This document shows positions 1 through 64,000 of a stretch of 64,000 bases of DNA, one piece after another. Positions within the stretch are counted from its first letter, which is position 1; each line of letters opens with the position of its first letter. The stretch spans positions 14,805-78,804 of the IMG/VR virus record IMGVR_UViG_3300017783_000006. One strand, given 5' to 3'. The notes under the pieces are model-generated. The model saw nothing but the letters and a program-made list of their open reading frames with translations, was not told the DNA's origin and ran no database searches. The stretch comes from a virus. The translations under genes were made by a program, and so were the position numbers.

Positions 1-22
1 TTCATTTCTCGCACTTTTATTT

Positions 23-838
23 TTATTTATCTTGGTTCTGTTTTCTTTGCTTTCTGAGTGCAGCATTAAGTAAATCTCTATGGGAAATAGCACTTTCTTT
101 ACTTCCCTTTCCAGAAACAAGATCTTTTACTTTACCTTCAATTTCATGTGCTCCACCCTTTCTATGATAGACACCTTTCTTTTCTTTAGGGTCAGTAGAC
201 TTCTTTGTTGCCATTAAATTTCTAGGTTGATGTCCATGATAGACACCAATCTTCTCATCTCTGTTTACTCTTTCTTTCCATTCAGAATCACTCATTGATG
301 ATTTCAACTTAGCAGAATGGTGTGTTGGAGTTATATGATGTGCTTCATATCCTCTTTTCTTTATCTTTGCTGTCTTTCTATCTGCCTTATCTCTTTGCTC
401 AGATGAACTAAGACCTTGTATTCTCTCCTTTCTAGCAGCACGCTCTTTTGCACCACCAGACTTTGGTTTTAGTCTCCATTTAGGACTTTCAGTACTTCCT
501 GCATTATTTGCATACATTCCATCAGGAATACCACTATGATACTTCTCTAGTTCTTCTCTAGATGAAAAATGCTTTTGTGCTTCAATTACAAATGCATTAA
601 ATGTTTTTTGTTCTTTCTTTACCTTTCTATTTCTTGATCCTTTAGAGACTCTTTCATTATCAAGATTTCTATCTGCTTCCTTTCTTTTTCGCATCATTCT
701 AGACATGAGTTGATACCCAGGTGCCTCAACATGACCAGAACGTAACATTGCTTCCGGTGAAGATGCAGCATTAGCAGCAAATGCTAATCCTAGAACAGCA
801 TTTGCTGCTTTATCTCTCTTTCTTCCTTCTTCAAGCAT
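23..838 (-). CDS. Basic protein with capsid-targeting-like motif and C-terminal AHH/HNH-like His motif; putative internal head protein/nuclease
   Basis: KTFNAFVIEA resembles the T4 internal-protein CTS MKTYQEFIAE; EAHHITP...RNL...HRKGGAH; ATAAATA late promoter at 862-868. Confidence 0.45.
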   Translation of the reverse strand: MLEEGRKRDKAANAVLGLAFAANAASSPEAMLRSGHVEAPGYQLMSRMMRKRKEADRNLDNERVSKGSRNRKVKKEQKTFNAFVIEAQKHFSSREELEKYHSGIPDGMYANNAGSTESPKWRLKPKSGGAKERAARKERIQGLSSSEQRDKADRKTAKIKKRGYEAHHITPTHHSAKLKSSMSDSEWKERVNRDEKIGVYHGHQPRNLMATKKSTDPKEKKGVYHRKGGAHEIEGKVKDLVSGKGSKESAISHRDLLNAALRKQRKQNQDK

Positions 839-861
839 ATGAATACAAAAAGTCCTCTGAC

Positions 862-868
862 TATTTAT
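862..868 (-). promoter_or_regulatory. T4-type late promoter (ATAAATA)
   Basis: + strand tatttat, about 24 nt upstream of ATG 838. Confidence 0.65.
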
Positions 869-879
869 CTAAGGACATT

Positions 880-1194
880 TTAATCATCAGCAGGAGTAAT
901 AGATTGAATCATTGTTCTTATTCTTTCACGATGTTCTATGACTTTATTTTCAAGATCAATTTTTGCCCAGTTTTTAATCATATCAATCGTTACATTGTCG
1001 AATGAAATAAATTCCTCCTCTGGTGGTCTTTCAAAGGTTACCGTATGAAACATATAAAGTGTTGGTTCTGGATGTTCTTCAATTTCAGCAGGGAAGGAAA
1101 TATCCATACTCACACTTAAAATGAATCCATCAGAACCACCGAATCTAATATCCGAAATTTCACCTTCATATGGTGATGTAACTGCTTCAGTCAT
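880..1194 (-). CDS. Hypothetical acidic protein, possibly tail-fibre-assembly-like
   Basis: 104-aa ORF; FISFDNVT..MIKNW segment; follows a Ser/Thr/Gly-rich structural-type gene. Confidence 0.4.
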   Translation of the reverse strand: MTEAVTSPYEGEISDIRFGGSDGFILSVSMDISFPAEIEEHPEPTLYMFHTVTFERPPEEEFISFDNVTIDMIKNWAKIDLENKVIEHRERIRTMIQSITPADD

Positions 1195-1231
1195 TATTTT
1201 TTCTTTTTAAAATTTATAAGTTTAATTTTAT

Positions 1232-2197
1232 TTATCGCATACCTAAATAAAATCCAGCACCACAAAATGGGCTTGTACCTTGACCCGTTGGATGAAGATT
1301 TGAAATTGTGGGTGCATGTGTTCCGTTAGTATTATCTTGAGAATAACTGATTAGTCTTGATATTGGAGCATTACCACCAGAATTCATTAAGCTATTAAAA
1401 CTAGTAGTTCCTTCACCACTGTAATCTACACCAGTAGGAGATGTTGCAGTAGTCATTGTTGAAGCAAAATAAATTGCTGCCCATGCCCAATCATATCCAT
1501 AAGTATTACCAGGATGGGAAATTACGTTACCAGTTGGACTACTTGCCCCTGCTGTCTGTGATGCAGTCGTACTTGTAATTACCCATTCATGTATTCCCTT
1601 CTGATTACCATCAAACTGAAGTTCAACAAGTACATTCATTAAAGTAAACCCAGTATTTGTTCCATTAAAATGAATGTATAGTGGGTTTGTACTACCGTTC
1701 GCAGGACCGCATAGTGCATAAACATAACAAGAAGGACGTGCGGGACTATAATTACTTGTTGTTGAATTAACTACCGGTGTCCAAGTACTTGCAGTAGTTC
1801 TACTAACGGAAGTAAAATGTGATTGGGTAGTAGGAACATTAGTAGAACAAAAGACAAGTTGTAATTGATTACTAGTTTGGTTGTATAGTCCAGCACCTAC
1901 TCCTGTATTATTACTACTTAGTTCATAATCATAGTTATTAGCATTATACAATCTCCATCCCCAATAACTATTTCCTCTACATGACCCAAGGTCAGATGTT
2001 CGAGAAGTTGTGTATGCTCCAGTAGAAGGATTCCGAAAACCAGAATGATTTGCAAGTCTCACACCTCTGGCGCTGAAATTCCTACTACTTGTCCCCGTCC
2101 AGTTTTCTAAAGTAGAAACACTAAATGGTGTATAACCAGCAGTAGAAATATCAACCTGACCATATGAGGGACCCTGACTTATAGCATTTACACCCAT
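1232..2197 (-). CDS. Ser/Thr/Gly/Asn-rich putative virion or fibre-associated protein
   Basis: 321-aa ORF with beta-rich composition; ATAAATA at 2223-2229 upstream. Confidence 0.5.
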   Translation of the reverse strand: MGVNAISQGPSYGQVDISTAGYTPFSVSTLENWTGTSSRNFSARGVRLANHSGFRNPSTGAYTTSRTSDLGSCRGNSYWGWRLYNANNYDYELSSNNTGVGAGLYNQTSNQLQLVFCSTNVPTTQSHFTSVSRTTASTWTPVVNSTTSNYSPARPSCYVYALCGPANGSTNPLYIHFNGTNTGFTLMNVLVELQFDGNQKGIHEWVITSTTASQTAGASSPTGNVISHPGNTYGYDWAWAAIYFASTMTTATSPTGVDYSGEGTTSFNSLMNSGGNAPISRLISYSQDNTNGTHAPTISNLHPTGQGTSPFCGAGFYLGMR

Positions 2198-2221
2198 ATT
2201 TTTTGATACTTAAGTTATAAA

Positions 2222-2383
2222 TTATTTATTGGTACGATTATTTTTTAATTTTTCTACAAGATACTCAGCAAATGCCTCCATCTTTTCAGGATGAACAGCA
2301 CTAATACCCGAATCTTCTACTGCACTTTCAATACTTTTAATTTCGTTTTTATTTAATTTTTGTTGCTTAGAAGGAAGTGTCAT
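2222..2383 (-). CDS. Small hypothetical protein (53 aa, MTLPSKQQKL...VHPEKMEAFAEYLV)
   Basis: Translated by hand; below ORF-track cutoff; fills intergenic gap. Confidence 0.6.
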   Translation of the reverse strand: MTLPSKQQKLNKNEIKSIESAVEDSGISAVHPEKMEAFAEYLVEKLKNNRTNK

Positions 2384-2469
2384 AACATCTTTACTGGTTC
2401 TCTAAACAGTCTAGCATAGATTTTGTTGAAACCCTGACTTATTTAGATTATCTTCAGATTTATATAATC

Positions 2470-2691
2470 TTACTCACTAATTGGACCCCAGGTTCCACTA
2501 TCACCTTCTGTTCTAGATTCAAGTTTATCTAGGATAACATCAAATGATTGGATATTCTCAAGTTTTTGAATAATTTCTGCAATGCTAGAACATACAAGTG
2601 GACGTTCTTGTCTAGCAGCAAATGCAAGTGCATTTCTAAGGTGAGATTCTGCTTCTTGGAGTGATGCTTCAACGGATTTGCTAAGTGCCAT
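2470..2691 (-). CDS. Cyanophage hypothetical protein
   Basis: 73-aa ORF in tightly packed operon. Confidence 0.7.
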   Translation of the reverse strand: MALSKSVEASLQEAESHLRNALAFAARQERPLVCSSIAEIIQKLENIQSFDVILDKLESRTEGDSGTWGPISE

Positions 2692-2699
2692 AATAAAAT

Positions 2700-3143
2700 T
2701 TATTTAACTGGATATTTTTGAGTTTCACCAACCCGACGTTTTGTTACTGTTTTGCCATTATCAGGTGATTCATAAACCCACCCTCTTTCATAAGCAAGTC
2801 TTACGGGATCATTTCTATCAATGGTCTCATCCTTTGATGTTGCAGGAGTCCATTCATAACCACCTTGTGCTTTAATTTCATCAGATGTCAAATCATCTAA
2901 ATCCTTTTCAAAGTTTAATCTTCCACCACTTCTAAGATATGCTAGTAGGTCAGCAGCATATCCCATTTTTTGTTCAGACAAATTGCGTTCATCTTTTACA
3001 ATATTAAAGATAGTATCAAATACTTCTCTTGCAGTTGCTCCAGATTGCATTGCATCAAAAATACTGTCTTCTAACCTAGAAAGAGAGTAATTTTTGTATC
3101 CTGTACTATTCTTCGTATCCATTTTCTTTGATGTAGTCATCAA
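2700..3143 (-). CDS. Hypothetical protein (true start may be 3122)
   Basis: ORF in operon; overlaps upstream ORF. Confidence 0.65.
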   Translation of the reverse strand: MMTTSKKMDTKNSTGYKNYSLSRLEDSIFDAMQSGATAREVFDTIFNIVKDERNLSEQKMGYAADLLAYLRSGGRLNFEKDLDDLTSDEIKAQGGYEWTPATSKDETIDRNDPVRLAYERGWVYESPDNGKTVTKRRVGETQKYPVK

Positions 3144-3291
3144 GTGCTTCCTCTATCATAATCTTGATTTCTTCAGATGTCAACTCATTTAACCAAGTCC
3201 AATTAGGATCTTTAGAGTCCCACTTGAGACTAAAAGACCCATCATCATTTCTTTGAATATCCAGAGTATCTAATTGTAACTTATTTTCCAT
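3106..3291 (-). CDS. Hypothetical protein
   Basis: 61-aa ORF in operon. Confidence 0.65.
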   Translation of the reverse strand: MENKLQLDTLDIQRNDDGSFSLKWDSKDPNWTWLNELTSEEIKIMIEEALDDYIKENGYEE

Positions 3292-3293
3292 AA

Positions 3294-3497
3294 TTATTCT
3301 TTGAATAAAGGACTATTTTCTCTATTAAATTTATCTATTTCATCAACCTTATCTTGAATTTCTTCCATACATGGTTTACAAAATGCCTGAAACTGATTTT
3401 TATTTATTCTAGTAAAATTCTCCTCAGTTAAATCTTTTACTGTTTGGCACTGGGCACATAATAACTTTATGCACTTACTGCTTTCTTGATTTTCCAT
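3294..3497 (-). CDS. Small Zn-finger-like protein (CxxC...CxxC)
   Basis: CAQC and CKPC motifs. Confidence 0.55.
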   Translation of the reverse strand: MENQESSKCIKLLCAQCQTVKDLTEENFTRINKNQFQAFCKPCMEEIQDKVDEIDKFNRENSPLFKE

Positions 3498-3522
3498 TTT
3501 TATAGAGATATTTCTTTATATA

Positions 3523-3702
3523 TCAACAGTCATCTTTTTTAAATAGTTTACGACATTTTTTTACCTCTTTGAGTTCATCTTTAATCATTTGGTATGCATC
3601 TTCAGCAGTTAATTTCTTTGCCATTTCCATAGCAGTAATAATTTCTACTCTAGTACCAAAGTGTTTGAGTGCTTCTTCAAAACAGTTTAGTTCTTCATAC
3701 AT
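3523..3702 (-). CDS. Small hypothetical protein (59 aa, MYEELNCFEEALKHFGTRVEII...)
   Basis: Translated by hand; start overlaps the talC stop. Confidence 0.7.
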   Translation of the reverse strand: MYEELNCFEEALKHFGTRVEIITAMEMAKKLTAEDAYQMIKDELKEVKKCRKLFKKDDC

Positions 3703-4351
3703 GATTTACACTATCCCAATCTTTTTGAAATTGCTCTAAACCTTTATCAGTCATCACATTATTATACATTTTCCAAAAAACTTTTGGTGGCATAGTACAA
3801 ATATCAGCACCAACACCAGCACATTCTTCTACCTGATAAACCTCACGAACAGATGCTGCAAGGATATTACACATAGTGAATCTACCATCACCAGTAAATA
3901 CATTACGAATCTTTTTAATTAGTTCAATTCCATCTACTGAATTATCAAACCATCTCCCCACAAAAGGAGAGATAAACGATGCTCCTGCATTTTCTGCAAG
4001 AATTGCTTGTGCAACTGAGAATACGAGAGTTACATTTACTTTAAATCCTTCTTCAGCAAGTTTTCTACATGCCTTAAGACCCTCCACAGTGCATGGAACC
4101 TTGATGGTAACATTCCATAGACCTTTGAATGCCTGTGCCTGCTCTACCATCTCCTCTGCGGTATCTGCAACGACCTCAGCAGAGATAGACTCCAGAGTAG
4201 TGAACTCAGCAGAAATTTCTTTAATGACTTCTACTGGGTCACGTCCACTCATTTTAATAAGAGTTGGATTGGTTGTTACACCAGCAAGGAGTTTTGTTTC
4301 ATATGCAGACCTAATTTCATCAATTTCGGCAGTATCTAGAAAAATTTTCAT
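3695..4351 (-). CDS. talC: Transaldolase (TalC/Fsa family), auxiliary metabolic gene
   Basis: MKIFLDTA, GVTTNPTL, TIKVP (Schiff-base Lys), NVTLVFS, ISPFVGR, LAASVR. Confidence 0.97.
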   Translation of the reverse strand: MKIFLDTAEIDEIRSAYETKLLAGVTTNPTLIKMSGRDPVEVIKEISAEFTTLESISAEVVADTAEEMVEQAQAFKGLWNVTIKVPCTVEGLKACRKLAEEGFKVNVTLVFSVAQAILAENAGASFISPFVGRWFDNSVDGIELIKKIRNVFTGDGRFTMCNILAASVREVYQVEECAGVGADICTMPPKVFWKMYNNVMTDKGLEQFQKDWDSVNHV

Positions 4352-4403
4352 AATTAATTGTTTTTGTTGCTCAAATTATATATTACTGGATGGATAATGT
4401 AAA

Positions 4404-5162
4404 TTATGCATAATTATTTACTATCTTATCATGAACAGCATTTAGTTCATTCATCCGTCCATATTTTTTAACATGTATAACTGCATCTTTACCAGTAAAC
4501 TCCTCATATAAGTTTATGAACATTCCAAAGTAATGCCAATGCTGTGGTGGTATGTATTGAGGTGATAAACAAACAAAAATATGATCGTAATTTACTTTTT
4601 GAAGATTATCTTTTATTTCACTCCTTGAATGCATATAGAATTCTTTATCCATACTATCATATATAAACTTAACTTTTTCATGATTTAAGTCAAATTTAAT
4701 ATTAGGATTATGTATCCAAAGAAAACTTTTTAATTTATTCTGTATTTTTAACCATGATCCCCAATTACCCTCATCTAGATAATTTTGATGCTCCGTAAAA
4801 TAATATTCTTTTTCATAACCTTCATATCCATCTTTATGATATCTTCCGTTGATATAATCGTCATGGTGATCAATATGGTATAAATCCATATTTTTATATT
4901 TTTCTTTTTCTAGTTCATATAAAATAGCATCATGCTCATACCCAAATGATACAGAGTGACAAGTTTTAATTGCCTTTAGGAAGGTATTAAAAACAAACAT
5001 CAAATTTCCTTGATCTATATTATATGTTCTGGTATCTGCCAGATTTCCAGAATCTTCCATTTTTTTCCACCTTCCAGTTGGATTTGGATCATATAACATA
5101 TTGTTATAGAAAGAAATATCTGGATACATTATGTAATCAAGATCGATACTTAATACATTCAT
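4404..5162 (-). CDS. UPF0489/arginase-deacetylase-fold-like putative metallohydrolase
   Basis: LSIDLDY, EHDAI, HIDHHDD, DEGNW, CLSPQY motifs; AT-rich. Confidence 0.5.
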   Translation of the reverse strand: MNVLSIDLDYIMYPDISFYNNMLYDPNPTGRWKKMEDSGNLADTRTYNIDQGNLMFVFNTFLKAIKTCHSVSFGYEHDAILYELEKEKYKNMDLYHIDHHDDYINGRYHKDGYEGYEKEYYFTEHQNYLDEGNWGSWLKIQNKLKSFLWIHNPNIKFDLNHEKVKFIYDSMDKEFYMHSRSEIKDNLQKVNYDHIFVCLSPQYIPPQHWHYFGMFINLYEEFTGKDAVIHVKKYGRMNELNAVHDKIVNNYA

Positions 5163-5177
5163 AATTAATTGCTTTTT

Positions 5178-5345
5178 TTAATATTTAACATCATAATCAA
5201 TAATAAATTTGTCTTTCAAGTGCCAATGAATGTCGTCATGCACTTGTTGCATTGCATTGTGTTTGATTGCCCAGTAATCATCATCATCATTGATGAGGAC
5301 AGTGACTTGGGTTTTCACATCAACTCTAATTGCTTTCATTGTCAT
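5178..5345 (-). CDS. Small hypothetical protein (55 aa)
   Basis: Translated by hand (MTMKAIRVDVK...); ATGA overlap with upstream stop. Confidence 0.6.
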   Translation of the reverse strand: MTMKAIRVDVKTQVTVLINDDDDYWAIKHNAMQQVHDDIHWHLKDKFIIDYDVKY

Positions 5346-5869
5346 ACCCAATTTGGTTTTCTGGATTGGTCACGAAGATAATTAGATGCAACCCAAGGTT
5401 TGCTGCTAATGTACATTTTGTAAGCAGTAAAAGTGTCGATGCTTGTGTCATGTTTAAACTCATCTGGCATCGCACGGGTAAAGTTTTCAGCAAGGGTATG
5501 GCAACTTATTGCTTTATCAGCATGTTTATGAAAAATTTTCTTTGCTTCAAACAGAGTTTTAGAACAAGAATGAATCTTACCATATCTATGATGATACTCG
5601 GAAGAAAGAGCACATCCATGTTGAATCAACCATGCAAGATTGTAATGGTTTTTTGCTGCCCAAACAGTACATGGATGATTGCGGAAAGCACCTTTTTTAG
5701 TGCTATATGGGTCACCATCTTTCTTGTGAATTTCACCCCAATTTAGATACCACTTAGAGTAAATGATAGAAATCATTTGACAGCACTCTAAGGGCATTTT
5801 CACAATATGTTTATCAGGAAGAACTCTTGCAGATTGCATAGGGTTATCTGAAGTAACAAAAATGTTCAT
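5342..5869 (-). CDS. Pyrimidine-dimer DNA glycosylase/DenV-like family protein
   Basis: MNIF...DKHIVKMPLE..QM, NHPCTVW, EY..RYGK.H motifs. Confidence 0.75.
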   Translation of the reverse strand: MNIFVTSDNPMQSARVLPDKHIVKMPLECCQMISIIYSKWYLNWGEIHKKDGDPYSTKKGAFRNHPCTVWAAKNHYNLAWLIQHGCALSSEYHHRYGKIHSCSKTLFEAKKIFHKHADKAISCHTLAENFTRAMPDEFKHDTSIDTFTAYKMYISSKPWVASNYLRDQSRKPNWV

Positions 5870-6084
5870 AATGTAAGTTGAATGATTTTAGATAAATCGA
5901 TACATGCGAAAAATGTTTGTATTCCTACAACATCCCACACTTTGATTTTAATAGCAAAGGGAAGCATTAACACTCCCCCAACAAGTCTAAAGCAACATCC
6001 TAGTAATACGTCAACATATAACAAAATGAAATATCCTGTTAATAGAAGAGCACTACCAGTAATTCTAAGTTTTGCTGGTGTCAT
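5866..6084 (-). CDS. Small membrane protein
   Basis: Hydrophobic 72-aa ORF, overlaps neighbours. Confidence 0.65.
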   Translation of the reverse strand: MTPAKLRITGSALLLTGYFILLYVDVLLGCCFRLVGGVLMLPFAIKIKVWDVVGIQTFFACIDLSKIIQLTL

Positions 6085-6421
6085 CCTTTAAATGATGAGG
6101 TTCGTGTGGTCTATCCATGGGTTGAGACTTGGTGTCATCATTCCTAGATAGATTTTTGATTACGATGAAGGCATCCTTATTATATTTGCGAGTACCGTAA
6201 GGGGTTGCCCACTTTTTATTATACTCTTCACCTTGGTGGATACCAGAGACTACTGTGCCACCAATTTCAACTACAACATCATCATAGCAATCCCACCCCA
6301 GTGTAGCAATTACTTCACGAAGTTTTTCATTTACACCTTGATTGCAAAGTGCAGTTGCTTTGCGTGTAGAGAAAATACTCTCATCTAGAACTCTTTCTTC
6401 TGGGTCAAGTTTACCTGTCAT
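6065..6421 (-). CDS. Cyanophage hypothetical protein
   Basis: 118-aa ORF in operon. Confidence 0.7.
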   Translation of the reverse strand: MTGKLDPEERVLDESIFSTRKATALCNQGVNEKLREVIATLGWDCYDDVVVEIGGTVVSGIHQGEEYNKKWATPYGTRKYNKDAFIVIKNLSRNDDTKSQPMDRPHEPHHLKDDTSKT

Positions 6422-6573
6422 TTACCAACTCCATAATCTGGTGCTTTAAGTTCTAGTTCTGCAATAGTTTTATGCAGTTTTCTAATTGCTTCTTTTGCTT
6501 CTGGAGTTTCATCCCACTCCCAGATTTCTTCACGACCTTTACTATCAGTTTTTTTAGATTGTTTTTTGGTCAT
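6418..6573 (-). CDS. Hypothetical protein (start refined to MTKKQSKK)
   Basis: ATGA coupling at both ends. Confidence 0.65.
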   Translation of the reverse strand: MTKKQSKKTDSKGREEIWEWDETPEAKEAIRKLHKTIAELELKAPDYGVGK

Positions 6574-6839
6574 AATTTTCCTGATACTACTCCAGAGTTT
6601 ACCACACGGGTATATAGATGTAAAGTGCCATCTTGTTCGCACTTAAGATGCCAACGTGTCATTGTAATGACATTATCTTTATGCATACCAGTTAACATCT
6701 TTCTTCCCTGTTTTGTCATTGTAGAGAACAAACCAAAACGAGTCTCCCAGACATAAAATACATCATCAATAAGTTCAGCATTATCAGGTAATCCCTGTTC
6801 TTTACATACGGAAAGTTGATCTTTTTCTTGTTCGGTCAT
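6570..6839 (-). CDS. Cyanophage hypothetical protein
   Basis: 89-aa ORF in operon. Confidence 0.7.
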   Translation of the reverse strand: MTEQEKDQLSVCKEQGLPDNAELIDDVFYVWETRFGLFSTMTKQGRKMLTGMHKDNVITMTRWHLKCEQDGTLHLYTRVVNSGVVSGKL

Positions 6840-6845
6840 AGTTCT

Positions 6846-7076
6846 TTAGTTAAATTTAGTACACCAATAACCCCCACGGGGTTTGTCAGCACAAATATAG
6901 ATATTTGATGCTTTATCATTCCAATGCCTTATGACATTTGCCACAATGGCAACATTAGTAACCATGTAAGCAACAACAACAAGGGTGCGTATGCCAGCAA
7001 TAATATCTGCTTCTCTGTTATCTCGTCCATCTTTCCGTCCTAATGCTTTTGCCCAAATTCTCCAATAACTTTTCAT
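6846..7076 (-). CDS. Small membrane protein
   Basis: WRIWAKALG.K.G..D.EAD..A.IRT pattern followed by a TM segment. Confidence 0.7.
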   Translation of the reverse strand: MKSYWRIWAKALGRKDGRDNREADIIAGIRTLVVVAYMVTNVAIVANVIRHWNDKASNIYICADKPRGGYWCTKFN

Positions 7077-7501
7077 TTCCTCTTCACCATTTTATATTCA
7101 GACTTTTTTAACCCCAATCTCTCGATATACTTTAAGGCATAACACTCATCGGTAAAGGAGCAAACTTTTAAATCAGCAAAGTCTTTTCCTTCCATATGAA
7201 ACAACCTTACTGGAAACATTTCGTATGGAAACATTTTTAATTTCTCCTTCGGAATTTTTAACTGATTTGCCCTAGTTGGTTTTCTTACCCTTGTTGATTT
7301 TTTCTTTCTAGTAGTTGTCGGTTTAGCAGAAGTTTTTTTAGGTTCTGCTGCTTTTCTAGTACTACTTGTTGTTTTCTTAGCAGTTGAAGATTTGTTAGTG
7401 GTGGGAGTTGGTTTAGCACTAGTAGTTTTCTTTGGAGTTGCTGGTTTCTTAGCAACAGGTTTCTTTGGAGTAGTTTTTGGTTTCTTCTTTGGTTCAGTCA
7501 T
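7073..7501 (-). CDS. Lys/Thr/Pro-rich (histone-H1-like tail) hypothetical protein
   Basis: About 75-aa N-terminal low-complexity KK/TP/TT repeats. Confidence 0.6.
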   Translation of the reverse strand: MTEPKKKPKTTPKKPVAKKPATPKKTTSAKPTPTTNKSSTAKKTTSSTRKAAEPKKTSAKPTTTRKKKSTRVRKPTRANQLKIPKEKLKMFPYEMFPVRLFHMEGKDFADLKVCSFTDECYALKYIERLGLKKSEYKMVKRK

Positions 7502-7806
7502 TCTTCATCCACCAAATTTTTTACTTTATCAAACACTTCATCTATTGAATAAGTTTTTACTTTACCAGTATCAATATCATCTACCATTTGCATTAGATGT
7601 TCGAGAAATGCTTTAGGATAAACATCGTCCTCACCAAGAGTTTGCCAAAACCATTCTCTACATTCTGTATATGGGTCATCATAATCAAGCACAGTATATC
7701 CATCATAGTTTGATGTCATAAGATCTACCCAGATGTTGAAGGCATGTCTAATATTTCTCCATCCAGTCACCCAACAATGACCTATCCAATACTCATACCA
7801 GTTCAT
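7498..7806 (-). CDS. Cyanophage hypothetical protein
   Basis: 102-aa ORF downstream of a TATAAT promoter. Confidence 0.7.
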   Translation of the reverse strand: MNWYEYWIGHCWVTGWRNIRHAFNIWVDLMTSNYDGYTVLDYDDPYTECREWFWQTLGEDDVYPKAFLEHLMQMVDDIDTGKVKTYSIDEVFDKVKNLVDEE

Positions 7807-7836
7807 AAGTAGCGGTCAGTTTGTTTTCCTATAGTC

Positions 7837-7892
7837 ATTATACAACAAAAATCCACTCTCATGGTGGAGAAGTGGACAGTTTACTGGGTGGT
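7837..7892 (-). promoter_or_regulatory. Putative early promoter: palindromic box plus TATAAT
   Basis: TATAAT 7837-7842; GACAG-N8-GTGGT box 7875-7892, exactly 32 nt away. Confidence 0.7.
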
Positions 7893-7939
7893 CTAAATGG
7901 ACAGTCACGACATCCAGCACCGCAACATCCTCTACTCAT
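7859..7939 (-). CDS. Cys-rich micro-ORF MSRGCCGAGCRDCPFRPPSKLSTSPP (26 aa)
   Basis: ATGA-coupled to upstream stop; CC-x3-C-x2-CP motif. Confidence 0.5.
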   Translation of the reverse strand: MSRGCCGAGCRDCPFRPPSKLSTSPP

Positions 7940-8151
7940 ACAAATGTCTCCTTTACTAGGGAAAAGCATACTGAATTAAATTTACCACATATACCTTTTA
8001 AAGATACTTTTGTGTGCTGAGAATGTACTTCTATTTTTTCAATAATATATTCTTTATCTACTATGCAGGGTGGAAAATCATTATTACCCCACCGTTTTTG
8101 CTCCATGGAGCAACCAAGATATCTTACAGTATCACCTACCTCAAATTTCAC
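7936..8151 (-). CDS. Hypothetical SH3-like small protein
   Basis: MKFEVGDTVRY start typical of small phage beta-barrel proteins. Confidence 0.6.
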   Translation of the reverse strand: MKFEVGDTVRYLGCSMEQKRWGNNDFPPCIVDKEYIIEKIEVHSQHTKVSLKGICGKFNSVCFSLVKETFV

Positions 8152-8348
8152 GACTCTTTGGTGACTTCAACTTTCCTTTCTTCAGTAAATAGATGTTTGA
8201 TATCATCAAAATGAGGAAGATCTTCACGTACAAACAAATCCATAGCACCAAGAATTGCTTTTACGTCATCAATAGTCTCAATTTTGCTCGCATCAAGACC
8301 CCAAAAAGTTTGTACTTCAGTTTCGTTTGTCATGGATTTTAATTTCAT
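8148..8348 (-). CDS. Hypothetical protein
   Basis: 66-aa ORF in operon. Confidence 0.6.
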   Translation of the reverse strand: MKLKSMTNETEVQTFWGLDASKIETIDDVKAILGAMDLFVREDLPHFDDIKHLFTEERKVEVTKES

Positions 8349-8399
8349 CTTTAGTTATTTTAAGTAATTTATAATTCTTTGTCAAGTCGGTTTTCCACA

Positions 8400-8633
8400 C
8401 TAAAACATTCCAGATTCATTCATATAATGAAGTGTATCATGCATGTTACCAAGATGTTTGGCACCAATAGCAACCTGAGGATATGTTGCCTCAGGTCCAA
8501 ACTCTGCTTCAAATGCCCTTTGAGTAAAGTGTTCGTTGAGATTATACTCATGAAACTCTCCACCCATTGACTTAAGTAGTGCTGCGATACGATCACACTC
8601 TTGACTACCGTTAGAATAGATTACTGCTTGCAT
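8400..8633 (-). CDS. Glutaredoxin-like protein (single-Cys SQEC)
   Basis: IYS...C, FG..ATYPQV..G.KHLG; paralogous to 59094-59336. Confidence 0.75.
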   Translation of the reverse strand: MQAVIYSNGSQECDRIAALLKSMGGEFHEYNLNEHFTQRAFEAEFGPEATYPQVAIGAKHLGNMHDTLHYMNESGMF

Positions 8634-8824
8634 GTGTCTTCTTTGTAGGTAATGGTTATTTGTTTGTATACTTCATCTCGATTATCACTATTATATACGT
8701 TACAACGTTCGATCTTAGCATCTAAGATCTTCACTACATTATCTATCTGTAAATTAACTACGAACTCTTTGAATACAGGAGTGAGTCCTATCTTATTAGA
8801 TCCTGGTGTGTTAAAATCATCCAT
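8621..8824 (-). CDS. Hypothetical protein
   Basis: 67-aa ORF in operon. Confidence 0.6.
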   Translation of the reverse strand: MDDFNTPGSNKIGLTPVFKEFVVNLQIDNVVKILDAKIERCNVYNSDNRDEVYKQITITYKEDTCKQ

Positions 8825-9099
8825 TATTCAATACCTTTAGGAAATTCTTCAATCTCAGTCAATTCATAGTCCCAGTCTTCCATGACTGTATTGGCATAGA
8901 AACGATCAGAAAGCATTTCGATTTCTTTCTCTGCATACTCTCTAGTCTCTGCTTCCAACCAAATATCAATCACCTTACCAAGTCTAAGTTTCTTGATATC
9001 CAACTCAGACAATCGTCTACTACCATCTCTCACAGCATTACCAGGAGAGTCATCAACTTGTGATCGTAGTCGGATGAATACTAATGCTTTAAACTTCAT
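8824..9099 (-). CDS. purS: Phosphoribosylformylglycinamidine synthase subunit PurS
   Basis: V.IRLR..V.D..G.AV, LRLGK.I, ANTVMED motifs. Confidence 0.85.
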   Translation of the reverse strand: MKFKALVFIRLRSQVDDSPGNAVRDGSRRLSELDIKKLRLGKVIDIWLEAETREYAEKEIEMLSDRFYANTVMEDWDYELTEIEEFPKGIE

Positions 9100-9395
9100 A
9101 ATGTTCTCTCAAGTCTATTTGTTGCTTGGTCTGGAAAATCTCTTGGTCTACTATCAGTAGCATTATCAGTTTTAGGTGAACCTTCATTCGCCTTCATAGT
9201 ATGCTGATAATTAGGTCTTGGATATCTAATACAGAATGGATCAGGCATCCAGTATGTTACCTGCCATTCTTGTTCAGGATTTAACTCTAGATGCTTCTCT
9301 ACACTATGAGAGAAAATACCAATTTGAATGTATCCATCGTGACTAAGACATCTACCATTACCAATGTCAACTAGGAATAGCATCTTACTACTCAT
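9096..9395 (-). CDS. Cyanophage hypothetical protein (start refined to MSSKMLF)
   Basis: ATGA coupling to the upstream ORF. Confidence 0.65.
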   Translation of the reverse strand: MSSKMLFLVDIGNGRCLSHDGYIQIGIFSHSVEKHLELNPEQEWQVTYWMPDPFCIRYPRPNYQHTMKANEGSPKTDNATDSRPRDFPDQATNRLERTL

Positions 9396-9523
9396 AGCAC
9401 TTCTTGCTCTGGGTTGAGATTTTTCACGAATTGCACAGGATCCTTTTCTGACTTGTGTACCCAATGATAACGCATCATCTCGAAAATAGGATCCCATGTG
9501 GGGATACAGACATAATCAGTCAC
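9392..9523 (-). CDS. Small hypothetical protein (GTG start)
   Basis: Fills gap and overlaps both neighbours. Confidence 0.55.
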   Translation of the reverse strand: MTDYVCIPTWDPIFEMMRYHWVHKSEKDPVQFVKNLNPEQEVL

Positions 9524-9830
9524 GTTGCCTCCAATCTTCAGGTTTGTCCTGATGGAACCAATTCTTAATGTCGTCGGCACCATTAAACCCCGTTCTATGA
9601 TTAGATGGGTCGGGGTCTCCTAGTCCCATCTTATTCATAAAATCGTCAATACTGCCCTCCTGGATGTCCTGTGCTGCCTGACGACGTGCTTTGTTTAACC
9701 AGTCTCTGGCAGTTGTATGGGACTTGGCAAGTTTCTCAACCCATATCATATCGTCTAATTGCACTTCCTCCTTATTTGCAATCTTCTTACAGATAAATTC
9801 CAGTCGTAGTCTGTATTTGGTAGAAAGCAT
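9516..9830 (-). CDS. Conserved cyanophage hypothetical protein
   Basis: MLST.YRLRLEFIC...GLGDPDPSNH...DWRQRD. Confidence 0.75.
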   Translation of the reverse strand: MLSTKYRLRLEFICKKIANKEEVQLDDMIWVEKLAKSHTTARDWLNKARRQAAQDIQEGSIDDFMNKMGLGDPDPSNHRTGFNGADDIKNWFHQDKPEDWRQRD

Positions 9831-9835
9831 ACGGT

Positions 9836-10036
9836 TTAGTCTCTAAAATCTAGTTTAAGTTCTAGGTCTTCTAATCTATGATATTCAGCATGTGCTTTCT
9901 CTTGACGATCACACACAATACTAAGAATATCATTCATTATTGTATCATTATCAATATAATCATCCAGATACTTGTCAATTGCTTCTTTTAAGTATCTGTA
10001 TCTATGCCATTCTTGTGAATAGGGTTTATAGTTCAT
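9836..10036 (-). CDS. Hypothetical protein
   Basis: 66-aa ORF. Confidence 0.65.
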   Translation of the reverse strand: MNYKPYSQEWHRYRYLKEAIDKYLDDYIDNDTIMNDILSIVCDRQEKAHAEYHRLEDLELKLDFRD

Positions 10037-10055
10037 AATAAAGATGAATCTTTTT

Positions 10056-10304
10056 TTATTTAGTTTTATTATTTAAAGCTTTTCTTATTCTTTTTGCTGT
10101 TTCCATAGACCTTCTCCAAATAAAATATTTTACTATTGGATTTGAAGGGTCATTTAGTAACCACCATTTCCACTTGTTAAATTTAGTTTCGGATAATTTT
10201 GAAACATATCCGATTGCTTTCATTACGTTCGGATCCATGATTGAAACATACAACACGAATCCAATTATAATTAACCAAAAATACTGAGAACTCATTAGTT
10301 CCAC
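10056..10304 (-). CDS. Small membrane-anchored hypothetical protein
   Basis: N-terminal TM segment. Confidence 0.65.
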   Translation of the reverse strand: MELMSSQYFWLIIIGFVLYVSIMDPNVMKAIGYVSKLSETKFNKWKWWLLNDPSNPIVKYFIWRRSMETAKRIRKALNNKTK

Positions 10305-10492
10305 CTTAGAGTTTGCAAATAATTAAGAACATCTTTCCTAACATCCATCAACTCATTATAGCACTCCTGATTGTGAGCACATTGCCTCAATTTTGGGTCT
10401 GGTTTAATTACAGATTCGATAAAAATATCGAGTCCACGATTCCATTTATCTTGTTTAGATTCGGGATCATCAATATTATTTTGATCGTGCAT
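10295..10492 (-). CDS. Conserved cyanophage hypothetical protein
   Basis: KWNRGLDIFIESV.KPD..LRQCAHNQ.CY. Confidence 0.7.
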   Translation of the reverse strand: MHDQNNIDDPESKQDKWNRGLDIFIESVIKPDPKLRQCAHNQECYNELMDVRKDVLNYLQTLRWN

Positions 10493-10510
10493 AGTACTTC
10501 TCAGTAGGTT

Positions 10511-10774
10511 TTAATATTCAGAAAGATAGTCCTCATAGATTTCCCAATCTAGGTCTTGCTCACTAACATAATCAATGAGTTCATCTTCAGATAATGGGAT
10601 TTCATCATCTTCACCAACATAAAATCCTGCTTTACATACTCCAGGACCATACTCTGGTGGGTCAAGTCTAGTTGCATTATGAATGATGCGAACATCTTCA
10701 ACTACTGCTACAACTGTAGCATAACCTTCATCATCAATATCAAAATTGTAAATTAATGTTACATCGTTTGACAT
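10511..10774 (-). CDS. Acidic hypothetical protein
   Basis: 87-aa ORF; DPPEYGP motif. Confidence 0.7.
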   Translation of the reverse strand: MSNDVTLIYNFDIDDEGYATVVAVVEDVRIIHNATRLDPPEYGPGVCKAGFYVGEDDEIPLSEDELIDYVSEQDLDWEIYEDYLSEY

Positions 10775-10777
10775 AAT

Positions 10778-10927
10778 TCAATAACCGTGCCTAGAAATCA
10801 TTTGTTCCATTTTATCTTCTCTATATTCCTGTTCATCTTCTTCTTCCGTAGTATCATAGATACCAGTGACATATTCATAAATGGCATCAGCATCTACATC
10901 TAAGTAAAAATTAGAAAAATAAGGCAT
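10778..10927 (-). CDS. Small acidic hypothetical protein (49 aa)
   Basis: Translated by hand (MPYFSNFYLD...). Confidence 0.5.
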   Translation of the reverse strand: MPYFSNFYLDVDADAIYEYVTGIYDTTEEEDEQEYREDKMEQMISRHGY

Positions 10928-10983
10928 TAGAGTAGTTGAAGGGGAGAGGACTTTACTATATATTCACAAAAACCAAGAGTACA

Positions 10984-12078
10984 TCATCCCTCTTGGTTTA
11001 TTTGTGTTTGCTCAAATTCAGCATCAATTTTGTCATAAAGTTCAACAAAGGTTGATTTAGTTTCATCGTCGAAACGATTTAGACAAACTCTGATTGCTTT
11101 ATCTTTTTTACCAAAGATAGAATATGCTTTGATAATATGAACAAGGCGACGAGTACTGATTACTTCATCAATACCACCATCATTAAAAGTCTTGCGAATA
11201 ATATCAGACCAATTACATAGATGTGCAATGAAGTCAGTATGCTCACTAACCATAGGAATTTTAAGAGACTCTGCAATTTTAGTCAAGATTTTAGTCTCAG
11301 TAGCAACAGTTGGATATTGTTGCTCAAAAGTTACAGGAAACCTTTCTAGAAATGCTTCATTCAACACATTGGTGCCAATAAAACGACCATCATCAGAACC
11401 TTTACCCTTAGTGTTGGCAGTGGCAAATACATTGAAACCAGGAGAAGGAGTGATATGCTTACCAATCTTTTTCAGGAATGTACCTTTGCCTTCAAGAATA
11501 CTTTGAAGACAGAGAATCTTATTAGATGCAAGGTCAATCTCATCGAGGAGGAGGATAGCACCTCGTTCAAGAGCCTCAATGACAGGACCATTGTGCCAGA
11601 CAGTATTACCGTCAAGCAAACGGAAACCACCAATAAGATCATCTTCATCAGTCTCAATAGTAATATTCACACGGATGAGTTCTCTACCAAGTTGAGCACA
11701 TGCTTGCTCCACACCGAACGTCTTGCCATTACCAGAGAGACCAGTAATGAACGTCGGATAGAACATATGTGACTGAATAACCTTTTTAATATCCGGGAAG
11801 TTTCCGAATGGTACAAAAGTACCATCTTTCTGAGGGATAAGGTTTTGAACAACAGTATTCATCGTAGAAACACCTGCAGAAGTGGAGTTATAATTTTCTT
11901 CTAGATCTTGAACAGTTTCTTCAAGATTCCACTTACCACGTCCAACTTTATATTGTTGAAGATATTTAGAAAGAGTTGCGTAAGATGTATTCAATTCCGA
12001 TGCAACCATCTTCACAGCATCAGCACCAAATTCAGTACCATATTTTTGCTTGAGGATAGTCAGTGCGTTTTCGGTCAT
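10984..12078 (-). CDS. cobS: MoxR/CobS-like AAA+ ATPase
   Basis: Walker A GLSGNGKT, Walker B LLLDEID, ATANTKG, NEAFLERF, STRRL. Confidence 0.9.
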   Translation of the reverse strand: MTENALTILKQKYGTEFGADAVKMVASELNTSYATLSKYLQQYKVGRGKWNLEETVQDLEENYNSTSAGVSTMNTVVQNLIPQKDGTFVPFGNFPDIKKVIQSHMFYPTFITGLSGNGKTFGVEQACAQLGRELIRVNITIETDEDDLIGGFRLLDGNTVWHNGPVIEALERGAILLLDEIDLASNKILCLQSILEGKGTFLKKIGKHITPSPGFNVFATANTKGKGSDDGRFIGTNVLNEAFLERFPVTFEQQYPTVATETKILTKIAESLKIPMVSEHTDFIAHLCNWSDIIRKTFNDGGIDEVISTRRLVHIIKAYSIFGKKDKAIRVCLNRFDDETKSTFVELYDKIDAEFEQTQINQEG

Positions 12079-12101
12079 GGGGTTTGATTGATTACCTTGT
12101 A

Positions 12102-12157
12102 ATTATAGGGCAGAGTGGGGCAGAGTGGGGGGCAGAGTGGTCACCCCCCAAACTGGT
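12102..12157 (-). promoter_or_regulatory. Putative early promoter: palindromic box, 3x CACTCTGCCC, TATAAT
   Basis: TATAAT 12102-12107; box GTCAC-N8-CTGGT 12140-12157 at 32 nt. Confidence 0.7.
12108..12139 (+). repeat. Three tandem GGGCAGAGTG repeats
   Basis: Copies at 12108-12117, 12118-12127 and 12130-12139. Confidence 0.95.
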
Positions 12158-14328
12158 CAGGAAATGAGTTCAACAAAAGAACCAAGCATTTTTTTGTTAG
12201 TCTTTTTCCTCTTAAGCATTTTAGTAAATGCAGACTTAATTTGTGCCTTAGTTGCATCTTCAGGAACATTGAATTCTTCATCCTGAGCAAGAGAAGATGC
12301 AGCAACCACATTAAACTGGTCAAATCCAGTGTCTTTAAATTGAACACAACTCTGCTTTCTGTAGATAGCAGAAACCTCATCATAAGAAGAATTTCCAGAT
12401 CCATACCAGCTCCAGCAAGTACGGAAATCCCGAGAAGGAGTGATACGGAAGTTGATGAAATTTACTGTAGAAAACTTATCCTTAAGAGTTTGTAAAAGAA
12501 TTTTTGCATACTTAGGGAAATTATCATACTCAAATGGTGCATAAACACGACCAGTCTTCCTATCACGAATCGTTGTACGATTCCTTCTAGTAAAACCAAC
12601 ATACTTGTGGTCAGGGTCACGATATGAAGTACGTTCAACAGTAATTGCATTCTGATAACCTTCACCATCAGTGAGAAGAACAACATTTACTTTTTGAAGT
12701 TTGTTCTTCTTTTGAAACATCGGAATAACTTCATGCATTACCATTAAAGTTTCACCCAAAGGAGTTCCCGAAAGTTCCAAATGTGGAGGAGCATATCCAC
12801 GATGATACTGATAAGAGTATGCAACAGCCCAGATATTTTTAAGTTGCTCTTCAAGAACACGGTTGTTAGTAGTGCTAGTAAAGTAATTCATCAAACGAAA
12901 GGATTCTTCTGGGGCAATAATTCCAGCAACCTTTTCATAAGTAGGGAGATGATCTTTCTGATGATTAATGTAAGAAGAAGGGTCCATAGTGAATGCGTAA
13001 ACCTCAAATGGAATGTTCACTTTACGGCAGAACCAAACTAGGTTCAGAAGTTGCTTGTAAGCATCTAGAAGGAAGTTACCCATAGAACCAGACCAATCCA
13101 TAATAAAAATTAGTCCATGGTTTTTGCCGTCAGGAATGACAGAAACTTTCTTGAATAGATCTTCATTGTACTTGTAACTATGAAGTTTAGATGTATCAAT
13201 AACACCAGTACGAGCAACAGAAGAACGAGCATATTGATCAGCAGACTTTTTACACTCAAACTCCTTTACAAGATAAGAAACTTCTTTCTCTGCACTTTTC
13301 TTGTACTTAGTATACTCCTGACAAGCAAATTCAAAATACTCCTTGATGTATTGATTATCAATATTGTAATAAGCAGTTGCTGCCTGATGAATATAGTCGT
13401 TAGGAATAATTGTATTGTCAAGATTCCACTTAGGAAGTTCAACATAGGTTGTATCAGAAGCATTTCTATTCACCAATTCTTGTGCTTTTTCATCAAAAGA
13501 ACGAGAAGTAGTTGACTTCAGTTCGTCATTTCCATCTCTTGAATGGGATGTTCCACCACCACCAGAAGATTCCTTAGAAGTAGTATCAGAAGACTCATTT
13601 TCCGAGTCAGAATTATCAGATTTACCTTGACGTTGAGAAGAATTATCACTTTGCTTCTGAGTATTTTCGGAAGAATCATTTTCTTCACTATCACCTTCAG
13701 TCTCTCCATTATCATCGGAGTTGGATTCATCACTGGTTCCAGAAGGGAAAGGAATATCAGCAATTTGTTGTTCTTCTTTCTTATACTTTACATATTCTAC
13801 AATTTCCCTAGAAAGATTCAAAACATCTACAAAAGATTCAGTCTGAATTGCACGGGTCAAAAACTCGTTCTCTTCGTCAGAAAAAGCAATGTTATGAAAT
13901 GCACCAATTTTATAATAAAGATTGATACGATCAATGAAAGAAAGTTCATCAAGGTTTTCCTCATTAGTAGAAAAGAAATCCTCAGTATTTAATTCATTAT
14001 AACCGTTGTAAAAAGTTCTAGAAAGACCAGGATACTTATGTTTCATAAGACGTTCAACACGAACGTCTTCTAGGACGTTTACGAAATCCATGGGAACTTC
14101 AGGATAATCGATAGTCCAATCGATATTATCAGTAAAAAGAGCATGACCAACTTCATGACCAACGAGGAGGTCATAAACAATTGGAGATGCTTTATCCCAA
14201 GTAGGGAGAACCAACACACGACGGTCAACATCAAAGGATGCAGTTGGAACTTGCTTATGCTCAATGATGAGATTTTCAGTTGCCAGACATTTGGCAAGAG
14301 AACCTTTGACTTCTAGGTTGACGGACAT
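12157..14328 (-). CDS. CobT-like protein: N-terminal HExxH metallopeptidase-like domain, acidic linker, C-terminal vWA domain
   Basis: HEVGH and NVLEDVRVE; MIDAS DWSGSM, GTPL, LTDGE; adjacent to the AAA ATPase. Confidence 0.85.
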   Translation of the reverse strand: MSVNLEVKGSLAKCLATENLIIEHKQVPTASFDVDRRVLVLPTWDKASPIVYDLLVGHEVGHALFTDNIDWTIDYPEVPMDFVNVLEDVRVERLMKHKYPGLSRTFYNGYNELNTEDFFSTNEENLDELSFIDRINLYYKIGAFHNIAFSDEENEFLTRAIQTESFVDVLNLSREIVEYVKYKKEEQQIADIPFPSGTSDESNSDDNGETEGDSEENDSSENTQKQSDNSSQRQGKSDNSDSENESSDTTSKESSGGGGTSHSRDGNDELKSTTSRSFDEKAQELVNRNASDTTYVELPKWNLDNTIIPNDYIHQAATAYYNIDNQYIKEYFEFACQEYTKYKKSAEKEVSYLVKEFECKKSADQYARSSVARTGVIDTSKLHSYKYNEDLFKKVSVIPDGKNHGLIFIMDWSGSMGNFLLDAYKQLLNLVWFCRKVNIPFEVYAFTMDPSSYINHQKDHLPTYEKVAGIIAPEESFRLMNYFTSTTNNRVLEEQLKNIWAVAYSYQYHRGYAPPHLELSGTPLGETLMVMHEVIPMFQKKNKLQKVNVVLLTDGEGYQNAITVERTSYRDPDHKYVGFTRRNRTTIRDRKTGRVYAPFEYDNFPKYAKILLQTLKDKFSTVNFINFRITPSRDFRTCWSWYGSGNSSYDEVSAIYRKQSCVQFKDTGFDQFNVVAASSLAQDEEFNVPEDATKAQIKSAFTKMLKRKKTNKKMLGSFVELIS

Positions 14329-14352
14329 CTGGTGTGGTTCTGAACTCCCTGT

Positions 14353-14408
14353 ATTATGGCATAAAAAAGGGGGGTCATCACTCCCCCTCAGACACTAATA
14401 AAACCGTC
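14353..14408 (-). promoter_or_regulatory. Putative early promoter (box plus extended -10 TG-n-CATAAT) overlapping a terminator-like hairpin
   Basis: -10 at 14353-14358; box GACAC-N8-CCGTC 14391-14408 at 32 nt; G5/C6 hairpin plus U-tract in the spacer. Confidence 0.6.
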
Positions 14409-14465
14409 TACCACCAAAGACGGATCTTGGTTCTCAAAGATACAAAGAAACCTCAAGACAAAGAT

Positions 14466-14526
14466 ATAGTATCACTTAATCTTGAGGTTGTCAATGTTGA
14501 CAAATATAGTGGTTTTTCAGTAAAAT
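14466..14526. promoter_or_regulatory. Back-to-back sigma70-like promoters sharing a palindromic -35 region
   Basis: Minus: TTGACA(14489-14494)-N17-TACTAT; plus: TTGACA(14497-14502)-N18-TAAAAT. Confidence 0.6.
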
Positions 14527-14696
14527 CACTCTGTTGGGTTTGAAGGTTCATCTAGTTCATTAAGAGCTTCTAATGCACCTTGTACTTTTAAAAATTGTTC
14601 TTTCTTTGAATTAAATTCAGTTTCAAGTTCAACAAGTCTGTCACGGAGTTCTTCTGCACTTTTTTTCAGAGTCTCCTTCATTTGTGTGGCATCCAT
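14526..14696 (-). CDS. Small coiled-coil protein (56 aa), possible fibre chaperone
   Basis: Translated by hand (MDATQMKE...FLKVQGALEAL); TATAAATA upstream. Confidence 0.7.
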   Translation of the reverse strand: MDATQMKETLKKSAEELRDRLVELETEFNSKKEQFLKVQGALEALNELDEPSNPTE

Positions 14697-14726
14697 AGTG
14701 TTATTATTATAAAATTACTACGAATT

Positions 14727-14734
14727 TATTTATA
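14727..14734 (-). promoter_or_regulatory. T4 late promoter TATAAATA
   Basis: Perfect consensus. Confidence 0.8.
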
Positions 14735-17700
14735 TCACCAATTTTTAGTGGTTTTTGGACCAACATAATATGCTTTAATAACAGGAAGAAGTGCAAGCCA
14801 TGGAGTATGTAAAGGAATTTTAGTTTGACCTGCTCCAGCACCACCATAAGTTCCAACTGTGTGATTATGATTTGCTACTGGTCCAGTTTGTACTGTATGA
14901 TTGTGTTTACCACTATCACCAACATCATGATTATGATTTCCAGTTGGAGCAACATCAACATTATGACTGTGAGAACCACCAGTATTTACACTCAATGGGT
15001 GAACATGTCCACCATCAGCAATAATATTATGCGAGTGATTTGCTATTGGTGTTAATGCTAATGGGTGTCTGTGTGAACCATCACCATCCACTTCAACCTG
15101 GTGAGCATGATAACCATTTTCATTTAAAGTGATTCTTAATGGGTGTCCATGTCTACCATTCAGTTCAGCAGATGCATTATGACCATGATATCCGTTTTGT
15201 TGAACTTGTATTTGGTGAGAATGTTTACCATTTTCTTGCACAGAAAGATTATGTCTGTGGCTACCATTCGATTCGACGGATACACTTGGTCTATTGTCTG
15301 AGGTATTGTAAGTTGGATCATTGTCATCTCCAGCAGCCTCATCACCATCACCACCTTTACCTCTCTCATATCTATATTGGTGACTATGGTCACCAACTCT
15401 TGTACCATGTCCATGATATCCTTCAGTATTAGTCTCTCCACCATGAGCATGTTTACCATTTTGAGTAGTGGATCCTTGGTGAGCATGTTTACCATTTTGT
15501 ACTACTCTTACATTATGAGTGTGACCAGCATCTGGACCTAACTCTTTAGTTGCAGTGCCATGATTATGTTTACCATTCTGCTTAGTTCCTGAACCAGGGT
15601 GTCTGTGATTTCCTATTGGACCCATATTATATTCATGAGTATGCCCACCTTGTGCTCCTGTTTCTCCATTATGGGAATGACTACCTTGAGTTCCTATATT
15701 ATGTTGGTGAGCATGTCCATCATGTTGTGAAACACTAGTTGGGTGTTCGTGAGTACCATTACTAGATAATGGGTGTTCGTGACCATTGTGGGTTGAGACA
15801 GCAGTTGGGTGGTTATGAGTACCATTTTGTGATAATGGGTGGGCATGTGATGGAACATCATTAGCATTAATTTTATGCTCATTCTTACCACCAGTTTGTC
15901 CAACATTATGTCCACCACCACTAATAGGACCATTTCCACTACCCATAACATCCTTTTCTCTTAGATCAGGAAGTTTTCCGTTTGCACCAAATGTATTTCC
16001 TAGAATTGAAAATAAATGCGAGTAATCAGCAGTTCTTCCTTGAACATTTCCTGTTCCATTTGGAACTATAGAACCATCGCATATTAAGTATCCTTCAGGA
16101 GCTTGTGCTGCAGCAAAATAATGAACAGATCCAATTGGTGGTTGCTGTTGCATCCACATCCACTTAACACCAAGAGTTTGACTGCTATTTGCAACTAATA
16201 CTTGGTCATTAGAACCAACATTAAGCATTTCTGCTCTATTTTGTTGCTTACCAACAGCAATTTGTCCCTTTGCAGTCCATCCTTCATCATCAAGGACCAT
16301 ACCTTGACCACCAAGAGCAATAATATGACAAGATTTGCCTGCTGATGGAGCAACAATAAATTGAATCTGTGGATTATAATTGAAATTGGGTGAAGTCCCA
16401 GAGAATGGAATGATATAATCAGCACCAGGTTCTAATAAAGTATCACCATCTAAGTATACGAGTAAGTTTGCTGGACCTTCTGGTTCAAATGCAGCACCAT
16501 CTGGAGCAAATAAGTTAAATGTTCTTTTAGATCCATTAAACTGATTTGCAATAGAATTCAATCTTACAGAGTTACCCTTAGGGTAACCATTCATTGTAAT
16601 AGGTGGTTGTGGAACGTATGTAAGAGTATTAATGAAGTCTTGCTGTTGGAGAATGGTATCAGTACCATTTGCTCTCAAGAAGTGGGATTGTCCATTAGTC
16701 GAACCACCACCCTGTTTGATGAATGACGCAGCAGTAATATTCCCTTTAAATGTTGAATTATTTTGAACACATAGTCCTTGACCAATTGAAACGTTTTTAG
16801 CAATACCAACACCACCATCAAATTGAACAGAACCAGTATTAACATTACATAATGTATTGTTAGTAGTTTTAGTGAAAGTAGTAGTACCGTCAATAGTGAC
16901 GTTATCCTCTAAGGTTAGTGTACCTTCAATTGTTACAGTACTATTAAATACTGCTGGTCCAATTTTTCCACAAACATAAAGGTTCTTAGCAATACCAACA
17001 CCACCCGCAACTCTTAAAGAACCAGTTGTGCAAGAGGTTGCTTGTGTAGTTCCTCTAATAGATACGAATGATGATGCACTATTATTACCCATGGTAATAG
17101 AGGAAGCAGTCTTAGCAAAATTAAGTGTGCTAATATTCGTATTAACTAAATTAAATGTTGTTGTGGTAGGTGTTGAAATTGTATTACCACCAACATCCAA
17201 AGTTCCTAGGATATTAGTATTACCACTTGTGTCAATCTTTAATTTTGTTTCACTTGCTCTATCAAAATCTTCATTTCCAGCAGCAGTTGTTGTTGCTGGA
17301 TTTGCAAGTTTCCAAGAATTTCCATCACTAGCATCGATACCCGAATACCAACGAACATTTGCATTATTTTTTGACCTATGCCAAGAGAGAACAGCATCAC
17401 CGTTTCCTTTCTGGTCTATTTTTAAGTGATTTCCCTCAAGTTCTTTACCAGAATTGCTTTGTTCAAAGTGGAAATGTCCAAGTGGTGTGATGTGGAAGTT
17501 TTGATTAGTGCCGACAGTAAATATCATGTCAGCACTTGGATCTGGTGCTTCAATTTTTAATGTACCACTAGATCCTCTCTTAGTGATTGTAGCATCACCA
17601 TTTGCCAGGTCATTGATGATGAATGTTCCATCAGGATATCCAGTATCATTAGTATGTAATGCTAGTTTTGCAGATCCAGAATTATTTCCGATACCTAGGT

Positions 17701-20700
17701 CTAATGAAACAATATCTTCAGCAACATTAATTGTATTGATTTCTAATGCAGCAGTGACAGCAGTACCAATTCCCAATCCATCTCTAGTTGACCAAGTTTG
17801 ATAAACATTGGCATCAGTATTGGAAAGAACTTGAAAATTATCTTCAATTCTTACAATACCATTTCTATCATTAGGATCACTATCTAATACTAGAGCACCA
17901 GTTCCAGAAACTTTAGTAATTGCATTATCGTTGAAGATACCAACATTAATATTACCAAATCTACCACCAATTCCATAAACATTAGATAAGAAGTCAACCC
18001 TACCAGTGAATGTAGTGAAACCGACAACTTCTATATTAAAGAATTCCTGAGTTCCACCTTCACAAAGAATAGTTCTATATGGTGGTAAACCAGTAATAGG
18101 ATCAATCTTGGAATTGGTAAAGTATCCAGTTCCTCTTACTGTAATATCTTGGAAGATAACATCACCAAGTTCCTGTCCTTGGTCTAGTGTTAAAACACCA
18201 GTTACCTGTAAGTTTTCAACAATTGTTTGGTCACTTACTCTTAATTTTATTAAGTTCTGAGGAACAGGAACATTGCCGATTCCCAGATGGTCTATCATTA
18301 GAGTCTTTTCATCGGCAACTGCACTAATGAATCCCCACTGTCTCCATTCACCTTCGGTATAAACGTGACCAATGTAACCATCAATTGGGTTAGAGATAAA
18401 TTTGATGTCACCAGGAGTTTTTGCACTAGAAGTTGGAGTAGAAATACCAACTGTTAGTAGTTTTGCTTGCTGTGCATTTCCTTTTAAGAATAAATTCTTA
18501 GTCTCAATACCTAATTCTGAAGTATTGGTTACTTTGTTTGTAAAGTTTACTGGACCATAGAATTGTGATGTCTGGTTGGTATTCTCACCACCCTCAACAG
18601 TAATTCTTCTTCTTACTAGAAGTTCGTCAAAAATTCCACTTGAAAGGTTTGTATTTTCACCCTCAGCATCATCACCAGTGTATGTGATAACAGGTGCATC
18701 AACTACACTTTCCTCACCAGTTGCAGAACTTAGTTTCTTACTTCCAGAGAAAAATTCACCAAGGTCATTCATACCAGTGTAAACAACTGAACCACCTCGT
18801 TGTTCTTTAGACTGAGACTTAAGAACTTCCTGCTCAGATAGAATTCTATTCTGCTTTTGAGGCATACCAGTTGAATAGTTACCTGGACCAAATCCAAGAT
18901 ATTCAAATGTATGTCCAGATGCTCTCATGAATGATGGTCTTCTCAATTCTGAAGGAATTGGGAAGATTTTTCTTGCTAAAGTATTTACTAATGCCGTAGT
19001 TTTTATAGTTCCAAACTTACCACGTAATACACTAAATGGATTTGATGAACCTGAGATTCTTACAATTTCATTATTAATCTGATAATACTCACCTCTAATT
19101 ACTGAATCTGGATCAGAGAAATTAATTGTTGTAGATGTATTGTCAAATGCCGAGTTTACATAATTTATTTTTTTATCATAAAGTGTAGTTGCTCTAGAAG
19201 CAATATTTTCCTCACCTCTACCAAGAGTTTTTGCATTAGATGAGAAAACTCTTTTTATAACTTTTCCTGTTGAACCAAGTGCTGTTGAACCAACACCTAA
19301 AATCTCAACAGTAAATGTAGTTAGACCAACAACACCCTTAACTAATACACTTGCATCAAATGCTGTAATACCCGTGCTTACGATATTGATATTGTTACCT
19401 GCAAATAATCCATGACTATTTGATGTAGTAAATGTTGCAATACCAGTTTCGGTATCCGACATTTCAAAAGCAGAAATAGATACAACATTTCCAGATGGAA
19501 TTACATATCCAAGTTCACCACTACTATTAGGATCATTTGTACTAATACCTAAAGGTGCATTTAGTACAATTGATTTTGCTGATGGAATACTATTAATTTC
19601 AAATGCATCATTTAAGTCATCAACATAATATCCATTGAGTTCGATAGCATCAGTAGTATTGTCATTAATTCCAGTAATTGATATAGTGGCATTTACTGTT
19701 CCACCAGGAATACTTAAATCATCACCAACTGCATATGCAGAACCAGGGTCAAGAAGTTCAACATTAGAAATACCACCAGTAGCATCTGTGGTTACTTTTG
19801 CCGTAGCACCTTCACCATTTGATGAAATTGCGGTTAATTGTACTGAAAATAAAGTAGAAGATGGTGTATAACCAGAACCAGCAGTATTTGTGAAGGTTTT
19901 AATTGAATTTAAATTATGTTCAACATCAGTGAATACAGTAATTGTTGAGTTATTAGTTCCAGATAAGTCTAGTTGAGTTACTGCATAACCAACTTTAGTT
20001 CCTTTAATGAAATAATCTAGACCTTCTCTAGTGATAGAGTGACGTTTATCATTAGTAATGACATCACCAATAACTTTTAAGTCGGAGTAACTTACTGATG
20101 ATTTTGGATTAGTATTTAAGTTATCTCTATCTTGTTGAGGGTAAAGGTTTCTTACGTCCTGTGAGAATTGTTTTGTATATAATCCATATCCCACATTGGA
20201 ATCAGGTGATACCGATGAGTTTAAACAAACTAGATGATAAATTCCGTCTTGTCCATCATCACCAGGTACATGCTTTTTAATTTGATTGACACGATAGATG
20301 AAATATGATTCTTTATATTCATCTCTTGAAACTACTGGTAGTGCTTCTCTCTGTTGTCGTGTATTCCTTAAATTGATATCATTGGTAAATGTTCCGGGTT
20401 CTACTTTTACACCATCAGTAATATATTGGAATTGCTTACTATTAAGGATATTTGTAATAGTATAAATTCCATTATAAGTTGAAACAATTCCAACAGATAG
20501 TGGATTATTTGTACTTCTAATTTTTTGTACCTTTACTTCATCACCTTCGATAAATCCGTGAGGTAACTCGGTCGTTAAAGTAATAACTTGTGAATCAGCA
20601 ATTACTGGTGCTGCAACTGCATTAACAATAACTCTTTCGTTTCTTAAATCTTTTGTATTCGTTAGTACATCATTCGTATATGAAACACTAGTTACACCAA

Positions 20701-23173
20701 CAGTTTTTGATTCTTGAACTACATATCCTGCTTCAGGTGGTTTAGCATTATCGTATTCCTTGGGGATTACATAACGTAATCTATATACTTTATCATCAAT
20801 GGAACGATTATCTGACTTTCTTCTGAAGAAAGCTGCAGATGTTTCTTCACCTAAGGTTGCAAGACCAGTAGTAACGATTGCTGTGTAAATTTTGTTTACA
20901 CTACCATCATTGTCACTAATTAAATACCAGTTATTTTCTACTGGGTCCCATTGTATTGGGTGCCCAAGTTGACCAGGAACTTTATCTGATACTCTACTTA
21001 CAATTTTTAGAATACCACCATTATTATTGATTCCTAAAACAGGGGTATCTGATATCGCATCATTTAGGGATTGAGCAATCTTTAACTGATTTGAGCTAAG
21101 TCCACCACCAGTAATAGCATAATAAATTCCCTCATTATCCAAACCATCGGGAGTTTGTCCAGTGTCACTAAAGACTCTAATTCTCTCACCATTAAGGAAC
21201 TGGTGAGTTTGTGTTAGATTGATAGTATTATTACTAATAAGGTTTTGACCATTATTTCTACTTACTTCATATTCTTTTCTTGCGGATACCCTGTCTCCAA
21301 ATGGTACAGGCATTAAAATAGGTGCAGTATATGTTGTCTGTGCCGTACCTACTGTAACTGTTAAACTTAAAGTATCACCATCTCTAGCACCAATTCTAAA
21401 TCCATCAATTTGATAAGGTGGGATAGTATCTTCGTTAGTTTGGTCGAAAATATAAAGTCTTGATGGATCTGATGAGTTGATTGTCTTCTCTACATCAAGA
21501 GACAACCAGTTTACTTCGTTCTCATCACCGAGTAGACCTCTAGGTGGAACAACGTGTGTAATATAACCAACATCATCTCTGTCAAATGATTCTGGTTTGA
21601 AACTAACTGCTTCTAATGATGTATTACCGAAGTTGGAGTTGGAGTTAGTAATTGATTGGTCTCCACCAGTCTCTGCCACAAAGTGTTTTGCAAAACCGAT
21701 AGCAAAGATAGAAACACACTGAATAAATGCATTATTTGAACACTTGATGTGGAAGTTTTCCCAATCTGGTTTAAATATTGCCCTTGAATTAGTGTGTAGG
21801 GGTTTCGATAAACTATTTGCTGGAAGAGTATTCTCTTCATAGAAGGTGCCATTATCATATAGAATGAATGCATTATTATCTTTCTGAAGGCTAACGCCAG
21901 TGAACTGAGCGGTCACCATTGACTTGAATCCAGTGGCTTTGCTACCATCAGCGTGCATACCATTCATACCAAAAACTGATCTCAGTGAACAGTTAAAGAT
22001 ATATGGTGATGCAGAACTTACAGTATCAGAACCAACTGTAACTGTTGCAGTATCGAAGAATGATACGTCAGGTAAGAAGTCGAGTGGTGTTTGGTTAGCT
22101 GTATATTTGAATGTATTGATACCAACAACATCACTTACTGTGTATGAACCATTATATGATTCACCATCTATTGTTACTCCACTAATTAAGAATGGACTAT
22201 CAACATATAGATTGTGGGGTGCAGTATCTCCCGTAAGTTTGTTTGAAGTTGTTACTGTAATCTCATTTAAATCACCAGTTCCATTACCGTTACCTGCTTT
22301 AATGCTAGTAATTCCTAATGGGTTTGCATCAAGTGAACCAACAATTCTAAATTCATCGACAGATGGTTCAAAGTCCTCTGTTACTGGGAAGTCACCAAGA
22401 CCTCTACCAGTAATATCACCATATGCCTTTGCGACCTTGTAGTAATACATATCAAGGTCAGATAGGTATGTCTGGTAATCTGCCAGAGCAACCATATTTA
22501 CACCGTCACCATACTCAAAGCAGGTTACTTTATGGTGTGAGTAGTTAGGAACTACTTGTGTTCCAGAATAGTCTTTATATACACTCTTTGTTGGGTCTGC
22601 GTCAAATATACTAAAAGCAGTAAAATAACAAGTACCTGTTACGTTTAAAATACTTGTGGTCTCAATATTATCGTCTTCTGGATCGGGAACATATAATGGA
22701 CGAATTTTGGTTTTTCTTAGGTCCAAACCAATAATTGAAGTACCTCTAGGCAGTATAGCACCACCACTTACAGAGTTGTACTTGTATAAGTCGTTTGATG
22801 GACTTAGAATATCAAAATTGGTAAGTTCATTAAATTCTGTTAGTGTTGTTTGTTCCCAAATGTCTGGAGCAGTTCTTCTTTTATATACTGCAACTCCACC
22901 AATCTCTTCGATAGAATAACCAGGTCTGTTATCAATATAGTGAGTTCCAGGATAAACTAGAATAGTCGTTCTATCTATTCTATCATTATTCTCACCTGTT
23001 TGATATGAGAATCTAGCTGCTTCTATTAATGCTCTCTGAATTGTTTTGAATGGTCTCGTCAGTGAATTACCTTGATTCTCAAAACTATCGGTAGCATCAA
23101 AATCCGATGGATTCACATAAAGAATATTACCTTCAGCATTCTTAAGAAAATTCTCTAGTCTTGATAATGGCAT
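14735..23173 (-). CDS. Giant tail fibre/virion structural protein (2812 aa) with C-terminal tail-collar domain and HxH needle
   Basis: MPLSRLENFLKN start typical of cyanophage structural proteins; collar motif PIGSV..FA...APEGYLICDG...LPDLR; about 26 HxH motifs; ATAAATA at 23204-23210. Confidence 0.85.
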   Translation of the reverse strand: MPLSRLENFLKNAEGNILYVNPSDFDATDSFENQGNSLTRPFKTIQRALIEAARFSYQTGENNDRIDRTTILVYPGTHYIDNRPGYSIEEIGGVAVYKRRTAPDIWEQTTLTEFNELTNFDILSPSNDLYKYNSVSGGAILPRGTSIIGLDLRKTKIRPLYVPDPEDDNIETTSILNVTGTCYFTAFSIFDADPTKSVYKDYSGTQVVPNYSHHKVTCFEYGDGVNMVALADYQTYLSDLDMYYYKVAKAYGDITGRGLGDFPVTEDFEPSVDEFRIVGSLDANPLGITSIKAGNGNGTGDLNEITVTTSNKLTGDTAPHNLYVDSPFLISGVTIDGESYNGSYTVSDVVGINTFKYTANQTPLDFLPDVSFFDTATVTVGSDTVSSASPYIFNCSLRSVFGMNGMHADGSKATGFKSMVTAQFTGVSLQKDNNAFILYDNGTFYEENTLPANSLSKPLHTNSRAIFKPDWENFHIKCSNNAFIQCVSIFAIGFAKHFVAETGGDQSITNSNSNFGNTSLEAVSFKPESFDRDDVGYITHVVPPRGLLGDENEVNWLSLDVEKTINSSDPSRLYIFDQTNEDTIPPYQIDGFRIGARDGDTLSLTVTVGTAQTTYTAPILMPVPFGDRVSARKEYEVSRNNGQNLISNNTINLTQTHQFLNGERIRVFSDTGQTPDGLDNEGIYYAITGGGLSSNQLKIAQSLNDAISDTPVLGINNNGGILKIVSRVSDKVPGQLGHPIQWDPVENNWYLISDNDGSVNKIYTAIVTTGLATLGEETSAAFFRRKSDNRSIDDKVYRLRYVIPKEYDNAKPPEAGYVVQESKTVGVTSVSYTNDVLTNTKDLRNERVIVNAVAAPVIADSQVITLTTELPHGFIEGDEVKVQKIRSTNNPLSVGIVSTYNGIYTITNILNSKQFQYITDGVKVEPGTFTNDINLRNTRQQREALPVVSRDEYKESYFIYRVNQIKKHVPGDDGQDGIYHLVCLNSSVSPDSNVGYGLYTKQFSQDVRNLYPQQDRDNLNTNPKSSVSYSDLKVIGDVITNDKRHSITREGLDYFIKGTKVGYAVTQLDLSGTNNSTITVFTDVEHNLNSIKTFTNTAGSGYTPSSTLFSVQLTAISSNGEGATAKVTTDATGGISNVELLDPGSAYAVGDDLSIPGGTVNATISITGINDNTTDAIELNGYYVDDLNDAFEINSIPSAKSIVLNAPLGISTNDPNSSGELGYVIPSGNVVSISAFEMSDTETGIATFTTSNSHGLFAGNNINIVSTGITAFDASVLVKGVVGLTTFTVEILGVGSTALGSTGKVIKRVFSSNAKTLGRGEENIASRATTLYDKKINYVNSAFDNTSTTINFSDPDSVIRGEYYQINNEIVRISGSSNPFSVLRGKFGTIKTTALVNTLARKIFPIPSELRRPSFMRASGHTFEYLGFGPGNYSTGMPQKQNRILSEQEVLKSQSKEQRGGSVVYTGMNDLGEFFSGSKKLSSATGEESVVDAPVITYTGDDAEGENTNLSSGIFDELLVRRRITVEGGENTNQTSQFYGPVNFTNKVTNTSELGIETKNLFLKGNAQQAKLLTVGISTPTSSAKTPGDIKFISNPIDGYIGHVYTEGEWRQWGFISAVADEKTLMIDHLGIGNVPVPQNLIKLRVSDQTIVENLQVTGVLTLDQGQELGDVIFQDITVRGTGYFTNSKIDPITGLPPYRTILCEGGTQEFFNIEVVGFTTFTGRVDFLSNVYGIGGRFGNINVGIFNDNAITKVSGTGALVLDSDPNDRNGIVRIEDNFQVLSNTDANVYQTWSTRDGLGIGTAVTAALEINTINVAEDIVSLDLGIGNNSGSAKLALHTNDTGYPDGTFIINDLANGDATITKRGSSGTLKIEAPDPSADMIFTVGTNQNFHITPLGHFHFEQSNSGKELEGNHLKIDQKGNGDAVLSWHRSKNNANVRWYSGIDASDGNSWKLANPATTTAAGNEDFDRASETKLKIDTSGNTNILGTLDVGGNTISTPTTTTFNLVNTNISTLNFAKTASSITMGNNSASSFVSIRGTTQATSCTTGSLRVAGGVGIAKNLYVCGKIGPAVFNSTVTIEGTLTLEDNVTIDGTTTFTKTTNNTLCNVNTGSVQFDGGVGIAKNVSIGQGLCVQNNSTFKGNITAASFIKQGGGSTNGQSHFLRANGTDTILQQQDFINTLTYVPQPPITMNGYPKGNSVRLNSIANQFNGSKRTFNLFAPDGAAFEPEGPANLLVYLDGDTLLEPGADYIIPFSGTSPNFNYNPQIQFIVAPSAGKSCHIIALGGQGMVLDDEGWTAKGQIAVGKQQNRAEMLNVGSNDQVLVANSSQTLGVKWMWMQQQPPIGSVHYFAAAQAPEGYLICDGSIVPNGTGNVQGRTADYSHLFSILGNTFGANGKLPDLREKDVMGSGNGPISGGGHNVGQTGGKNEHKINANDVPSHAHPLSQNGTHNHPTAVSTHNGHEHPLSSNGTHEHPTSVSQHDGHAHQHNIGTQGSHSHNGETGAQGGHTHEYNMGPIGNHRHPGSGTKQNGKHNHGTATKELGPDAGHTHNVRVVQNGKHAHQGSTTQNGKHAHGGETNTEGYHGHGTRVGDHSHQYRYERGKGGDGDEAAGDDNDPTYNTSDNRPSVSVESNGSHRHNLSVQENGKHSHQIQVQQNGYHGHNASAELNGRHGHPLRITLNENGYHAHQVEVDGDGSHRHPLALTPIANHSHNIIADGGHVHPLSVNTGGSHSHNVDVAPTGNHNHDVGDSGKHNHTVQTGPVANHNHTVGTYGGAGAGQTKIPLHTPWLALLPVIKAYYVGPKTTKNW

Positions 23174-23227
23174 TTTATTACAACAATAATACTTTATCTA
23201 ACTTATTTATCAAGACTCACAATAGAC

Positions 23228-23788
23228 TTATTTAAATTCTGGACCAGTTGCCCAAACAACCAAAACATCACGAATTCCAGATGACACTGAATGTGCCTTA
23301 TGGGGTGTTTTTGAGTTGAATATTACTGTATCACCATATTCTTTTCCTAAAAATATATGTTGCCCATATTGATTTATTAGTTCCAATTCACCATCCCCAT
23401 AATCTGAGGAATGACTAAATTGAACACTTAAACTCAATTTTCTTACAGAACCTTCAATATGACTTGAACCGTAATCACAATGCCATTTATAATTTCCATT
23501 CGGATAATATTTAAGCAATTGGATATCCAAATGACCATCTAAATCATAGTTAAAATATATATCATTATATTTTTGTAGATATTTCTGAATTATTCCACTT
23601 ACTTTTGAGTAATTTTCAGCATCTAAATGATTCGGATAAGCAATGCTAGTTAAACGATATTGTTTATCATCCTCATAAGATATCTTTTGCTCAGTATAAG
23701 GTAAATGTAAGCAAGAATTTTTTATATTTTTTATATCTTCTTCTTCAAATTTTAAGAAATAGTTTGACTTTACTACTTTATGTATCAT
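23228..23788 (-). CDS. 2OG-Fe(II) oxygenase (P4H/PKHD-like); start refined to avoid the tRNA
   Basis: Y.WHCD, RKLSLSV, GELE, PH...V.SG.R..LV.W..GP. Confidence 0.85.
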   Translation of the reverse strand: MIHKVVKSNYFLKFEEEDIKNIKNSCLHLPYTEQKISYEDDKQYRLTSIAYPNHLDAENYSKVSGIIQKYLQKYNDIYFNYDLDGHLDIQLLKYYPNGNYKWHCDYGSSHIEGSVRKLSLSVQFSHSSDYGDGELELINQYGQHIFLGKEYGDTVIFNSKTPHKAHSVSSGIRDVLVVWATGPEFK

Positions 23789-23803
23789 AATAACAAAATA
23801 AAA

Positions 23804-23875
23804 AGCCTTCGACAAGATTTGAACTTGCGACCTGAGCTTTACAAAAGCCCTGCTCTACCACTGAGCTACAAAGGC
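23804..23875 (-). tRNA. tRNA-Thr(UGU), no encoded CCA
   Basis: GCCTTTG...CGAAGGC acceptor stem, D-arm GCTC/GAGC, anticodon loop TT-TGT-AA, T-loop GTTCAAAT. Confidence 0.95.
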
Positions 23876-23876
23876 A

Positions 23877-24140
23877 TTAATCTTTAGGCATTTCCTCTGG
23901 ATTTTCTAATTCTAATTCATAAATGAGTGGATGACACTCTTCCATAATTAAATAATTTGACCAGTTGTACATGTCTTTGGATTCATAAGAAACGTTGTCT
24001 TTTGCTTCCATTATAACATAAGGGTCATCTTCCATTATTGTAGTTATAGAATCAAATGTAAAAGGTATTCCGTTTATGAAATACATATCTACTATAGTGC
24101 TATTGTGAAAGCAATAATTTGAAGTGATTTTGTATGTCAT
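23877..24140 (-). CDS. Conserved cyanophage hypothetical protein
   Basis: MYFINGIPFTFD...YLIMEECHP. Confidence 0.75.
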   Translation of the reverse strand: MTYKITSNYCFHNSTIVDMYFINGIPFTFDSITTIMEDDPYVIMEAKDNVSYESKDMYNWSNYLIMEECHPLIYELELENPEEMPKD

Positions 24141-24164
24141 AATACAATACCATGTTATTTTTAT

Positions 24165-24374
24165 TTATTTTAAAATATTACTTTCATAACTAGGAGGATT
24201 ATACTTTAGGTATTCCCAAAAAGTCAACTTCATTTCCTTTAAAGTCATTCCACAATGCCTTGCTGCTGCTGGGAGATTCATTGTAGCATGAAACAGTGCT
24301 GTATTTGCTTCCTTAACATTTGTTGGGGTAGTTTTTACTCTTTTTTCGATTTCTACTTTATTTGCTTTATTCAA
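24165..24374 (-). CDS. Conserved hypothetical protein, possible HTH
   Basis: MNLPAAARHCGMT.KEMK.TF. Confidence 0.7.
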   Translation of the reverse strand: MNKANKVEIEKRVKTTPTNVKEANTALFHATMNLPAAARHCGMTLKEMKLTFWEYLKYNPPSYESNILK

Positions 24375-24538
24375 ACTAAAAGTTCTCCCTTAAGTTCTGC
24401 AAGTTTTGCTTCTGCCAATGCTTGAATACATGTCCAATAAAGTTCCCCACTAACTGGAAAATTTTCATGACAAAAATATTCAGCTGTATCCTCATGCAAC
24501 TCAGTCAGTTGACCAAGTGTGCTTCTAGAAATGTTCAT
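24371..24538 (-). CDS. Small hypothetical protein (55 aa)
   Basis: Translated by hand (MNISRSTLGQL...VSGELYW); first gene after a consensus promoter. Confidence 0.7.
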   Translation of the reverse strand: MNISRSTLGQLTELHEDTAEYFCHENFPVSGELYWTCIQALAEAKLAELKGELLV

Positions 24539-24560
24539 GGTAAATTTTTCTTACCAACGT

Positions 24561-24616
24561 ATTATAGCATAGACTTTTCGGCATGTCAAGAGTCTTGTGC
24601 CAGACTTTGAACTGGT
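24561..24616 (-). promoter_or_regulatory. Consensus sigma70 promoter with upstream palindromic box
   Basis: TTGACA(24584-24589)-N17-TATAAT(24561-24566) with TG; box GCCAG-N8-CTGGT 24599-24616 at 32 nt. Confidence 0.85.
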
Positions 24617-25212
24617 TACACGTAACTATTGCACTCCCCCTCTATGAAACTCGTCAAACAATATTTTACTCCACTAATTGGTTTTTGTCCTCTATGTGTA
24701 AATATAGGACCTGTAGGAAATATTAATACACTTCCCTCTTTTGGAGATACTTTGCGCCCAAATTTAAATTCTGTACAACCACCTTCATCCACATCATTTA
24801 AATATATTATTATTGCCAAAATTCTACGTGTATTTCTGGTTAATATTGTGTCATCAGAATGCCAACCGAACCATGAATCATTTTGAACATATTTTTTGAA
24901 CATATATCCAGTATCAGATAAATTATCGGGAAGTATTTGATAATTACCAAATTTTTCATACATTAAATTAATATATTTTGTGCATGATAGTTTTAGTTTT
25001 GAGTAAACAAGATCTTCTATGTCACCTAAATTTTTACAATGCTTAACTGGAACCTCTAAAGTCTTTTTCGCATTATTATATTCTGCACCATTTAGACCAG
25101 AACACATCCCTGGTCTTAAAAACTCTGAATTTTCACACCTGTCTATTATTCTTTTACAATCTTGTTTAGTATACGTGTTGTCAAAAACACATATGAAGTC
25201 ATTTAAGTCCAT
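24616..25212 (-). CDS. 2OG-Fe(II) oxygenase
   Basis: WHSD, RR.LA.IIYLNDV.EGG.TEF, HRG..P..G.KY. Confidence 0.9.
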   Translation of the reverse strand: MDLNDFICVFDNTYTKQDCKRIIDRCENSEFLRPGMCSGLNGAEYNNAKKTLEVPVKHCKNLGDIEDLVYSKLKLSCTKYINLMYEKFGNYQILPDNLSDTGYMFKKYVQNDSWFGWHSDDTILTRNTRRILAIIIYLNDVDEGGCTEFKFGRKVSPKEGSVLIFPTGPIFTHRGQKPISGVKYCLTSFIEGECNSYV

Positions 25213-25226
25213 GAATATAAAAATAA

Positions 25227-25790
25227 CTATGTTTGGAAATATGAAACCGTTTCCGTATCAAAGTCTATAATTGACCTTGCAATTCTTTGACCTTGTGTTT
25301 GTGCGTTCTGGGTCTGAAAAGAAATAGTATTAGTAAATGAACGTGCAGCAGGGAATGTATTTGTTGCAGTGGGATTTTCCCAAGAGACACCAGACTCTAC
25401 CATACTACCACCCTGATAAGCATCCATGTTTACGACAATAGGGTTTACACCTATAGTGTAATACCAGAAACCACGTAAATCAACTTCTATCTCAGTAATT
25501 GTTGGATATACACTAAAAAGTGCTGACCTATCAATATAAACCATTTCTGTTCCTGTTCCCGTGTTATCACCTGCCCAGAATGCAACGTCAACACCATTGA
25601 CTGTGAGTCTATCTTGAGCACCCCATCCCAAATATCCAGAGACATTGGGATTTAAGAAACCAAATCTAATATCTAAATCATTTCCATCACTAATTTTGTA
25701 GTTGAATACAAAGTAATCACCATAGATAACTCCAGGGTCACGGAAATCAGCAGTCTTGAAGTTTTTATATAAACCAAATGAAACGGGCAT
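25227..25790 (-). CDS. Putative virion structural or fibre-associated protein
   Basis: Last gene of the fibre operon; DLD...W.GDNTG.G.E segment. Confidence 0.55.
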   Translation of the reverse strand: MPVSFGLYKNFKTADFRDPGVIYGDYFVFNYKISDGNDLDIRFGFLNPNVSGYLGWGAQDRLTVNGVDVAFWAGDNTGTGTEMVYIDRSALFSVYPTITEIEVDLRGFWYYTIGVNPIVVNMDAYQGGSMVESGVSWENPTATNTFPAARSFTNTISFQTQNAQTQGQRIARSIIDFDTETVSYFQT

Positions 25791-25799
25791 AATTTAATA

Positions 25800-28118
25800 T
25801 TAACTGAAGTTGAGTGATGATGTACCGTAAACTCTAATTGCTCCTGTTGAATCTTTGAGAAGAGCAAAACTTAGAATATCTTCATTATTTGTTGGGTTTG
25901 GTGCAATACCACCTGGCCAACGTACTCCACCTGAAACACTAGTTCCATTGATACTGCACTGCTCACCATAAGTAATTAATGAGTCTGAATCAATGATAAG
26001 AGTGATTGTAGTTGATTTAGATGTTTCTGTATTGATGCCAGTAAATGCCCACTCCGAAACTGTTGTTGTTAGGAATCCAACTGCAATAGTTGACGTAGAA
26101 ACATCAATAGTTAGTTTACCAGAACCATTAGGAACAAATTCATCAGCAAAATCACCAATGATGTTCTCTGTTACTGCACCCTCAAAGTGTGCATATCCAG
26201 CAAGTCTAGCATCACCCAATAAGTCCAATGATGACCTAGGTGTTGTTGAACCGATACCAACTTTATAGTTGCTATCTACAATAACATCACCTTCAAATTC
26301 ACTTCTACCTTGTACTAATAGTTGTGCCGCATAATCACTTGTTACGGTTGTACCAATGCCAACCTTACCATCAGTCTTCCAAATATTTTCATTGCCATCC
26401 TTCTCCCAGTTTGATGCAATATAAATTTCACCATTTTCGTATAATGTTCCAGTGAAATTAATATTACCATTAACATCCACATTAAACTGAGGAACTGTAT
26501 TACCAACTCCCAAGTAATTTGAGGAGGGGTTATAAACTAAGTTGCCATCATCAACTTGTGGAGTTCCTGTATCATCTACAGTCTCCGTAAACATCAAATT
26601 GAATAGTTGATCTGTGGAGTTATCTAAAATACTAACAGATGCAGCAGCACCAACAGTAACATTTTGTGCTGGAGACCACCTTGCTGGATTTGGACCTTGT
26701 GAGGTTAAGACTTCACCAGAAACACCTCTTCCATTAGTTGTATAAATTAAACCGTTGAATTGAACATCACCATTAACATCTAATTCATATGCAGCATCAG
26801 TTTTAATTCCTATTCTATTTGTAACTGAAATATCAGTTGCTGCTATGCTTGCAACACTTAATGTATTTGCAATTGAAATATTTCCTGTTCCACCACCTTC
26901 TAGATTGACATTAATTGCAGTGAGATTTGCAATAGTTGCTACTCCAATATAACCATAAGTTACAGTTGAAACCCCAACAGTTGCAATTCCTACATTAGAG
27001 AATTCAACATCTTCACTTGTAATATCTGCATTTGATATAGTTGCTAATCCAATATTTGCATCTACTGCATGGACATACTGAATAGTTGCTACACCAATAT
27101 TTGCATTGGTTGTAGTTGTGTATCCAATAGTTGCAAAGTCTATATCTGCTTCAAAAATACTGGTAATGCCAGAAAAACTTTGATTGGTTGATTTCAACTC
27201 AGTGATAGTTGCTAAACCTACACTTGAGTATGTACCAACCTGACGATAGACGGTAGATATACCAGTTACATTCTCATTTTCCGTTTCAAATACTGTTGAC
27301 TCTAATGTTGATGATGTAGTTACTCCAGAATTAATGTAATCAGCATTAAATCTTGTACTAACTAGGGAATCAATAAGTGATGTGTTAACACCAGTAGCAT
27401 CAGGGGCACTTATTGTATTTGCGTTAATATATCCTGCTCTTAATTTTCCTATCTTACTGAAAGTTGCTTCATCATCACCTGGACGAAGAGTTGTTGCGCC
27501 GGTAATTGCTTCTGGATTTCCAATAAAAGCATTTGCTCTTACTTTCCCTTCTGTTCCTACTCCAGAAACGTGTAATCTTTCTGTTGGTACGGTTGTGCCA
27601 AATCCAACGTTACTTACATCTGCATAATAAAAGAGTTCGGGGATTTCTTCTAAGAATCCATCTGCCCCTTTCATTTGGAACTGCCCAAGGTCACCTTCGG
27701 CAGCACTGTCTACAATAATTGTTGCAATACCTGTTTGTTCAGATGATGACGTACCAACATATGCTACTGATACACCAGCACCAACAAAGTCCAAAGTAAA
27801 GAAACTACTTGCTGAACCAACAAGAATTCCTTCATCTCTAATAGTAACAGCACCAGGAACAGCACCTAAACCAAGACCCGAAAGTGCATTAGTTGGAACC
27901 CAGTATCTACTAGGTCCAAATGATGTTCCACCATACGATGCAAGGATATATGCATCACCTTGAGGAAATGGTTTTGCCCCAATTGATGATGGTCCTATTA
28001 TTGGATCACCAAGGTCTGGTTCTGCCTCTGGTAAACTTAGATACTGATACCGACTAGTCGATAATGCATCTTGAGCAAGTTTTATAACTCTTTTACTTTG
28101 AAAATCAGGTACGCTCAT
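25800..28118 (-). CDS. Tail fibre protein
   Basis: Repeated [IV]G.AT[IV] beta motifs; G.GT..P...L.V.G fibre repeats. Confidence 0.75.
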   Translation of the reverse strand: MSVPDFQSKRVIKLAQDALSTSRYQYLSLPEAEPDLGDPIIGPSSIGAKPFPQGDAYILASYGGTSFGPSRYWVPTNALSGLGLGAVPGAVTIRDEGILVGSASSFFTLDFVGAGVSVAYVGTSSSEQTGIATIIVDSAAEGDLGQFQMKGADGFLEEIPELFYYADVSNVGFGTTVPTERLHVSGVGTEGKVRANAFIGNPEAITGATTLRPGDDEATFSKIGKLRAGYINANTISAPDATGVNTSLIDSLVSTRFNADYINSGVTTSSTLESTVFETENENVTGISTVYRQVGTYSSVGLATITELKSTNQSFSGITSIFEADIDFATIGYTTTTNANIGVATIQYVHAVDANIGLATISNADITSEDVEFSNVGIATVGVSTVTYGYIGVATIANLTAINVNLEGGGTGNISIANTLSVASIAATDISVTNRIGIKTDAAYELDVNGDVQFNGLIYTTNGRGVSGEVLTSQGPNPARWSPAQNVTVGAAASVSILDNSTDQLFNLMFTETVDDTGTPQVDDGNLVYNPSSNYLGVGNTVPQFNVDVNGNINFTGTLYENGEIYIASNWEKDGNENIWKTDGKVGIGTTVTSDYAAQLLVQGRSEFEGDVIVDSNYKVGIGSTTPRSSLDLLGDARLAGYAHFEGAVTENIIGDFADEFVPNGSGKLTIDVSTSTIAVGFLTTTVSEWAFTGINTETSKSTTITLIIDSDSLITYGEQCSINGTSVSGGVRWPGGIAPNPTNNEDILSFALLKDSTGAIRVYGTSSLNFS

Positions 28119-28123
28119 TTTAA

Positions 28124-28480
28124 TTATTGATTAAATGTTTCTAGGATACTAGTTACAAATTTTAAATTACCAGCACTACTTGCACTAATAGAAATAGTAT
28201 CGGATGTTTCTAATACCAATTTACCTGCAAGAACGTTAGCAGTATCATTAGGCAGAATTGTAAAGTCTTTTAGTAATTCTGTAGTTACTGTTCCAATTCC
28301 AGCAACGTTTCTATTATGGTAAAAACTGAAAGTATGTGGTGTTGAATCTATATTAGCAACCTGTGCTAAAAGAGTAACACCAACAAATCCAACTGGTGCT
28401 TCATATACAACTTCAGTTGAAATACCAGCTACTTTAGTAACTGTCCTAAAATTATTAACCGCAGCGTTTGCAATAGCCAT
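28124..28480 (-). CDS. Small structural (fibre-associated) protein
   Basis: VYEAP.G..GV.L.AQVAN...GKLVLE...SILET. Confidence 0.7.
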   Translation of the reverse strand: MAIANAAVNNFRTVTKVAGISTEVVYEAPVGFVGVTLLAQVANIDSTPHTFSFYHNRNVAGIGTVTTELLKDFTILPNDTANVLAGKLVLETSDTISISASSAGNLKFVTSILETFNQ

Positions 28481-28499
28481 TTTCTTTTAAATACTCCTA

Positions 28500-31400
28500 T
28501 TAGTCTGTTAGTGCTAGGATGAATGGTGTCATCGTTGTGAATAGTGCTTTAGTGAAGTCTCTACCAGAAATAGAACCAGTTGACTGATTAATAATAATTC
28601 CATCACCGATTCTAAAATTACCTGCTTGGTCTGTGCTTGTGAATACAACAGAACCACCATTATTTTGAACAACTTCATTTTCTTGTATAGTTACACCACC
28701 TTGTGCAGGTCGTGCTCCATTAATGTCGTTGCCAGCACCAATAAATTCAAAAGCATGAGATGAAGTAAGTTGTAAACTCAATCTCGACAAGAATGCTGTA
28801 CTACCAGCACTTACGGTATTATTTAGGTTCTGTGCTAAGGATACAGTAGATAAACCAGAAACTGGTTTTGTTGCTTCAAGAATTGTATAATAAATTGGTT
28901 CCATAGCAGTTGCGGAAGCAGTTGCAGTCGTTCCTGCACCTGTAGGTCCAGCAATTGTTATATTTGGTGCTCCAACATATTGTGTTCCATTGGTAACAAC
29001 ATTAATTTCAATAACAGAACCATTCTCTATAGTTGCAACTGCCTGTGCGGTAATGCCATTTGGACCTGTTGGTGCATCAATCGTTATTCTTGGTGGAACA
29101 TCATAACCAGAACCACCATCAGTTACTCCAATAGTCTCAACAATTTCATATAAAGTATCGAAGTAAAGTGCTTGACCATCATATGGTCTTTGTGTTCCTA
29201 CACCAGAGATTTCAATAACATTCTGTCCTCTTGATGCTTCTGCATTTACTTCACCGGTATATCTGTATATTGACTTAGATAATGGACCACCAACACCTTC
29301 AGAAACAAGACCAAAAGTACCAAATGATGAGTTGGAGTTGGTTAAATCGCATTGACCACCAGACTCAGTATAAATTGCAATGTCGGTACAGATAGTGAAG
29401 ATAGAAACTAACTGAGCATATGCACCATTAGTAACAGAAACTCCGATACCACCTTGATTGTATTGAGTATAAGAGTCAACTGACATTGAACCAGTGACAC
29501 CAATATCATCTTTATCACCAAGTTCTGCATCAAAACCGTTAATTCTCATTCCAATACTCTTTGGAATGAAGTTTGTGCAGTTTCTAATATATGGACCTTG
29601 TGTGATTGGACCAACCCCAGGTGAGAATGAAGGATCATTTGGATTATTACTTCCAGCACCATTATTGCCAGGATATGTGGTATTGATACCAACACCTAGA
29701 ATTGAGGGACCATTATCAATAATTAGATTGATTCCACCAATGCAAGAATAAATTGCCGAAACCACATTAGTACATCCACTTGGATGATTGTTCATCCCCG
29801 TGGATGAATCTGCTTGAATTGATAAATCTCTAACTTGAGTATATTCTGACTGATAATTAATTCGTTTTTGTACTTCTCCACCAGATGAATATGTATGTGG
29901 AATTGTTGAAAGTCCAGTATTTACTTCAAATTGATTTGTATTTCCTACACCTAAGACTTCAAATGTATATCCATAATTTCCACTTGGATAGTAATAAGTT
30001 CCAACTCCAGTTGAGCAAGTAAATCCTAAACCACTTAGGGTTACAATATCACCAGTTTGCAATCCATGACCAACAGAAGTAATCGTTGTTATTCCAGTTC
30101 CACCATCATAATATGCTTGGATAACTGGGGTTGCAGCACCATCGGTTTTTCCTGCCCAATGTGAATTATTAACAATGGAACGACATACACTTGCTGCATA
30201 TGTTAATGCATCCATAGTTTCTGTCTTAACTCCAACAATATGCTGAAGTGCATCACCACTATAATAACTCAATCCAGCACCAACACACTTAGAGTTTCCT
30301 CCTCTAGTGATATCATGCATTACTGCCTTCAGAACATCCTTTACATCGTCTCTGCAATTTTGAGAATCATCTGGATTTCCCTGTGCATCAAGAACTTGGA
30401 ATGGTGGGTCTTGATAATCTGTGCTAGTTAAATATCCTACAGTTTCATGTGCAATAAAATCAATGTTATTGCGAATCAATCTTGCCCCATCAAAAAATGC
30501 ATTACCAGCAACTCCTAGTAATGGTTGGAATGCAATAACAGCAGCACCATCTTGTGCTTCTTGTCCTTGGAAACTTAAATCTGTAATATGACAAGCATTA
30601 TTTACATAGAATAAATCGTTGGCAGGATTTTGTGGACTAATTATACAGTTACGTAATTCTGCACCTTCTACAGCAACATTACGTCCTAAAATAATTGGAT
30701 TATCTTCTACATAAATTCCAGGGAAAACTTTAATCGTATCACCTTCTTCTGCAATCAATGATGCTGATTTTACTGTTCTCTTAGTATCACTTTCACTTAA
30801 ACCAGAGTTTGTATCATCACCACCCTGTGAAACATAAATTGTTTTTCCAACTGGTTTAAATGCGGAAATAGTTACTTGTCCCTTTCCATTAGATGGACTT
30901 AGAGTAATACCAATACCAGCAACAATTGTTGTAACAATACCACTTAAGAATTCACCACCACCAACAAATTGTGCTGCTGTTACAACACCAGTCACATTCA
31001 GGTCATTAAAAGTTGCACCCTCAAGAGCAGAAAAGTCAATATTCGAGAATGTAGCAACACCTGCAACTCTTAAGTCTTGAACGGTAGAACCAGCAGAAAC
31101 GTTAATACCATTAGTAACGTCTACTCTACCGACTAATGTGCCAATACCATTTGTCTCTAAGTTTTCAAAGAAATCAATTCCTAATGCTTCTTGGAATGCA
31201 TCTTTGGTGAAATCATCAATACCACCAATATTTCTTAATTCTGCAACACCAGTTGTACCGACACCAATAACTCTCTCTGAACCAACACCAATTGCTGCGA
31301 ATGTACCAAATCCAGTTACATTTAGAAATTCGGTTTCAATACTTGGAGCAATAATTGAACCAGCACTGTCTTGGAAAATAACAGTATTAAAAATAGCAGT

Positions 31401-32273
31401 TCCAGCAACTGCTACATTAGTGAAATCTGCTTGACCAGAAGAATATATGTCTGAAAATGTAGAAAATCCACTTACATTAAGTGCATTTAAATTTGAAATA
31501 TCCAAAGATGATAGTAATGTATCTCTTGTATTACTATCAATACCTCCTAAGTTACTAATCAATGTTGGTGTAATATCACCAACTGTTATAGAACTAATCC
31601 CCAAGTTACCAGAAATATAAGCATTTCCTTCAACATGTAAATTCCATTGGGGTGATGCTGTACCTATACCAAAACTAATAGTATCAGGAATATAAGTCAG
31701 TTCAAGTGAATCTGTAAAGACACTTGTATCTGTATCTGTAAACTTAACAAAAGTTAAATATTGTACATCGACATCATCTGGATTATTTTGAGCACTGATT
31801 GAAACCGCAGCACCAACAGATGCAAATGCAGTTCCAGTAATATCAATATCATAAGCACCAGTTAATCTTTCTGATGGGATAATACCATCAGTAATTCTAG
31901 AAGCATCACTTAAAGAATTTGCAGTCTCTGCAATACCAGTGATATTGGCATCATACGTTCCATCAAGTCTTCCTCTAGGAACAGTTCCTCCAGTTATTTC
32001 ATCTGCATTTGTTAGTGCATTAGCAGATGCAACAGAAACATTATAGAAACCCGACAGTCTATCTGCAGGAACTGTCCCTGAAACAATATTGCTTGCACTT
32101 GCTAGTATTGTTGCAGTCGTAGCAGTACCAACTAAATCACCTTTAAATTGATTTGCCGTAACCGTAGTTGCTCCAACAATTCCATTATCTGTCAGATTTA
32201 AATTATCACCAGGTTGTATTTCCTGTATCTGACCAGATTGGGAATTTGCTATTAATGGATATCTATCTGCCAT
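28500..32273 (-). CDS. Tail fibre/virion structural protein
   Basis: MADRYPL start; internal G.VP..RL.G.Y repeats; C-terminal domain similar to the 2812-aa protein (TNSNSSFG, SH.FE..G.G). Confidence 0.8.
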   Translation of the reverse strand: MADRYPLIANSQSGQIQEIQPGDNLNLTDNGIVGATTVTANQFKGDLVGTATTATILASASNIVSGTVPADRLSGFYNVSVASANALTNADEITGGTVPRGRLDGTYDANITGIAETANSLSDASRITDGIIPSERLTGAYDIDITGTAFASVGAAVSISAQNNPDDVDVQYLTFVKFTDTDTSVFTDSLELTYIPDTISFGIGTASPQWNLHVEGNAYISGNLGISSITVGDITPTLISNLGGIDSNTRDTLLSSLDISNLNALNVSGFSTFSDIYSSGQADFTNVAVAGTAIFNTVIFQDSAGSIIAPSIETEFLNVTGFGTFAAIGVGSERVIGVGTTGVAELRNIGGIDDFTKDAFQEALGIDFFENLETNGIGTLVGRVDVTNGINVSAGSTVQDLRVAGVATFSNIDFSALEGATFNDLNVTGVVTAAQFVGGGEFLSGIVTTIVAGIGITLSPSNGKGQVTISAFKPVGKTIYVSQGGDDTNSGLSESDTKRTVKSASLIAEEGDTIKVFPGIYVEDNPIILGRNVAVEGAELRNCIISPQNPANDLFYVNNACHITDLSFQGQEAQDGAAVIAFQPLLGVAGNAFFDGARLIRNNIDFIAHETVGYLTSTDYQDPPFQVLDAQGNPDDSQNCRDDVKDVLKAVMHDITRGGNSKCVGAGLSYYSGDALQHIVGVKTETMDALTYAASVCRSIVNNSHWAGKTDGAATPVIQAYYDGGTGITTITSVGHGLQTGDIVTLSGLGFTCSTGVGTYYYPSGNYGYTFEVLGVGNTNQFEVNTGLSTIPHTYSSGGEVQKRINYQSEYTQVRDLSIQADSSTGMNNHPSGCTNVVSAIYSCIGGINLIIDNGPSILGVGINTTYPGNNGAGSNNPNDPSFSPGVGPITQGPYIRNCTNFIPKSIGMRINGFDAELGDKDDIGVTGSMSVDSYTQYNQGGIGVSVTNGAYAQLVSIFTICTDIAIYTESGGQCDLTNSNSSFGTFGLVSEGVGGPLSKSIYRYTGEVNAEASRGQNVIEISGVGTQRPYDGQALYFDTLYEIVETIGVTDGGSGYDVPPRITIDAPTGPNGITAQAVATIENGSVIEINVVTNGTQYVGAPNITIAGPTGAGTTATASATAMEPIYYTILEATKPVSGLSTVSLAQNLNNTVSAGSTAFLSRLSLQLTSSHAFEFIGAGNDINGARPAQGGVTIQENEVVQNNGGSVVFTSTDQAGNFRIGDGIIINQSTGSISGRDFTKALFTTMTPFILALTD

Positions 32274-32323
32274 TAGATGTCTGATTACTTTTTTCCATAT
32301 AATATATAGGTTCCCAACAAGAA

Positions 32324-34045
32324 TCAGTTTTCATATTCAGAATAATCACTATTTTTTAAAGTACTTAATCTATCTTTAATATCTTTGATGTCATCTCTAA
32401 TAGATGCTGCTGCTTGAAGTAAAGACCAAGCAAATAATTGAAGTCTATCCTTTTCTTCTTTTAATGCTCTAGACTCGTCAATTATCCTTAGTGTTGGTTG
32501 TTTATATTTAGAGATAGCATTAGATAAATCATCCAAAGCATCATCAATATCATTGTCATAACCACTACATCCAGATCCTCCACCTGGTGGTGATGAAGTA
32601 TATCCATATGTTGCTGTACTTTGTGTTCCCCCAATGGTTACTTTTGTTCCGAGTGATGCATATACTGCAGAACCAGGGATAACTTGGTTAAACTGACCAT
32701 AAGTATTAGATGTTACTGTTGGCCATTGTTGATTACCAATCCAATAATCTGCTCTTCCAGCACCAACTCTAGGTTCTTCAACGGCATCAATTATAAAGTC
32801 ATCACCTGGACGACTAATTCTTATTTCTTCAGATGCAGTAAATGGATTCCATGACGCAGAGGATTGACATCCGTTATCTGTATATTCAACACTATGCCCT
32901 GCACCTAGATTTCCATCACCTCGTCCTTTAATTGCTTCAATTCTTTCGGGGACATATGGATTTCCAATAGGATTAAAATTTCCTATACGATCATCATCAT
33001 TTTCAACATCAATTACATAAAATCTTTCACTTGTCGCAAAACCACTTGAAACAGTTGAAAGATAAAAACCAACTGTTTCTGTAATAACACCTACCCTAAA
33101 AGCACCTTCTTGGAAAGCATTAATAGCAGGTTTATCTATTGTTAGTGTCGGTACAGTAATTGTTGAAACACTTAAAACACCATCTGAATTGTAATAGTAT
33201 AGTTCATAGTTGTCTGTGCCAAAACCAGTGATAGCAGTATATCCATCAGCAGACAAATATTCACCAAATCCAGCAGTGGCACCAGAACCAATTGGTTCTA
33301 ACAAAATCATTCCAGTAGTTAAATTGCTACTATCACCTCCTCCAAAATGGTAAAAAGTATTACTACCTGTCGTAATACCACCAATAATTGAAGTACTAAT
33401 TCCTATTACTTGTGTTGTTCCAATGCTTACAATTTCTGGTAAATTTCCAGGTTGAAAAACTTGAGGATTACTTAAGTCATCAGTAATAATATTTCCAACT
33501 TTAATTTCTCCTGGAGCATTTGGGGTTTCATCACCAAATTGACCTAAGTCCATTCCTACTGCTAAATCACCAGAATTTATGAATCCAATAAAATCACTTA
33601 TTAATTCTGAACCATAATCTCTATCCATTGGTCTTTGCCAATACTTTATTCCATGATAATTAGTATGTCCATGTACACCATCATCTCCATTGCATCCATC
33701 TGGACCACCATTTATTACAACTTCATAAACTTGAAAACTCTCTGAACTTTGTACTCCACCTTGACCGGAGTTAGTTACAGTGTAGGAATCCACCAGTTCC
33801 CATATCAAATTAGTTCTACAACCAGCATTAAATCTATCAGTATATGCCTTTTTAACTTTATTTACGGCATCATTAATCCTTTCTACATTATGAGCTCCAT
33901 CTCTGTCCATATTGACTACGACATCATAAACTTCATCAATTTGAACATCGATTAAAGTTAATTGATCTAATACCCCCACTTTTTGTTTTTCTTTACTTTC
34001 TAACTCCTCTTCTAATCTCTCAATAATACGTTGAACTACAGACAT
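32324..34045 (-). CDS. Putative virion structural protein with terminal coiled coils
   Basis: 573 aa; ATAAATA at 34079-34085. Confidence 0.6.
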   Translation of the reverse strand: MSVVQRIIERLEEELESKEKQKVGVLDQLTLIDVQIDEVYDVVVNMDRDGAHNVERINDAVNKVKKAYTDRFNAGCRTNLIWELVDSYTVTNSGQGGVQSSESFQVYEVVINGGPDGCNGDDGVHGHTNYHGIKYWQRPMDRDYGSELISDFIGFINSGDLAVGMDLGQFGDETPNAPGEIKVGNIITDDLSNPQVFQPGNLPEIVSIGTTQVIGISTSIIGGITTGSNTFYHFGGGDSSNLTTGMILLEPIGSGATAGFGEYLSADGYTAITGFGTDNYELYYYNSDGVLSVSTITVPTLTIDKPAINAFQEGAFRVGVITETVGFYLSTVSSGFATSERFYVIDVENDDDRIGNFNPIGNPYVPERIEAIKGRGDGNLGAGHSVEYTDNGCQSSASWNPFTASEEIRISRPGDDFIIDAVEEPRVGAGRADYWIGNQQWPTVTSNTYGQFNQVIPGSAVYASLGTKVTIGGTQSTATYGYTSSPPGGGSGCSGYDNDIDDALDDLSNAISKYKQPTLRIIDESRALKEEKDRLQLFAWSLLQAAASIRDDIKDIKDRLSTLKNSDYSEYEN

Positions 34046-34088
34046 AATATTATTTTCTAAAAAATCTTTTTATAATGGTATTTATTTC

Positions 34089-34772
34089 TTATAACTGCTT
34101 CCATTGAGATGGGTGAGTGCATCCTTGGTGATGCTTATAATATTCTGGTTTAAGTGTGACTCTTAAATCACCAGCAATTGCACATCTTTCATTTACTCTT
34201 GGAATTGTCTTTTTTGTATGATGATAAGTTCCTGTTGGCATCAATAACACTGTTCCCTCATGTGGGGTTATGGTATAATGGTTGCAATTAAATTTATTAA
34301 AACCAGTCATAACATTATGCTTATCCGCAACATCAAACCAACCTTCGCATACTTGGTTATGATTATCATCTGGCATTCTACTTACAACGAATTTATCGGA
34401 ACTGTCGTCAGTATTTAAGTAATATACAAAACTTATATTTGCTTCGTTATGTTTATGAAATGCTAATGAGGGGGTAGTATCATCACGATGATATACTACC
34501 CAAGATTTTACAATATGATAATCCATCAAATTATAATTAATTCCAAGAACTTCTAGATATTCATTTAATGCTTCTTTTAGTGAAACAAAGAAATCAGAAT
34601 ATTCTTCTTTTAGATGTACAAAGATTCTAGAAGATGCTTCTGGAGATTCGTATTCATATCCATTAAACCAATATTGTTTCAAACTTTCAAAATGTTTTTC
34701 CTTGAATTCAGAATGACATTTTATTTCAGTCTGATGAACTGCTAAGGGAAAAACCTCATGCGTTTTGCTCAT
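34089..34772 (-). CDS. 2OG-Fe(II) oxygenase-like protein (TIGR02466-like)
   Basis: KSWV, H.H, ISFVYY, P.EG..L.P...H, R..IAG. Confidence 0.75.
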   Translation of the reverse strand: MSKTHEVFPLAVHQTEIKCHSEFKEKHFESLKQYWFNGYEYESPEASSRIFVHLKEEYSDFFVSLKEALNEYLEVLGINYNLMDYHIVKSWVVYHRDDTTPSLAFHKHNEANISFVYYLNTDDSSDKFVVSRMPDDNHNQVCEGWFDVADKHNVMTGFNKFNCNHYTITPHEGTVLLMPTGTYHHTKKTIPRVNERCAIAGDLRVTLKPEYYKHHQGCTHPSQWKQL

Positions 34773-34778
34773 ATTATA

Positions 34779-35672
34779 TCATAACTTATATTCACTATTA
34801 TCTCCTGGATAATCTTCTGCTGTCAACCCCTTGTATTCTGGAATATTTTTAGCAACATCTTTTCTTTCAGCAGTTATTGTGTAGTAACAATCAATCTTTG
34901 AACCATTATTGTTTTTTATAATTATAGTTTGACCCCACTCTATCCTGTCAAAGTATAATTCCTGATGCATTTTAATCGGAGTCAATTGAACTCCTAGAGT
35001 TTCCATATCAACCAATCCCTTCCAATAATCTGGTATTTCTATTTTATTATTATTTGTTAGTCTTCCCCTAAAATAAACCTCTGCTGCTGGTCCTTCAAGA
35101 CAGACGTAACGTAATCTATGATCTTTTTTAGTGGGATGTAAAATATCAAATGGTTTTTTAGAAACTGCAATCGTAAACGCCTTCGTTGCAACCTTAAAGG
35201 TTGCATTTAATGAAGCAGCAGAAGAAAGAACGTCAGCAGCCGATACAATTCCTCCAACAGTTAATTTACCTGCAACAAATGCACCTGCATTATCAACAGA
35301 TGTTCCATTTCCTATATTAATAGCATTTTTTAAGTCAACACCATTCTTCAAACTCAATGCATTCTTAATTGTGGTTCCCAACTTTGTTGTTAATCCAGTA
35401 AATGTACTAATAGCAAATACATTTAATGTTCCGACGATGTTTGTAATTCCAGTTACTTCCAATGATGCGGGAGCTGATAGACCAGGGAGAGGTGGTCCAA
35501 TCATTACTGTTGCTCTAGCAAGACCAACTTGTAGTGTTGCACCACAGTAAACTGGTCCATTTAAAACTGCTGTTCCAGGACTAACTCTACCAGTACCAGA
35601 TAAAAATGAAGTATCTACTTGTCCAACTATAAGTTTATCTCCTACAGTGGAAATAGATGAAAGTGCTGGCAT
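34779..35672 (-). CDS. Baseplate spike or tail-associated structural protein
   Basis: K.FDI.HP.K..HRLRYVCLEGP..VY.RG C-terminal motif; downstream of gp5. Confidence 0.6.
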   Translation of the reverse strand: MPALSSISTVGDKLIVGQVDTSFLSGTGRVSPGTAVLNGPVYCGATLQVGLARATVMIGPPLPGLSAPASLEVTGITNIVGTLNVFAISTFTGLTTKLGTTIKNALSLKNGVDLKNAINIGNGTSVDNAGAFVAGKLTVGGIVSAADVLSSAASLNATFKVATKAFTIAVSKKPFDILHPTKKDHRLRYVCLEGPAAEVYFRGRLTNNNKIEIPDYWKGLVDMETLGVQLTPIKMHQELYFDRIEWGQTIIIKNNNGSKIDCYYTITAERKDVAKNIPEYKGLTAEDYPGDNSEYKL

Positions 35673-35674
35673 AA

Positions 35675-36232
35675 TTAACCACCTATAATTTTCAAGAATT
35701 TTTTAAGATTTCCTAAACTATTCAGAAGTTGTCCAATAAATGAACCTTGGAATATATCAACCAAAGAAGCACTAGACTGCTGAACACCAGCTGCTGATTC
35801 TACATAGTTACCCAATAATGATGTAGAACTAGTTGCAGCAATATCAATATTTGTTCCTCTTACTCTACTTGCAGGAGCATCCATTTCAACGATTTTTCCT
35901 GCTTGAATGGTTACTTCACCATCACCTGCCTCACCCATTATACGAATACTCTTTGCTTTTAATGTAATTTGACCATTTGGTGCTTCAAGAACAATATCAC
36001 CATTTTTTGCTTGTATTACTTTTGCTGGTTCACCTTCTTGTGAATTGAGACCACAAACTTCTGTTGAATTTTTTAGAGCAATATCTGATTTATCACCATC
36101 TTGATAATAAGTAAATCCAGTGGCCTCATCAGTAATGACAGAATAAGAACATTTTTTACCACCAATTACTGTTCCAGCCTGAACTCTGTATCCATAACCT
36201 TGTTGCCACCATTCCTTTTCCTGTTCTGCCAT
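35675..36232 (-). CDS. gp5 C-terminal beta-helix-like protein
   Basis: I.A.NG.I.L.A repeats; directly after gp5. Confidence 0.55.
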   Translation of the reverse strand: MAEQEKEWWQQGYGYRVQAGTVIGGKKCSYSVITDEATGFTYYQDGDKSDIALKNSTEVCGLNSQEGEPAKVIQAKNGDIVLEAPNGQITLKAKSIRIMGEAGDGEVTIQAGKIVEMDAPASRVRGTNIDIAATSSTSLLGNYVESAAGVQQSSASLVDIFQGSFIGQLLNSLGNLKKFLKIIGG

Positions 36233-36261
36233 TTAATACACAAACTGGTTTTCTTTATTTA

Positions 36262-39200
36262 TTATACACAATCGACGAAAGAAACAATACCAACTTGGTT
36301 GACCGTTCTGATCTTTGTATATAGTGGAGTATATTTAAGGATTGGGTATATAGATGCACCATCACCAGTATTGGTAATTATTTCTATAGTAGGATATTCT
36401 GAAAATCTAGAATTACAAGTAAGAGAAGTTACTCCAATTATAGAACCATTAGGTGCAAGTAATGGAATATATGAACATGGACCTATCACAACTCTATCAC
36501 CAGAAGTATATCCAATACCTGGAGTTACTGGAACGACAGAGGTAATTATACCAACACTGGTAGTTCCAACACCTACTGGTCTATCAATTAATGGAATATT
36601 GACTAAACCTTTTCCGTTATTCAACGATAAAGATAAAATATTATTTTCATTTGGGAAGTTATCTTCAATTGTTTGAATTTGTAGTGTACTTATGTTGGAT
36701 TGTACAATAAACTCTCCTTGTAATTTAGTACCTGAAGCCAAATCATCTGGAGTTACACCACTGATAGTATATCCAACTTTTTCACCATCATCTATGTTTT
36801 TCGTAGACAATGTAACAACAAATGATTCCCCTTCACTAACTCTAGGTTTATTACTAGACAATTTATAAGTAGCACCAGGAACTACAGGTTCTCTTTTATT
36901 AATTAATGGAACCTGAATTGAACTCCTTCCATTATTCAGTGTTAATCGAATAACTTTATCTTCTTCAGAATTATTTCTTAAAGTTTTAATTAAAACTTGA
37001 CTTTTATTTGAATTAACAACAAAATTTCCAGTTAAAGAACTTCCAGCAAATAAGTCATCAGAAGTTACACCACTAATTGTGTATGAAACTCTTTGTCCAT
37101 CATCAAGGTTAGTTGTTGATAGAGTAATTAATACATTTTCACCTTTAAGAACTGTTGGTTTATCACTAACCAGTTTATACCGAACACCAGTATCAGGATC
37201 TGGTCCTGGTGTAGGTCCAGGAGGAGTAGGGGGTCCAGGTGGTTGTGGTGTAGGAGTAGGACCAGGAGGTTGTGGAGTAGGTCCAGGAGGAGTAGGGGGT
37301 CCAGGTGGAGTAGGGGATGTATCCGTAATACTAACTGATGCAAATGCTCTCCCATTATTTAAAGTCATCTTCATGACTTCAAATACTTCATTTAAGGAAT
37401 CTAAAGCAGTTTCAATCGTGACAGTTGCTTGTCCATTATTTCCGATAGTAAACACACCAGTAGTATTTCCACCTACAACATCACCACCAGATATTCCAGA
37501 TAGTGAATATCCAACTGAAGTATTACTGGGGACATTAGTTGTTGTTAAAGTAAATGTTACAGAATCTCCCTCATTTATAGAAGTTTCAGATGCACTAAGA
37601 GCATATGTAGCATTTACTGGTGGGGTTGGCTCTGGAGGTTGTGGTGGAAGAATAGGGGGAGGAACAGGAGTAGGTGGTGTAGGTCCAGGAGTAGGTGGAG
37701 TAGGAGGAGGAGTAGGACCAGGAGTAGGTGGAGTAGGAGTGGGTGGAGTAGGACCAGTATTTCCACCACCAGGAGGAGGTGGTGCAATACCAGGAGGTGA
37801 CTCACTAGGATCTGTTGGTTCTGGTACTAGTAAAGGAGTAGCCAAATCATTTACAAACACTAAAGTATTTGCAACTAATGTTCCATCTTTATCAAAAAGA
37901 TTAAAGAACATTGTTTCAACTGCTTCTGGTTCACTATCTTGTTCTACTTTGATAGTCAACGATGCAGTATTATTATTAATTTTTATTTTTTTATTTAACT
38001 GTTTCAAATTAACATCACTTAAATTGATGTCACCACTAATCTCATATTCTAATTTTGTACCATCAGGAATATTTGTCGTGTTAATAGTAAACTGTACGGT
38101 ATCACCTTCAAATACTGTATATTTGTTTGCTGTAACAAGATATGTTGGAGGTGATACTAGATTTGTATAATCACCTTTACAAAATCCACTTCCTGCATTA
38201 ACAACATATATTCCACTAATACTTCCGTTTTCTATATTTACACCAAGTTCTGCTCCAGTACCATGATTTGTATTATCAATAATTACTGCTGTTGGTGCTT
38301 TCTTATATCCTTTACCCGCATTAAGAACTTCAACAGTTAAAATTGAACCATTATCAGCAACAATAGGAACTGCCGATGCCTGTATTCCATCACCGTATAT
38401 TCTAATTTCTGGTGGTATACATATTGCTGCTTTTATTCCTGGTGGTAGTGGTGTTATGCTGTCTTGTCTTGATGGATTAATTGATTCTTTAGAACAACTC
38501 TTAAATGGTGAATTTCCAGTATAACCAAATAATGAAGTAAAACCCATTGCTTGGTCAATGTCATCATTGACACCTTTAAGAAGATCCAATTTACTTAATG
38601 TTCTTGCCCAACTATCTTTATAATTTCTAAGTGGTCCAGTCAAAGGACTCCATGTTGATGCGGGTTGACACTTTAATTGATCGCAACCTATGAAATTTAA
38701 AATCTGCTGTGCAACAGCAGATACTTGACTTAATACACTACTAATCTGAGATAATCCACCCAATAACCAGTCAAGTCCAGACATGATTGGTTCTAGTAAA
38801 TCATCAAGAAATTCCATCATTTTTCCAAGAATACCAGCAGTAAACTCCTCAGCAGCACAAAGAGGTGCATTGATAACTCTGCCAACCATATTGGTTAGTA
38901 GATTTTCAATAAATTGTAAGAGTTTTGGTAATAAATTTTCAAATAAACAAAAGATAATATTGATGATATTTTTTGTTGCTTCTGCTACTGGAGCATGTTG
39001 TGGTAATGGTAAAACTTTTGCAATAAAATCCCTAAACAGTGATGTTACAAGATTTATAATTGCACTTCTCATATTATTGACAATGAATTTCACAATGCCA
39101 GCAATTCTGTTTGCAAAACCCTTTATTGATTGTGTAATATCAACAAATGTATTTGCAATTGGGTCAATGTAACTTCCTTGGAATTCTTGTATAACAGAAA

Positions 39201-39939
39201 TGAATCCAATAAAGTCGTTCAATACACTAGAAATTTTTCCAATTAAATTATCATTACATCCATTTTCTCTAACTATCGTGACCGTAGATAAAATTGCTGC
39301 ATGTTTAGCAGATGCTTTGTCTTCTCTTGTTAGTTTATCTGCACCAGAAGGTTTAGATTCTGTTTGAGCAGGTGGTATTTTACCAGGAGTTGCACTAGAA
39401 CCTGCGTTTGGCAATGGGTTTGGTGATGTATCTGCACTTCCCTGTGTAGCAGTACTTAATGCTTTTTGTTGTGTTGGTCCTTGAACTAATTTTCCTCTAC
39501 TAGCACTAAATGGTTTTAGTTCATCTTTTATTGATTCTAATGGAAAACTACCAACACTTTCATTTCTATGGATACAACCAACAACTACTGGTTGTTGTGC
39601 TTCTTCCCCATCAATGAAAAATCCGAAAGCAGTTTCACCACCAGTTAAACGTAATGTTTGTCCAACACCACCCTGAGCAGCACCATCAGCACCAGTTGTC
39701 ATTACATGTGCCCAAGGTAAGTCGTTATCAGGCAATACATCCCTATCAAAAGGATGATACCCAATTACCCTTACCTTGCATCTATATGCCCAAGCAGTTC
39801 CTAATGGATTTTCAACAGTTGTGGTATCTGGATCGGTCATTTCGGTTCTCCAGACACTTGCTGGAGCAATTTGACCTATCCACCAAACAAATCCGTCTTT
39901 TCCAATAAAATTTGATTTTAGTAAAGAACCTTCAATCAT
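36262..39939 (-). CDS. gp5: Baseplate hub gp5 (OB-fold) with Pro-rich linkers and four Ig/Calx-beta-like repeats
   Basis: GKDGFVWWIGQ, RCKVRVIGYH, DLPWA, GFFIDGEEAQQPVVVG. Confidence 0.85.
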   Translation of the reverse strand: MIEGSLLKSNFIGKDGFVWWIGQIAPASVWRTEMTDPDTTTVENPLGTAWAYRCKVRVIGYHPFDRDVLPDNDLPWAHVMTTGADGAAQGGVGQTLRLTGGETAFGFFIDGEEAQQPVVVGCIHRNESVGSFPLESIKDELKPFSASRGKLVQGPTQQKALSTATQGSADTSPNPLPNAGSSATPGKIPPAQTESKPSGADKLTREDKASAKHAAILSTVTIVRENGCNDNLIGKISSVLNDFIGFISVIQEFQGSYIDPIANTFVDITQSIKGFANRIAGIVKFIVNNMRSAIINLVTSLFRDFIAKVLPLPQHAPVAEATKNIINIIFCLFENLLPKLLQFIENLLTNMVGRVINAPLCAAEEFTAGILGKMMEFLDDLLEPIMSGLDWLLGGLSQISSVLSQVSAVAQQILNFIGCDQLKCQPASTWSPLTGPLRNYKDSWARTLSKLDLLKGVNDDIDQAMGFTSLFGYTGNSPFKSCSKESINPSRQDSITPLPPGIKAAICIPPEIRIYGDGIQASAVPIVADNGSILTVEVLNAGKGYKKAPTAVIIDNTNHGTGAELGVNIENGSISGIYVVNAGSGFCKGDYTNLVSPPTYLVTANKYTVFEGDTVQFTINTTNIPDGTKLEYEISGDINLSDVNLKQLNKKIKINNNTASLTIKVEQDSEPEAVETMFFNLFDKDGTLVANTLVFVNDLATPLLVPEPTDPSESPPGIAPPPPGGGNTGPTPPTPTPPTPGPTPPPTPPTPGPTPPTPVPPPILPPQPPEPTPPVNATYALSASETSINEGDSVTFTLTTTNVPSNTSVGYSLSGISGGDVVGGNTTGVFTIGNNGQATVTIETALDSLNEVFEVMKMTLNNGRAFASVSITDTSPTPPGPPTPPGPTPQPPGPTPTPQPPGPPTPPGPTPGPDPDTGVRYKLVSDKPTVLKGENVLITLSTTNLDDGQRVSYTISGVTSDDLFAGSSLTGNFVVNSNKSQVLIKTLRNNSEEDKVIRLTLNNGRSSIQVPLINKREPVVPGATYKLSSNKPRVSEGESFVVTLSTKNIDDGEKVGYTISGVTPDDLASGTKLQGEFIVQSNISTLQIQTIEDNFPNENNILSLSLNNGKGLVNIPLIDRPVGVGTTSVGIITSVVPVTPGIGYTSGDRVVIGPCSYIPLLAPNGSIIGVTSLTCNSRFSEYPTIEIITNTGDGASIYPILKYTPLYTKIRTVNQVGIVSFVDCV
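37195..37840 (-). repeat. Pro/Thr/Gly low-complexity coding repeats (PTPPTPGP)n, two blocks
   Basis: ggagtaggt-type tandem repeats at about 37195-37320 and 37610-37840. Confidence 0.9.
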
Positions 39940-39945
39940 TGTTTA

Positions 39946-40173
39946 TCAATCTTCGTAAACTAAACACTCTGGCTCTGATGGGTTAGCATCACAATACAGT
40001 TCTAAAGGAGTAGGGTCATGATGATCACCTGCTTCAATCTCTTTTTTATGATTCTCTGCATAATCCTCTAAGTCATGCAGTTCACCCTCAATGTGACGAC
40101 GTTGTTGTGGAGATATAGTTGAGTTATCTAAAATCTCTTTATCAACTTTTATATGCTTTTCGATACTTTCCAT
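39946..40173 (-). CDS. cp12: CP12 Calvin-cycle inhibitor, auxiliary metabolic gene
   Basis: C-terminal LELYCDANPSEPECLVYED CP12 signature. Confidence 0.93.
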   Translation of the reverse strand: MESIEKHIKVDKEILDNSTISPQQRRHIEGELHDLEDYAENHKKEIEAGDHHDPTPLELYCDANPSEPECLVYED

Positions 40174-40182
40174 ATTTACCTT

Positions 40183-41499
40183 TTAAGTAGATGTGCCATA
40201 TACACCGTAACTATCTCTAATAAGTTTTAAAGAAGTTACCATTTGAGAACCTTCTATGTGGTGCCTTAATTGACTTATCAAATAATTTCCACTTTGTTGT
40301 TCATCAATTTTGTCAGAACCACCTTTAATTTCTGGAAATTCGCAATAAACGATATCACCAGCTTTTAAATTAACATTACATGGTACTGTCATATTTAGGG
40401 ACTGAGTAAAGAGTAAATTATATCTTGCTGCTGCTTTTGCCATATCTGCAGCATCTCTTCCTGATGGGTTTGAAATGTCCTCAGTATTATCTAGAACACC
40501 AGTGTCGGCAATTCTTACCATCTGTCGAGTCCATCCTTCACCCAATTCTTCTGATAATGCAATATCATTATCAGTACCTAAAGTTAACTGAATTTGTTCT
40601 TTTAATTTATAAATATATGTTTTGCAAATTCCACTATAGTAATCATAGAAGTATGTTTTATTTACATACATGCCCACTCTTAGTGCTTTTAACAAATCAA
40701 TATTTTTTTCAATCTTATAATTTAAGATTCTAAATTCAGCTCTAGTATCATCATATGATGTTGCTCCTGTATAAGTATAACCCGGAATCTCCGTATTGTC
40801 AGCTGACCCAGAACCAATTTGTGTGTTTGAAACCAAACTTTCTATACTTTTAAAGTTAAATCCATCTTTATTCTCCCAGAAAAAGAATCCAGCAGTTCCT
40901 TTTGCTTCACCTTCTGTACTTCCATCACCAGTATTTCCCCCACTACCATTTACTACTGGTAACCCCTTTGTTCCTAACCAAGTAAGAACTCTAAATGGTT
41001 TTCTTATGTTTCCTATAAAACTATATGAATTGGAAGTTTGTTCAATATTTTCTTCTTCATATTTTGTCGTCCCTAAATCTTCTTCCAATATCTTCTCTAC
41101 GGTAGTCTTTAGATTACCTGTATATTTTCTTAAACACCTTGATTTTTCATTATTTACTCCTTCAAATGAAGTAAAATGAATGGTGAAGTATTCATTAGTA
41201 TCTCTAGGATTAATATTACTAACTTTAAATACATACATTGAGTATTCCTCATCCAATGTAAATTCACCACTAGGAGTATTAACACTAAATACAAATTTTT
41301 CACCACCCCTAATGGGTAGAAAATTATATAATGATGTTGTGTTAACAACAGTTACTGACATAGTTACGCATGGAGACAAAATATCCTCATAGTAATCAGA
41401 ATGAATAATTATATTGGATATATCCACTTCATTCTCACCATCTAGAGAAGTTATGACGGCATAATTAAATTGTAAACCACTTACTGCTTCGTTTGACAT
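40183..41499 (-). CDS. Baseplate hub protein (gp27-like)
   Basis: YYEDILSP, GFFFWEN.DGFNFKSI, L.AGD...SGNYLI..L.H; position upstream of gp5. Confidence 0.6.
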   Translation of the reverse strand: MSNEAVSGLQFNYAVITSLDGENEVDISNIIIHSDYYEDILSPCVTMSVTVVNTTSLYNFLPIRGGEKFVFSVNTPSGEFTLDEEYSMYVFKVSNINPRDTNEYFTIHFTSFEGVNNEKSRCLRKYTGNLKTTVEKILEEDLGTTKYEEENIEQTSNSYSFIGNIRKPFRVLTWLGTKGLPVVNGSGGNTGDGSTEGEAKGTAGFFFWENKDGFNFKSIESLVSNTQIGSGSADNTEIPGYTYTGATSYDDTRAEFRILNYKIEKNIDLLKALRVGMYVNKTYFYDYYSGICKTYIYKLKEQIQLTLGTDNDIALSEELGEGWTRQMVRIADTGVLDNTEDISNPSGRDAADMAKAAARYNLLFTQSLNMTVPCNVNLKAGDIVYCEFPEIKGGSDKIDEQQSGNYLISQLRHHIEGSQMVTSLKLIRDSYGVYGTST

Positions 41500-43697
41500 T
41501 AGGTATCGTTTAGATTAGTTAAGAATATCTTTTTCATTAAACTATTTACCAAAGCACTGTCGGAGATTCCACCAGGAATTATTTGCGAAGGAGATCCTCC
41601 CCCACCAATTGATGGTGCTCCACCCACCCCTCCAGGAGAAGATGTGCTTGGTAATATTACAGGTACAATTGTAGTTGAAGAACCTGGTTTATCATAAGAT
41701 GGGTATTGTCTAATACTTTCTGGTGACCTTTGTAGTCCTCTTGAATCTAATTCAAATCCACCTTTAGCATTGGGGTCTATTTGTCCTTTTGGTGCTACTG
41801 TTCCGATGGCAGTAGATAGACTTTGAATAAACTCATCAAATTTTTTGGTTTGTGTAAAATTCTTCCCATAATGCTTTTCCCAATCAACCATAACACCAAG
41901 TTCAACTAATGCTGTGGGTGATGCAGCACCAGCATTTACTGTTGCATTTCCCTGAGTGCTTGTTCTAAAACTTCCAAGTTCGGGATTAGAAGATGAAAAT
42001 TCACTCAACGCAGTATTGATAGGTGCGGCAAGATTTGAATCTTCATCATCTCCGGGTCTTGTTATGGTCATAAATCCAGTGCTTCCTTTGGCATCAAAAT
42101 GAAGTGGTAGAACTCGAACACCCTTTTTAGATTGTGATTTAATATACTTATCATATGCTTGATATGAAGAAAATGACTCTGGTTTTACAATAGCAACATT
42201 ATATCCCTGTGCTTCTAACTTTGCTTTTAATTTTTCTGCAGCAGGATCTTGATGCTCACGCTCTCGGCCATCAGCACCAGTATATGTTGATTGTTTAAAT
42301 GATGTTTTGGCATCAGTATCTGGAAATTTTCCAGATAAAGAAGATGGAACATGGTCTAAAGGAATAATAATATCATGTGATCCTGTAGGAGAAATACCTG
42401 CGATTTTCTCTTTTTTAACCACATTTGGTGATGATTTTGAACCATGTGCTCCATGACCTACAAATGCTTGTGTTCCTGAAATTTTTCCTTGAATCCCAAA
42501 CCCATTAGGAATCTCTTTCACATCTTTAATACCAGGAATTGCCGTTCCTTTTGGTGCTGCAATATCAAGTCCACCATGAGAACTACCAGAAGATCTAGTC
42601 ATATGAGCATTCTGTTCTTGCTCGATATATTGCTTTAATGTTGCATCATCTGGGGGATTTTCAGCATCCACATTAATTTGTGCATTTGTAAATGTAAAAG
42701 GTATCTTTCTTGACAACAAATTCTTAGCAATTTTATATGCACCTTTTCTCGCAGCAGGTAAACCCTCTGGTTTACCATAAACTTCATGATCTGGTCCAAT
42801 ATGAAAATGGTCACCACGAGAATTTCCAGTATTACCTTGTATAAAAGTATTTTCTCCTTCTAATCCTTTATGTAGATTATCAAGCATTGATGATGAGGAT
42901 TCATCTGAAACTGGTGCTTTAGGTAATAATCCAAAACCAGTTAAGAATTTAGTGAACTGGTTGGAAAATCCTTGGAATGATCTTAAAAATCCGTCATAAG
43001 AACTCTTATCTTTTGTATTTTGTTTTTGTTCCTTTATTAATTCTTTTACTGCAGTGTCTTGTTTATTTTGAACAGTTGATTCATATGCCCTGTCACCACC
43101 GTAACCACCCAAGAAACTACCTGCTGTACTACCCAAGACAAATCCAACACCAGGAATAGGTATGAGAGCTTGACCAATCATACCTCCAAGAATTCCCCCA
43201 GCAAGAGAACCACCAGCACCTGCTGCTGCTTTTCCTACACTCTCACCTTCCTGCAATCCAGTAGCAAAATCAAGTCCCGCAAATATTGAATTTAAGATAC
43301 CAATAGATCTTAATGGGCCAAACTTTATTTTTGTGCCAGATACTTTAGGTGCTTTTGGTTTTCCACTGGGTTTCTGTGGTTTTCCTGGTGTTCCTTTCTG
43401 TGGATACATTCCCCCAAGTAAACCAGCGGTATCTACAGCACCAGATGCGAAATTACTCAGTAAACTACCGGGATTACCAAATAAACCACCGACATTTAAA
43501 TTTTGTAATTCCTTTATCTTTCTCTTCTTTGGAAGATTTATTGCATCCAAAGCATTTTTTTCCTTATCAATTAATAGAGAAAATGATTCATAATCTTGCT
43601 GCATTTTTGGCAGTTCTCTTTTAGTTCTGCTATTGAATGCGGCAATATTATTAAATGCCGATACTAATGGTGATGATACTGCTTTTGTTTTTGCCAT
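41499..43697 (-). CDS. Virion protein with glycine-zipper TM region, permuted M23-like peptidase and Amidase_3-like domain
   Basis: GNTGNSRGDHFH, HGGLDIAAPKGT; IIIPLDH...ERE...LHFDA...LVELG. Confidence 0.65.
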   Translation of the reverse strand: MAKTKAVSSPLVSAFNNIAAFNSRTKRELPKMQQDYESFSLLIDKEKNALDAINLPKKRKIKELQNLNVGGLFGNPGSLLSNFASGAVDTAGLLGGMYPQKGTPGKPQKPSGKPKAPKVSGTKIKFGPLRSIGILNSIFAGLDFATGLQEGESVGKAAAGAGGSLAGGILGGMIGQALIPIPGVGFVLGSTAGSFLGGYGGDRAYESTVQNKQDTAVKELIKEQKQNTKDKSSYDGFLRSFQGFSNQFTKFLTGFGLLPKAPVSDESSSSMLDNLHKGLEGENTFIQGNTGNSRGDHFHIGPDHEVYGKPEGLPAARKGAYKIAKNLLSRKIPFTFTNAQINVDAENPPDDATLKQYIEQEQNAHMTRSSGSSHGGLDIAAPKGTAIPGIKDVKEIPNGFGIQGKISGTQAFVGHGAHGSKSSPNVVKKEKIAGISPTGSHDIIIPLDHVPSSLSGKFPDTDAKTSFKQSTYTGADGREREHQDPAAEKLKAKLEAQGYNVAIVKPESFSSYQAYDKYIKSQSKKGVRVLPLHFDAKGSTGFMTITRPGDDEDSNLAAPINTALSEFSSSNPELGSFRTSTQGNATVNAGAASPTALVELGVMVDWEKHYGKNFTQTKKFDEFIQSLSTAIGTVAPKGQIDPNAKGGFELDSRGLQRSPESIRQYPSYDKPGSSTTIVPVILPSTSSPGGVGGAPSIGGGGSPSQIIPGGISDSALVNSLMKKIFLTNLNDT
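41718..41782 (+). repeat. 65-bp direct repeat copy 1 (62/65 identical to 43931-43995)
   Basis: Manual alignment; encodes IDPNAKGGFELDSRGLQRSPE. Confidence 0.95.
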
Positions 43698-45823
43698 TAT
43701 CCGTCAACAATATTGTAAGTTAGTTTTGAATACATGGTTAAAAAGTTTTCAGTATCACCAGATGCTAACTGTGGAACTGTCGGTCCTTCATTTTTACCTG
43801 GAAGAATAGTAGGAGAACCCCCTCCAGATGCTTGCTGTTGTGGTGCCGCACCAGACAAATCTAATGGAACAACACTTGACGACCCACTACCAGAACCTGA
43901 TGGTATTGGTTGAGATATTGATTCTATTTGTTCTGGTGACCTTTGTAGTCCTCTTGGATCTAATTCAAACCCACCTTTGGCATTGGGGTCTATTTTTGCA
44001 ACTGGAAGTTTTCCAATTTTACCACCAGAATCAAACAAATAATTTCCTCCAGGACCTCTTCTCTTACCCCGTCCAGCATAACCTCTAAATGAAATTAAAT
44101 CACCAACAAAATCACGAGATTGTGCTGCTACTGCAGTATCATTTTTGAATTGCTTTAACACATTTGATGCCGGTGCTGCTAGCTCTGGTCTTCCGATAAA
44201 ATCAGCAAAGTTTTGTATACCATCAGTACCACTAGATAATTCTTTTATTTTTTTAATTCTTTCTTCTGGTGTTTTTCCAAGTTTTGCTTTTATTGGACCA
44301 TATACACGTTCTGCATCAGGGTCTTTACTTGGGATATCATATATCATTGATGATATTGGACTAAACTGTTCTCTCTCAGTCATCTGTCCAAATAAATCAC
44401 CATAAGGTGTGAGTGGATTATTAACACGATTTAACGCTACTTGCATAACATCTGCTTGATTTTGTAATCCAGTTGCTTCCAATGTTGATGTAACAGCAGC
44501 CAGATTCTCACCTGCTACTGTAGAACCAGTAGTATCCCCGGATGGTCTTGATACTGGTTGTGGTCCACTTGGTTTGGGGTCATCATCATTTTTATCTTTA
44601 TTTAAAAATCCAAATATCGTTCCCGCAAATCCATCAACAATACCCTTTAATGAATCTAAAAAATTAAATTTGTTATCTTCTTTTTGTATTTGTGGTTTAT
44701 TTTCCAAGGCATTTACTGTGGCTGCACCACCAACTGCAAGAGCACCCATACCAAGGGCTGGTAATGCCATTCTTCGCATAAGACCACCCACTCTTCCACC
44801 TCTTGGTTTTGCTGCATTTGGTCCTTTGCGTGGCATTCTAACATCAAGGTTAATTCCACTACCTCTACCAGGAGATGCTTTCGGTAGATTTGATAATTGT
44901 CCAACTATTTTAAATAGTGTTTGCCTAACTAACTTAGCAACTTCAAAACTTTCAGTAAATGAAGTAACAAGATTCTTTAAATTTTTTCTTAATCCATCAA
45001 CATTCTTTTTATTTGCAAAGAACTGTAAGAAACCTAAAGCATTATTATATGTGTCTAAGAATTTATCTAAGATATTTGTTGGTTTAGCCGCATCAATATC
45101 TTTAATTTTCTTTTGATAATCACCTGTTAATTTCTGTACAATATTATTTGTTTCTTGTCTTACATTTTGAAGACTATTCTGTACTTGAGTTACCTGAGAA
45201 CCCTGTGATTGTCTAACTTGCTGTATCTGAGTACTTAATCCTGTACCTACATCTTTTATCTTTCTATCAACACTTCTATTTGTGATATTGGTTGACTTAT
45301 CAACCAATTGCTGCACTTCATTCATAACATTGTAAGAACCTAAGTCCCCACCCAAAGGAGTATTTGATTTGGATTCTTTTACCAAATCAATTTGCCTCTG
45401 TAAGTCACCAGTTACATTCTGAACTAGTTTATTATTTTCTTGAGTAATATTTCTAACAGAATTTTGTAAATTAGTTATTGAAGAATCTTTTCTTTCAACA
45501 ATATTTCCAATTTGTCTAATTATTAATTTATTATTATCTTTGATTTTATCACTAACATTTCTATTAACAATATTCGTTACATTTTGTAGGGTACTATTCA
45601 GTTCATTTTGAATATTGCTAGAAATTGTATTAACAATAGAGCTTATATCTGGATTTACTGCCTTAACAGATGCTCTTTGAAAACCAATATCTTGTTGTCC
45701 AGAAGCAGATACTGTAGATTGCCCTACTGATGATCCACCAGAAATAAAATTTTGAAATGATTCAAGACTTGCAGGTGGATTGCCCGTTATTGCTTCTGGA
45801 TTTAGTGGTGATCTAACTGGCAT
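43697..45823 (-). CDS. Virion protein with coiled-coil repeats, TM segment and SleB/Hydrolase_2-like domain
   Basis: LEA...QADVMQVALNRV...EQFSP; two about 65-aa repeats ending VQ..TGD.Q..I. Confidence 0.6.
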   Translation of the reverse strand: MPVRSPLNPEAITGNPPASLESFQNFISGGSSVGQSTVSASGQQDIGFQRASVKAVNPDISSIVNTISSNIQNELNSTLQNVTNIVNRNVSDKIKDNNKLIIRQIGNIVERKDSSITNLQNSVRNITQENNKLVQNVTGDLQRQIDLVKESKSNTPLGGDLGSYNVMNEVQQLVDKSTNITNRSVDRKIKDVGTGLSTQIQQVRQSQGSQVTQVQNSLQNVRQETNNIVQKLTGDYQKKIKDIDAAKPTNILDKFLDTYNNALGFLQFFANKKNVDGLRKNLKNLVTSFTESFEVAKLVRQTLFKIVGQLSNLPKASPGRGSGINLDVRMPRKGPNAAKPRGGRVGGLMRRMALPALGMGALAVGGAATVNALENKPQIQKEDNKFNFLDSLKGIVDGFAGTIFGFLNKDKNDDDPKPSGPQPVSRPSGDTTGSTVAGENLAAVTSTLEATGLQNQADVMQVALNRVNNPLTPYGDLFGQMTEREQFSPISSMIYDIPSKDPDAERVYGPIKAKLGKTPEERIKKIKELSSGTDGIQNFADFIGRPELAAPASNVLKQFKNDTAVAAQSRDFVGDLISFRGYAGRGKRRGPGGNYLFDSGGKIGKLPVAKIDPNAKGGFELDPRGLQRSPEQIESISQPIPSGSGSGSSSVVPLDLSGAAPQQQASGGGSPTILPGKNEGPTVPQLASGDTENFLTMYSKLTYNIVDG
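43931..43995 (+). repeat. 65-bp direct repeat copy 2
   Basis: Encodes IDPNAKGGFELDPRGLQRSPE. Confidence 0.95.
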
Positions 45824-45995
45824 TTTTTTGCTGCTGTTGTTTTAACTGTTCCTCTTCAATATGCTGCTTCAAAAGTCCAACATAAACATCTCTTTCCCAA
45901 GGAATCATATTTTCTACCTCAGTCAAAGAATATTTATGAAACTGTAGCAAAGCAAAATTTATTCTATAGTATGCCTCAAGATCCATATGAGACAT
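45813..45995 (-). CDS. gp51: Baseplate hub assembly protein gp51-like
   Basis: YY..NFAL.Q.HKYSLTE.ENMIPWER.VYV.LL. Confidence 0.85.
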   Translation of the reverse strand: MSHMDLEAYYRINFALLQFHKYSLTEVENMIPWERDVYVGLLKQHIEEEQLKQQQQKNAS

Positions 45996-45997
45996 AA

Positions 45998-46729
45998 TCA
46001 GCCGAAAAAACTCGTTAATCCCTCCAACGTAACTGTATTTAAAACACCAGTTTTAGGATTCTTCACTGATATTGTGTGAGAAAGTTTTGGCATGGTCTGG
46101 AAAAACTTTTCAATTTCCTTGAATTGTTCTGATGTTAAACCTTCAACAAATTCTACAAGTTCTTGCTTCGTGCAATCAGCAGCAGCCCATGCCTCTTCTG
46201 CATTAAAAACAGTATCAATACACGATGCAATAATATTAAATGACTTTTCGATATTACTTTCATCCTGAACATCATTAAAATCAAAATTATTTTTAATAAA
46301 TTGATCCAATGATGGATACTTCATTCTCATGATTAAATCAGAACCTAAATTAATATCAGGATTGTGGTCTTTATTTTTCTGTACTTTTACTTCATCAACA
46401 AACACAGTTACAGGAACTTGTGTATTGCTATCATCATCATAACATGTAACCAAAAGATCAATTGATTCACCTACAGATTTTCCTCTAACATTTAGGAAAA
46501 CATATTCAATATCAAATGTTGGCAATTCATCCACTTTAATGCCTTTTGTTAAAATGCACTCGGATAATACTTGTTTAATTGCACTTGTAATTTGCATTGC
46601 ATCTCTTGATTCTAATGCAATAATTAATACTTTTTCTTCTCTAACTAGAAATGGTCTATATTTAATCTTTTTCCCATTAGAAGGCAATTCCAACTCATAA
46701 GTTGGGGTAGATATTTTTGGTAAAGGCAT
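45998..46729 (-). CDS. gp26: Baseplate hub subunit gp26
   Basis: MPLPKI.TPTYEL.LPS, YRPFLV.EEK, FDIEY.FL..RGKSVGE, LEGL.SFF. Confidence 0.92.
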   Translation of the reverse strand: MPLPKISTPTYELELPSNGKKIKYRPFLVREEKVLIIALESRDAMQITSAIKQVLSECILTKGIKVDELPTFDIEYVFLNVRGKSVGESIDLLVTCYDDDSNTQVPVTVFVDEVKVQKNKDHNPDINLGSDLIMRMKYPSLDQFIKNNFDFNDVQDESNIEKSFNIIASCIDTVFNAEEAWAAADCTKQELVEFVEGLTSEQFKEIEKFFQTMPKLSHTISVKNPKTGVLNTVTLEGLTSFFG

Positions 46730-46757
46730 AATGTTCAGTGAACCTCAGTAAAATTAT

Positions 46758-47615
46758 TTAGAATAGATTTCCAATCGTGTTAAATATTTCTTCAAATGTC
46801 AAATTATTTGCGGATGGATTGGTTATTCCAAGTACTTGTCCAGCACCAGTTGGTATAGTTGTTACATTACCACCATGCTTTTCATAAACATATCTAGAGT
46901 ATGAGAACTCTACACTAACTTTTGTTATTGTGGAACCTTCATATGATAATGGAATTGCTGATATATTTGTTGGAAAGGCATCAATAAGTCTGTAAGTTAT
47001 TGTTGGAACACTTTGCAGATTATCACCACCTTGTGATGGATTTTCTCTGAAATTTCTTTCAAATTTAACTATTGAAATAATCCTCTTATAAGTATCAGGA
47101 TATCTCATCCTGAAAAATTGATTTCTATCTTTTTGATTACCAAATCCTATTGCTGACGGTGCTACTGGTCCACCAGCAGATTGTAACGGGTTTATATAAT
47201 TCATCCATTCTTCAAATACTCTCATAATTTTATAGTCGTTATCGACATAAAATGTTAATTGAACAGGAGCAAAAATTCTTCTTGTTGGAATTCTTTCTAT
47301 TATACCCTGACGAGAACCCATTTCCTCTGCAACATCAAAAGTTGCTCCTGGAATTATTGCTTCGGCACAGAAAAAATCATAATAAGTATTCATTGCTGCA
47401 TCAATAGTTATACCACTTTTTTGCATCCAATCTAACAAATCATTACCTGCACTACCATTTCCCAGATGCAATGCAACTTTAAATTGACTACTGAAAGATA
47501 CGTTACCTAGTATGTCCATCCCACTAGCAAGTGCGACACCCCCCTCATCTCTGGGAGTGGTCATCTTCATATATAATGGACCTACGTTTGGTTGTCCAGC
47601 ATTTTGATCTGCCAT
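46758..47615 (-). CDS. gp54: Baseplate tail-tube initiator, gp54-like (tube-protein fold)
   Basis: C.EA.IPG, LTFYVD.DY...R.FE.W, AFP..I...PLSY. Confidence 0.65.
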   Translation of the reverse strand: MADQNAGQPNVGPLYMKMTTPRDEGGVALASGMDILGNVSFSSQFKVALHLGNGSAGNDLLDWMQKSGITIDAAMNTYYDFFCAEAIIPGATFDVAEEMGSRQGIIERIPTRRIFAPVQLTFYVDNDYKIMRVFEEWMNYINPLQSAGGPVAPSAIGFGNQKDRNQFFRMRYPDTYKRIISIVKFERNFRENPSQGGDNLQSVPTITYRLIDAFPTNISAIPLSYEGSTITKVSVEFSYSRYVYEKHGGNVTTIPTGAGQVLGITNPSANNLTFEEIFNTIGNLF

Positions 47616-47616
47616 T

Positions 47617-47624
47617 TATAAATA
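47617..47624 (+). promoter_or_regulatory. T4 late promoter TATAAATA for the gp4-gp2-gp48-gp53 operon
   Basis: Perfect consensus 28 nt upstream of gp4. Confidence 0.8.
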
Positions 47625-47652
47625 TATTTTATAGAAGATTCCTATACTATGT

Positions 47653-48120
47653 ATGCCACATAAAGACGACTCTGGTTATAGACAAGGTAAATTTAAACCA
47701 CAAAAACCAGAAAAATATAAAGGTGACCCAACAAAGATCATTTATAGGTCATCATATGAATTGAAGTTTATGCGATATTGTGATTTGACTGAAAGTGTAA
47801 ACGAATGGAGGTCTGAGGAGTTTTTTATACCATACCGTTCACCTTTAGATAACAAATTTCACAGGTATTTTCCAGATTTCTTTGTAAAATACAAAGACAA
47901 AAATGGAATTATAAGAACTATGGTTGTAGAAATCAAACCACAAAAAGACTTAAAAATGCCTGAACAAAAACCTAAACGTAAAACAAAATCTTGGGCATAT
48001 AGTGTGAAAACCTGGGCAATTAATCAGGCAAAGTGGGAAGCAGCAAAAGAATGGTGTGCTGATAGAAAATATGAATTTAAGATACTTACCGAAAAAGAAC
48101 TGGGAATAAAACTAAAATGA
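47653..48120 (+). CDS. gp4: Head completion nuclease gp4
   Basis: KYKGDPT.I.YRSS.E, IPY.SP.D...HRYFPDF, EIKP, N.AKWEAA. Confidence 0.93.
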   Translation: MPHKDDSGYRQGKFKPQKPEKYKGDPTKIIYRSSYELKFMRYCDLTESVNEWRSEEFFIPYRSPLDNKFHRYFPDFFVKYKDKNGIIRTMVVEIKPQKDLKMPEQKPKRKTKSWAYSVKTWAINQAKWEAAKEWCADRKYEFKILTEKELGIKLK

Positions 48121-48317
48121 ATGATGAAGAAAATTATTACGATTATCAAGTAAGCTTGACAATAGAGGATATACGTCTCTTACATCATTGTGTGATTAAA
48201 AGATTAGAAATGTGGGAAGGATATCCAGCACGACCAGCAGAAGAACAAGAGCACCTATGGGTAATGAGAGATTCTCTTTTCCGAATGATGTTAGATTATA
48301 ATTTTAATAAAGGATAA
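48117..48317 (+). CDS. Hypothetical protein
   Basis: 66-aa ORF, ATGA-coupled to gp4. Confidence 0.7.
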   Translation: MNDEENYYDYQVSLTIEDIRLLHHCVIKRLEMWEGYPARPAEEQEHLWVMRDSLFRMMLDYNFNKG

Positions 48318-48320
48318 AAT

Positions 48321-48818
48321 ATGATTGCGGAAACTCTCAATAAATCTGCTGGTAAAAAATTTAGAAGTGGTAATTGGTGGACCAATGCACTTATGAATGA
48401 ACTTTTGAATTATCAAAAGAAAGATATTAGTCAGTCTGACACTGGATTTATTATTCCTGGGGATCTTGTGTTTTTTATGTATTCGGCAAAATATCCACAA
48501 AAATACCCTTATTGGGATATGCATCCATTATCATTCATAGTAAATGTAAATCCTAGAGAGGGAAGTTTTACAGGTATTAATCTCCATTACTTAAATCCAC
48601 AGTATAGAAAAGGATTTGCTAAATCTCTCATAAATAAAACAGGAATAACTAATGCACCTAAAAAGACTATACATAAATATCTTTTCACTGGTGTAATGAG
48701 TGATTTAATGAAAGTTCCCAAATCAGAATGGGGTGAAGTATCAATATTACCTACCGAATCTTTTGTAAACAAAGATGGTAGAAAAGTACCTAAGTATAGA
48801 GTTTGGGACGCACCTTAA
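48321..48818 (+). CDS. gp2: DNA end protector gp2
   Basis: F.Y.AK......YWD.HPL, G.NLHYL, HKYL, LPTE.F. Confidence 0.85.
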   Translation: MIAETLNKSAGKKFRSGNWWTNALMNELLNYQKKDISQSDTGFIIPGDLVFFMYSAKYPQKYPYWDMHPLSFIVNVNPREGSFTGINLHYLNPQYRKGFAKSLINKTGITNAPKKTIHKYLFTGVMSDLMKVPKSEWGEVSILPTESFVNKDGRKVPKYRVWDAP

Positions 48819-50291
48819 ATGGCATATCAAGTTGTAGAAGATAATTTACATACATGTCCAACTTGTGGACCTTTTGGTATTAATTTGGGATTAAGATACG
48901 ATCCAGTAACAGGAGAATATCAACTAAAAGAACAAGGATTATTAGGATACGATACTCCATTAACTGCTATATTTTATCAGGATGGCAGTTGGGCTATGGA
49001 CGCTATTCAAGACCCACAATTATTTGTAGATGGAGACCCAAATCAACCAACACCACTAACACAATCTTTAAGCATATTACTAAGACAAAAAACCCAACAA
49101 GCACATGTAGCAATAGGTGGTAATGCTGGTGGTAATAATCTGCATCCAACTGCACAAGTATCTCAACATACTGCTGTACCAGGAGTTTTAAATCAATTTC
49201 CTGGTACAAATCCTGGGATAGCAACAGCATTACCAGGTGGAAATATATTAGCAACACCACCAGGAACTAGTACAGACCCAACTCAAATACCAGCAACTAC
49301 TGCAAAAGCAGAAGAAAAAATAGCATCTTCTAATAAAAATTTTTTCACAGATACTTTAAAATATCCTTTAGATGTTCTAGAACTACAGCAAGATTTCCTA
49401 AAAATAGAGCAACTTGAATTATCTCCAGCTAGTAGTATTTTCGGAGACCCAGGAAGTGTATTAACGGGTGGTTTATCCGTACTTGGGGGAAGAACGACAC
49501 AAAATAAAGGAAGACTTTATTTGCCAATTCCAAATAATGCGGCAGATAGTAATGCAACTGCATGGGGTGCAGATCAAATGAATAATTTGACTGCTAGTAT
49601 AACTGCAATGATGTCCAACGACGTAAAATCAGGATTAGTTAATACATCAACAGTAACTGGTCTGCTATCAGCAGGACTGGATATGGTTGCTAAGTTTAAT
49701 CCAGCACAAGCAGTAGCAATTGGACGTGTTGTTGCTGATGCTGGTGGAATGGATGCAATCCAAGGTCCACTTTTACAGCAAGTACAAGCTTCAATAACAT
49801 CTGCATTATTAAAGCAAGCATCTTTCGATGTTCCTGCAGAGCAAATACTAGCAAGAAGTGGAGTTGTTCCAAACTCAAATCTCGAGCTTTTATTCAATAA
49901 TGTCACATTAAGAGAGTTTACTTTTTCTTACAGAATGAGTCCAAGAAGTAAACCTGAAGCAGCAATGGTCAGGAAAATAATACTATTCTTCAAAAAGGGA
50001 ATGGCAGCAAAAAAATCAGATGGACAAGGTAGTACAAATGCCGGAACATTCTTAAAAAGTCCAAATATCTTTAAATTAACTTATCAAACAGGAGACGCCA
50101 AACCAATTAGTGGTATGAATAAGTTTAAATTTTGTGCATTGACAAATTTTGCTGTTAATTATTCACCAGATGGACAATTTTCTGCATATGATGAAGGCCA
50201 GCCAGTATCTTATAATATTGGAATGTCATTTTCTGAAATTGAACCATTATATGAAAGTGATTATGATGATTCATCAAGTATAGGTTACTAA
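48819..50291 (+). CDS. gp48: Baseplate tail-tube cap gp48
   Basis: LKYP, LPIP...D.N...W, N.NLELLF....LREF.F...M.PRS..EA, F.EIEP.Y. Confidence 0.88.
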   Translation: MAYQVVEDNLHTCPTCGPFGINLGLRYDPVTGEYQLKEQGLLGYDTPLTAIFYQDGSWAMDAIQDPQLFVDGDPNQPTPLTQSLSILLRQKTQQAHVAIGGNAGGNNLHPTAQVSQHTAVPGVLNQFPGTNPGIATALPGGNILATPPGTSTDPTQIPATTAKAEEKIASSNKNFFTDTLKYPLDVLELQQDFLKIEQLELSPASSIFGDPGSVLTGGLSVLGGRTTQNKGRLYLPIPNNAADSNATAWGADQMNNLTASITAMMSNDVKSGLVNTSTVTGLLSAGLDMVAKFNPAQAVAIGRVVADAGGMDAIQGPLLQQVQASITSALLKQASFDVPAEQILARSGVVPNSNLELLFNNVTLREFTFSYRMSPRSKPEAAMVRKIILFFKKGMAAKKSDGQGSTNAGTFLKSPNIFKLTYQTGDAKPISGMNKFKFCALTNFAVNYSPDGQFSAYDEGQPVSYNIGMSFSEIEPLYESDYDDSSSIGY

Positions 50292-50292
50292 A

Positions 50293-51141
50293 ATGTCTTA
50301 CTTCTCTAATTTACCAGATGTACAATATCAGCAAAATCCAAAAGGTAATGGTTCTCTAAAAGATTTTTCTACTGTCAAAAATTTATTTAAAAGACCCAAA
50401 ATAAGGGAGGATATATTCAATAATATATCAAACTTTCAAAAATATGAAATACAAGATGGTGATAGACCAGATACACTAGCAAAAAGATTTTATAATGATG
50501 CCAGTTTGGATTGGATTATAAAAATATCCAATAATATAATTAATTTAAATGATGAGTGGCCATTAGATAATAATTCATTGAATAATTATATGCTTGATAA
50601 GTATGGAGGTCCAGAAAAACTAGCAGAAGTTCATCATTATGAAACAGTAGAATTTAAAGATTTGTATGGAAGAGTAGTTATACCTGGTGGTCTTCAAGTA
50701 GACACATCTAAAACTGAAACTGTAGTGACTAATACTAATTCAAAATCATATTTTACCAATTCATTTCCAAGTCCAAAAGCAAATACAGTAGTTAGTGTAA
50801 ATCTAAATCAAAAAATTGTAGTATATAATAGATCGGGTGGTCCAAGAGATTACAATATAACAAATATTGATACAAATACATCATATATTGAAATTCCAAC
50901 TCATATTGATAAAGATGAGTTTATTGAAATAAGTATACTAAATAACTTGGCAAATTGGCCAAATGGATGGGGTGGTAATTTAACCATCTACTTAAGAGAT
51001 GATTCTAATTTTACTATTCCTATTGATGACGTTATTCTAGATAATAAAGTGAGAATACCAGCAAGATTATTTGAATTCACTGGAACGATAGTTGATGGTG
51101 TCTTACAACCAACTTTTAACTTTACAAACGAAACAGAGTAA
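50293..51141 (+). CDS. gp53: Baseplate wedge gp53, N-terminal part with C-terminal extension
   Basis: YF..LP, KNLFKR, Y.I.DGDRPD.LA..FY...LDWII..SNNI....EWP, HHYET. Confidence 0.85.
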   Translation: MSYFSNLPDVQYQQNPKGNGSLKDFSTVKNLFKRPKIREDIFNNISNFQKYEIQDGDRPDTLAKRFYNDASLDWIIKISNNIINLNDEWPLDNNSLNNYMLDKYGGPEKLAEVHHYETVEFKDLYGRVVIPGGLQVDTSKTETVVTNTNSKSYFTNSFPSPKANTVVSVNLNQKIVVYNRSGGPRDYNITNIDTNTSYIEIPTHIDKDEFIEISILNNLANWPNGWGGNLTIYLRDDSNFTIPIDDVILDNKVRIPARLFEFTGTIVDGVLQPTFNFTNETE

Positions 51142-51432
51142 ATGAACTTTCCTAAACCAGGCATGAAAGTCTTCATTGAGGAAGATGGTCAAATAGTAGA
51201 ATATTTAAATCCTAATGGGCAAATTGAAACGATTAAAAGTCGTATAGAAGCAGTAACAAATCAAGAATATGAGATACGAGAAAATAATAAAAAAAGATTT
51301 ATAAACATAATTAGAAAAGAATTTGCTGGATTATTCGTAAGGGATATGAAAGATATGATGCATTATAAAACTTCTTCTCAAAAAGTAAATAAGAAAACAA
51401 AGAGAGCATATAACGAAAGAACTGGAAATTAA
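51142..51432 (+). CDS. gp53 C-terminal part encoded as a separate ORF
   Basis: VTN.EYE...N.KKR.I motif characteristic of the gp53 C-terminus; in frame directly after TAA. Confidence 0.7.
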   Translation: MNFPKPGMKVFIEEDGQIVEYLNPNGQIETIKSRIEAVTNQEYEIRENNKKRFINIIRKEFAGLFVRDMKDMMHYKTSSQKVNKKTKRAYNERTGN

Positions 51433-51470
51433 AAAACCCCCCAAACAAAAAATTTGGGGGGCATTTTTTT
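51431..51470. terminator. Bidirectional intrinsic terminator between convergent gp53 and gp32
   Basis: A6-CCCCCCAAA...TTTGGGGGG-T7. Confidence 0.75.
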
Positions 51471-51505
51471 GGACGATTTTTGTAAACAAAAATCAATTTT
51501 CAGAA

Positions 51506-52504
51506 TTAACCTTCAGCAAGTTTCTGGAAGTAAGACAGTGCATCATCTTCTTCATCATCATTGTTAGAAGACGACTCTGCATTCAAGAACGGTGATGAAC
51601 TGGTTACACCACTCGACTTGATGTCTAGATCGTTGAAACCAGCATCTGAAGACGTAGTAGGTGCATTGTAAGAGGTGGATTCAGAGAAGTCACCCTTGCG
51701 TTCACGTTCCCATTGTGCGTCCTCTTCAACAGTCTCTTGATCTTGAATCTTGGAAGTTGCTTTTAGACCAAGAGTGTAGTCAAGACGCTTCTTGAGATCA
51801 TTATAAGATTTAAACTCTTTAGGATCAACAAATGCATTCAAGTCATGCAGTCCTTTATAAAGGTTCTCAAGTGCATCGTCATCACCATCAAGGAGAGCAC
51901 TAGGAGCAGCAAACTCAGAAGCATCATAGTTCCAATAACCTGCAACCTTCTTCAGTTTTAGTTTGAAGTTGGCACCTTCCCAGAAGTCAAACGGATTGAT
52001 AGGTTGCTCATCATCGAACTCAGGTTGCATTGCTGCCATAATCTTATCAAAGATTTTCTTACCAAACTTATAAAGGAAAACCTTACCTTGGTTTTCAGGA
52101 TTGGCAGGGTCACGTACAACATAAATGTTTGCGTAGTAAGACAACTTGCGTTTTTGCTTACGTGCTTCTTCTTTATCTGCATCAGAACCAGAGTTCCAGA
52201 GTACACGATTCTTCTCACAGACAGGGCATTGCTGACCAACAGTAGTCAGGCAGTTATCGATGAGCCATCCACCAGGACCTTGGAATGCGTGAGACCAAAC
52301 TTGTGCCCAGGGGAGTTCACTACCTTCAGGTGCTGGTAGGAAACGAACCACTGCAGATCCAACTCCACTCTTGTCCATGACGGGTTTCCAGAAACGGTCA
52401 TCATCTTTACCACCGCCCTTGTCGTTCATTTTTTCTACTTGCTTCACCAGTTTTTCAGTGAGGCTACCCATTCGGGATTGCTTTTTAAGATCAGCAAAAG
52501 ACAT
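51506..52504 (-). CDS. gp32: ssDNA-binding protein gp32
   Basis: DDRFWKP, RFLPAP, HAFQGPGGW.I.NC.TT, YKFGKKI, GANFKLK, acidic tail DDALSYFQKLA. Confidence 0.96.
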   Translation of the reverse strand: MSFADLKKQSRMGSLTEKLVKQVEKMNDKGGGKDDDRFWKPVMDKSGVGSAVVRFLPAPEGSELPWAQVWSHAFQGPGGWLIDNCLTTVGQQCPVCEKNRVLWNSGSDADKEEARKQKRKLSYYANIYVVRDPANPENQGKVFLYKFGKKIFDKIMAAMQPEFDDEQPINPFDFWEGANFKLKLKKVAGYWNYDASEFAAPSALLDGDDDALENLYKGLHDLNAFVDPKEFKSYNDLKKRLDYTLGLKATSKIQDQETVEEDAQWERERKGDFSESTSYNAPTTSSDAGFNDLDIKSSGVTSSSPFLNAESSSNNDDEEDDALSYFQKLAEG

Positions 52505-52557
52505 TTGTATTCTCCGTATTGATTAGTATTAGATGTTTGTGTCGTATTGACGTATTA

Positions 52558-52587
52558 AGTCTAGCAGAGGGGCACCCTAGTCGTCAA
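52558..52587 (-). promoter_or_regulatory. Sigma70-like promoter for gp32
   Basis: TTGACG-N18-TAGACT with TG extension. Confidence 0.55.
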
Positions 52588-52909
52588 GGCTTTTCTCAAG
52601 TGCGTCTATTTGAGACTCAAGAATATCAAAAAAGTCATTCACACTAGAACCTGGTGGAAGACCGAACATTTTAGCAGAATCTAAGATTCTTTCCTTTAAT
52701 TCTACTGCTTCTGGATCATCAGAAAGTGACAATCTAAAGATAAAATTCTTTTGTTTTTCAAGGAACTCTCGCATTAAATCAAGATGTTCTTTCTTTTTAG
52801 GACTGCCAGCAAAAGGGATAGTCATCAACTGTTCAAATATTTTTTCTTGTAGATTATCAAGTTCCATAACAGATTCTCTGACTACTTCTGAATCAAAAAA
52901 TCTACTCAT
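52577..52909 (-). CDS. DUF1825-like conserved cyanophage protein
   Basis: FFDSEVV...LEKQK....RLSLSDDPEA. Confidence 0.8.
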   Translation of the reverse strand: MSRFFDSEVVRESVMELDNLQEKIFEQLMTIPFAGSPKKKEHLDLMREFLEKQKNFIFRLSLSDDPEAVELKERILDSAKMFGLPPGSSVNDFFDILESQIDALEKSLDD

Positions 52910-53496
52910 AATACTATCTCCCTTAAAATTTGCTTACATTTAGACTCATCAATATTTAGGAACGGTTTATATTTCTTGATTCTTAGACTTACGGTTTCCC
53001 ATATAGGGTCCGTAATGTTTTTATCAAACCTTTTTACATATCCAAGAATCATATCAAGTATGACCATTGTTTCTAAAGTTACAGCATTTTGCAAATGCTT
53101 CTTTAGTATTTCTGGATGCTGATTTATTTTACATTCAAAAATAGTATCAAGATTATCTTTAGAAATAAAAACCTCACTTTCTGTCTTAAAGACATAAGTG
53201 AGGCTTTGAATCCTTTTTAACCAATTAACATAATGTTCTTCTCCATTGGCAATGATTTCTCCAATCCAAAGTCTTTCGGGATCATTACATTCAACAAAGT
53301 TAGCGACAAAATATGCTTTGATTTCATCGTCAGACTTTTGTCTAGACATTTTTTCAAAGAAGTATCTGTCCTTTCTTTTGTGAAAGGAATTTATAGATGC
53401 TCTAGATTTTCCACAGTATTTAAAATAATCATAACTTGACTTTGTGAAGTGATTCTTCATTGCCAAGTATGTTTTATAAACATCAAAAGGGGTCAC
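52906..53496 (-). CDS. gp59: Helicase loader gp59
   Basis: YK.YLA.KNHFT...YDYFKY.G, F.KRKDRYFFEK. Confidence 0.9.
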   Translation of the reverse strand: MTPFDVYKTYLAMKNHFTKSSYDYFKYCGKSRASINSFHKRKDRYFFEKMSRQKSDDEIKAYFVANFVECNDPERLWIGEIIANGEEHYVNWLKRIQSLTYVFKTESEVFISKDNLDTIFECKINQHPEILKKHLQNAVTLETMVILDMILGYVKRFDKNITDPIWETVSLRIKKYKPFLNIDESKCKQILREIVL

Positions 53497-53498
53497 AA

Positions 53499-53753
53499 TT
53501 AAAATTTCAAAGTTGCTCTACTAGTTTTTTTAAGAAAATTAAGTTTGGTTGCTTCACACTTAAGTTTTTCTTTAAGTGGTTTTGACATCAATTTAGGAAC
53601 TGATTCAATCTCAATTTTATTTTCTTCGCAATATGTGACTATTGCATCAATGTAACTAATCTTTGAAATTTTTACAATGCTTTCAATGTCTTGAGCAAAT
53701 TTTTGTGGACATAAAAATTTATCTTTAATTGCGTCTTTAATATTTTTGTCCAT
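53499..53753 (-). CDS. gp33: Late transcription coactivator gp33 (start refined)
   Basis: YIDAIV.YCEEN.IE.E...KL.SKPLKEK...EA..LNFL. Confidence 0.9.
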   Translation of the reverse strand: MDKNIKDAIKDKFLCPQKFAQDIESIVKISKISYIDAIVTYCEENKIEIESVPKLMSKPLKEKLKCEATKLNFLKKTSRATLKF

Positions 53754-53754
53754 A

Positions 53755-54441
53755 TTAATTGGTTTTGCTATCAACAAATTCTCTAATGTATTCGACGAGA
53801 AGTTTAATATACTTCCCTTTGTCATATTCTTCATAGACTTCACACTCTCCATTTTCACAGGCCATAATAATTACAAGTTTTTTGACAGGAATTTCTGTCA
53901 TTTCGTATAGCATACAAGCATATGCTGCTGCTTGAACAAAATAGTTTTCAATCCATTCTACTGGTTTTGGTTTTTTAGAAGTCTTAAAGTCAATTATAGA
54001 CAATTCAGGTTTACCATTTTCTCCAGTATATTCTGCAATGCAATCTACTGTTCCTGCAATTCCTAACACATCACTATAAAGTGAATTTTCAATCGCATGG
54101 ATGTTATCTATTTTATCTAGTTCTTTTTTTGCAATTTTAAATAGATAATCTGATAAAGGTTGTACTTTAGGTAACTCAATATTGAGCAGATAATTTTCTG
54201 CAAGTGTATGCATGTCAGTACCACGACTTGTAGATCGTTTAGTTATCTTATCTGCTTCAGCATTACCAACTTTTTTTCTCCAATCAATAAAAATCTGACG
54301 ATTATAATGACTAGTAATTGAAGTAATAGATACAAGCCTTTTTACATTTTCCTTTCCAGGAATTTTGTAAAACCTAACTCCGTCAATAGTTTCTCTTTCC
54401 AATCTAGGAAGATTTAAATCAATATGATTAAATTTAGACAT
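53755..54441 (-). CDS. PD-(D/E)XK (Cas4-like) exonuclease
   Basis: RGT.MH...E, E..LYS....AG.VDC, IIDFKTS, YFVQ..AY. Confidence 0.88.
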   Translation of the reverse strand: MSKFNHIDLNLPRLERETIDGVRFYKIPGKENVKRLVSITSITSHYNRQIFIDWRKKVGNAEADKITKRSTSRGTDMHTLAENYLLNIELPKVQPLSDYLFKIAKKELDKIDNIHAIENSLYSDVLGIAGTVDCIAEYTGENGKPELSIIDFKTSKKPKPVEWIENYFVQAAAYACMLYEMTEIPVKKLVIIMACENGECEVYEEYDKGKYIKLLVEYIREFVDSKTN

Positions 54442-55198
54442 TCAAATTTAGTTCTATTTTTGCAGTTAGATATTCTTTAACTAATCCTGAACGAACAATG
54501 TCATCAAGACCAAATTCAATTATATCAAAAGATGGCATTTTTCTCAAGATTGACATAAAGTCACTAATGCCATTTCTTTCATTGGTTTTAATCAAGTCAC
54601 TCTGTGATGCATCACCACAGAACATAATCCTAGAGTTTTCACCAACACGGGTAATTATACTATCAAGTTCATGAAAATTCAAATTTTGAAATTCATCAAC
54701 GATAATAATAGAATTATCGAGAGTAGTACCACGGACAAATGAAGTGCTCCAAAACTTAATTGTTTCTTGTTGCTTTAGATTGCCATACAGCATTTCAAAG
54801 TCAGTTTCAGTGGGAAGTTGAAACATATACTTCACCATATTCTTATACGGAATTTGGTAAATGTCTGCTTTATCTTCATGATCACCAGGAAGAAAACCAA
54901 TTTCTCTTGTAGCAACTAAAGAACGAATAACGTAAATCTGTTCATATGGAGTAATTGCATCCATCACTTCATGTAACGCTTTAAACAAAGTGATAAATGT
55001 TTTTCCAGTTCCTGCTGCACCATACGCAACAATATTTTTACCTTCGTTGTAAGAATCAAAAAGTTTTGTTTGATTATCAGTTAAAGGTTCAATATCAATA
55101 AGGAGATCATTATTCAATGGTCTCTTTCTTTTCATCTGTTTAGCAGTCATGCCAACCCCAATAGGTTGGTCCGATGCTCCTCTTTTTTTTCTAGCCAT
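54434..55198 (-). CDS. phoH: PhoH-like ATPase
   Basis: GAAGTGKT, IGFLPG, SFVRGTTL, DEFQNL, GD..QSDL, DIVRS. Confidence 0.95.
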   Translation of the reverse strand: MARKKRGASDQPIGVGMTAKQMKRKRPLNNDLLIDIEPLTDNQTKLFDSYNEGKNIVAYGAAGTGKTFITLFKALHEVMDAITPYEQIYVIRSLVATREIGFLPGDHEDKADIYQIPYKNMVKYMFQLPTETDFEMLYGNLKQQETIKFWSTSFVRGTTLDNSIIIVDEFQNLNFHELDSIITRVGENSRIMFCGDASQSDLIKTNERNGISDFMSILRKMPSFDIIEFGLDDIVRSGLVKEYLTAKIELNLNV

Positions 55199-55199
55199 A

Positions 55200-55445
55200 T
55201 CAAATTTTAAGATTTCTTGCCCCAGGTTGCTGAGATGCTTTTTCTAACACCTGATTCCAACCTGGTTTGTTTTGAATAAGTTTGTTTTGCCAATCACCAA
55301 CTTCACCAAATCCTGGTGAATTATATGGAGTATAATATCGTTCCCATTCGGGATTGTCAATTTTCCACTGGTCCCAATCGTGAACACTCATTATTACATC
55401 TTTAGTTTCACCAGTTTCAATATGCTTTACAGGATAAGTTGCCAT
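55200..55445 (-). CDS. Conserved T4-like hypothetical protein
   Basis: MATYPV....TGE, GW..VL.K. Confidence 0.75.
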   Translation of the reverse strand: MATYPVKHIETGETKDVIMSVHDWDQWKIDNPEWERYYTPYNSPGFGEVGDWQNKLIQNKPGWNQVLEKASQQPGARNLKI

Positions 55446-55470
55446 TCTTTATAAATTCATACAAAAATAT

Positions 55471-56106
55471 TTAGACCCACTCTAGTGCTTCTGCACAGAC
55501 AGGAAACTGTTCTGCAAAAATCTTTTGGCAAGACAATGCAATATCCATATGCTCTTTCTGAGTACCATTTGCAGACCTCAGAGTTATATAATGGATCCAT
55601 GATCGAACTGAGCCAGTCATGTAGAGTTTTGTAGGTACGGCGAGTGGAAGCACAAATCGAGCACACTCCTTTGCAATCCCTTCACTAAGCATTTTCTGAT
55701 ACAATTCCATTCCTTTTTGAAAGTGGTCTTGCATCAATATTTGATACTTCTGAATCGTAAATGGGTCAATATCATCAATACTATTTTGACGATTCTTGGT
55801 GTCTTGCCTGCGTAATTCAGGTAGAGGGATCTTCTCTGAGAGTAAGGAAGAATCAGCATAACGTTGTGAAAATTCTTGGTATGTAAAGGACCTATGCCTC
55901 AAAATTTGAGCTGCCAAACCCCTTGTGGTCTCGATTTCTAAAGTCATAAATGCTTGCTCAAATACAGACCAATGTTGGTGACTGATGCAATACTTTAGTA
56001 GTCCTGCTACCTTTGGATTCTCTTGATTATTGGGATTGCTCACACGGGCAACATATCCCATATGCTTTTCTGCATCAGGGGTAGCACTAATAAGTTTTAC
56101 ATTCAT
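55471..56106 (-). CDS. thyX: Flavin-dependent thymidylate synthase
   Basis: HWSVFE, QILRHRSF.YQEFSQRY, AKECARFVLP, RSWIHY..LR. Confidence 0.96.
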   Translation of the reverse strand: MNVKLISATPDAEKHMGYVARVSNPNNQENPKVAGLLKYCISHQHWSVFEQAFMTLEIETTRGLAAQILRHRSFTYQEFSQRYADSSLLSEKIPLPELRRQDTKNRQNSIDDIDPFTIQKYQILMQDHFQKGMELYQKMLSEGIAKECARFVLPLAVPTKLYMTGSVRSWIHYITLRSANGTQKEHMDIALSCQKIFAEQFPVCAEALEWV

Positions 56107-56267
56107 TTTCCAAATCCTTTTTTCTGTGTTTTCTCTAAGTCTGCAATTTCTTGCTTTAAAATTCTTAATTGAGATTTAACCTCTCTAATTTTTTCTTCGT
56201 CATAAAGATGCTCTTGTTTAACAAGACGTTCTAACATCTTTACTAATTCTTTTCCTCTACTTGTCAT
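56103..56267 (-). CDS. Small coiled-coil hypothetical protein (54 aa, ends KGFGK)
   Basis: Translated by hand; ATGA-coupled to thyX. Confidence 0.7.
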   Translation of the reverse strand: MTSRGKELVKMLERLVKQEHLYDEEKIREVKSQLRILKQEIADLEKTQKKGFGK

Positions 56268-56805
56268 TACCTTCAATATACAATTTATATGCTAATGTTA
56301 CTCTCAATCCATTAAAATCTTTAGAAGATGGTTGAGAGTGGTGAAAAATGGTACTATCAAAATATACACCACTATTTGGTCTGGGAAAAAATATTTTTTC
56401 ACTACCGTCATCACAGTCAAATAACGTTCCACCTCCCCATTCTTTTTTCCATTCAGGTTTGCAATAGATTAATAAAGTTCTTGAAGTATATTCAAATGAA
56501 TCTACATGAAGATACCCTTGCTGTCCAAACGTAGCACCATTTAAATAAATTCTAGCACACTTTATTATAGTTTCACCAGTAACATCATATATATTTTTTT
56601 TTATTTTTTCTAATAAATAATTTGCGAAAAAATCTTCTTCTGATAGTGAGCAATTCCAGAAAAAAGGTTTCCCTTTTTGAGTTTGTCCAGTAAGTCTCCA
56701 AGATAAATGATATTCATGTTCAGTACTAATTTTATTAACTGTATTAAGAATTTCAAAATAGTCTTCTTCTGGGAAGAAATCTTGTAAGTGTGTAATATTT
56801 CCCAT
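56257..56805 (-). CDS. 2OG-Fe(II) oxygenase
   Basis: RIYLNG, H.D, W..EWGGGT.F, FDS.I.H, R.TLAYK. Confidence 0.85.
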   Translation of the reverse strand: MGNITHLQDFFPEEDYFEILNTVNKISTEHEYHLSWRLTGQTQKGKPFFWNCSLSEEDFFANYLLEKIKKNIYDVTGETIIKCARIYLNGATFGQQGYLHVDSFEYTSRTLLIYCKPEWKKEWGGGTLFDCDDGSEKIFFPRPNSGVYFDSTIFHHSQPSSKDFNGLRVTLAYKLYIEGNDK

Positions 56806-56810
56806 AAAAA

Positions 56811-57011
56811 TTAGTCTGGATAAGGATAAACATCATTAGCATTAAAAACTTCATCATAATCATCATCAGGATGTCCGTATCTATTAAAATACTCCTTTTT
56901 ATCCTCATCCGACATGTCATACACACCGTCATCAGAATCCACTTCTGCTTTTAATGAATCAACTAGCAACTCAATATTTCTGATAATTAGGTTGAGTTTT
57001 TCTTTATCCAT
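56811..57011 (-). CDS. Conserved cyanophage hypothetical protein
   Basis: MDKEKL.LI..N.ELLVD.LK.EV...DYDEVF. Confidence 0.75.
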   Translation of the reverse strand: MDKEKLNLIIRNIELLVDSLKAEVDSDDGVYDMSDEDKKEYFNRYGHPDDDYDEVFNANDVYPYPD

Positions 57012-57032
57012 TGATAACCATCATCTCGTCTA

Positions 57033-57067
57033 ATTTTACACAAAAAAAGAGGGGTAGTCAACCCCTC
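57033..57067 (-). terminator. Intrinsic terminator overlapping a TTGACT-N17-TAAAAT promoter
   Basis: GAGGGGT/ACCCCTC stem plus T7. Confidence 0.75.
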
Positions 57068-57093
57068 CCTTATTTAACTTTTAAACAAGTAAA

Positions 57094-57261
57094 TCACTTG
57101 TCGTAAGTCTGTCCACGATAGCAGAATGTGCCATGGGTTTCCTTACTTTCTACACAACGTGTATTATACTCAACACCACGATATGAAGTGTGAGAAATCT
57201 GTGCGTCGTGAACAGCAGATGCTTTTTGAATCTGCTTCTTGATCATGTTTAGTGTGTTCAT
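57094..57261 (-). CDS. DUF4278-like small protein (55 aa, two YRG..Y motifs; GifB/IF17-related)
   Basis: MNTLNMIKKQIQKASAVHDAQISHTSYRGVEYNTRCVESKETHGTFCYRGQTYDK; SD AGGAG at 57269-57273. Confidence 0.75.
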   Translation of the reverse strand: MNTLNMIKKQIQKASAVHDAQISHTSYRGVEYNTRCVESKETHGTFCYRGQTYDK

Positions 57262-57331
57262 GGTGTTACTCCTGAAGTTGGGTGAAAATTAACCTTCTCT
57301 CGTTTCCGAGGATCCGTGTTTTCCCGTTCCT

Positions 57332-57499
57332 TCAGTCGTTTGCGTCCCAATACCACTCACATTCTGGTGCTGAGTCCTTAAGGGTCTCAATCAACTCTAC
57401 CTTCACGATGGGAGATAGATTCGCATTCCTCTCAATCTTCAGCATTAATGCATCAGTTTGAGTGCATGAGAGTGTTGAATAGAATAATAGTTCTAACAT
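57332..57499 (-). CDS. Small 2-Cys protein (55 aa) embedded in aptamer B
   Basis: MLELLFYSTLSCTQTDALMLKIERNANLSPIVKVELIETLKDSAPECEWYWDAND; paralogous to 57536-57736. Confidence 0.65.
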   Translation of the reverse strand: MLELLFYSTLSCTQTDALMLKIERNANLSPIVKVELIETLKDSAPECEWYWDAND

Positions 57500-57535
57500 G
57501 GGATGAACGCTCCGTTCCTACGACTTACTTGCGTC

Positions 57536-57736
57536 CTATATTAATACATCTGTACATTGACCTTCCACTTTCGATTTAAGATAACCTATAAGATTATACT
57601 TAGAACGTTGGTCTAAGTTGGGATCCATTTGAATCTCAACTCTTCTTTGTAGAAACCTTTCACATGACATATGCCACCCATAAGGAGACTGGTCATTGTG
57701 ATGGGCAAGAGTCAGTGCCAACAGTATGCTAAACAT
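57536..57736 (-). CDS. Small 2-Cys protein (66 aa) with hydrophobic N-terminus, embedded in aptamer A
   Basis: ORF track; start and stop lie in the two P2 strands. Confidence 0.7.
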   Translation of the reverse strand: MFSILLALTLAHHNDQSPYGWHMSCERFLQRRVEIQMDPNLDQRSKYNLIGYLKSKVEGQCTDVLI

Positions 57737-57767
57737 AAGATGAACGACTGGTATAGTCTACCATAAT

Positions 57768-57774
57768 TATTTAG
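57768..57774 (-). promoter_or_regulatory. Late-type promoter (CTAAATA) followed by a 5' hairpin
   Basis: TAAATA 57768-57773; TGGTA/TACCA hairpin 57749-57763. Confidence 0.55.
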
Positions 57775-57861
57775 TTCTGCCAAACTGTATTGTACAACAC
57801 AGTTTTAAAAAACCCTAATGGGCAAAAAATTTGGGGGAAAATTTATCCCCCCTTTTTTACT

Positions 57862-58128
57862 TTATTTTTTCTTTTTAGTTTCCTTTGGTTGTATACCCCA
57901 GAGTTTAGGATTTGCTCTTCCCTCTGCTTGGGTCATATTTTTGAAGTCTTTCTTATACTTATCATAGTAATCATCAAAAATATCAACCGTTTTTCCTGCC
58001 ATCACAATATCAAACTTGGTTATTCCATCTTGTAGATACTCTACCAAATAAGCATTATTGGGTAGAGTTTTATCTTGTGCCAATGTTGGATCACAATCAC
58101 CCTGAATAACTTTAATTCCTTTTCCCAT
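57862..58128 (-). CDS. Conserved cyanophage hypothetical protein
   Basis: DCDP..A....LP...YLV.Y...IFD.YYD.Y...EGR.NPKLW. Confidence 0.75.
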   Translation of the reverse strand: MGKGIKVIQGDCDPTLAQDKTLPNNAYLVEYLQDGITKFDIVMAGKTVDIFDDYYDKYKKDFKNMTQAEGRANPKLWGIQPKETKKKK

Positions 58129-58146
58129 TAATACCTCAATTTGAAT

Positions 58147-58710
58147 TTAACTGCGACCACCCCAACGAATATCTGAATATGCTTCACTAACAAGTTCTCT
58201 AGTTAGTTTATACTTTTCTTGGAGTTTTTTGTCCTTACAAAGACAAATAATTTCTGCTTCAAGTGGGTGGAGTCCCTGAAGCAGATCAATAAAGATAGAC
58301 TCCCTTCTTAAAGACGAAAGTGCATCATTGCCACCCTTAATAAAATTATAAAACTTGGTGTACTCTGTTCTGATGGTTGTGTGCTTTGCATCAGTGGCAC
58401 CAATAGATCCCGATTCTCCCATCTTTTCAACAGCAGTATCAATCCTAGTTGAAATAGAATCGTTTTCATCCCCAAAGTAAGGAACTTCACCTGGAGGAAG
58501 CACTGAGATTACACTCTCATCAAAATTCCAAATGAATAATGCCTTCAGGGAGGGGTGGCTATACTCTTTCAAAAGTTCTACCTTCTTTGCTTTTGACCTT
58601 GCTTTAGAAACAAGGTTCAAAACTTCAAAAGATAATGGATTGGGGGGTAGTTTAGTAGGAGCTTTAGTTGTTGTCCTCTTCTTCCTCGTCGTTGTCATAA
58701 TTGTTTTCAA
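58147..58710 (-). CDS. Conserved T4-like hypothetical protein
   Basis: WNFD.S..S.LP.GEVPY, RRE..FI..LQGLHP.EA. Confidence 0.8.
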   Translation of the reverse strand: MKTIMTTTRKKRTTTKAPTKLPPNPLSFEVLNLVSKARSKAKKVELLKEYSHPSLKALFIWNFDESVISVLPPGEVPYFGDENDSISTRIDTAVEKMGESGSIGATDAKHTTIRTEYTKFYNFIKGGNDALSSLRRESIFIDLLQGLHPLEAEIICLCKDKKLQEKYKLTRELVSEAYSDIRWGGRS

Positions 58711-58888
58711 ATCGTACTGCTAAAATTTCATCTGGTAGAACATTTCCGTTCTCATCAAACATTTCTGGATGCATATAAACCGGTTGAGTTTGGTATACAT
58801 GATCTTTTGCTAACCATCCTACCACACCACCAACTAATAAAAATAAAAATGGTAAAATACAAAAAATTGCTATTTCTGCTGCTAACAT
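58664..58888 (-). CDS. Small membrane protein
   Basis: TM segment plus HPEMFDENG...DEI.A.RFE. Confidence 0.75.
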   Translation of the reverse strand: MLAAEIAIFCILPFLFLLVGGVVGWLAKDHVYQTQPVYMHPEMFDENGNVLPDEILAVRFENNYDNDEEEEDNN

Positions 58889-58907
58889 GGTTCTTACCTC
58901 CGAGAGT

Positions 58908-59093
58908 CTAATCCTTTTTCACTATAGAAAAAGAAAATTGAATTCTGACTTCTCTCTTTAGAAGAGAAATCACTTTTGAAATCTCAAATCCGTTATGACT
59001 TGGTTCCGAAACTTGCTTCTCCCTCCTATTCTTAAGTAACAACTCCACACCTCGGTTAACCTTCGGTGCTTCTGGTTTATTTATCGGAGACAT
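58908..59093 (-). CDS. Hypothetical protein
   Basis: 61-aa ORF in operon. Confidence 0.55.
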   Translation of the reverse strand: MSPINKPEAPKVNRGVELLLKNRREKQVSEPSHNGFEISKVISLLKREVRIQFSFSIVKKD

Positions 59094-59336
59094 TTAAATG
59101 ATATGATTTTCATGTAAATACTGCACTGCTTCAGTGCAACCTCCAATGTTTTCATCATTGTAAAGAACTTGAGGGAATGTCGTTCCGACTCCAAACTCAC
59201 CGTAAAACTCATCCCTAGTGAAAGTCACATCCAACTCATTTAGTGTATATGGAATTTCTCTTTGGTCAAGAATAGCTTTAATTTTATCACAATAAGGACA
59301 ACCGTCACGACTGTAGATTATAATATTGTTGCTCAT
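59094..59336 (-). CDS. nrdC: Glutaredoxin
   Basis: CPYC, TFPQV, IGGC. Confidence 0.92.
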   Translation of the reverse strand: MSNNIIIYSRDGCPYCDKIKAILDQREIPYTLNELDVTFTRDEFYGEFGVGTTFPQVLYNDENIGGCTEAVQYLHENHII

Positions 59337-59713
59337 GCTACTTTATTCCTCCTTGGTTTATACTTAACTAAATTTAGATCTGTTGTTAATAGTTGTCTCT
59401 GCCATTCTATTATGGCATCGTATCTTTCTTTTGTAAAGAACTTTTGTCTTTTAAACCAATGCTCCCAGTTTTCATGTCCTTTACTGTGATTGCAACTAGT
59501 ACAAGCACATATTACATTAGTAATATGGTCATTTCCACCTTTACATTGTGGAACTATATGGTCAATAGATAATGGTTTAGATTTTGTCCCACAATAGGCA
59601 CATTTGTTATTCCATTTATCTTTTATAGAATTCCTCCACAGTCTTTTTGCTTCATTCGGTGAACATGTATGCAAATTATACAAGAAGTCTTGTGGTGAAT
59701 TTAAAATTTCCAT
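59333..59713 (-). CDS. Free-standing HNH endonuclease
   Basis: CAYCG...IDHIVP..KGG.....N...AC.SCN.SK. Confidence 0.9.
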   Translation of the reverse strand: MEILNSPQDFLYNLHTCSPNEAKRLWRNSIKDKWNNKCAYCGTKSKPLSIDHIVPQCKGGNDHITNVICACTSCNHSKGHENWEHWFKRQKFFTKERYDAIIEWQRQLLTTDLNLVKYKPRRNKVA

Positions 59714-59757
59714 AGAAATCTAGTCCTAGTTTAAGTACTTGTCAACTCACTGAATAC

Positions 59758-59798
59758 AAAAAAACCCCCAAGCATCCAAAGAGTGCTAGGGGGTTTTT
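59758..59798. terminator. Intrinsic terminator-like hairpin
   Basis: AAAAACCCCC-A-AGCA / TGCT-A-GGGGGTTTTT. Confidence 0.7.
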
Positions 59799-59850
59799 AT
59801 TATTATTTGTATCCCGTTCAATCAACATAAAGAATGATTTAACTTGCAAT

Positions 59851-59858
59851 TATTTATA
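59851..59858 (-). promoter_or_regulatory. T4 late promoter TATAAATA
   Basis: Perfect consensus. Confidence 0.65.
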
Positions 59859-59859
59859 A

Positions 59860-60561
59860 TTAATAATACTTAATCTGATAAGTTCCGTCAACTTCTACGA
59901 TAGCACTACAAGTTTCAACCCAATCACCACAACACATATAAACTAAGTTTTTAAATGCCTTAATATGTGCGTGATGAATATGACCACATATCACACCGTC
60001 ATATTTTTTTAAAGACTTAGTATACCCAACAATATCAGTTTCATACTTATCAATAAATTGTTTTCCTTTTTCAGTTTTTTTAATACTACTTAAAATAGAA
60101 AAGTTAAACATCCTCTTTGCCCATATGCTCAATGGAGTCATCATGTTATAAGCAGAATTAAATATATTTTGCTCCCATCCATCTTTTAAGAATTGAGATT
60201 TGCCATCACCATGAGTACATAAAATTCTTTGACCTTTTTCATCTATAAAAGAATACTCATTACAAAGATGTAAATTACCATGCGTAAAGTTAATATATCT
60301 CCTCAACTCTTTTTCATGATTACCCAAAACGTATGTTATTTTTGTCCCATTCTTCAATAAATTAATCATCTCATGAATACAATTAATTGAATCTTCATTC
60401 CACGTTGAGGGTCTTTTCTTCATGTAAGAGATGTCAATAATATCACCAACTAATACTAATTCTTTAGTATCAATTTTCTTTAAAAAATTTAAAAAATTCT
60501 TTGATCTGCATACTGAAGTACCTAAGTGAACATCAGAAACGAATACCTTACTGTATTTCAT
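59860..60561 (-). CDS. Calcineurin-like metallophosphoesterase, LpxH/UDP-2,3-diacylglucosamine hydrolase-like
   Basis: SDVHLG, LVGDIID, GNHE, HGD, CGHIH, GDWVE.C.A. Confidence 0.85.
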   Translation of the reverse strand: MKYSKVFVSDVHLGTSVCRSKNFLNFLKKIDTKELVLVGDIIDISYMKKRPSTWNEDSINCIHEMINLLKNGTKITYVLGNHEKELRRYINFTHGNLHLCNEYSFIDEKGQRILCTHGDGKSQFLKDGWEQNIFNSAYNMMTPLSIWAKRMFNFSILSSIKKTEKGKQFIDKYETDIVGYTKSLKKYDGVICGHIHHAHIKAFKNLVYMCCGDWVETCSAIVEVDGTYQIKYY

Positions 60562-61115
60562 TTATCTAATGCATCAAGATATGATAGTACATAATGCCTT
60601 CCTGCTCGTAAAAATAATTCACCAAATACACTATTTAAATTCTCATTAACCCAGTCAAATTTTGCATTAATTTTATCACGACCAAGAACAAAAAACTGTG
60701 CCAACGATTGTGCATAGAATTCCATCATTGCATCATCATCACCTTGCTTGAATCCTCTGATGTAAATATCACGAACTTTATTTAAAGCATCAATTATAGA
60801 AGAGTCACACTCAATCACTCTTCCATCTGGCAATTCCAACTTCTTTGTTTTGATGAAGGTCATAGAGGTCTTCATGCATAGTCTTGTCTGCTCTAGGTCC
60901 AGTGCCCATGGTTCCTCGTCCCTGAAGGCATACTGAACGCATCCATTGGTGCATTCTATTGCACGAATCAATGCCACACTGTCAAGACCTTCCTCGGTCT
61001 GCTCAGACCAGAAATCAACATACTCATTAACCCATTTTTGAAACTTAGGGTCACTAGCATAATCCCTCATGTATGGAACATTACTTAGCTTATTAAAATC
61101 AACTTTTAAACTCAT
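60558..61115 (-). CDS. Hypothetical protein
   Basis: 185-aa ORF, ATGA-coupled on both sides. Confidence 0.7.
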   Translation of the reverse strand: MSLKVDFNKLSNVPYMRDYASDPKFQKWVNEYVDFWSEQTEEGLDSVALIRAIECTNGCVQYAFRDEEPWALDLEQTRLCMKTSMTFIKTKKLELPDGRVIECDSSIIDALNKVRDIYIRGFKQGDDDAMMEFYAQSLAQFFVLGRDKINAKFDWVNENLNSVFGELFLRAGRHYVLSYLDALDK

Positions 61116-61690
61116 CTTTGCAACTCCTTTTTATATGTTGTATTTAAACTGATTACACACCTGTCATCTTTCTCTTCAATAGTTTCATGTTCCAACCAAC
61201 TAGGAAATAAAAATAAAACACCAGGTCTTGGTTGAAATTGCATTCCTCCAGAAGAATAATCGGATGGAATTTTTGTATACAATTCCATCATCCTATATGG
61301 TGCTAATGGATTTTTAAATTTCAATGGTACAGATTTTTTACCACACTTAACATAAAATGCTCCACTAACTACACTATGTTCATGTCGATGTAAAATTAAT
61401 CTTTTACCTATACTCATTTCATTATACCAACTATCAGTAACAATTATTGGTTCTAATGAGACAGTTTTCGTATAGTCCTCTAATGCAAATTGTACCTTTG
61501 CAAATAAATCAAAAAATTCATCTTCATATAAAATACTAACATCTCTTTCAAAACTAGATTTTGAACCACTCAAAAGATAATTAGGAGATGTTTTGAATTT
61601 TGATAATGAAGAATATATTCTATCCAAATCGACATCCAATTCATATATTCCGAAAGGAGTTGGGAATAGAGGTACGACATTACTTTTCAT
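61112..61690 (-). CDS. 2OG-Fe(II) oxygenase-like protein (TIGR02466-like)
   Basis: LFPTP, SW.N, H.H..SVVSGAFY, LFPSWLEH, R.VIS.N. Confidence 0.85.
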   Translation of the reverse strand: MKSNVVPLFPTPFGIYELDVDLDRIYSSLSKFKTSPNYLLSGSKSSFERDVSILYEDEFFDLFAKVQFALEDYTKTVSLEPIIVTDSWYNEMSIGKRLILHRHEHSVVSGAFYVKCGKKSVPLKFKNPLAPYRMMELYTKIPSDYSSGGMQFQPRPGVLFLFPSWLEHETIEEKDDRCVISLNTTYKKELQR

Positions 61691-61871
61691 TTAAGTATTC
61701 TTTTTCATTTTGATAAATTTGAATTTCACCAGTTTTTAGTTTCCATCCATATACAAGTTCTGGAATTAACCACTGGTCTACCCTATAACAATACTCCCAG
61801 TTAACTGGATGAATACAATTCATTATAACAACAGACCAAAATGCCGCCAGGTAATTAAATATTGTTAGCAT
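61680..61871 (-). CDS. Small hypothetical protein
   Basis: 63-aa ORF in operon. Confidence 0.65.
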   Translation of the reverse strand: MLTIFNYLAAFWSVVIMNCIHPVNWEYCYRVDQWLIPELVYGWKLKTGEIQIYQNEKEYLNEK

Positions 61872-61883
61872 ATATAAACCTCA

Positions 61884-62666
61884 TTATCCATCAAAATTAC
61901 TTATATCAATACCTCTCATACTTTTATAAGTATCGCAAGTCATATCTTTCATATTTTTATTATTAATATTCATATTCTGATTTATTTGCCTAAAAGATTC
62001 TTCCCCCCAGAGTCCAGATAAAAAATGCATACATTTAACATTTTTCATTTCTTGTTTGTCATGGTATATACCAATTGAAGGATTGTATATTTCACTAGGC
62101 AATTCCTGAACTTCTTCAAAAATACTGGGATGTACTTCTTTTATGTGGGTAAATAAAATTGGTCCAGTAACAGATAGAACATAACGATTAAATTCTTCAC
62201 TGGTACAATCTGTAAGTATTTTATAATAGTTGTATCTTTCTATGAGATTATCAATGCACTTCAACCAGAATTTTTTCTTTGGAGCAGATGCAAACAAAGA
62301 ATTTTGAAAATATTCACCAGTATCAAAACAAGGAGATCTAACTATAGCAATATCATTTATAATATTGTTATGAAAATTTTCATAACAATAGTAATCCATA
62401 TCTTTATAAAGTCCACCGTACTCATACATCAAACATAATCTAAACATATCCAATTTCATTATATGAAATGGAAGAGCATTATATATTACATAATATTCTT
62501 CAAATTTTTCTTCAATAAAACAATCTATTTTACCATCATCCCACATGACATGATCATATTCATCTTGTGGGTAATTTTTATACCAAGAATTTAGACAATT
62601 TTCCCATATTGGATGCCACCTTTTTTTACTTCTTGGGGCAGAGTGATGAATTATTTTAGGTATCAT
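61884..62666 (-). CDS. GT32/OCH1-like glycosyltransferase (DxD motif)
   Basis: MIPKIIH, D..R...YEYGG.Y.DMD, TGP. Confidence 0.85.
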   Translation of the reverse strand: MIPKIIHHSAPRSKKRWHPIWENCLNSWYKNYPQDEYDHVMWDDGKIDCFIEEKFEEYYVIYNALPFHIMKLDMFRLCLMYEYGGLYKDMDYYCYENFHNNIINDIAIVRSPCFDTGEYFQNSLFASAPKKKFWLKCIDNLIERYNYYKILTDCTSEEFNRYVLSVTGPILFTHIKEVHPSIFEEVQELPSEIYNPSIGIYHDKQEMKNVKCMHFLSGLWGEESFRQINQNMNINNKNMKDMTCDTYKSMRGIDISNFDG

Positions 62667-62670
62667 ACAT

Positions 62671-62698
62671 AAAAAAAGGGGAGTCATTTGACCCCCTT
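62671..62698 (-). terminator. Intrinsic terminator-like hairpin
   Basis: GGGGGTCA/TGACTCCCC stem plus T-tract. Confidence 0.6.
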
Positions 62699-62716
62699 AA
62701 TATATCAAGAATGATT

Positions 62717-62821
62717 TCATTTGTCAAGATTCTTTTTTCTTGGTTTTATTGGTCTAAAAAGATTAGGCCAAGTATCACGAATGATTTCAGACATTTTATA
62801 TGGTGTTTCTGAGCTAATCAT
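62717..62821 (-). CDS. Micro-ORF (34 aa, MISSETPYKMSEIIRDTWPNLFRP...)
   Basis: Translated by hand; overlaps upstream stop. Confidence 0.5.
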   Translation of the reverse strand: MISSETPYKMSEIIRDTWPNLFRPIKPRKKNLDK

Positions 62822-63026
62822 CTTCGTAAAGTTTCTCTAGTTTTTCTCTGGAAAGATCTACATACATCACTTCTTCTCCTGCTTCAGGTGCTTCAGGATG
62901 CTTTGGTTTGGGAGGAGTTCTCATCTCTATGTTAATAGATTGAATGTTACTCCACATCATAGCAAATGCAGCACCACCAATGGCAGCAAAGCATACAAAA
63001 TATAAGAAGACTTCAAAGTTATTCAT
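62814..63026 (-). CDS. DUF2973-like small membrane protein
   Basis: TM segment plus HPEAP..GEE..YV. Confidence 0.65.
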   Translation of the reverse strand: MNNFEVFLYFVCFAAIGGAAFAMMWSNIQSINIEMRTPPKPKHPEAPEAGEEVMYVDLSREKLEKLYEDD

Positions 63027-63238
63027 TATGAATCACCGAAGTGTTTAGCAATAACGGAGATACGTTCTTCTTCATGAGCAATAATATCTACCTGACTCTG
63101 GATAGCAGCAAGCACATCAGGGTGCTCACCAATACCAACGGGATAGTTTAGATAAATTTCTACGTTTGCTTTTGCCTTAGCAATGTTACCCTGTGCATCA
63201 GCAATCAGGGCATTAGTAATAGTGGATCGTGAGAACAT
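63026..63238 (-). CDS. Conserved hypothetical protein
   Basis: G.I.KA.ANVE.YL..PVGIGEHPD. Confidence 0.75.
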   Translation of the reverse strand: MFSRSTITNALIADAQGNIAKAKANVEIYLNYPVGIGEHPDVLAAIQSQVDIIAHEEERISVIAKHFGDS

Positions 63239-63244
63239 AGTAAT

Positions 63245-63493
63245 TTAAGAGTTAGTTTGCAATGATGTCATTGTATCATGAAGTTCTCCAATGTCTAGGA
63301 GACCTTCGGCACTGAACCATGGAGCATTTGCCCAACTGAATCCTTCACCGAAAGTATTATCTGGTGCAGTAATGTACCAATGACATGCTGTGTCTGGTAC
63401 ATCAACCGCACACTTAGACCAATCATCCTGCCACTGTGGGACTTGCACCTTCATCACCGCAGCAAATATAAAACTAAACAGTGATTTAATCAT
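63245..63493 (-). CDS. Hypothetical protein with signal-like N-terminus
   Basis: 82-aa ORF in operon. Confidence 0.65.
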   Translation of the reverse strand: MIKSLFSFIFAAVMKVQVPQWQDDWSKCAVDVPDTACHWYITAPDNTFGEGFSWANAPWFSAEGLLDIGELHDTMTSLQTNS

Positions 63494-63884
63494 TTGTAAG
63501 TTTCCGTTTTATGAGATGGTCTATTGAGAACATACCTGGACCACTGAGAACGATACATGCTGCACCTCCCCAGTAAAGAACTAAAAGTTCCAACAAGTAA
63601 ATGTTAAATCCAGATGTAAATAGAGCATGATAAATTGCGAATGATATTGTGCCTAAGATTGCTAAGGCACCCAGACGAGTGCCGAGTCCACAGATAACCA
63701 TCCAACTCCCCACAATCTCAGCAAATGCTGCAAAGTATGAGGAGACGATTGGAAATGGAAGATGCAATGGTCTTACAAATGCATCCGCAAAGTTTTCAAT
63801 GTTCTCTAGTTTCTCATAACCATGATGAATAAGCATAGTGCCTATTGCTATACGAAGTAGTAAGAATCCTAGAGATTGAATCAC
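63486..63884 (-). CDS. DoxX family membrane protein
   Basis: LLRI..G..LI.HG..K, AE..G......GL.TR, GPG..SID. Confidence 0.88.
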
Positions 63885-64000
63885 AATGCGTTACCTCTTG
63901 GTAGAACTTCTTCTGGGAATACGAATGACTCGTGTGGTTGGTCAACTGGTGCTAACCATGCACGAAGTCCTTCATTCAGAAGAATGTTTTTTGTATAGAA
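63881..64000 (-). CDS. psbD: Photosystem II D2 protein, 3' end (partial)
   Basis: Translates to [39 protein letters not shown]. Confidence 0.97.

Follow-up and report, generated by a model that had tools for sequence, protein, structure and literature searches.

Glutamine riboswitches and related leader RNAs

Riboswitch aptamers are normally viewed as compact, untranslated modules, which phages are said to employ only seldom. In the hosts, glutamine riboswitches switch DUF4278/gifB genes ON (Klahn et al. 2018, PMC6212724). Two glutamine aptamers were found in cyanophages (McCown 2017, PMC5473149), and Sherlock et al. (2022, PMC9481103) recorded 157 glutamine doublets.

The phage RNA described here lies in a window of 64,000 nucleotides, the whole stretch of marine cyanophage DNA that was analysed and to which all positions refer; the locus and all of its features are on the minus strand. 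With Glutamine-I RNA (RF01739; the gifB/IF17 leader of Synechocystis) it has in common a P1 of CGUUC/GAACG, an A bulge, a P2 of the form UCC...GGA, a J2/3 of CG(C/G)AAGUA, a P3, the GAA half of an E-loop and the location in front of a DUF4278 gene. Both also have an alternative pairing that masks the ribosome-binding site, which would make the phage element an ON switch as well. It differs from Glutamine-I RNA in that its P3 is a helix of 5-6 bp across ~190 nt whose "loop" is a second, permuted core, in that each P2 contains a translated gene, and in that the Rfam model fails to detect it in the window. A further difference is that hosts in the family of a Cyanobium MAG use a P1 of CGUUG/GCAACG and have single aptamers in the 12 matches inspected.

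Glutamine-II RNA (Downstream-peptide RNA, RF01704) of marine picocyanobacteria has the same CGUUCA...CGCA...GGAACG core in front of short YRG peptides, but the phage element possesses an E-loop and a nested P3 and no local pseudoknot. In the crystal of a glutamine-II dimer (PDB 6QN3), a helix forms between the CGUUC of one molecule and the GGAACG of its partner (PMC7357161). The twin phage RNA would make the same P1 exchange within one molecule and would thus be a natural example of a swap otherwise seen only in a crystal; whereas the crystal swap is regarded as non-physiological, covariation in the phages suggests a native fold. Tandem riboswitches, such as those for glycine and the glutamine doublets, also place two homologous cores before one regulated gene, which makes a sharper, cooperative response possible. 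The published tandems are arranged side by side and have separate expression platforms (PMC9481103), whereas in the phage RNA one core is nested in the other, a single helix and a single platform serve both, and coding genes are included. Attenuator leader ORFs and the rare riboswitches that overlap coding sequence resemble the phage RNA in that ribosome movement and folding compete for the same nucleotides. However, instead of a short leader peptide beside the sensor, the phage aptamer stems hold whole conserved genes of 50-70 codons.

We consider it fairly probable that the locus encodes one composite glutamine sensor, made of two cores that share a single P3, which controls a three-gene cassette. 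Such a sensor is unusual in being nested and domain-swapped and in tolerating, and apparently exploiting, whole genes inside its stems. It is missed by standard covariance-model annotation and precedes a relative of the host glutamine-synthetase inhibitors.

Proposed architecture of the twin sensor

The locus is marked by two CGUUCAUC..AUG and two GACGCAA..GGAACGG half-motifs, which alternate between 57746 and 57323. Both GACGCAA-N9-10-GGAACGG (shuffles, 0.00) and CGTTCATCYNATG (shuffles, 0.01) match twice in the 64-kb window, each time at this locus; a chance origin of the half-motifs is excluded. The motifs that the original prediction had assigned to two aptamers, A and B, are all present base for base.

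The outer core begins with the CGUUC of aptamer A (CGTTC in the DNA, 57746-57742), the 5′ strand of the outer P1, which in gene-free relatives is paired by Infernal with the last GGAACG (57330-57325). In the window the pairing joins 57746-57742 to 57329-57325, and since both strands are invariant P1 itself is without covariation. The P2 helices directly follow the bulged A, as RF01739 requires, and each encloses an ORF. The P2A strands TCTTATGTT (57740-57732) and AATATAGGA (57542-57534) form a helix of UCUUAUGUU with AAUAUAGGA around ORF A (57534-57740), the pairing of which is kept in relatives. J2/3 of the outer core, CGCA-AGUA (CGCAAGUA, 57533-57526; RF01739 consensus CGGAAGUA), provides the 5′ half of the E-loop and is without variation across 142 relatives. 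It leads into the 5′ strand of P3, AGUCGU (57520-57525), whose partner is ACGACU (57339-57334); together with GAA (57333-57331), the other half of the E-loop, J2/3 and P3 give the E-loop and P3 arrangement of RF01739.

The 3′ motif of aptamer A, GGAACG (57518-57513), the linker GAG (57512-57510) and the CGUUC of aptamer B (CGTTC, 57509-57505) make up the junction hairpin GGAACG-GAG-CGUUC (57505-57518), read here as the capped P1 of a circularly permuted inner core. ORF B is enclosed by P2B, UCCCA (57503-57499) with UGGGA (57349-57345). The 3′ half of the sensor (57325-57344) comprises CGCA-A, of which CGCA of aptamer B occupies 57344-57341, followed by the P3 3′ strand, the E-loop GAA and the outer P1 3′ strand. 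P2A has 9 bp and P2B 5 bp, with loops of ~190 and ~150 nt versus ~4 nt in the RF01739 model. All four combinations of occupied and empty P2 loops are found in nature; a compact P2B without an ORF is present in L099, L114, L130 and others. Inserts, homing endonuclease genes among them, are concentrated at the twin-sensor locus.

Where the outer core carries AGUA and GAA, the inner junction shows just one nucleotide each, C and A, and the outer aptamer satisfies the RF01739 consensus by itself. Both observations speak for an arrangement in which the outer aptamer alone senses glutamine and the inner core either is left over from a duplication or serves as a scaffold to hold P3 and enclose ORF B. 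We regard this arrangement as rather unlikely. Arguing against it are the near invariance of the inner CGUUCA...GGGACGCA over 142 sequences, which extends to synonymous positions of the last ORF B codons, and the binding of glutamine by glutamine-II aptamers that have no E-loop, according to a passage in PMC7357161 that cites Huang 2019. Also within a composite sensor, the inner core, being without an E-loop, may fail to bind glutamine.

Covariation and the register of the fold

Covariation was evaluated in an alignment of 142 distinct relatives with 500 shuffles as control. P3 is 100% paired, with changes on both sides in three of five pairs, and P2B, across ORF B, is paired in 97.6% of cells, with such changes in four of five pairs, these counts being drawn from related sequences and not from independent events. 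None of the 500 shuffles reached the values observed for P3 and P2B. Complete pairing and compensatory change bear out the proposal that AGUCGU/ACGACU is a true long-range helix. All 23 distinct relatives in which P2A encloses an ORF retain at least five consecutive P2A pairs, with variation at pair 3 (UA/CG/UG) and pair 4 (UA/CG/AU). In the junction hairpin, G-C is replaced by C-G (GCAACG with CGUUG) in L034, L067, L068 and L069, with the outer strands unchanged. Covariation supports three helices: the long-range P3, the junction hairpin and the P2 helices that enclose the ORFs.

Two folds had been offered originally, an outer aptamer that holds a circularly permuted inner core and two side-by-side aptamers, each with its own P1, that touch through an AGUCG/CGACU kissing helix. 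The side-by-side P1 register is fully complementary too in most phages (99.7% of cells paired). Because both P1 strand pairs are identical in these phages, the decision between the two folds comes from the junction swap, the Infernal register and a geometric argument. In the four contigs with the swap, which counts as one lineage-level event and occupies two distinct alignment rows, the side-by-side register suffers C.C and G.G mismatches whereas the nested register stays perfect. Scores above threshold are obtained only in the nested register, in which Infernal pairs the first CGUUC with the last GGAACG and uses AGUCG/CGACU as P3; neither unit alone has the full E-loop plus P3. The P3 5′ strand is separated at its far end from the next GGAACG by only 1 nt, and on geometric grounds this strand should be unable to return to its own junction across a helix of 5-6 bp. 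Consistent with separate tandem units are the order of synthesis, by which aptamer A emerges first from transcription and could fold on its own, the Infernal scores of single units (30.4 bits for aptamer A of L007, 34.1 bits for unit B of L114), and the treatment of glutamine doublets as tandem units in the literature (PMC9481103). When both window ORFs were replaced by GAAA loops, the nested fold was the minimum-energy structure in RNAfold (-27.8 kcal/mol), a result that says nothing against kissing, which RNAfold cannot score. The junction swap and the Infernal register favour the outer aptamer with a permuted inner core, and we regard kissing side-by-side aptamers as unlikely.

Assignment to a riboswitch class

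Rfam searches at gathering level and at E≤10 gave no RF01739 or RF01704 match at the twin-sensor locus, nor did the two models when applied to the whole 78.8-kb record. A match to RF01704 at window positions 58135-58170, the best of the weak matches to this model elsewhere in the genome, was dismissed as noise (9.7 bits). Covariance models had been expected to overlook the window, and they do so because of the two gene inserts in its P2 loops: gene-free relatives, aligned to RF01739 by Infernal in the nested register, scored 43.6 (L099), 40.2 (L140) and 38.4 bits (L122), above the gathering score of 35 bits. The compact aptamer A of S-MbCM7, which lacks an ORF (L007:584-627), scored 30.4 bits (E 0.0017), under the gathering score, and unit B of L114 alone 34.1 bits. 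RF01704 matched sub-parts of some gene-free relatives with 34-35.7 bits. The hallmark of RF01704, taken as a local pseudoknot flanking GGAACG without an E-loop at a score of at least 33 bits, was absent from the window since the element carries AGUA/GAA and the partner strand lies ~190 nt downstream. The sequence comparisons support an RNA of the glutamine-riboswitch type, as had been proposed, and probably more specifically of the glnA-RNA type (Glutamine-I, RF01739).

The motifs might alternatively be features of the DNA or of the encoded proteins, such as recombination sites at cassette boundaries or codon constraints, with no RNA structure involved. The inserts that cluster at the locus would agree with this, as would the conserved WDAND end of ORF B, which is encoded by part of the 3′ motif. 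However, compensatory changes occur in three helices whose strands are up to ~200 nt apart, relatives match Rfam above threshold, and the motifs are kept where the ORFs are absent. A DNA- or protein-level origin is already disfavoured on this evidence and is extremely improbable.

Genes inside the P2 helices

ORF A (66 aa, phrog_6471; 57536-57736) has its ATG in the 5′ strand and its TAG in the 3′ strand of P2A. Its pN/pS ratio is 0.24 in frame versus 1.24 and 1.33 out of frame, and it shares homology with the family of ORF B (hhalign 95%, E 3.9e-8). ORF B (55 aa, phrog_504; 57332-57499) starts with an ATG in the 5′ strand of P2B, has a possible Shine-Dalgarno sequence in GGAG (57513-57510), and ends with a UGA that spans the last base of the P3 3′ strand and the E-loop. 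The ATG occupies the P2B position in 141 of 142 relatives and the stop codon falls at the same UGA/UAA in 136 of 141; pN/pS is 0.33 versus 0.73 and 1.97 out of frame. The structure model of ORF B is a three-helix bundle (pLDDT 81), for which Foldseek returned no match in the PDB at E≤0.001; an atlas search yielded unnamed clusters only, and Pfam had no match for ORF A or ORF B. Judged from their sequences, ORF A and ORF B are paralogues and real small genes located inside P2 helices. The prediction of genes in both loops is upheld by purifying selection and by the homology of the two families, and the pN/pS ratios indicate that ORF C (0.30) is likewise under purifying selection.

ORF C and its ribosome-binding site

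ORF C (55 aa, phrog_545; 57094-57261) contains two YRG motifs. The DUF4278 domain (PF14105) is shared with the GS-inactivating factor IF17. Against PF14105, ORF C scored 23.9 bits (E 5.6e-5), the curated cut-off being 25.3 bits, and 43 of 46 relatives matched at E≤0.01 (best 1.6e-6), in agreement with the DUF4278-like character ascribed to this gene. Among the relatives Y27, R28 and G29 are invariant and Y48, R49 and G50 are at least 90% conserved. The predicted 55-aa YRG..Y peptide is preceded, as foreseen, by a CUCG-GAAA-CGAG hairpin (57310-57299) and an AGGAG Shine-Dalgarno sequence (57273-57269) and is followed by a terminator.

Covariation and RNAfold point to an alternative hairpin (57269-57335) in which CUGAAG (57335-57330) pairs with CUUCAG (57277-57272). 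The latter strand overlaps the Shine-Dalgarno sequence, and the hairpin encloses CUCG-GAAA-CGAG. Its variable pair is G-C in 48, A-U in 46, G.U in 26 and A.C in none of the relatives. RNAfold predicted the hairpin in 118 of 118 distinct leaders, with -21.5 kcal/mol in the window; the anti-Shine-Dalgarno helix reaches only the first two bases of AGGAG. The sequestering pairing covaries and would fit a glutamine-ON translational switch for ORF C. This expression platform, in which the 3′ half of the sensor pairs at the ORF C ribosome-binding site, was absent from the original prediction.

Ribosomes that stop at the end of ORF B would open the sequestering hairpin too, and ORF C could then follow ORF B translation whatever the glutamine level. 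In 136 of 141 relatives the ORF B stop codon is part of CU-GA-AG, which forms the 5′ side of the hairpin, as would be expected if ORF B were mainly a leader ORF whose termination inside the anti-Shine-Dalgarno strand couples ORF C and the aptamer motifs mattered little. Yet the hairpin and the aptamer are equally present in gene-free twins that lack ORF B, the ORF B protein is under purifying selection with a three-helix domain predicted, and the aptamer helices covary. We judge a leader function as the main role of ORF B to be very unlikely.

Proposed mechanism

In the composite sensor, the outer core would consist of P1 formed by the first CGUUC and the last GGAACG, of P2A and P3, and of an E-loop with the halves AGUA and GAA. 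The inner core at the far end of P3 would be a circular permutation, with its P1 capped as GGAACG-GAG-CGUUC and with P2B as its P2. Glutamine would stabilise the nested fold and the glutamine-bound fold would withdraw the anti-Shine-Dalgarno strand, turning ORF C translation ON as for host gifB. The same fold would bury both embedded start codons and hold ORF A and ORF B OFF. Ribosomes that translate either of these ORFs would unzip P2, P3 and P1 and oppose sensing. It is plausible that glutamine binds, that the start codons are hidden and that ribosomes melt the sensor, and a single RNA is probably the site of competition between nitrogen sensing and translation.

More tentatively, the locus may act as a three-gene toggle, a possibility to which we give less than even weight. 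The two cores, domain-swapped by exchange of their P1 strands and by the common P3, would both bind glutamine and sense it cooperatively, the bound state would bury the ORF A and ORF B starts and expose the ribosome-binding site of the GS-inhibitor-like ORF C, and at low glutamine ribosomes would unzip the sensor. If this is true, the aptamer itself is translated and control is reciprocal. The locus provides an opportunity to test how ligand sensing and translation compete directly, and a hint at the way in which abundant viruses of the ocean read or reset the nitrogen status of their hosts.

Distribution and hosts

The sensor is conserved in ~400 cyanophage records and in more than 150 distinct metagenomic variants. 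In the literature no description was found of the nested, gene-holding layout of a glutamine sensor that is common to these hundreds of phages. RF01739 had matches in 42 of 121 genomes of the family of a Cyanobium MAG, and the twin sensor was not among the 12 matches inspected, all of which are single aptamers. A scan of genome contigs for the junction pattern, which is uninformative on cyanobacterial hosts, gave among the matches listed chance occurrences in unrelated bacteria, none with the flanking motifs.

Transcription of the cassette

A sigma-70-like promoter (57755-57783) was identified by a promoter scan, with TTGGCA and TAGACT separated by 17 nt and a TG before the -10 element. Among 122 distinct relatives, 109 carry TTGNNN-16/18-TANNNT with its end 5-11 nt short of the first CGUUC, and from the placement of the promoter transcription should start near the 5′ end of the aptamer. 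The cassette had been thought to belong to a late transcript. This receives no backing from the conserved promoter, which is sigma-70-like, but the T4-late-like motif CTAAATA (57774-57768) overlaps its spacer and late timing may apply. A putative NtcA-box-like palindrome, GTG-N8-TAC (57787-57800), lies 3 nt 5′ of the -35 element, and GTA-N8-TAC occurs in the upstream regions of 56 of 122 distinct relatives, mostly ending 2-8 nt before -35. At the end of the cassette a terminator scan located an intrinsic terminator with an 11-bp stem and a T run (57045-57071). As delimited by these predicted signals, 57800-57045 is a self-contained three-gene transcription unit of a cyanomyovirus.

In four studies, metatranscriptome contigs matched 57114-57537 with 85-99% identity; they stem from relatives, may include DNA and cannot reveal transcript ends, and the gap at ORF A is uninformative. 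Some of these contigs extend from ORF B through the sensor's 3′ half into ORF C.

Organization of the twin aptamer and its embedded genes

The motifs of the twin glutamine-riboswitch-like RNA lie on the minus strand between 57746 and 57323, all at the sites originally predicted. As read from the sequence, aptamer A consists of CGTTC-A-TCTTATGTT, the 66-codon ORF A and AATATAGGA-CGCA-AGTA-AGTCGT-A-GGAACG; it is separated by the linker GAG from aptamer B, in which CGTTC-A-TCCCA precedes the 55-codon ORF B and TGGGA-CGCA-A-ACGACT-GAA-GGAACG-GG follows it. ORF A (57736-57536) has its start codon in the 5' strand of P2A and its TAG stop in the 3' strand, and ORF B (57499-57332) has its start codon in the 5' strand of P2B and a TGA stop that runs from the final base of P3 into the E-loop. 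CGTTCATCYNATG and GACGCAA-N9-10-GGAACGG each occur twice in the 64-kb window, both times at this locus and on the same strand (0.01 and 0.00 occurrences, respectively, in shuffled sequences). According to a terminator scan, the unit is bounded by intrinsic terminators at 57852-57833 and 57071-57045.

Substitution patterns indicate that ORF A, ORF B and the downstream ORF C (57261-57094) are genes, including the two predicted within the P2 loops. The in-frame pN/pS is 0.24 for ORF A, 0.30 for ORF C and 0.33 for ORF B, the latter compared with 0.73 and 1.97 out of frame. The ATG of ORF B lies in the P2B 5' strand in 141 of 142 units, with an identical offset in 135, and 136 of the 141 frames stop at UGA or UAA inside ACGAC-UGA-AGG despite lengths of 49 to 66 codons. 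By hhalign, ORF A and ORF B belong to homologous families (probability 95%, E 3.9e-8, 40 columns including two conserved cysteines), and neither protein has a match in Pfam. In the AlphaFold model of ORF B (pLDDT 81), a hydrophobic N-terminus leads into a three-helix bundle; searches with Foldseek against the PDB and in the protein atlas gave no match that would name the protein. ORF C scores 23.9 bits against DUF4278, just below the 25.3-bit cut-off; matches to DUF4278 were obtained for 43 of 46 relatives and the first YRG does not vary, in agreement with its proposed DUF4278-like nature.

Natural variants lacking the inserted genes

The expectation that covariance models would overlook the element was borne out: neither RF01739 (Glutamine-I, glnA RNA) nor RF01704 (Glutamine-II, Downstream-peptide) matches at the locus, at the gathering level or at E<=10 in the window or in a search of the whole 78.8-kb virus record. 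The locus is conserved in 401 GenBank cyanophage records; ORF B relatives are encoded in 213 IMG/VR stretches and the junction motif is carried by more than 120. The 154 distinct units parsed from GenBank and IMG/VR relatives include every combination of occupied and compact P2 loops. P2A is compact and P2B contains ORF B in 93 units; P2A has an insert of 100-299 nt and P2B contains ORF B in 21, 19 of them with a 66-75-codon ORF A homologue; P2A contains ORF A and P2B is compact in 2; and both loops are compact in 8. In 27 of the remaining units the first CGUUC was not located, and 3 have larger apparent inserts, those of contigs L196 and L022 being false parser calls. With both loops occupied, the window belongs to a minority class.

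Forms without the P2 inserts, whose deletion had been suggested as a check, exist in nature. Phage S-MbCM7 (L007) has a compact aptamer A without ORF A that matches RF01739 with 30.4 bits (E 0.0017). Contigs L099, L114, L116, L122, L130, L131 and L140 carry a short hairpin at each P2, and a twin of about 90 nt directly precedes ORF C there. Gene-free twins score 43.6, 40.2 and 38.4 bits against RF01739, above its gathering score of 35 bits; in its gene-free form the element thus scores as a Glutamine-I riboswitch. L099 also carries a PhotoRC-II RNA (RF01717, 57.1 bits) at 1021-1116.

Helices and register

Covariation was determined in an alignment of 142 distinct ORF B-containing units, with pairs counted on the nested model (outer P1 formed by first CGUUC and last GGAACG). 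P3, the predicted AGTCGT/ACGACT helix, is 100% paired across a distance of about 190 nt, with changes on both sides at 3 of 5 pairs (AGUCA/UGACU, AAUCG/CGAUU and AGACU/AGUCU; the other variants are wobbles). P2B is 97.6% paired across the ORF, with 4 of 5 pairs compensatory. These values were reached in none of 500 shuffles, and pairing fell to 27-47% once the partner columns were slid. P2A closing an ORF keeps at least 5 consecutive pairs in 23 distinct units, with UA/CG/UG and UA/CG/AU variation.

The two cores could either lie side by side, each closing its own P1 and kissing through P3, or be nested, with an inner GGAACG-GAG-CGUUC hairpin and a shared P3. A small but clean signal in the sequences of four contigs (L034, L067, L068 and L069) speaks for nesting. 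In these contigs the first GGAACG is changed to GCAACG and the second CGUUC to CGUUG, with both outer P1 strands (first CGUUC, last GGAACG) unchanged, such that the GCAACG:CGUUG hairpin and the outer P1 are perfect whereas each side-by-side P1 contains a C.C or G.G mismatch. Since the P2A sequences differ among the four, the swap has persisted while they diverged. Nesting is also favoured by the lack of a full E-loop plus P3 in either aptamer unit alone, and by geometry: a single nucleotide joins the distal end of the P3 5' strand to the GGAACG that follows, as would suit a second junction at the helix's other end. Infernal aligns the gene-free twins in the nested register, pairing the first CGUUC with the last GGAACG, with the E-loop AGUA plus GAA and P3 as AGU...ACU, leaving 38-43 nt in the "loop". 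With both ORFs of the window replaced by GAAA, RNAfold predicts the nested form at minimum energy, with -27.8 kcal/mol. The -21.1 obtained for the side-by-side form omits a kissing P3, which the program cannot score, and does not allow a fair comparison. In crystal 6QN3, two glutamine-II RNAs exchange the same P1, which was thought to be non-physiological there (PMC7357161).

Comparison with known glutamine riboswitches

By analogy, the nested element would work like a Glutamine-I riboswitch, from which it differs in its two cores nested via a shared P3, the inner one circularly permuted, in the whole conserved genes in its P2 loops, and in its invisibility to standard annotation. Glutamine doublets are counted in reviews as side-by-side tandem units (PMC9481103), and a survey of glutamine aptamers counts no more than two from cyanophages (PMC5473149). 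No description of a nested fold or of genes inside an aptamer was found in the literature searched, a scope outside which Ames and Breaker 2011 lies. In 121 genomes of a Cyanobium MAG's family, the 12 inspected RF01739 matches are all single aptamers (L330-L334, L338, L341, L342, L344, L346, L351, L356); these, together with L328 and L329, use CGUUG/GCAACG as P1, whereas the phage twins use CGUUC/GGAACG. Among the phage twins, the inner hairpin of the four swapped contigs is the exception, with the host-type pair.

Expression platform and proposed control

The original prediction missed the expression platform, an alternative hairpin that the 3' half of the sensor can form. In it, CU[G/A]AAG (the P3 end, the E-loop and the next G) is complementary to CUU[C/U]AG, the final AG of which is also the start of the ORF C Shine-Dalgarno sequence AGGAG, and the GG that follows GGAACG pairs deeper in the hairpin. 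Its variable pair among relatives is G-C in 48, A-U in 46, G.U in 26 and A.C in none. RNAfold predicts the sequestering hairpin for all 118 distinct leaders, with -21.5 kcal/mol for that of the window. As hairpin and aptamer are mutually exclusive, stabilization of the aptamer should free the ribosome-binding site and turn ORF C on. Such ON logic has been shown for the leaders of host gifB and Prochlorococcus DUF4278 (PMC6212724). In the folded sensor, ORF A and ORF B should be off, because the segment from GGAG in the junction-hairpin loop to the ORF B AUG is fully paired and the ORF A AUG lies inside P2A. Ribosomes on either gene would have to unzip P2, P3 and the outer P1. As a complication, termination at the ORF B stop would open the sequestering hairpin too.

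Promoter and timing

A promoter scan placed a sigma-70-like promoter, TTGGCA-17-TAGACT, at 57783-57755 on the minus strand, its -10 ending 8 nt before the first CGTTC. By sequence, an NtcA-box-like GTG-N8-TAC palindrome (57800-57787, minus) ends 3 nt before the -35 hexamer, and a T4-late-like CTAAATA (57774-57768, minus) lies inside the spacer. Among 122 distinct relatives, a sigma-70-type pair ending 5-11 nt before the first CGUUC is found in 109, NtcA-box-like GTA-N8-TAC in 56, mostly just upstream of the -35, and a CTAAATA-type motif in 56, usually overlapping the -35 and spacer. These motifs therefore do not establish the proposed late transcript. The stretch 57114-57537 is covered by metatranscriptome contigs of four studies, which derive from relatives; transcript ends are not readable from such contigs.

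Insertions and neighbouring genes

Insertions seem to favour the aptamer loops and flanks. The P2A loop of L028 (454-866) encloses, on the other strand, a 126-aa ORF resembling an HNH homing endonuclease; in L067 (1100-1700), an HNH-like ORF after a further compact CGTTCATCCC motif replaces ORF C; and in Sf-CH5 (PV340852, H36) an annotated homing endonuclease splits the match.

The regulated gene, to judge from the leaders, can apparently be swapped. Some leaders in L065, L122 and L140 precede another, more canonical DUF4278 peptide (MTTITYRGVQYD..., MAQVTYRG...) that is not of the MNTLN... family; in L065 the different YRG gene follows the 3' sensor half at 1070. L161 (6503-6900) has three units, a compact aptamer, one with an ORF A-like gene in P2 and a second compact one, which precedes a different MAQVTYRG-type DUF4278 gene.

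In the window, RF01704 gives a low-scoring match (9.7 bits, E 0.38) at 58135-58170 on the minus strand, in the intergenic gap upstream of an 88-aa ORF; it is probably noise. Downstream of the element (55471-56805, minus), the translations of a 211-aa and a 182-aa ORF resemble ThyX and a 2OG-Fe(II) oxygenase, respectively.
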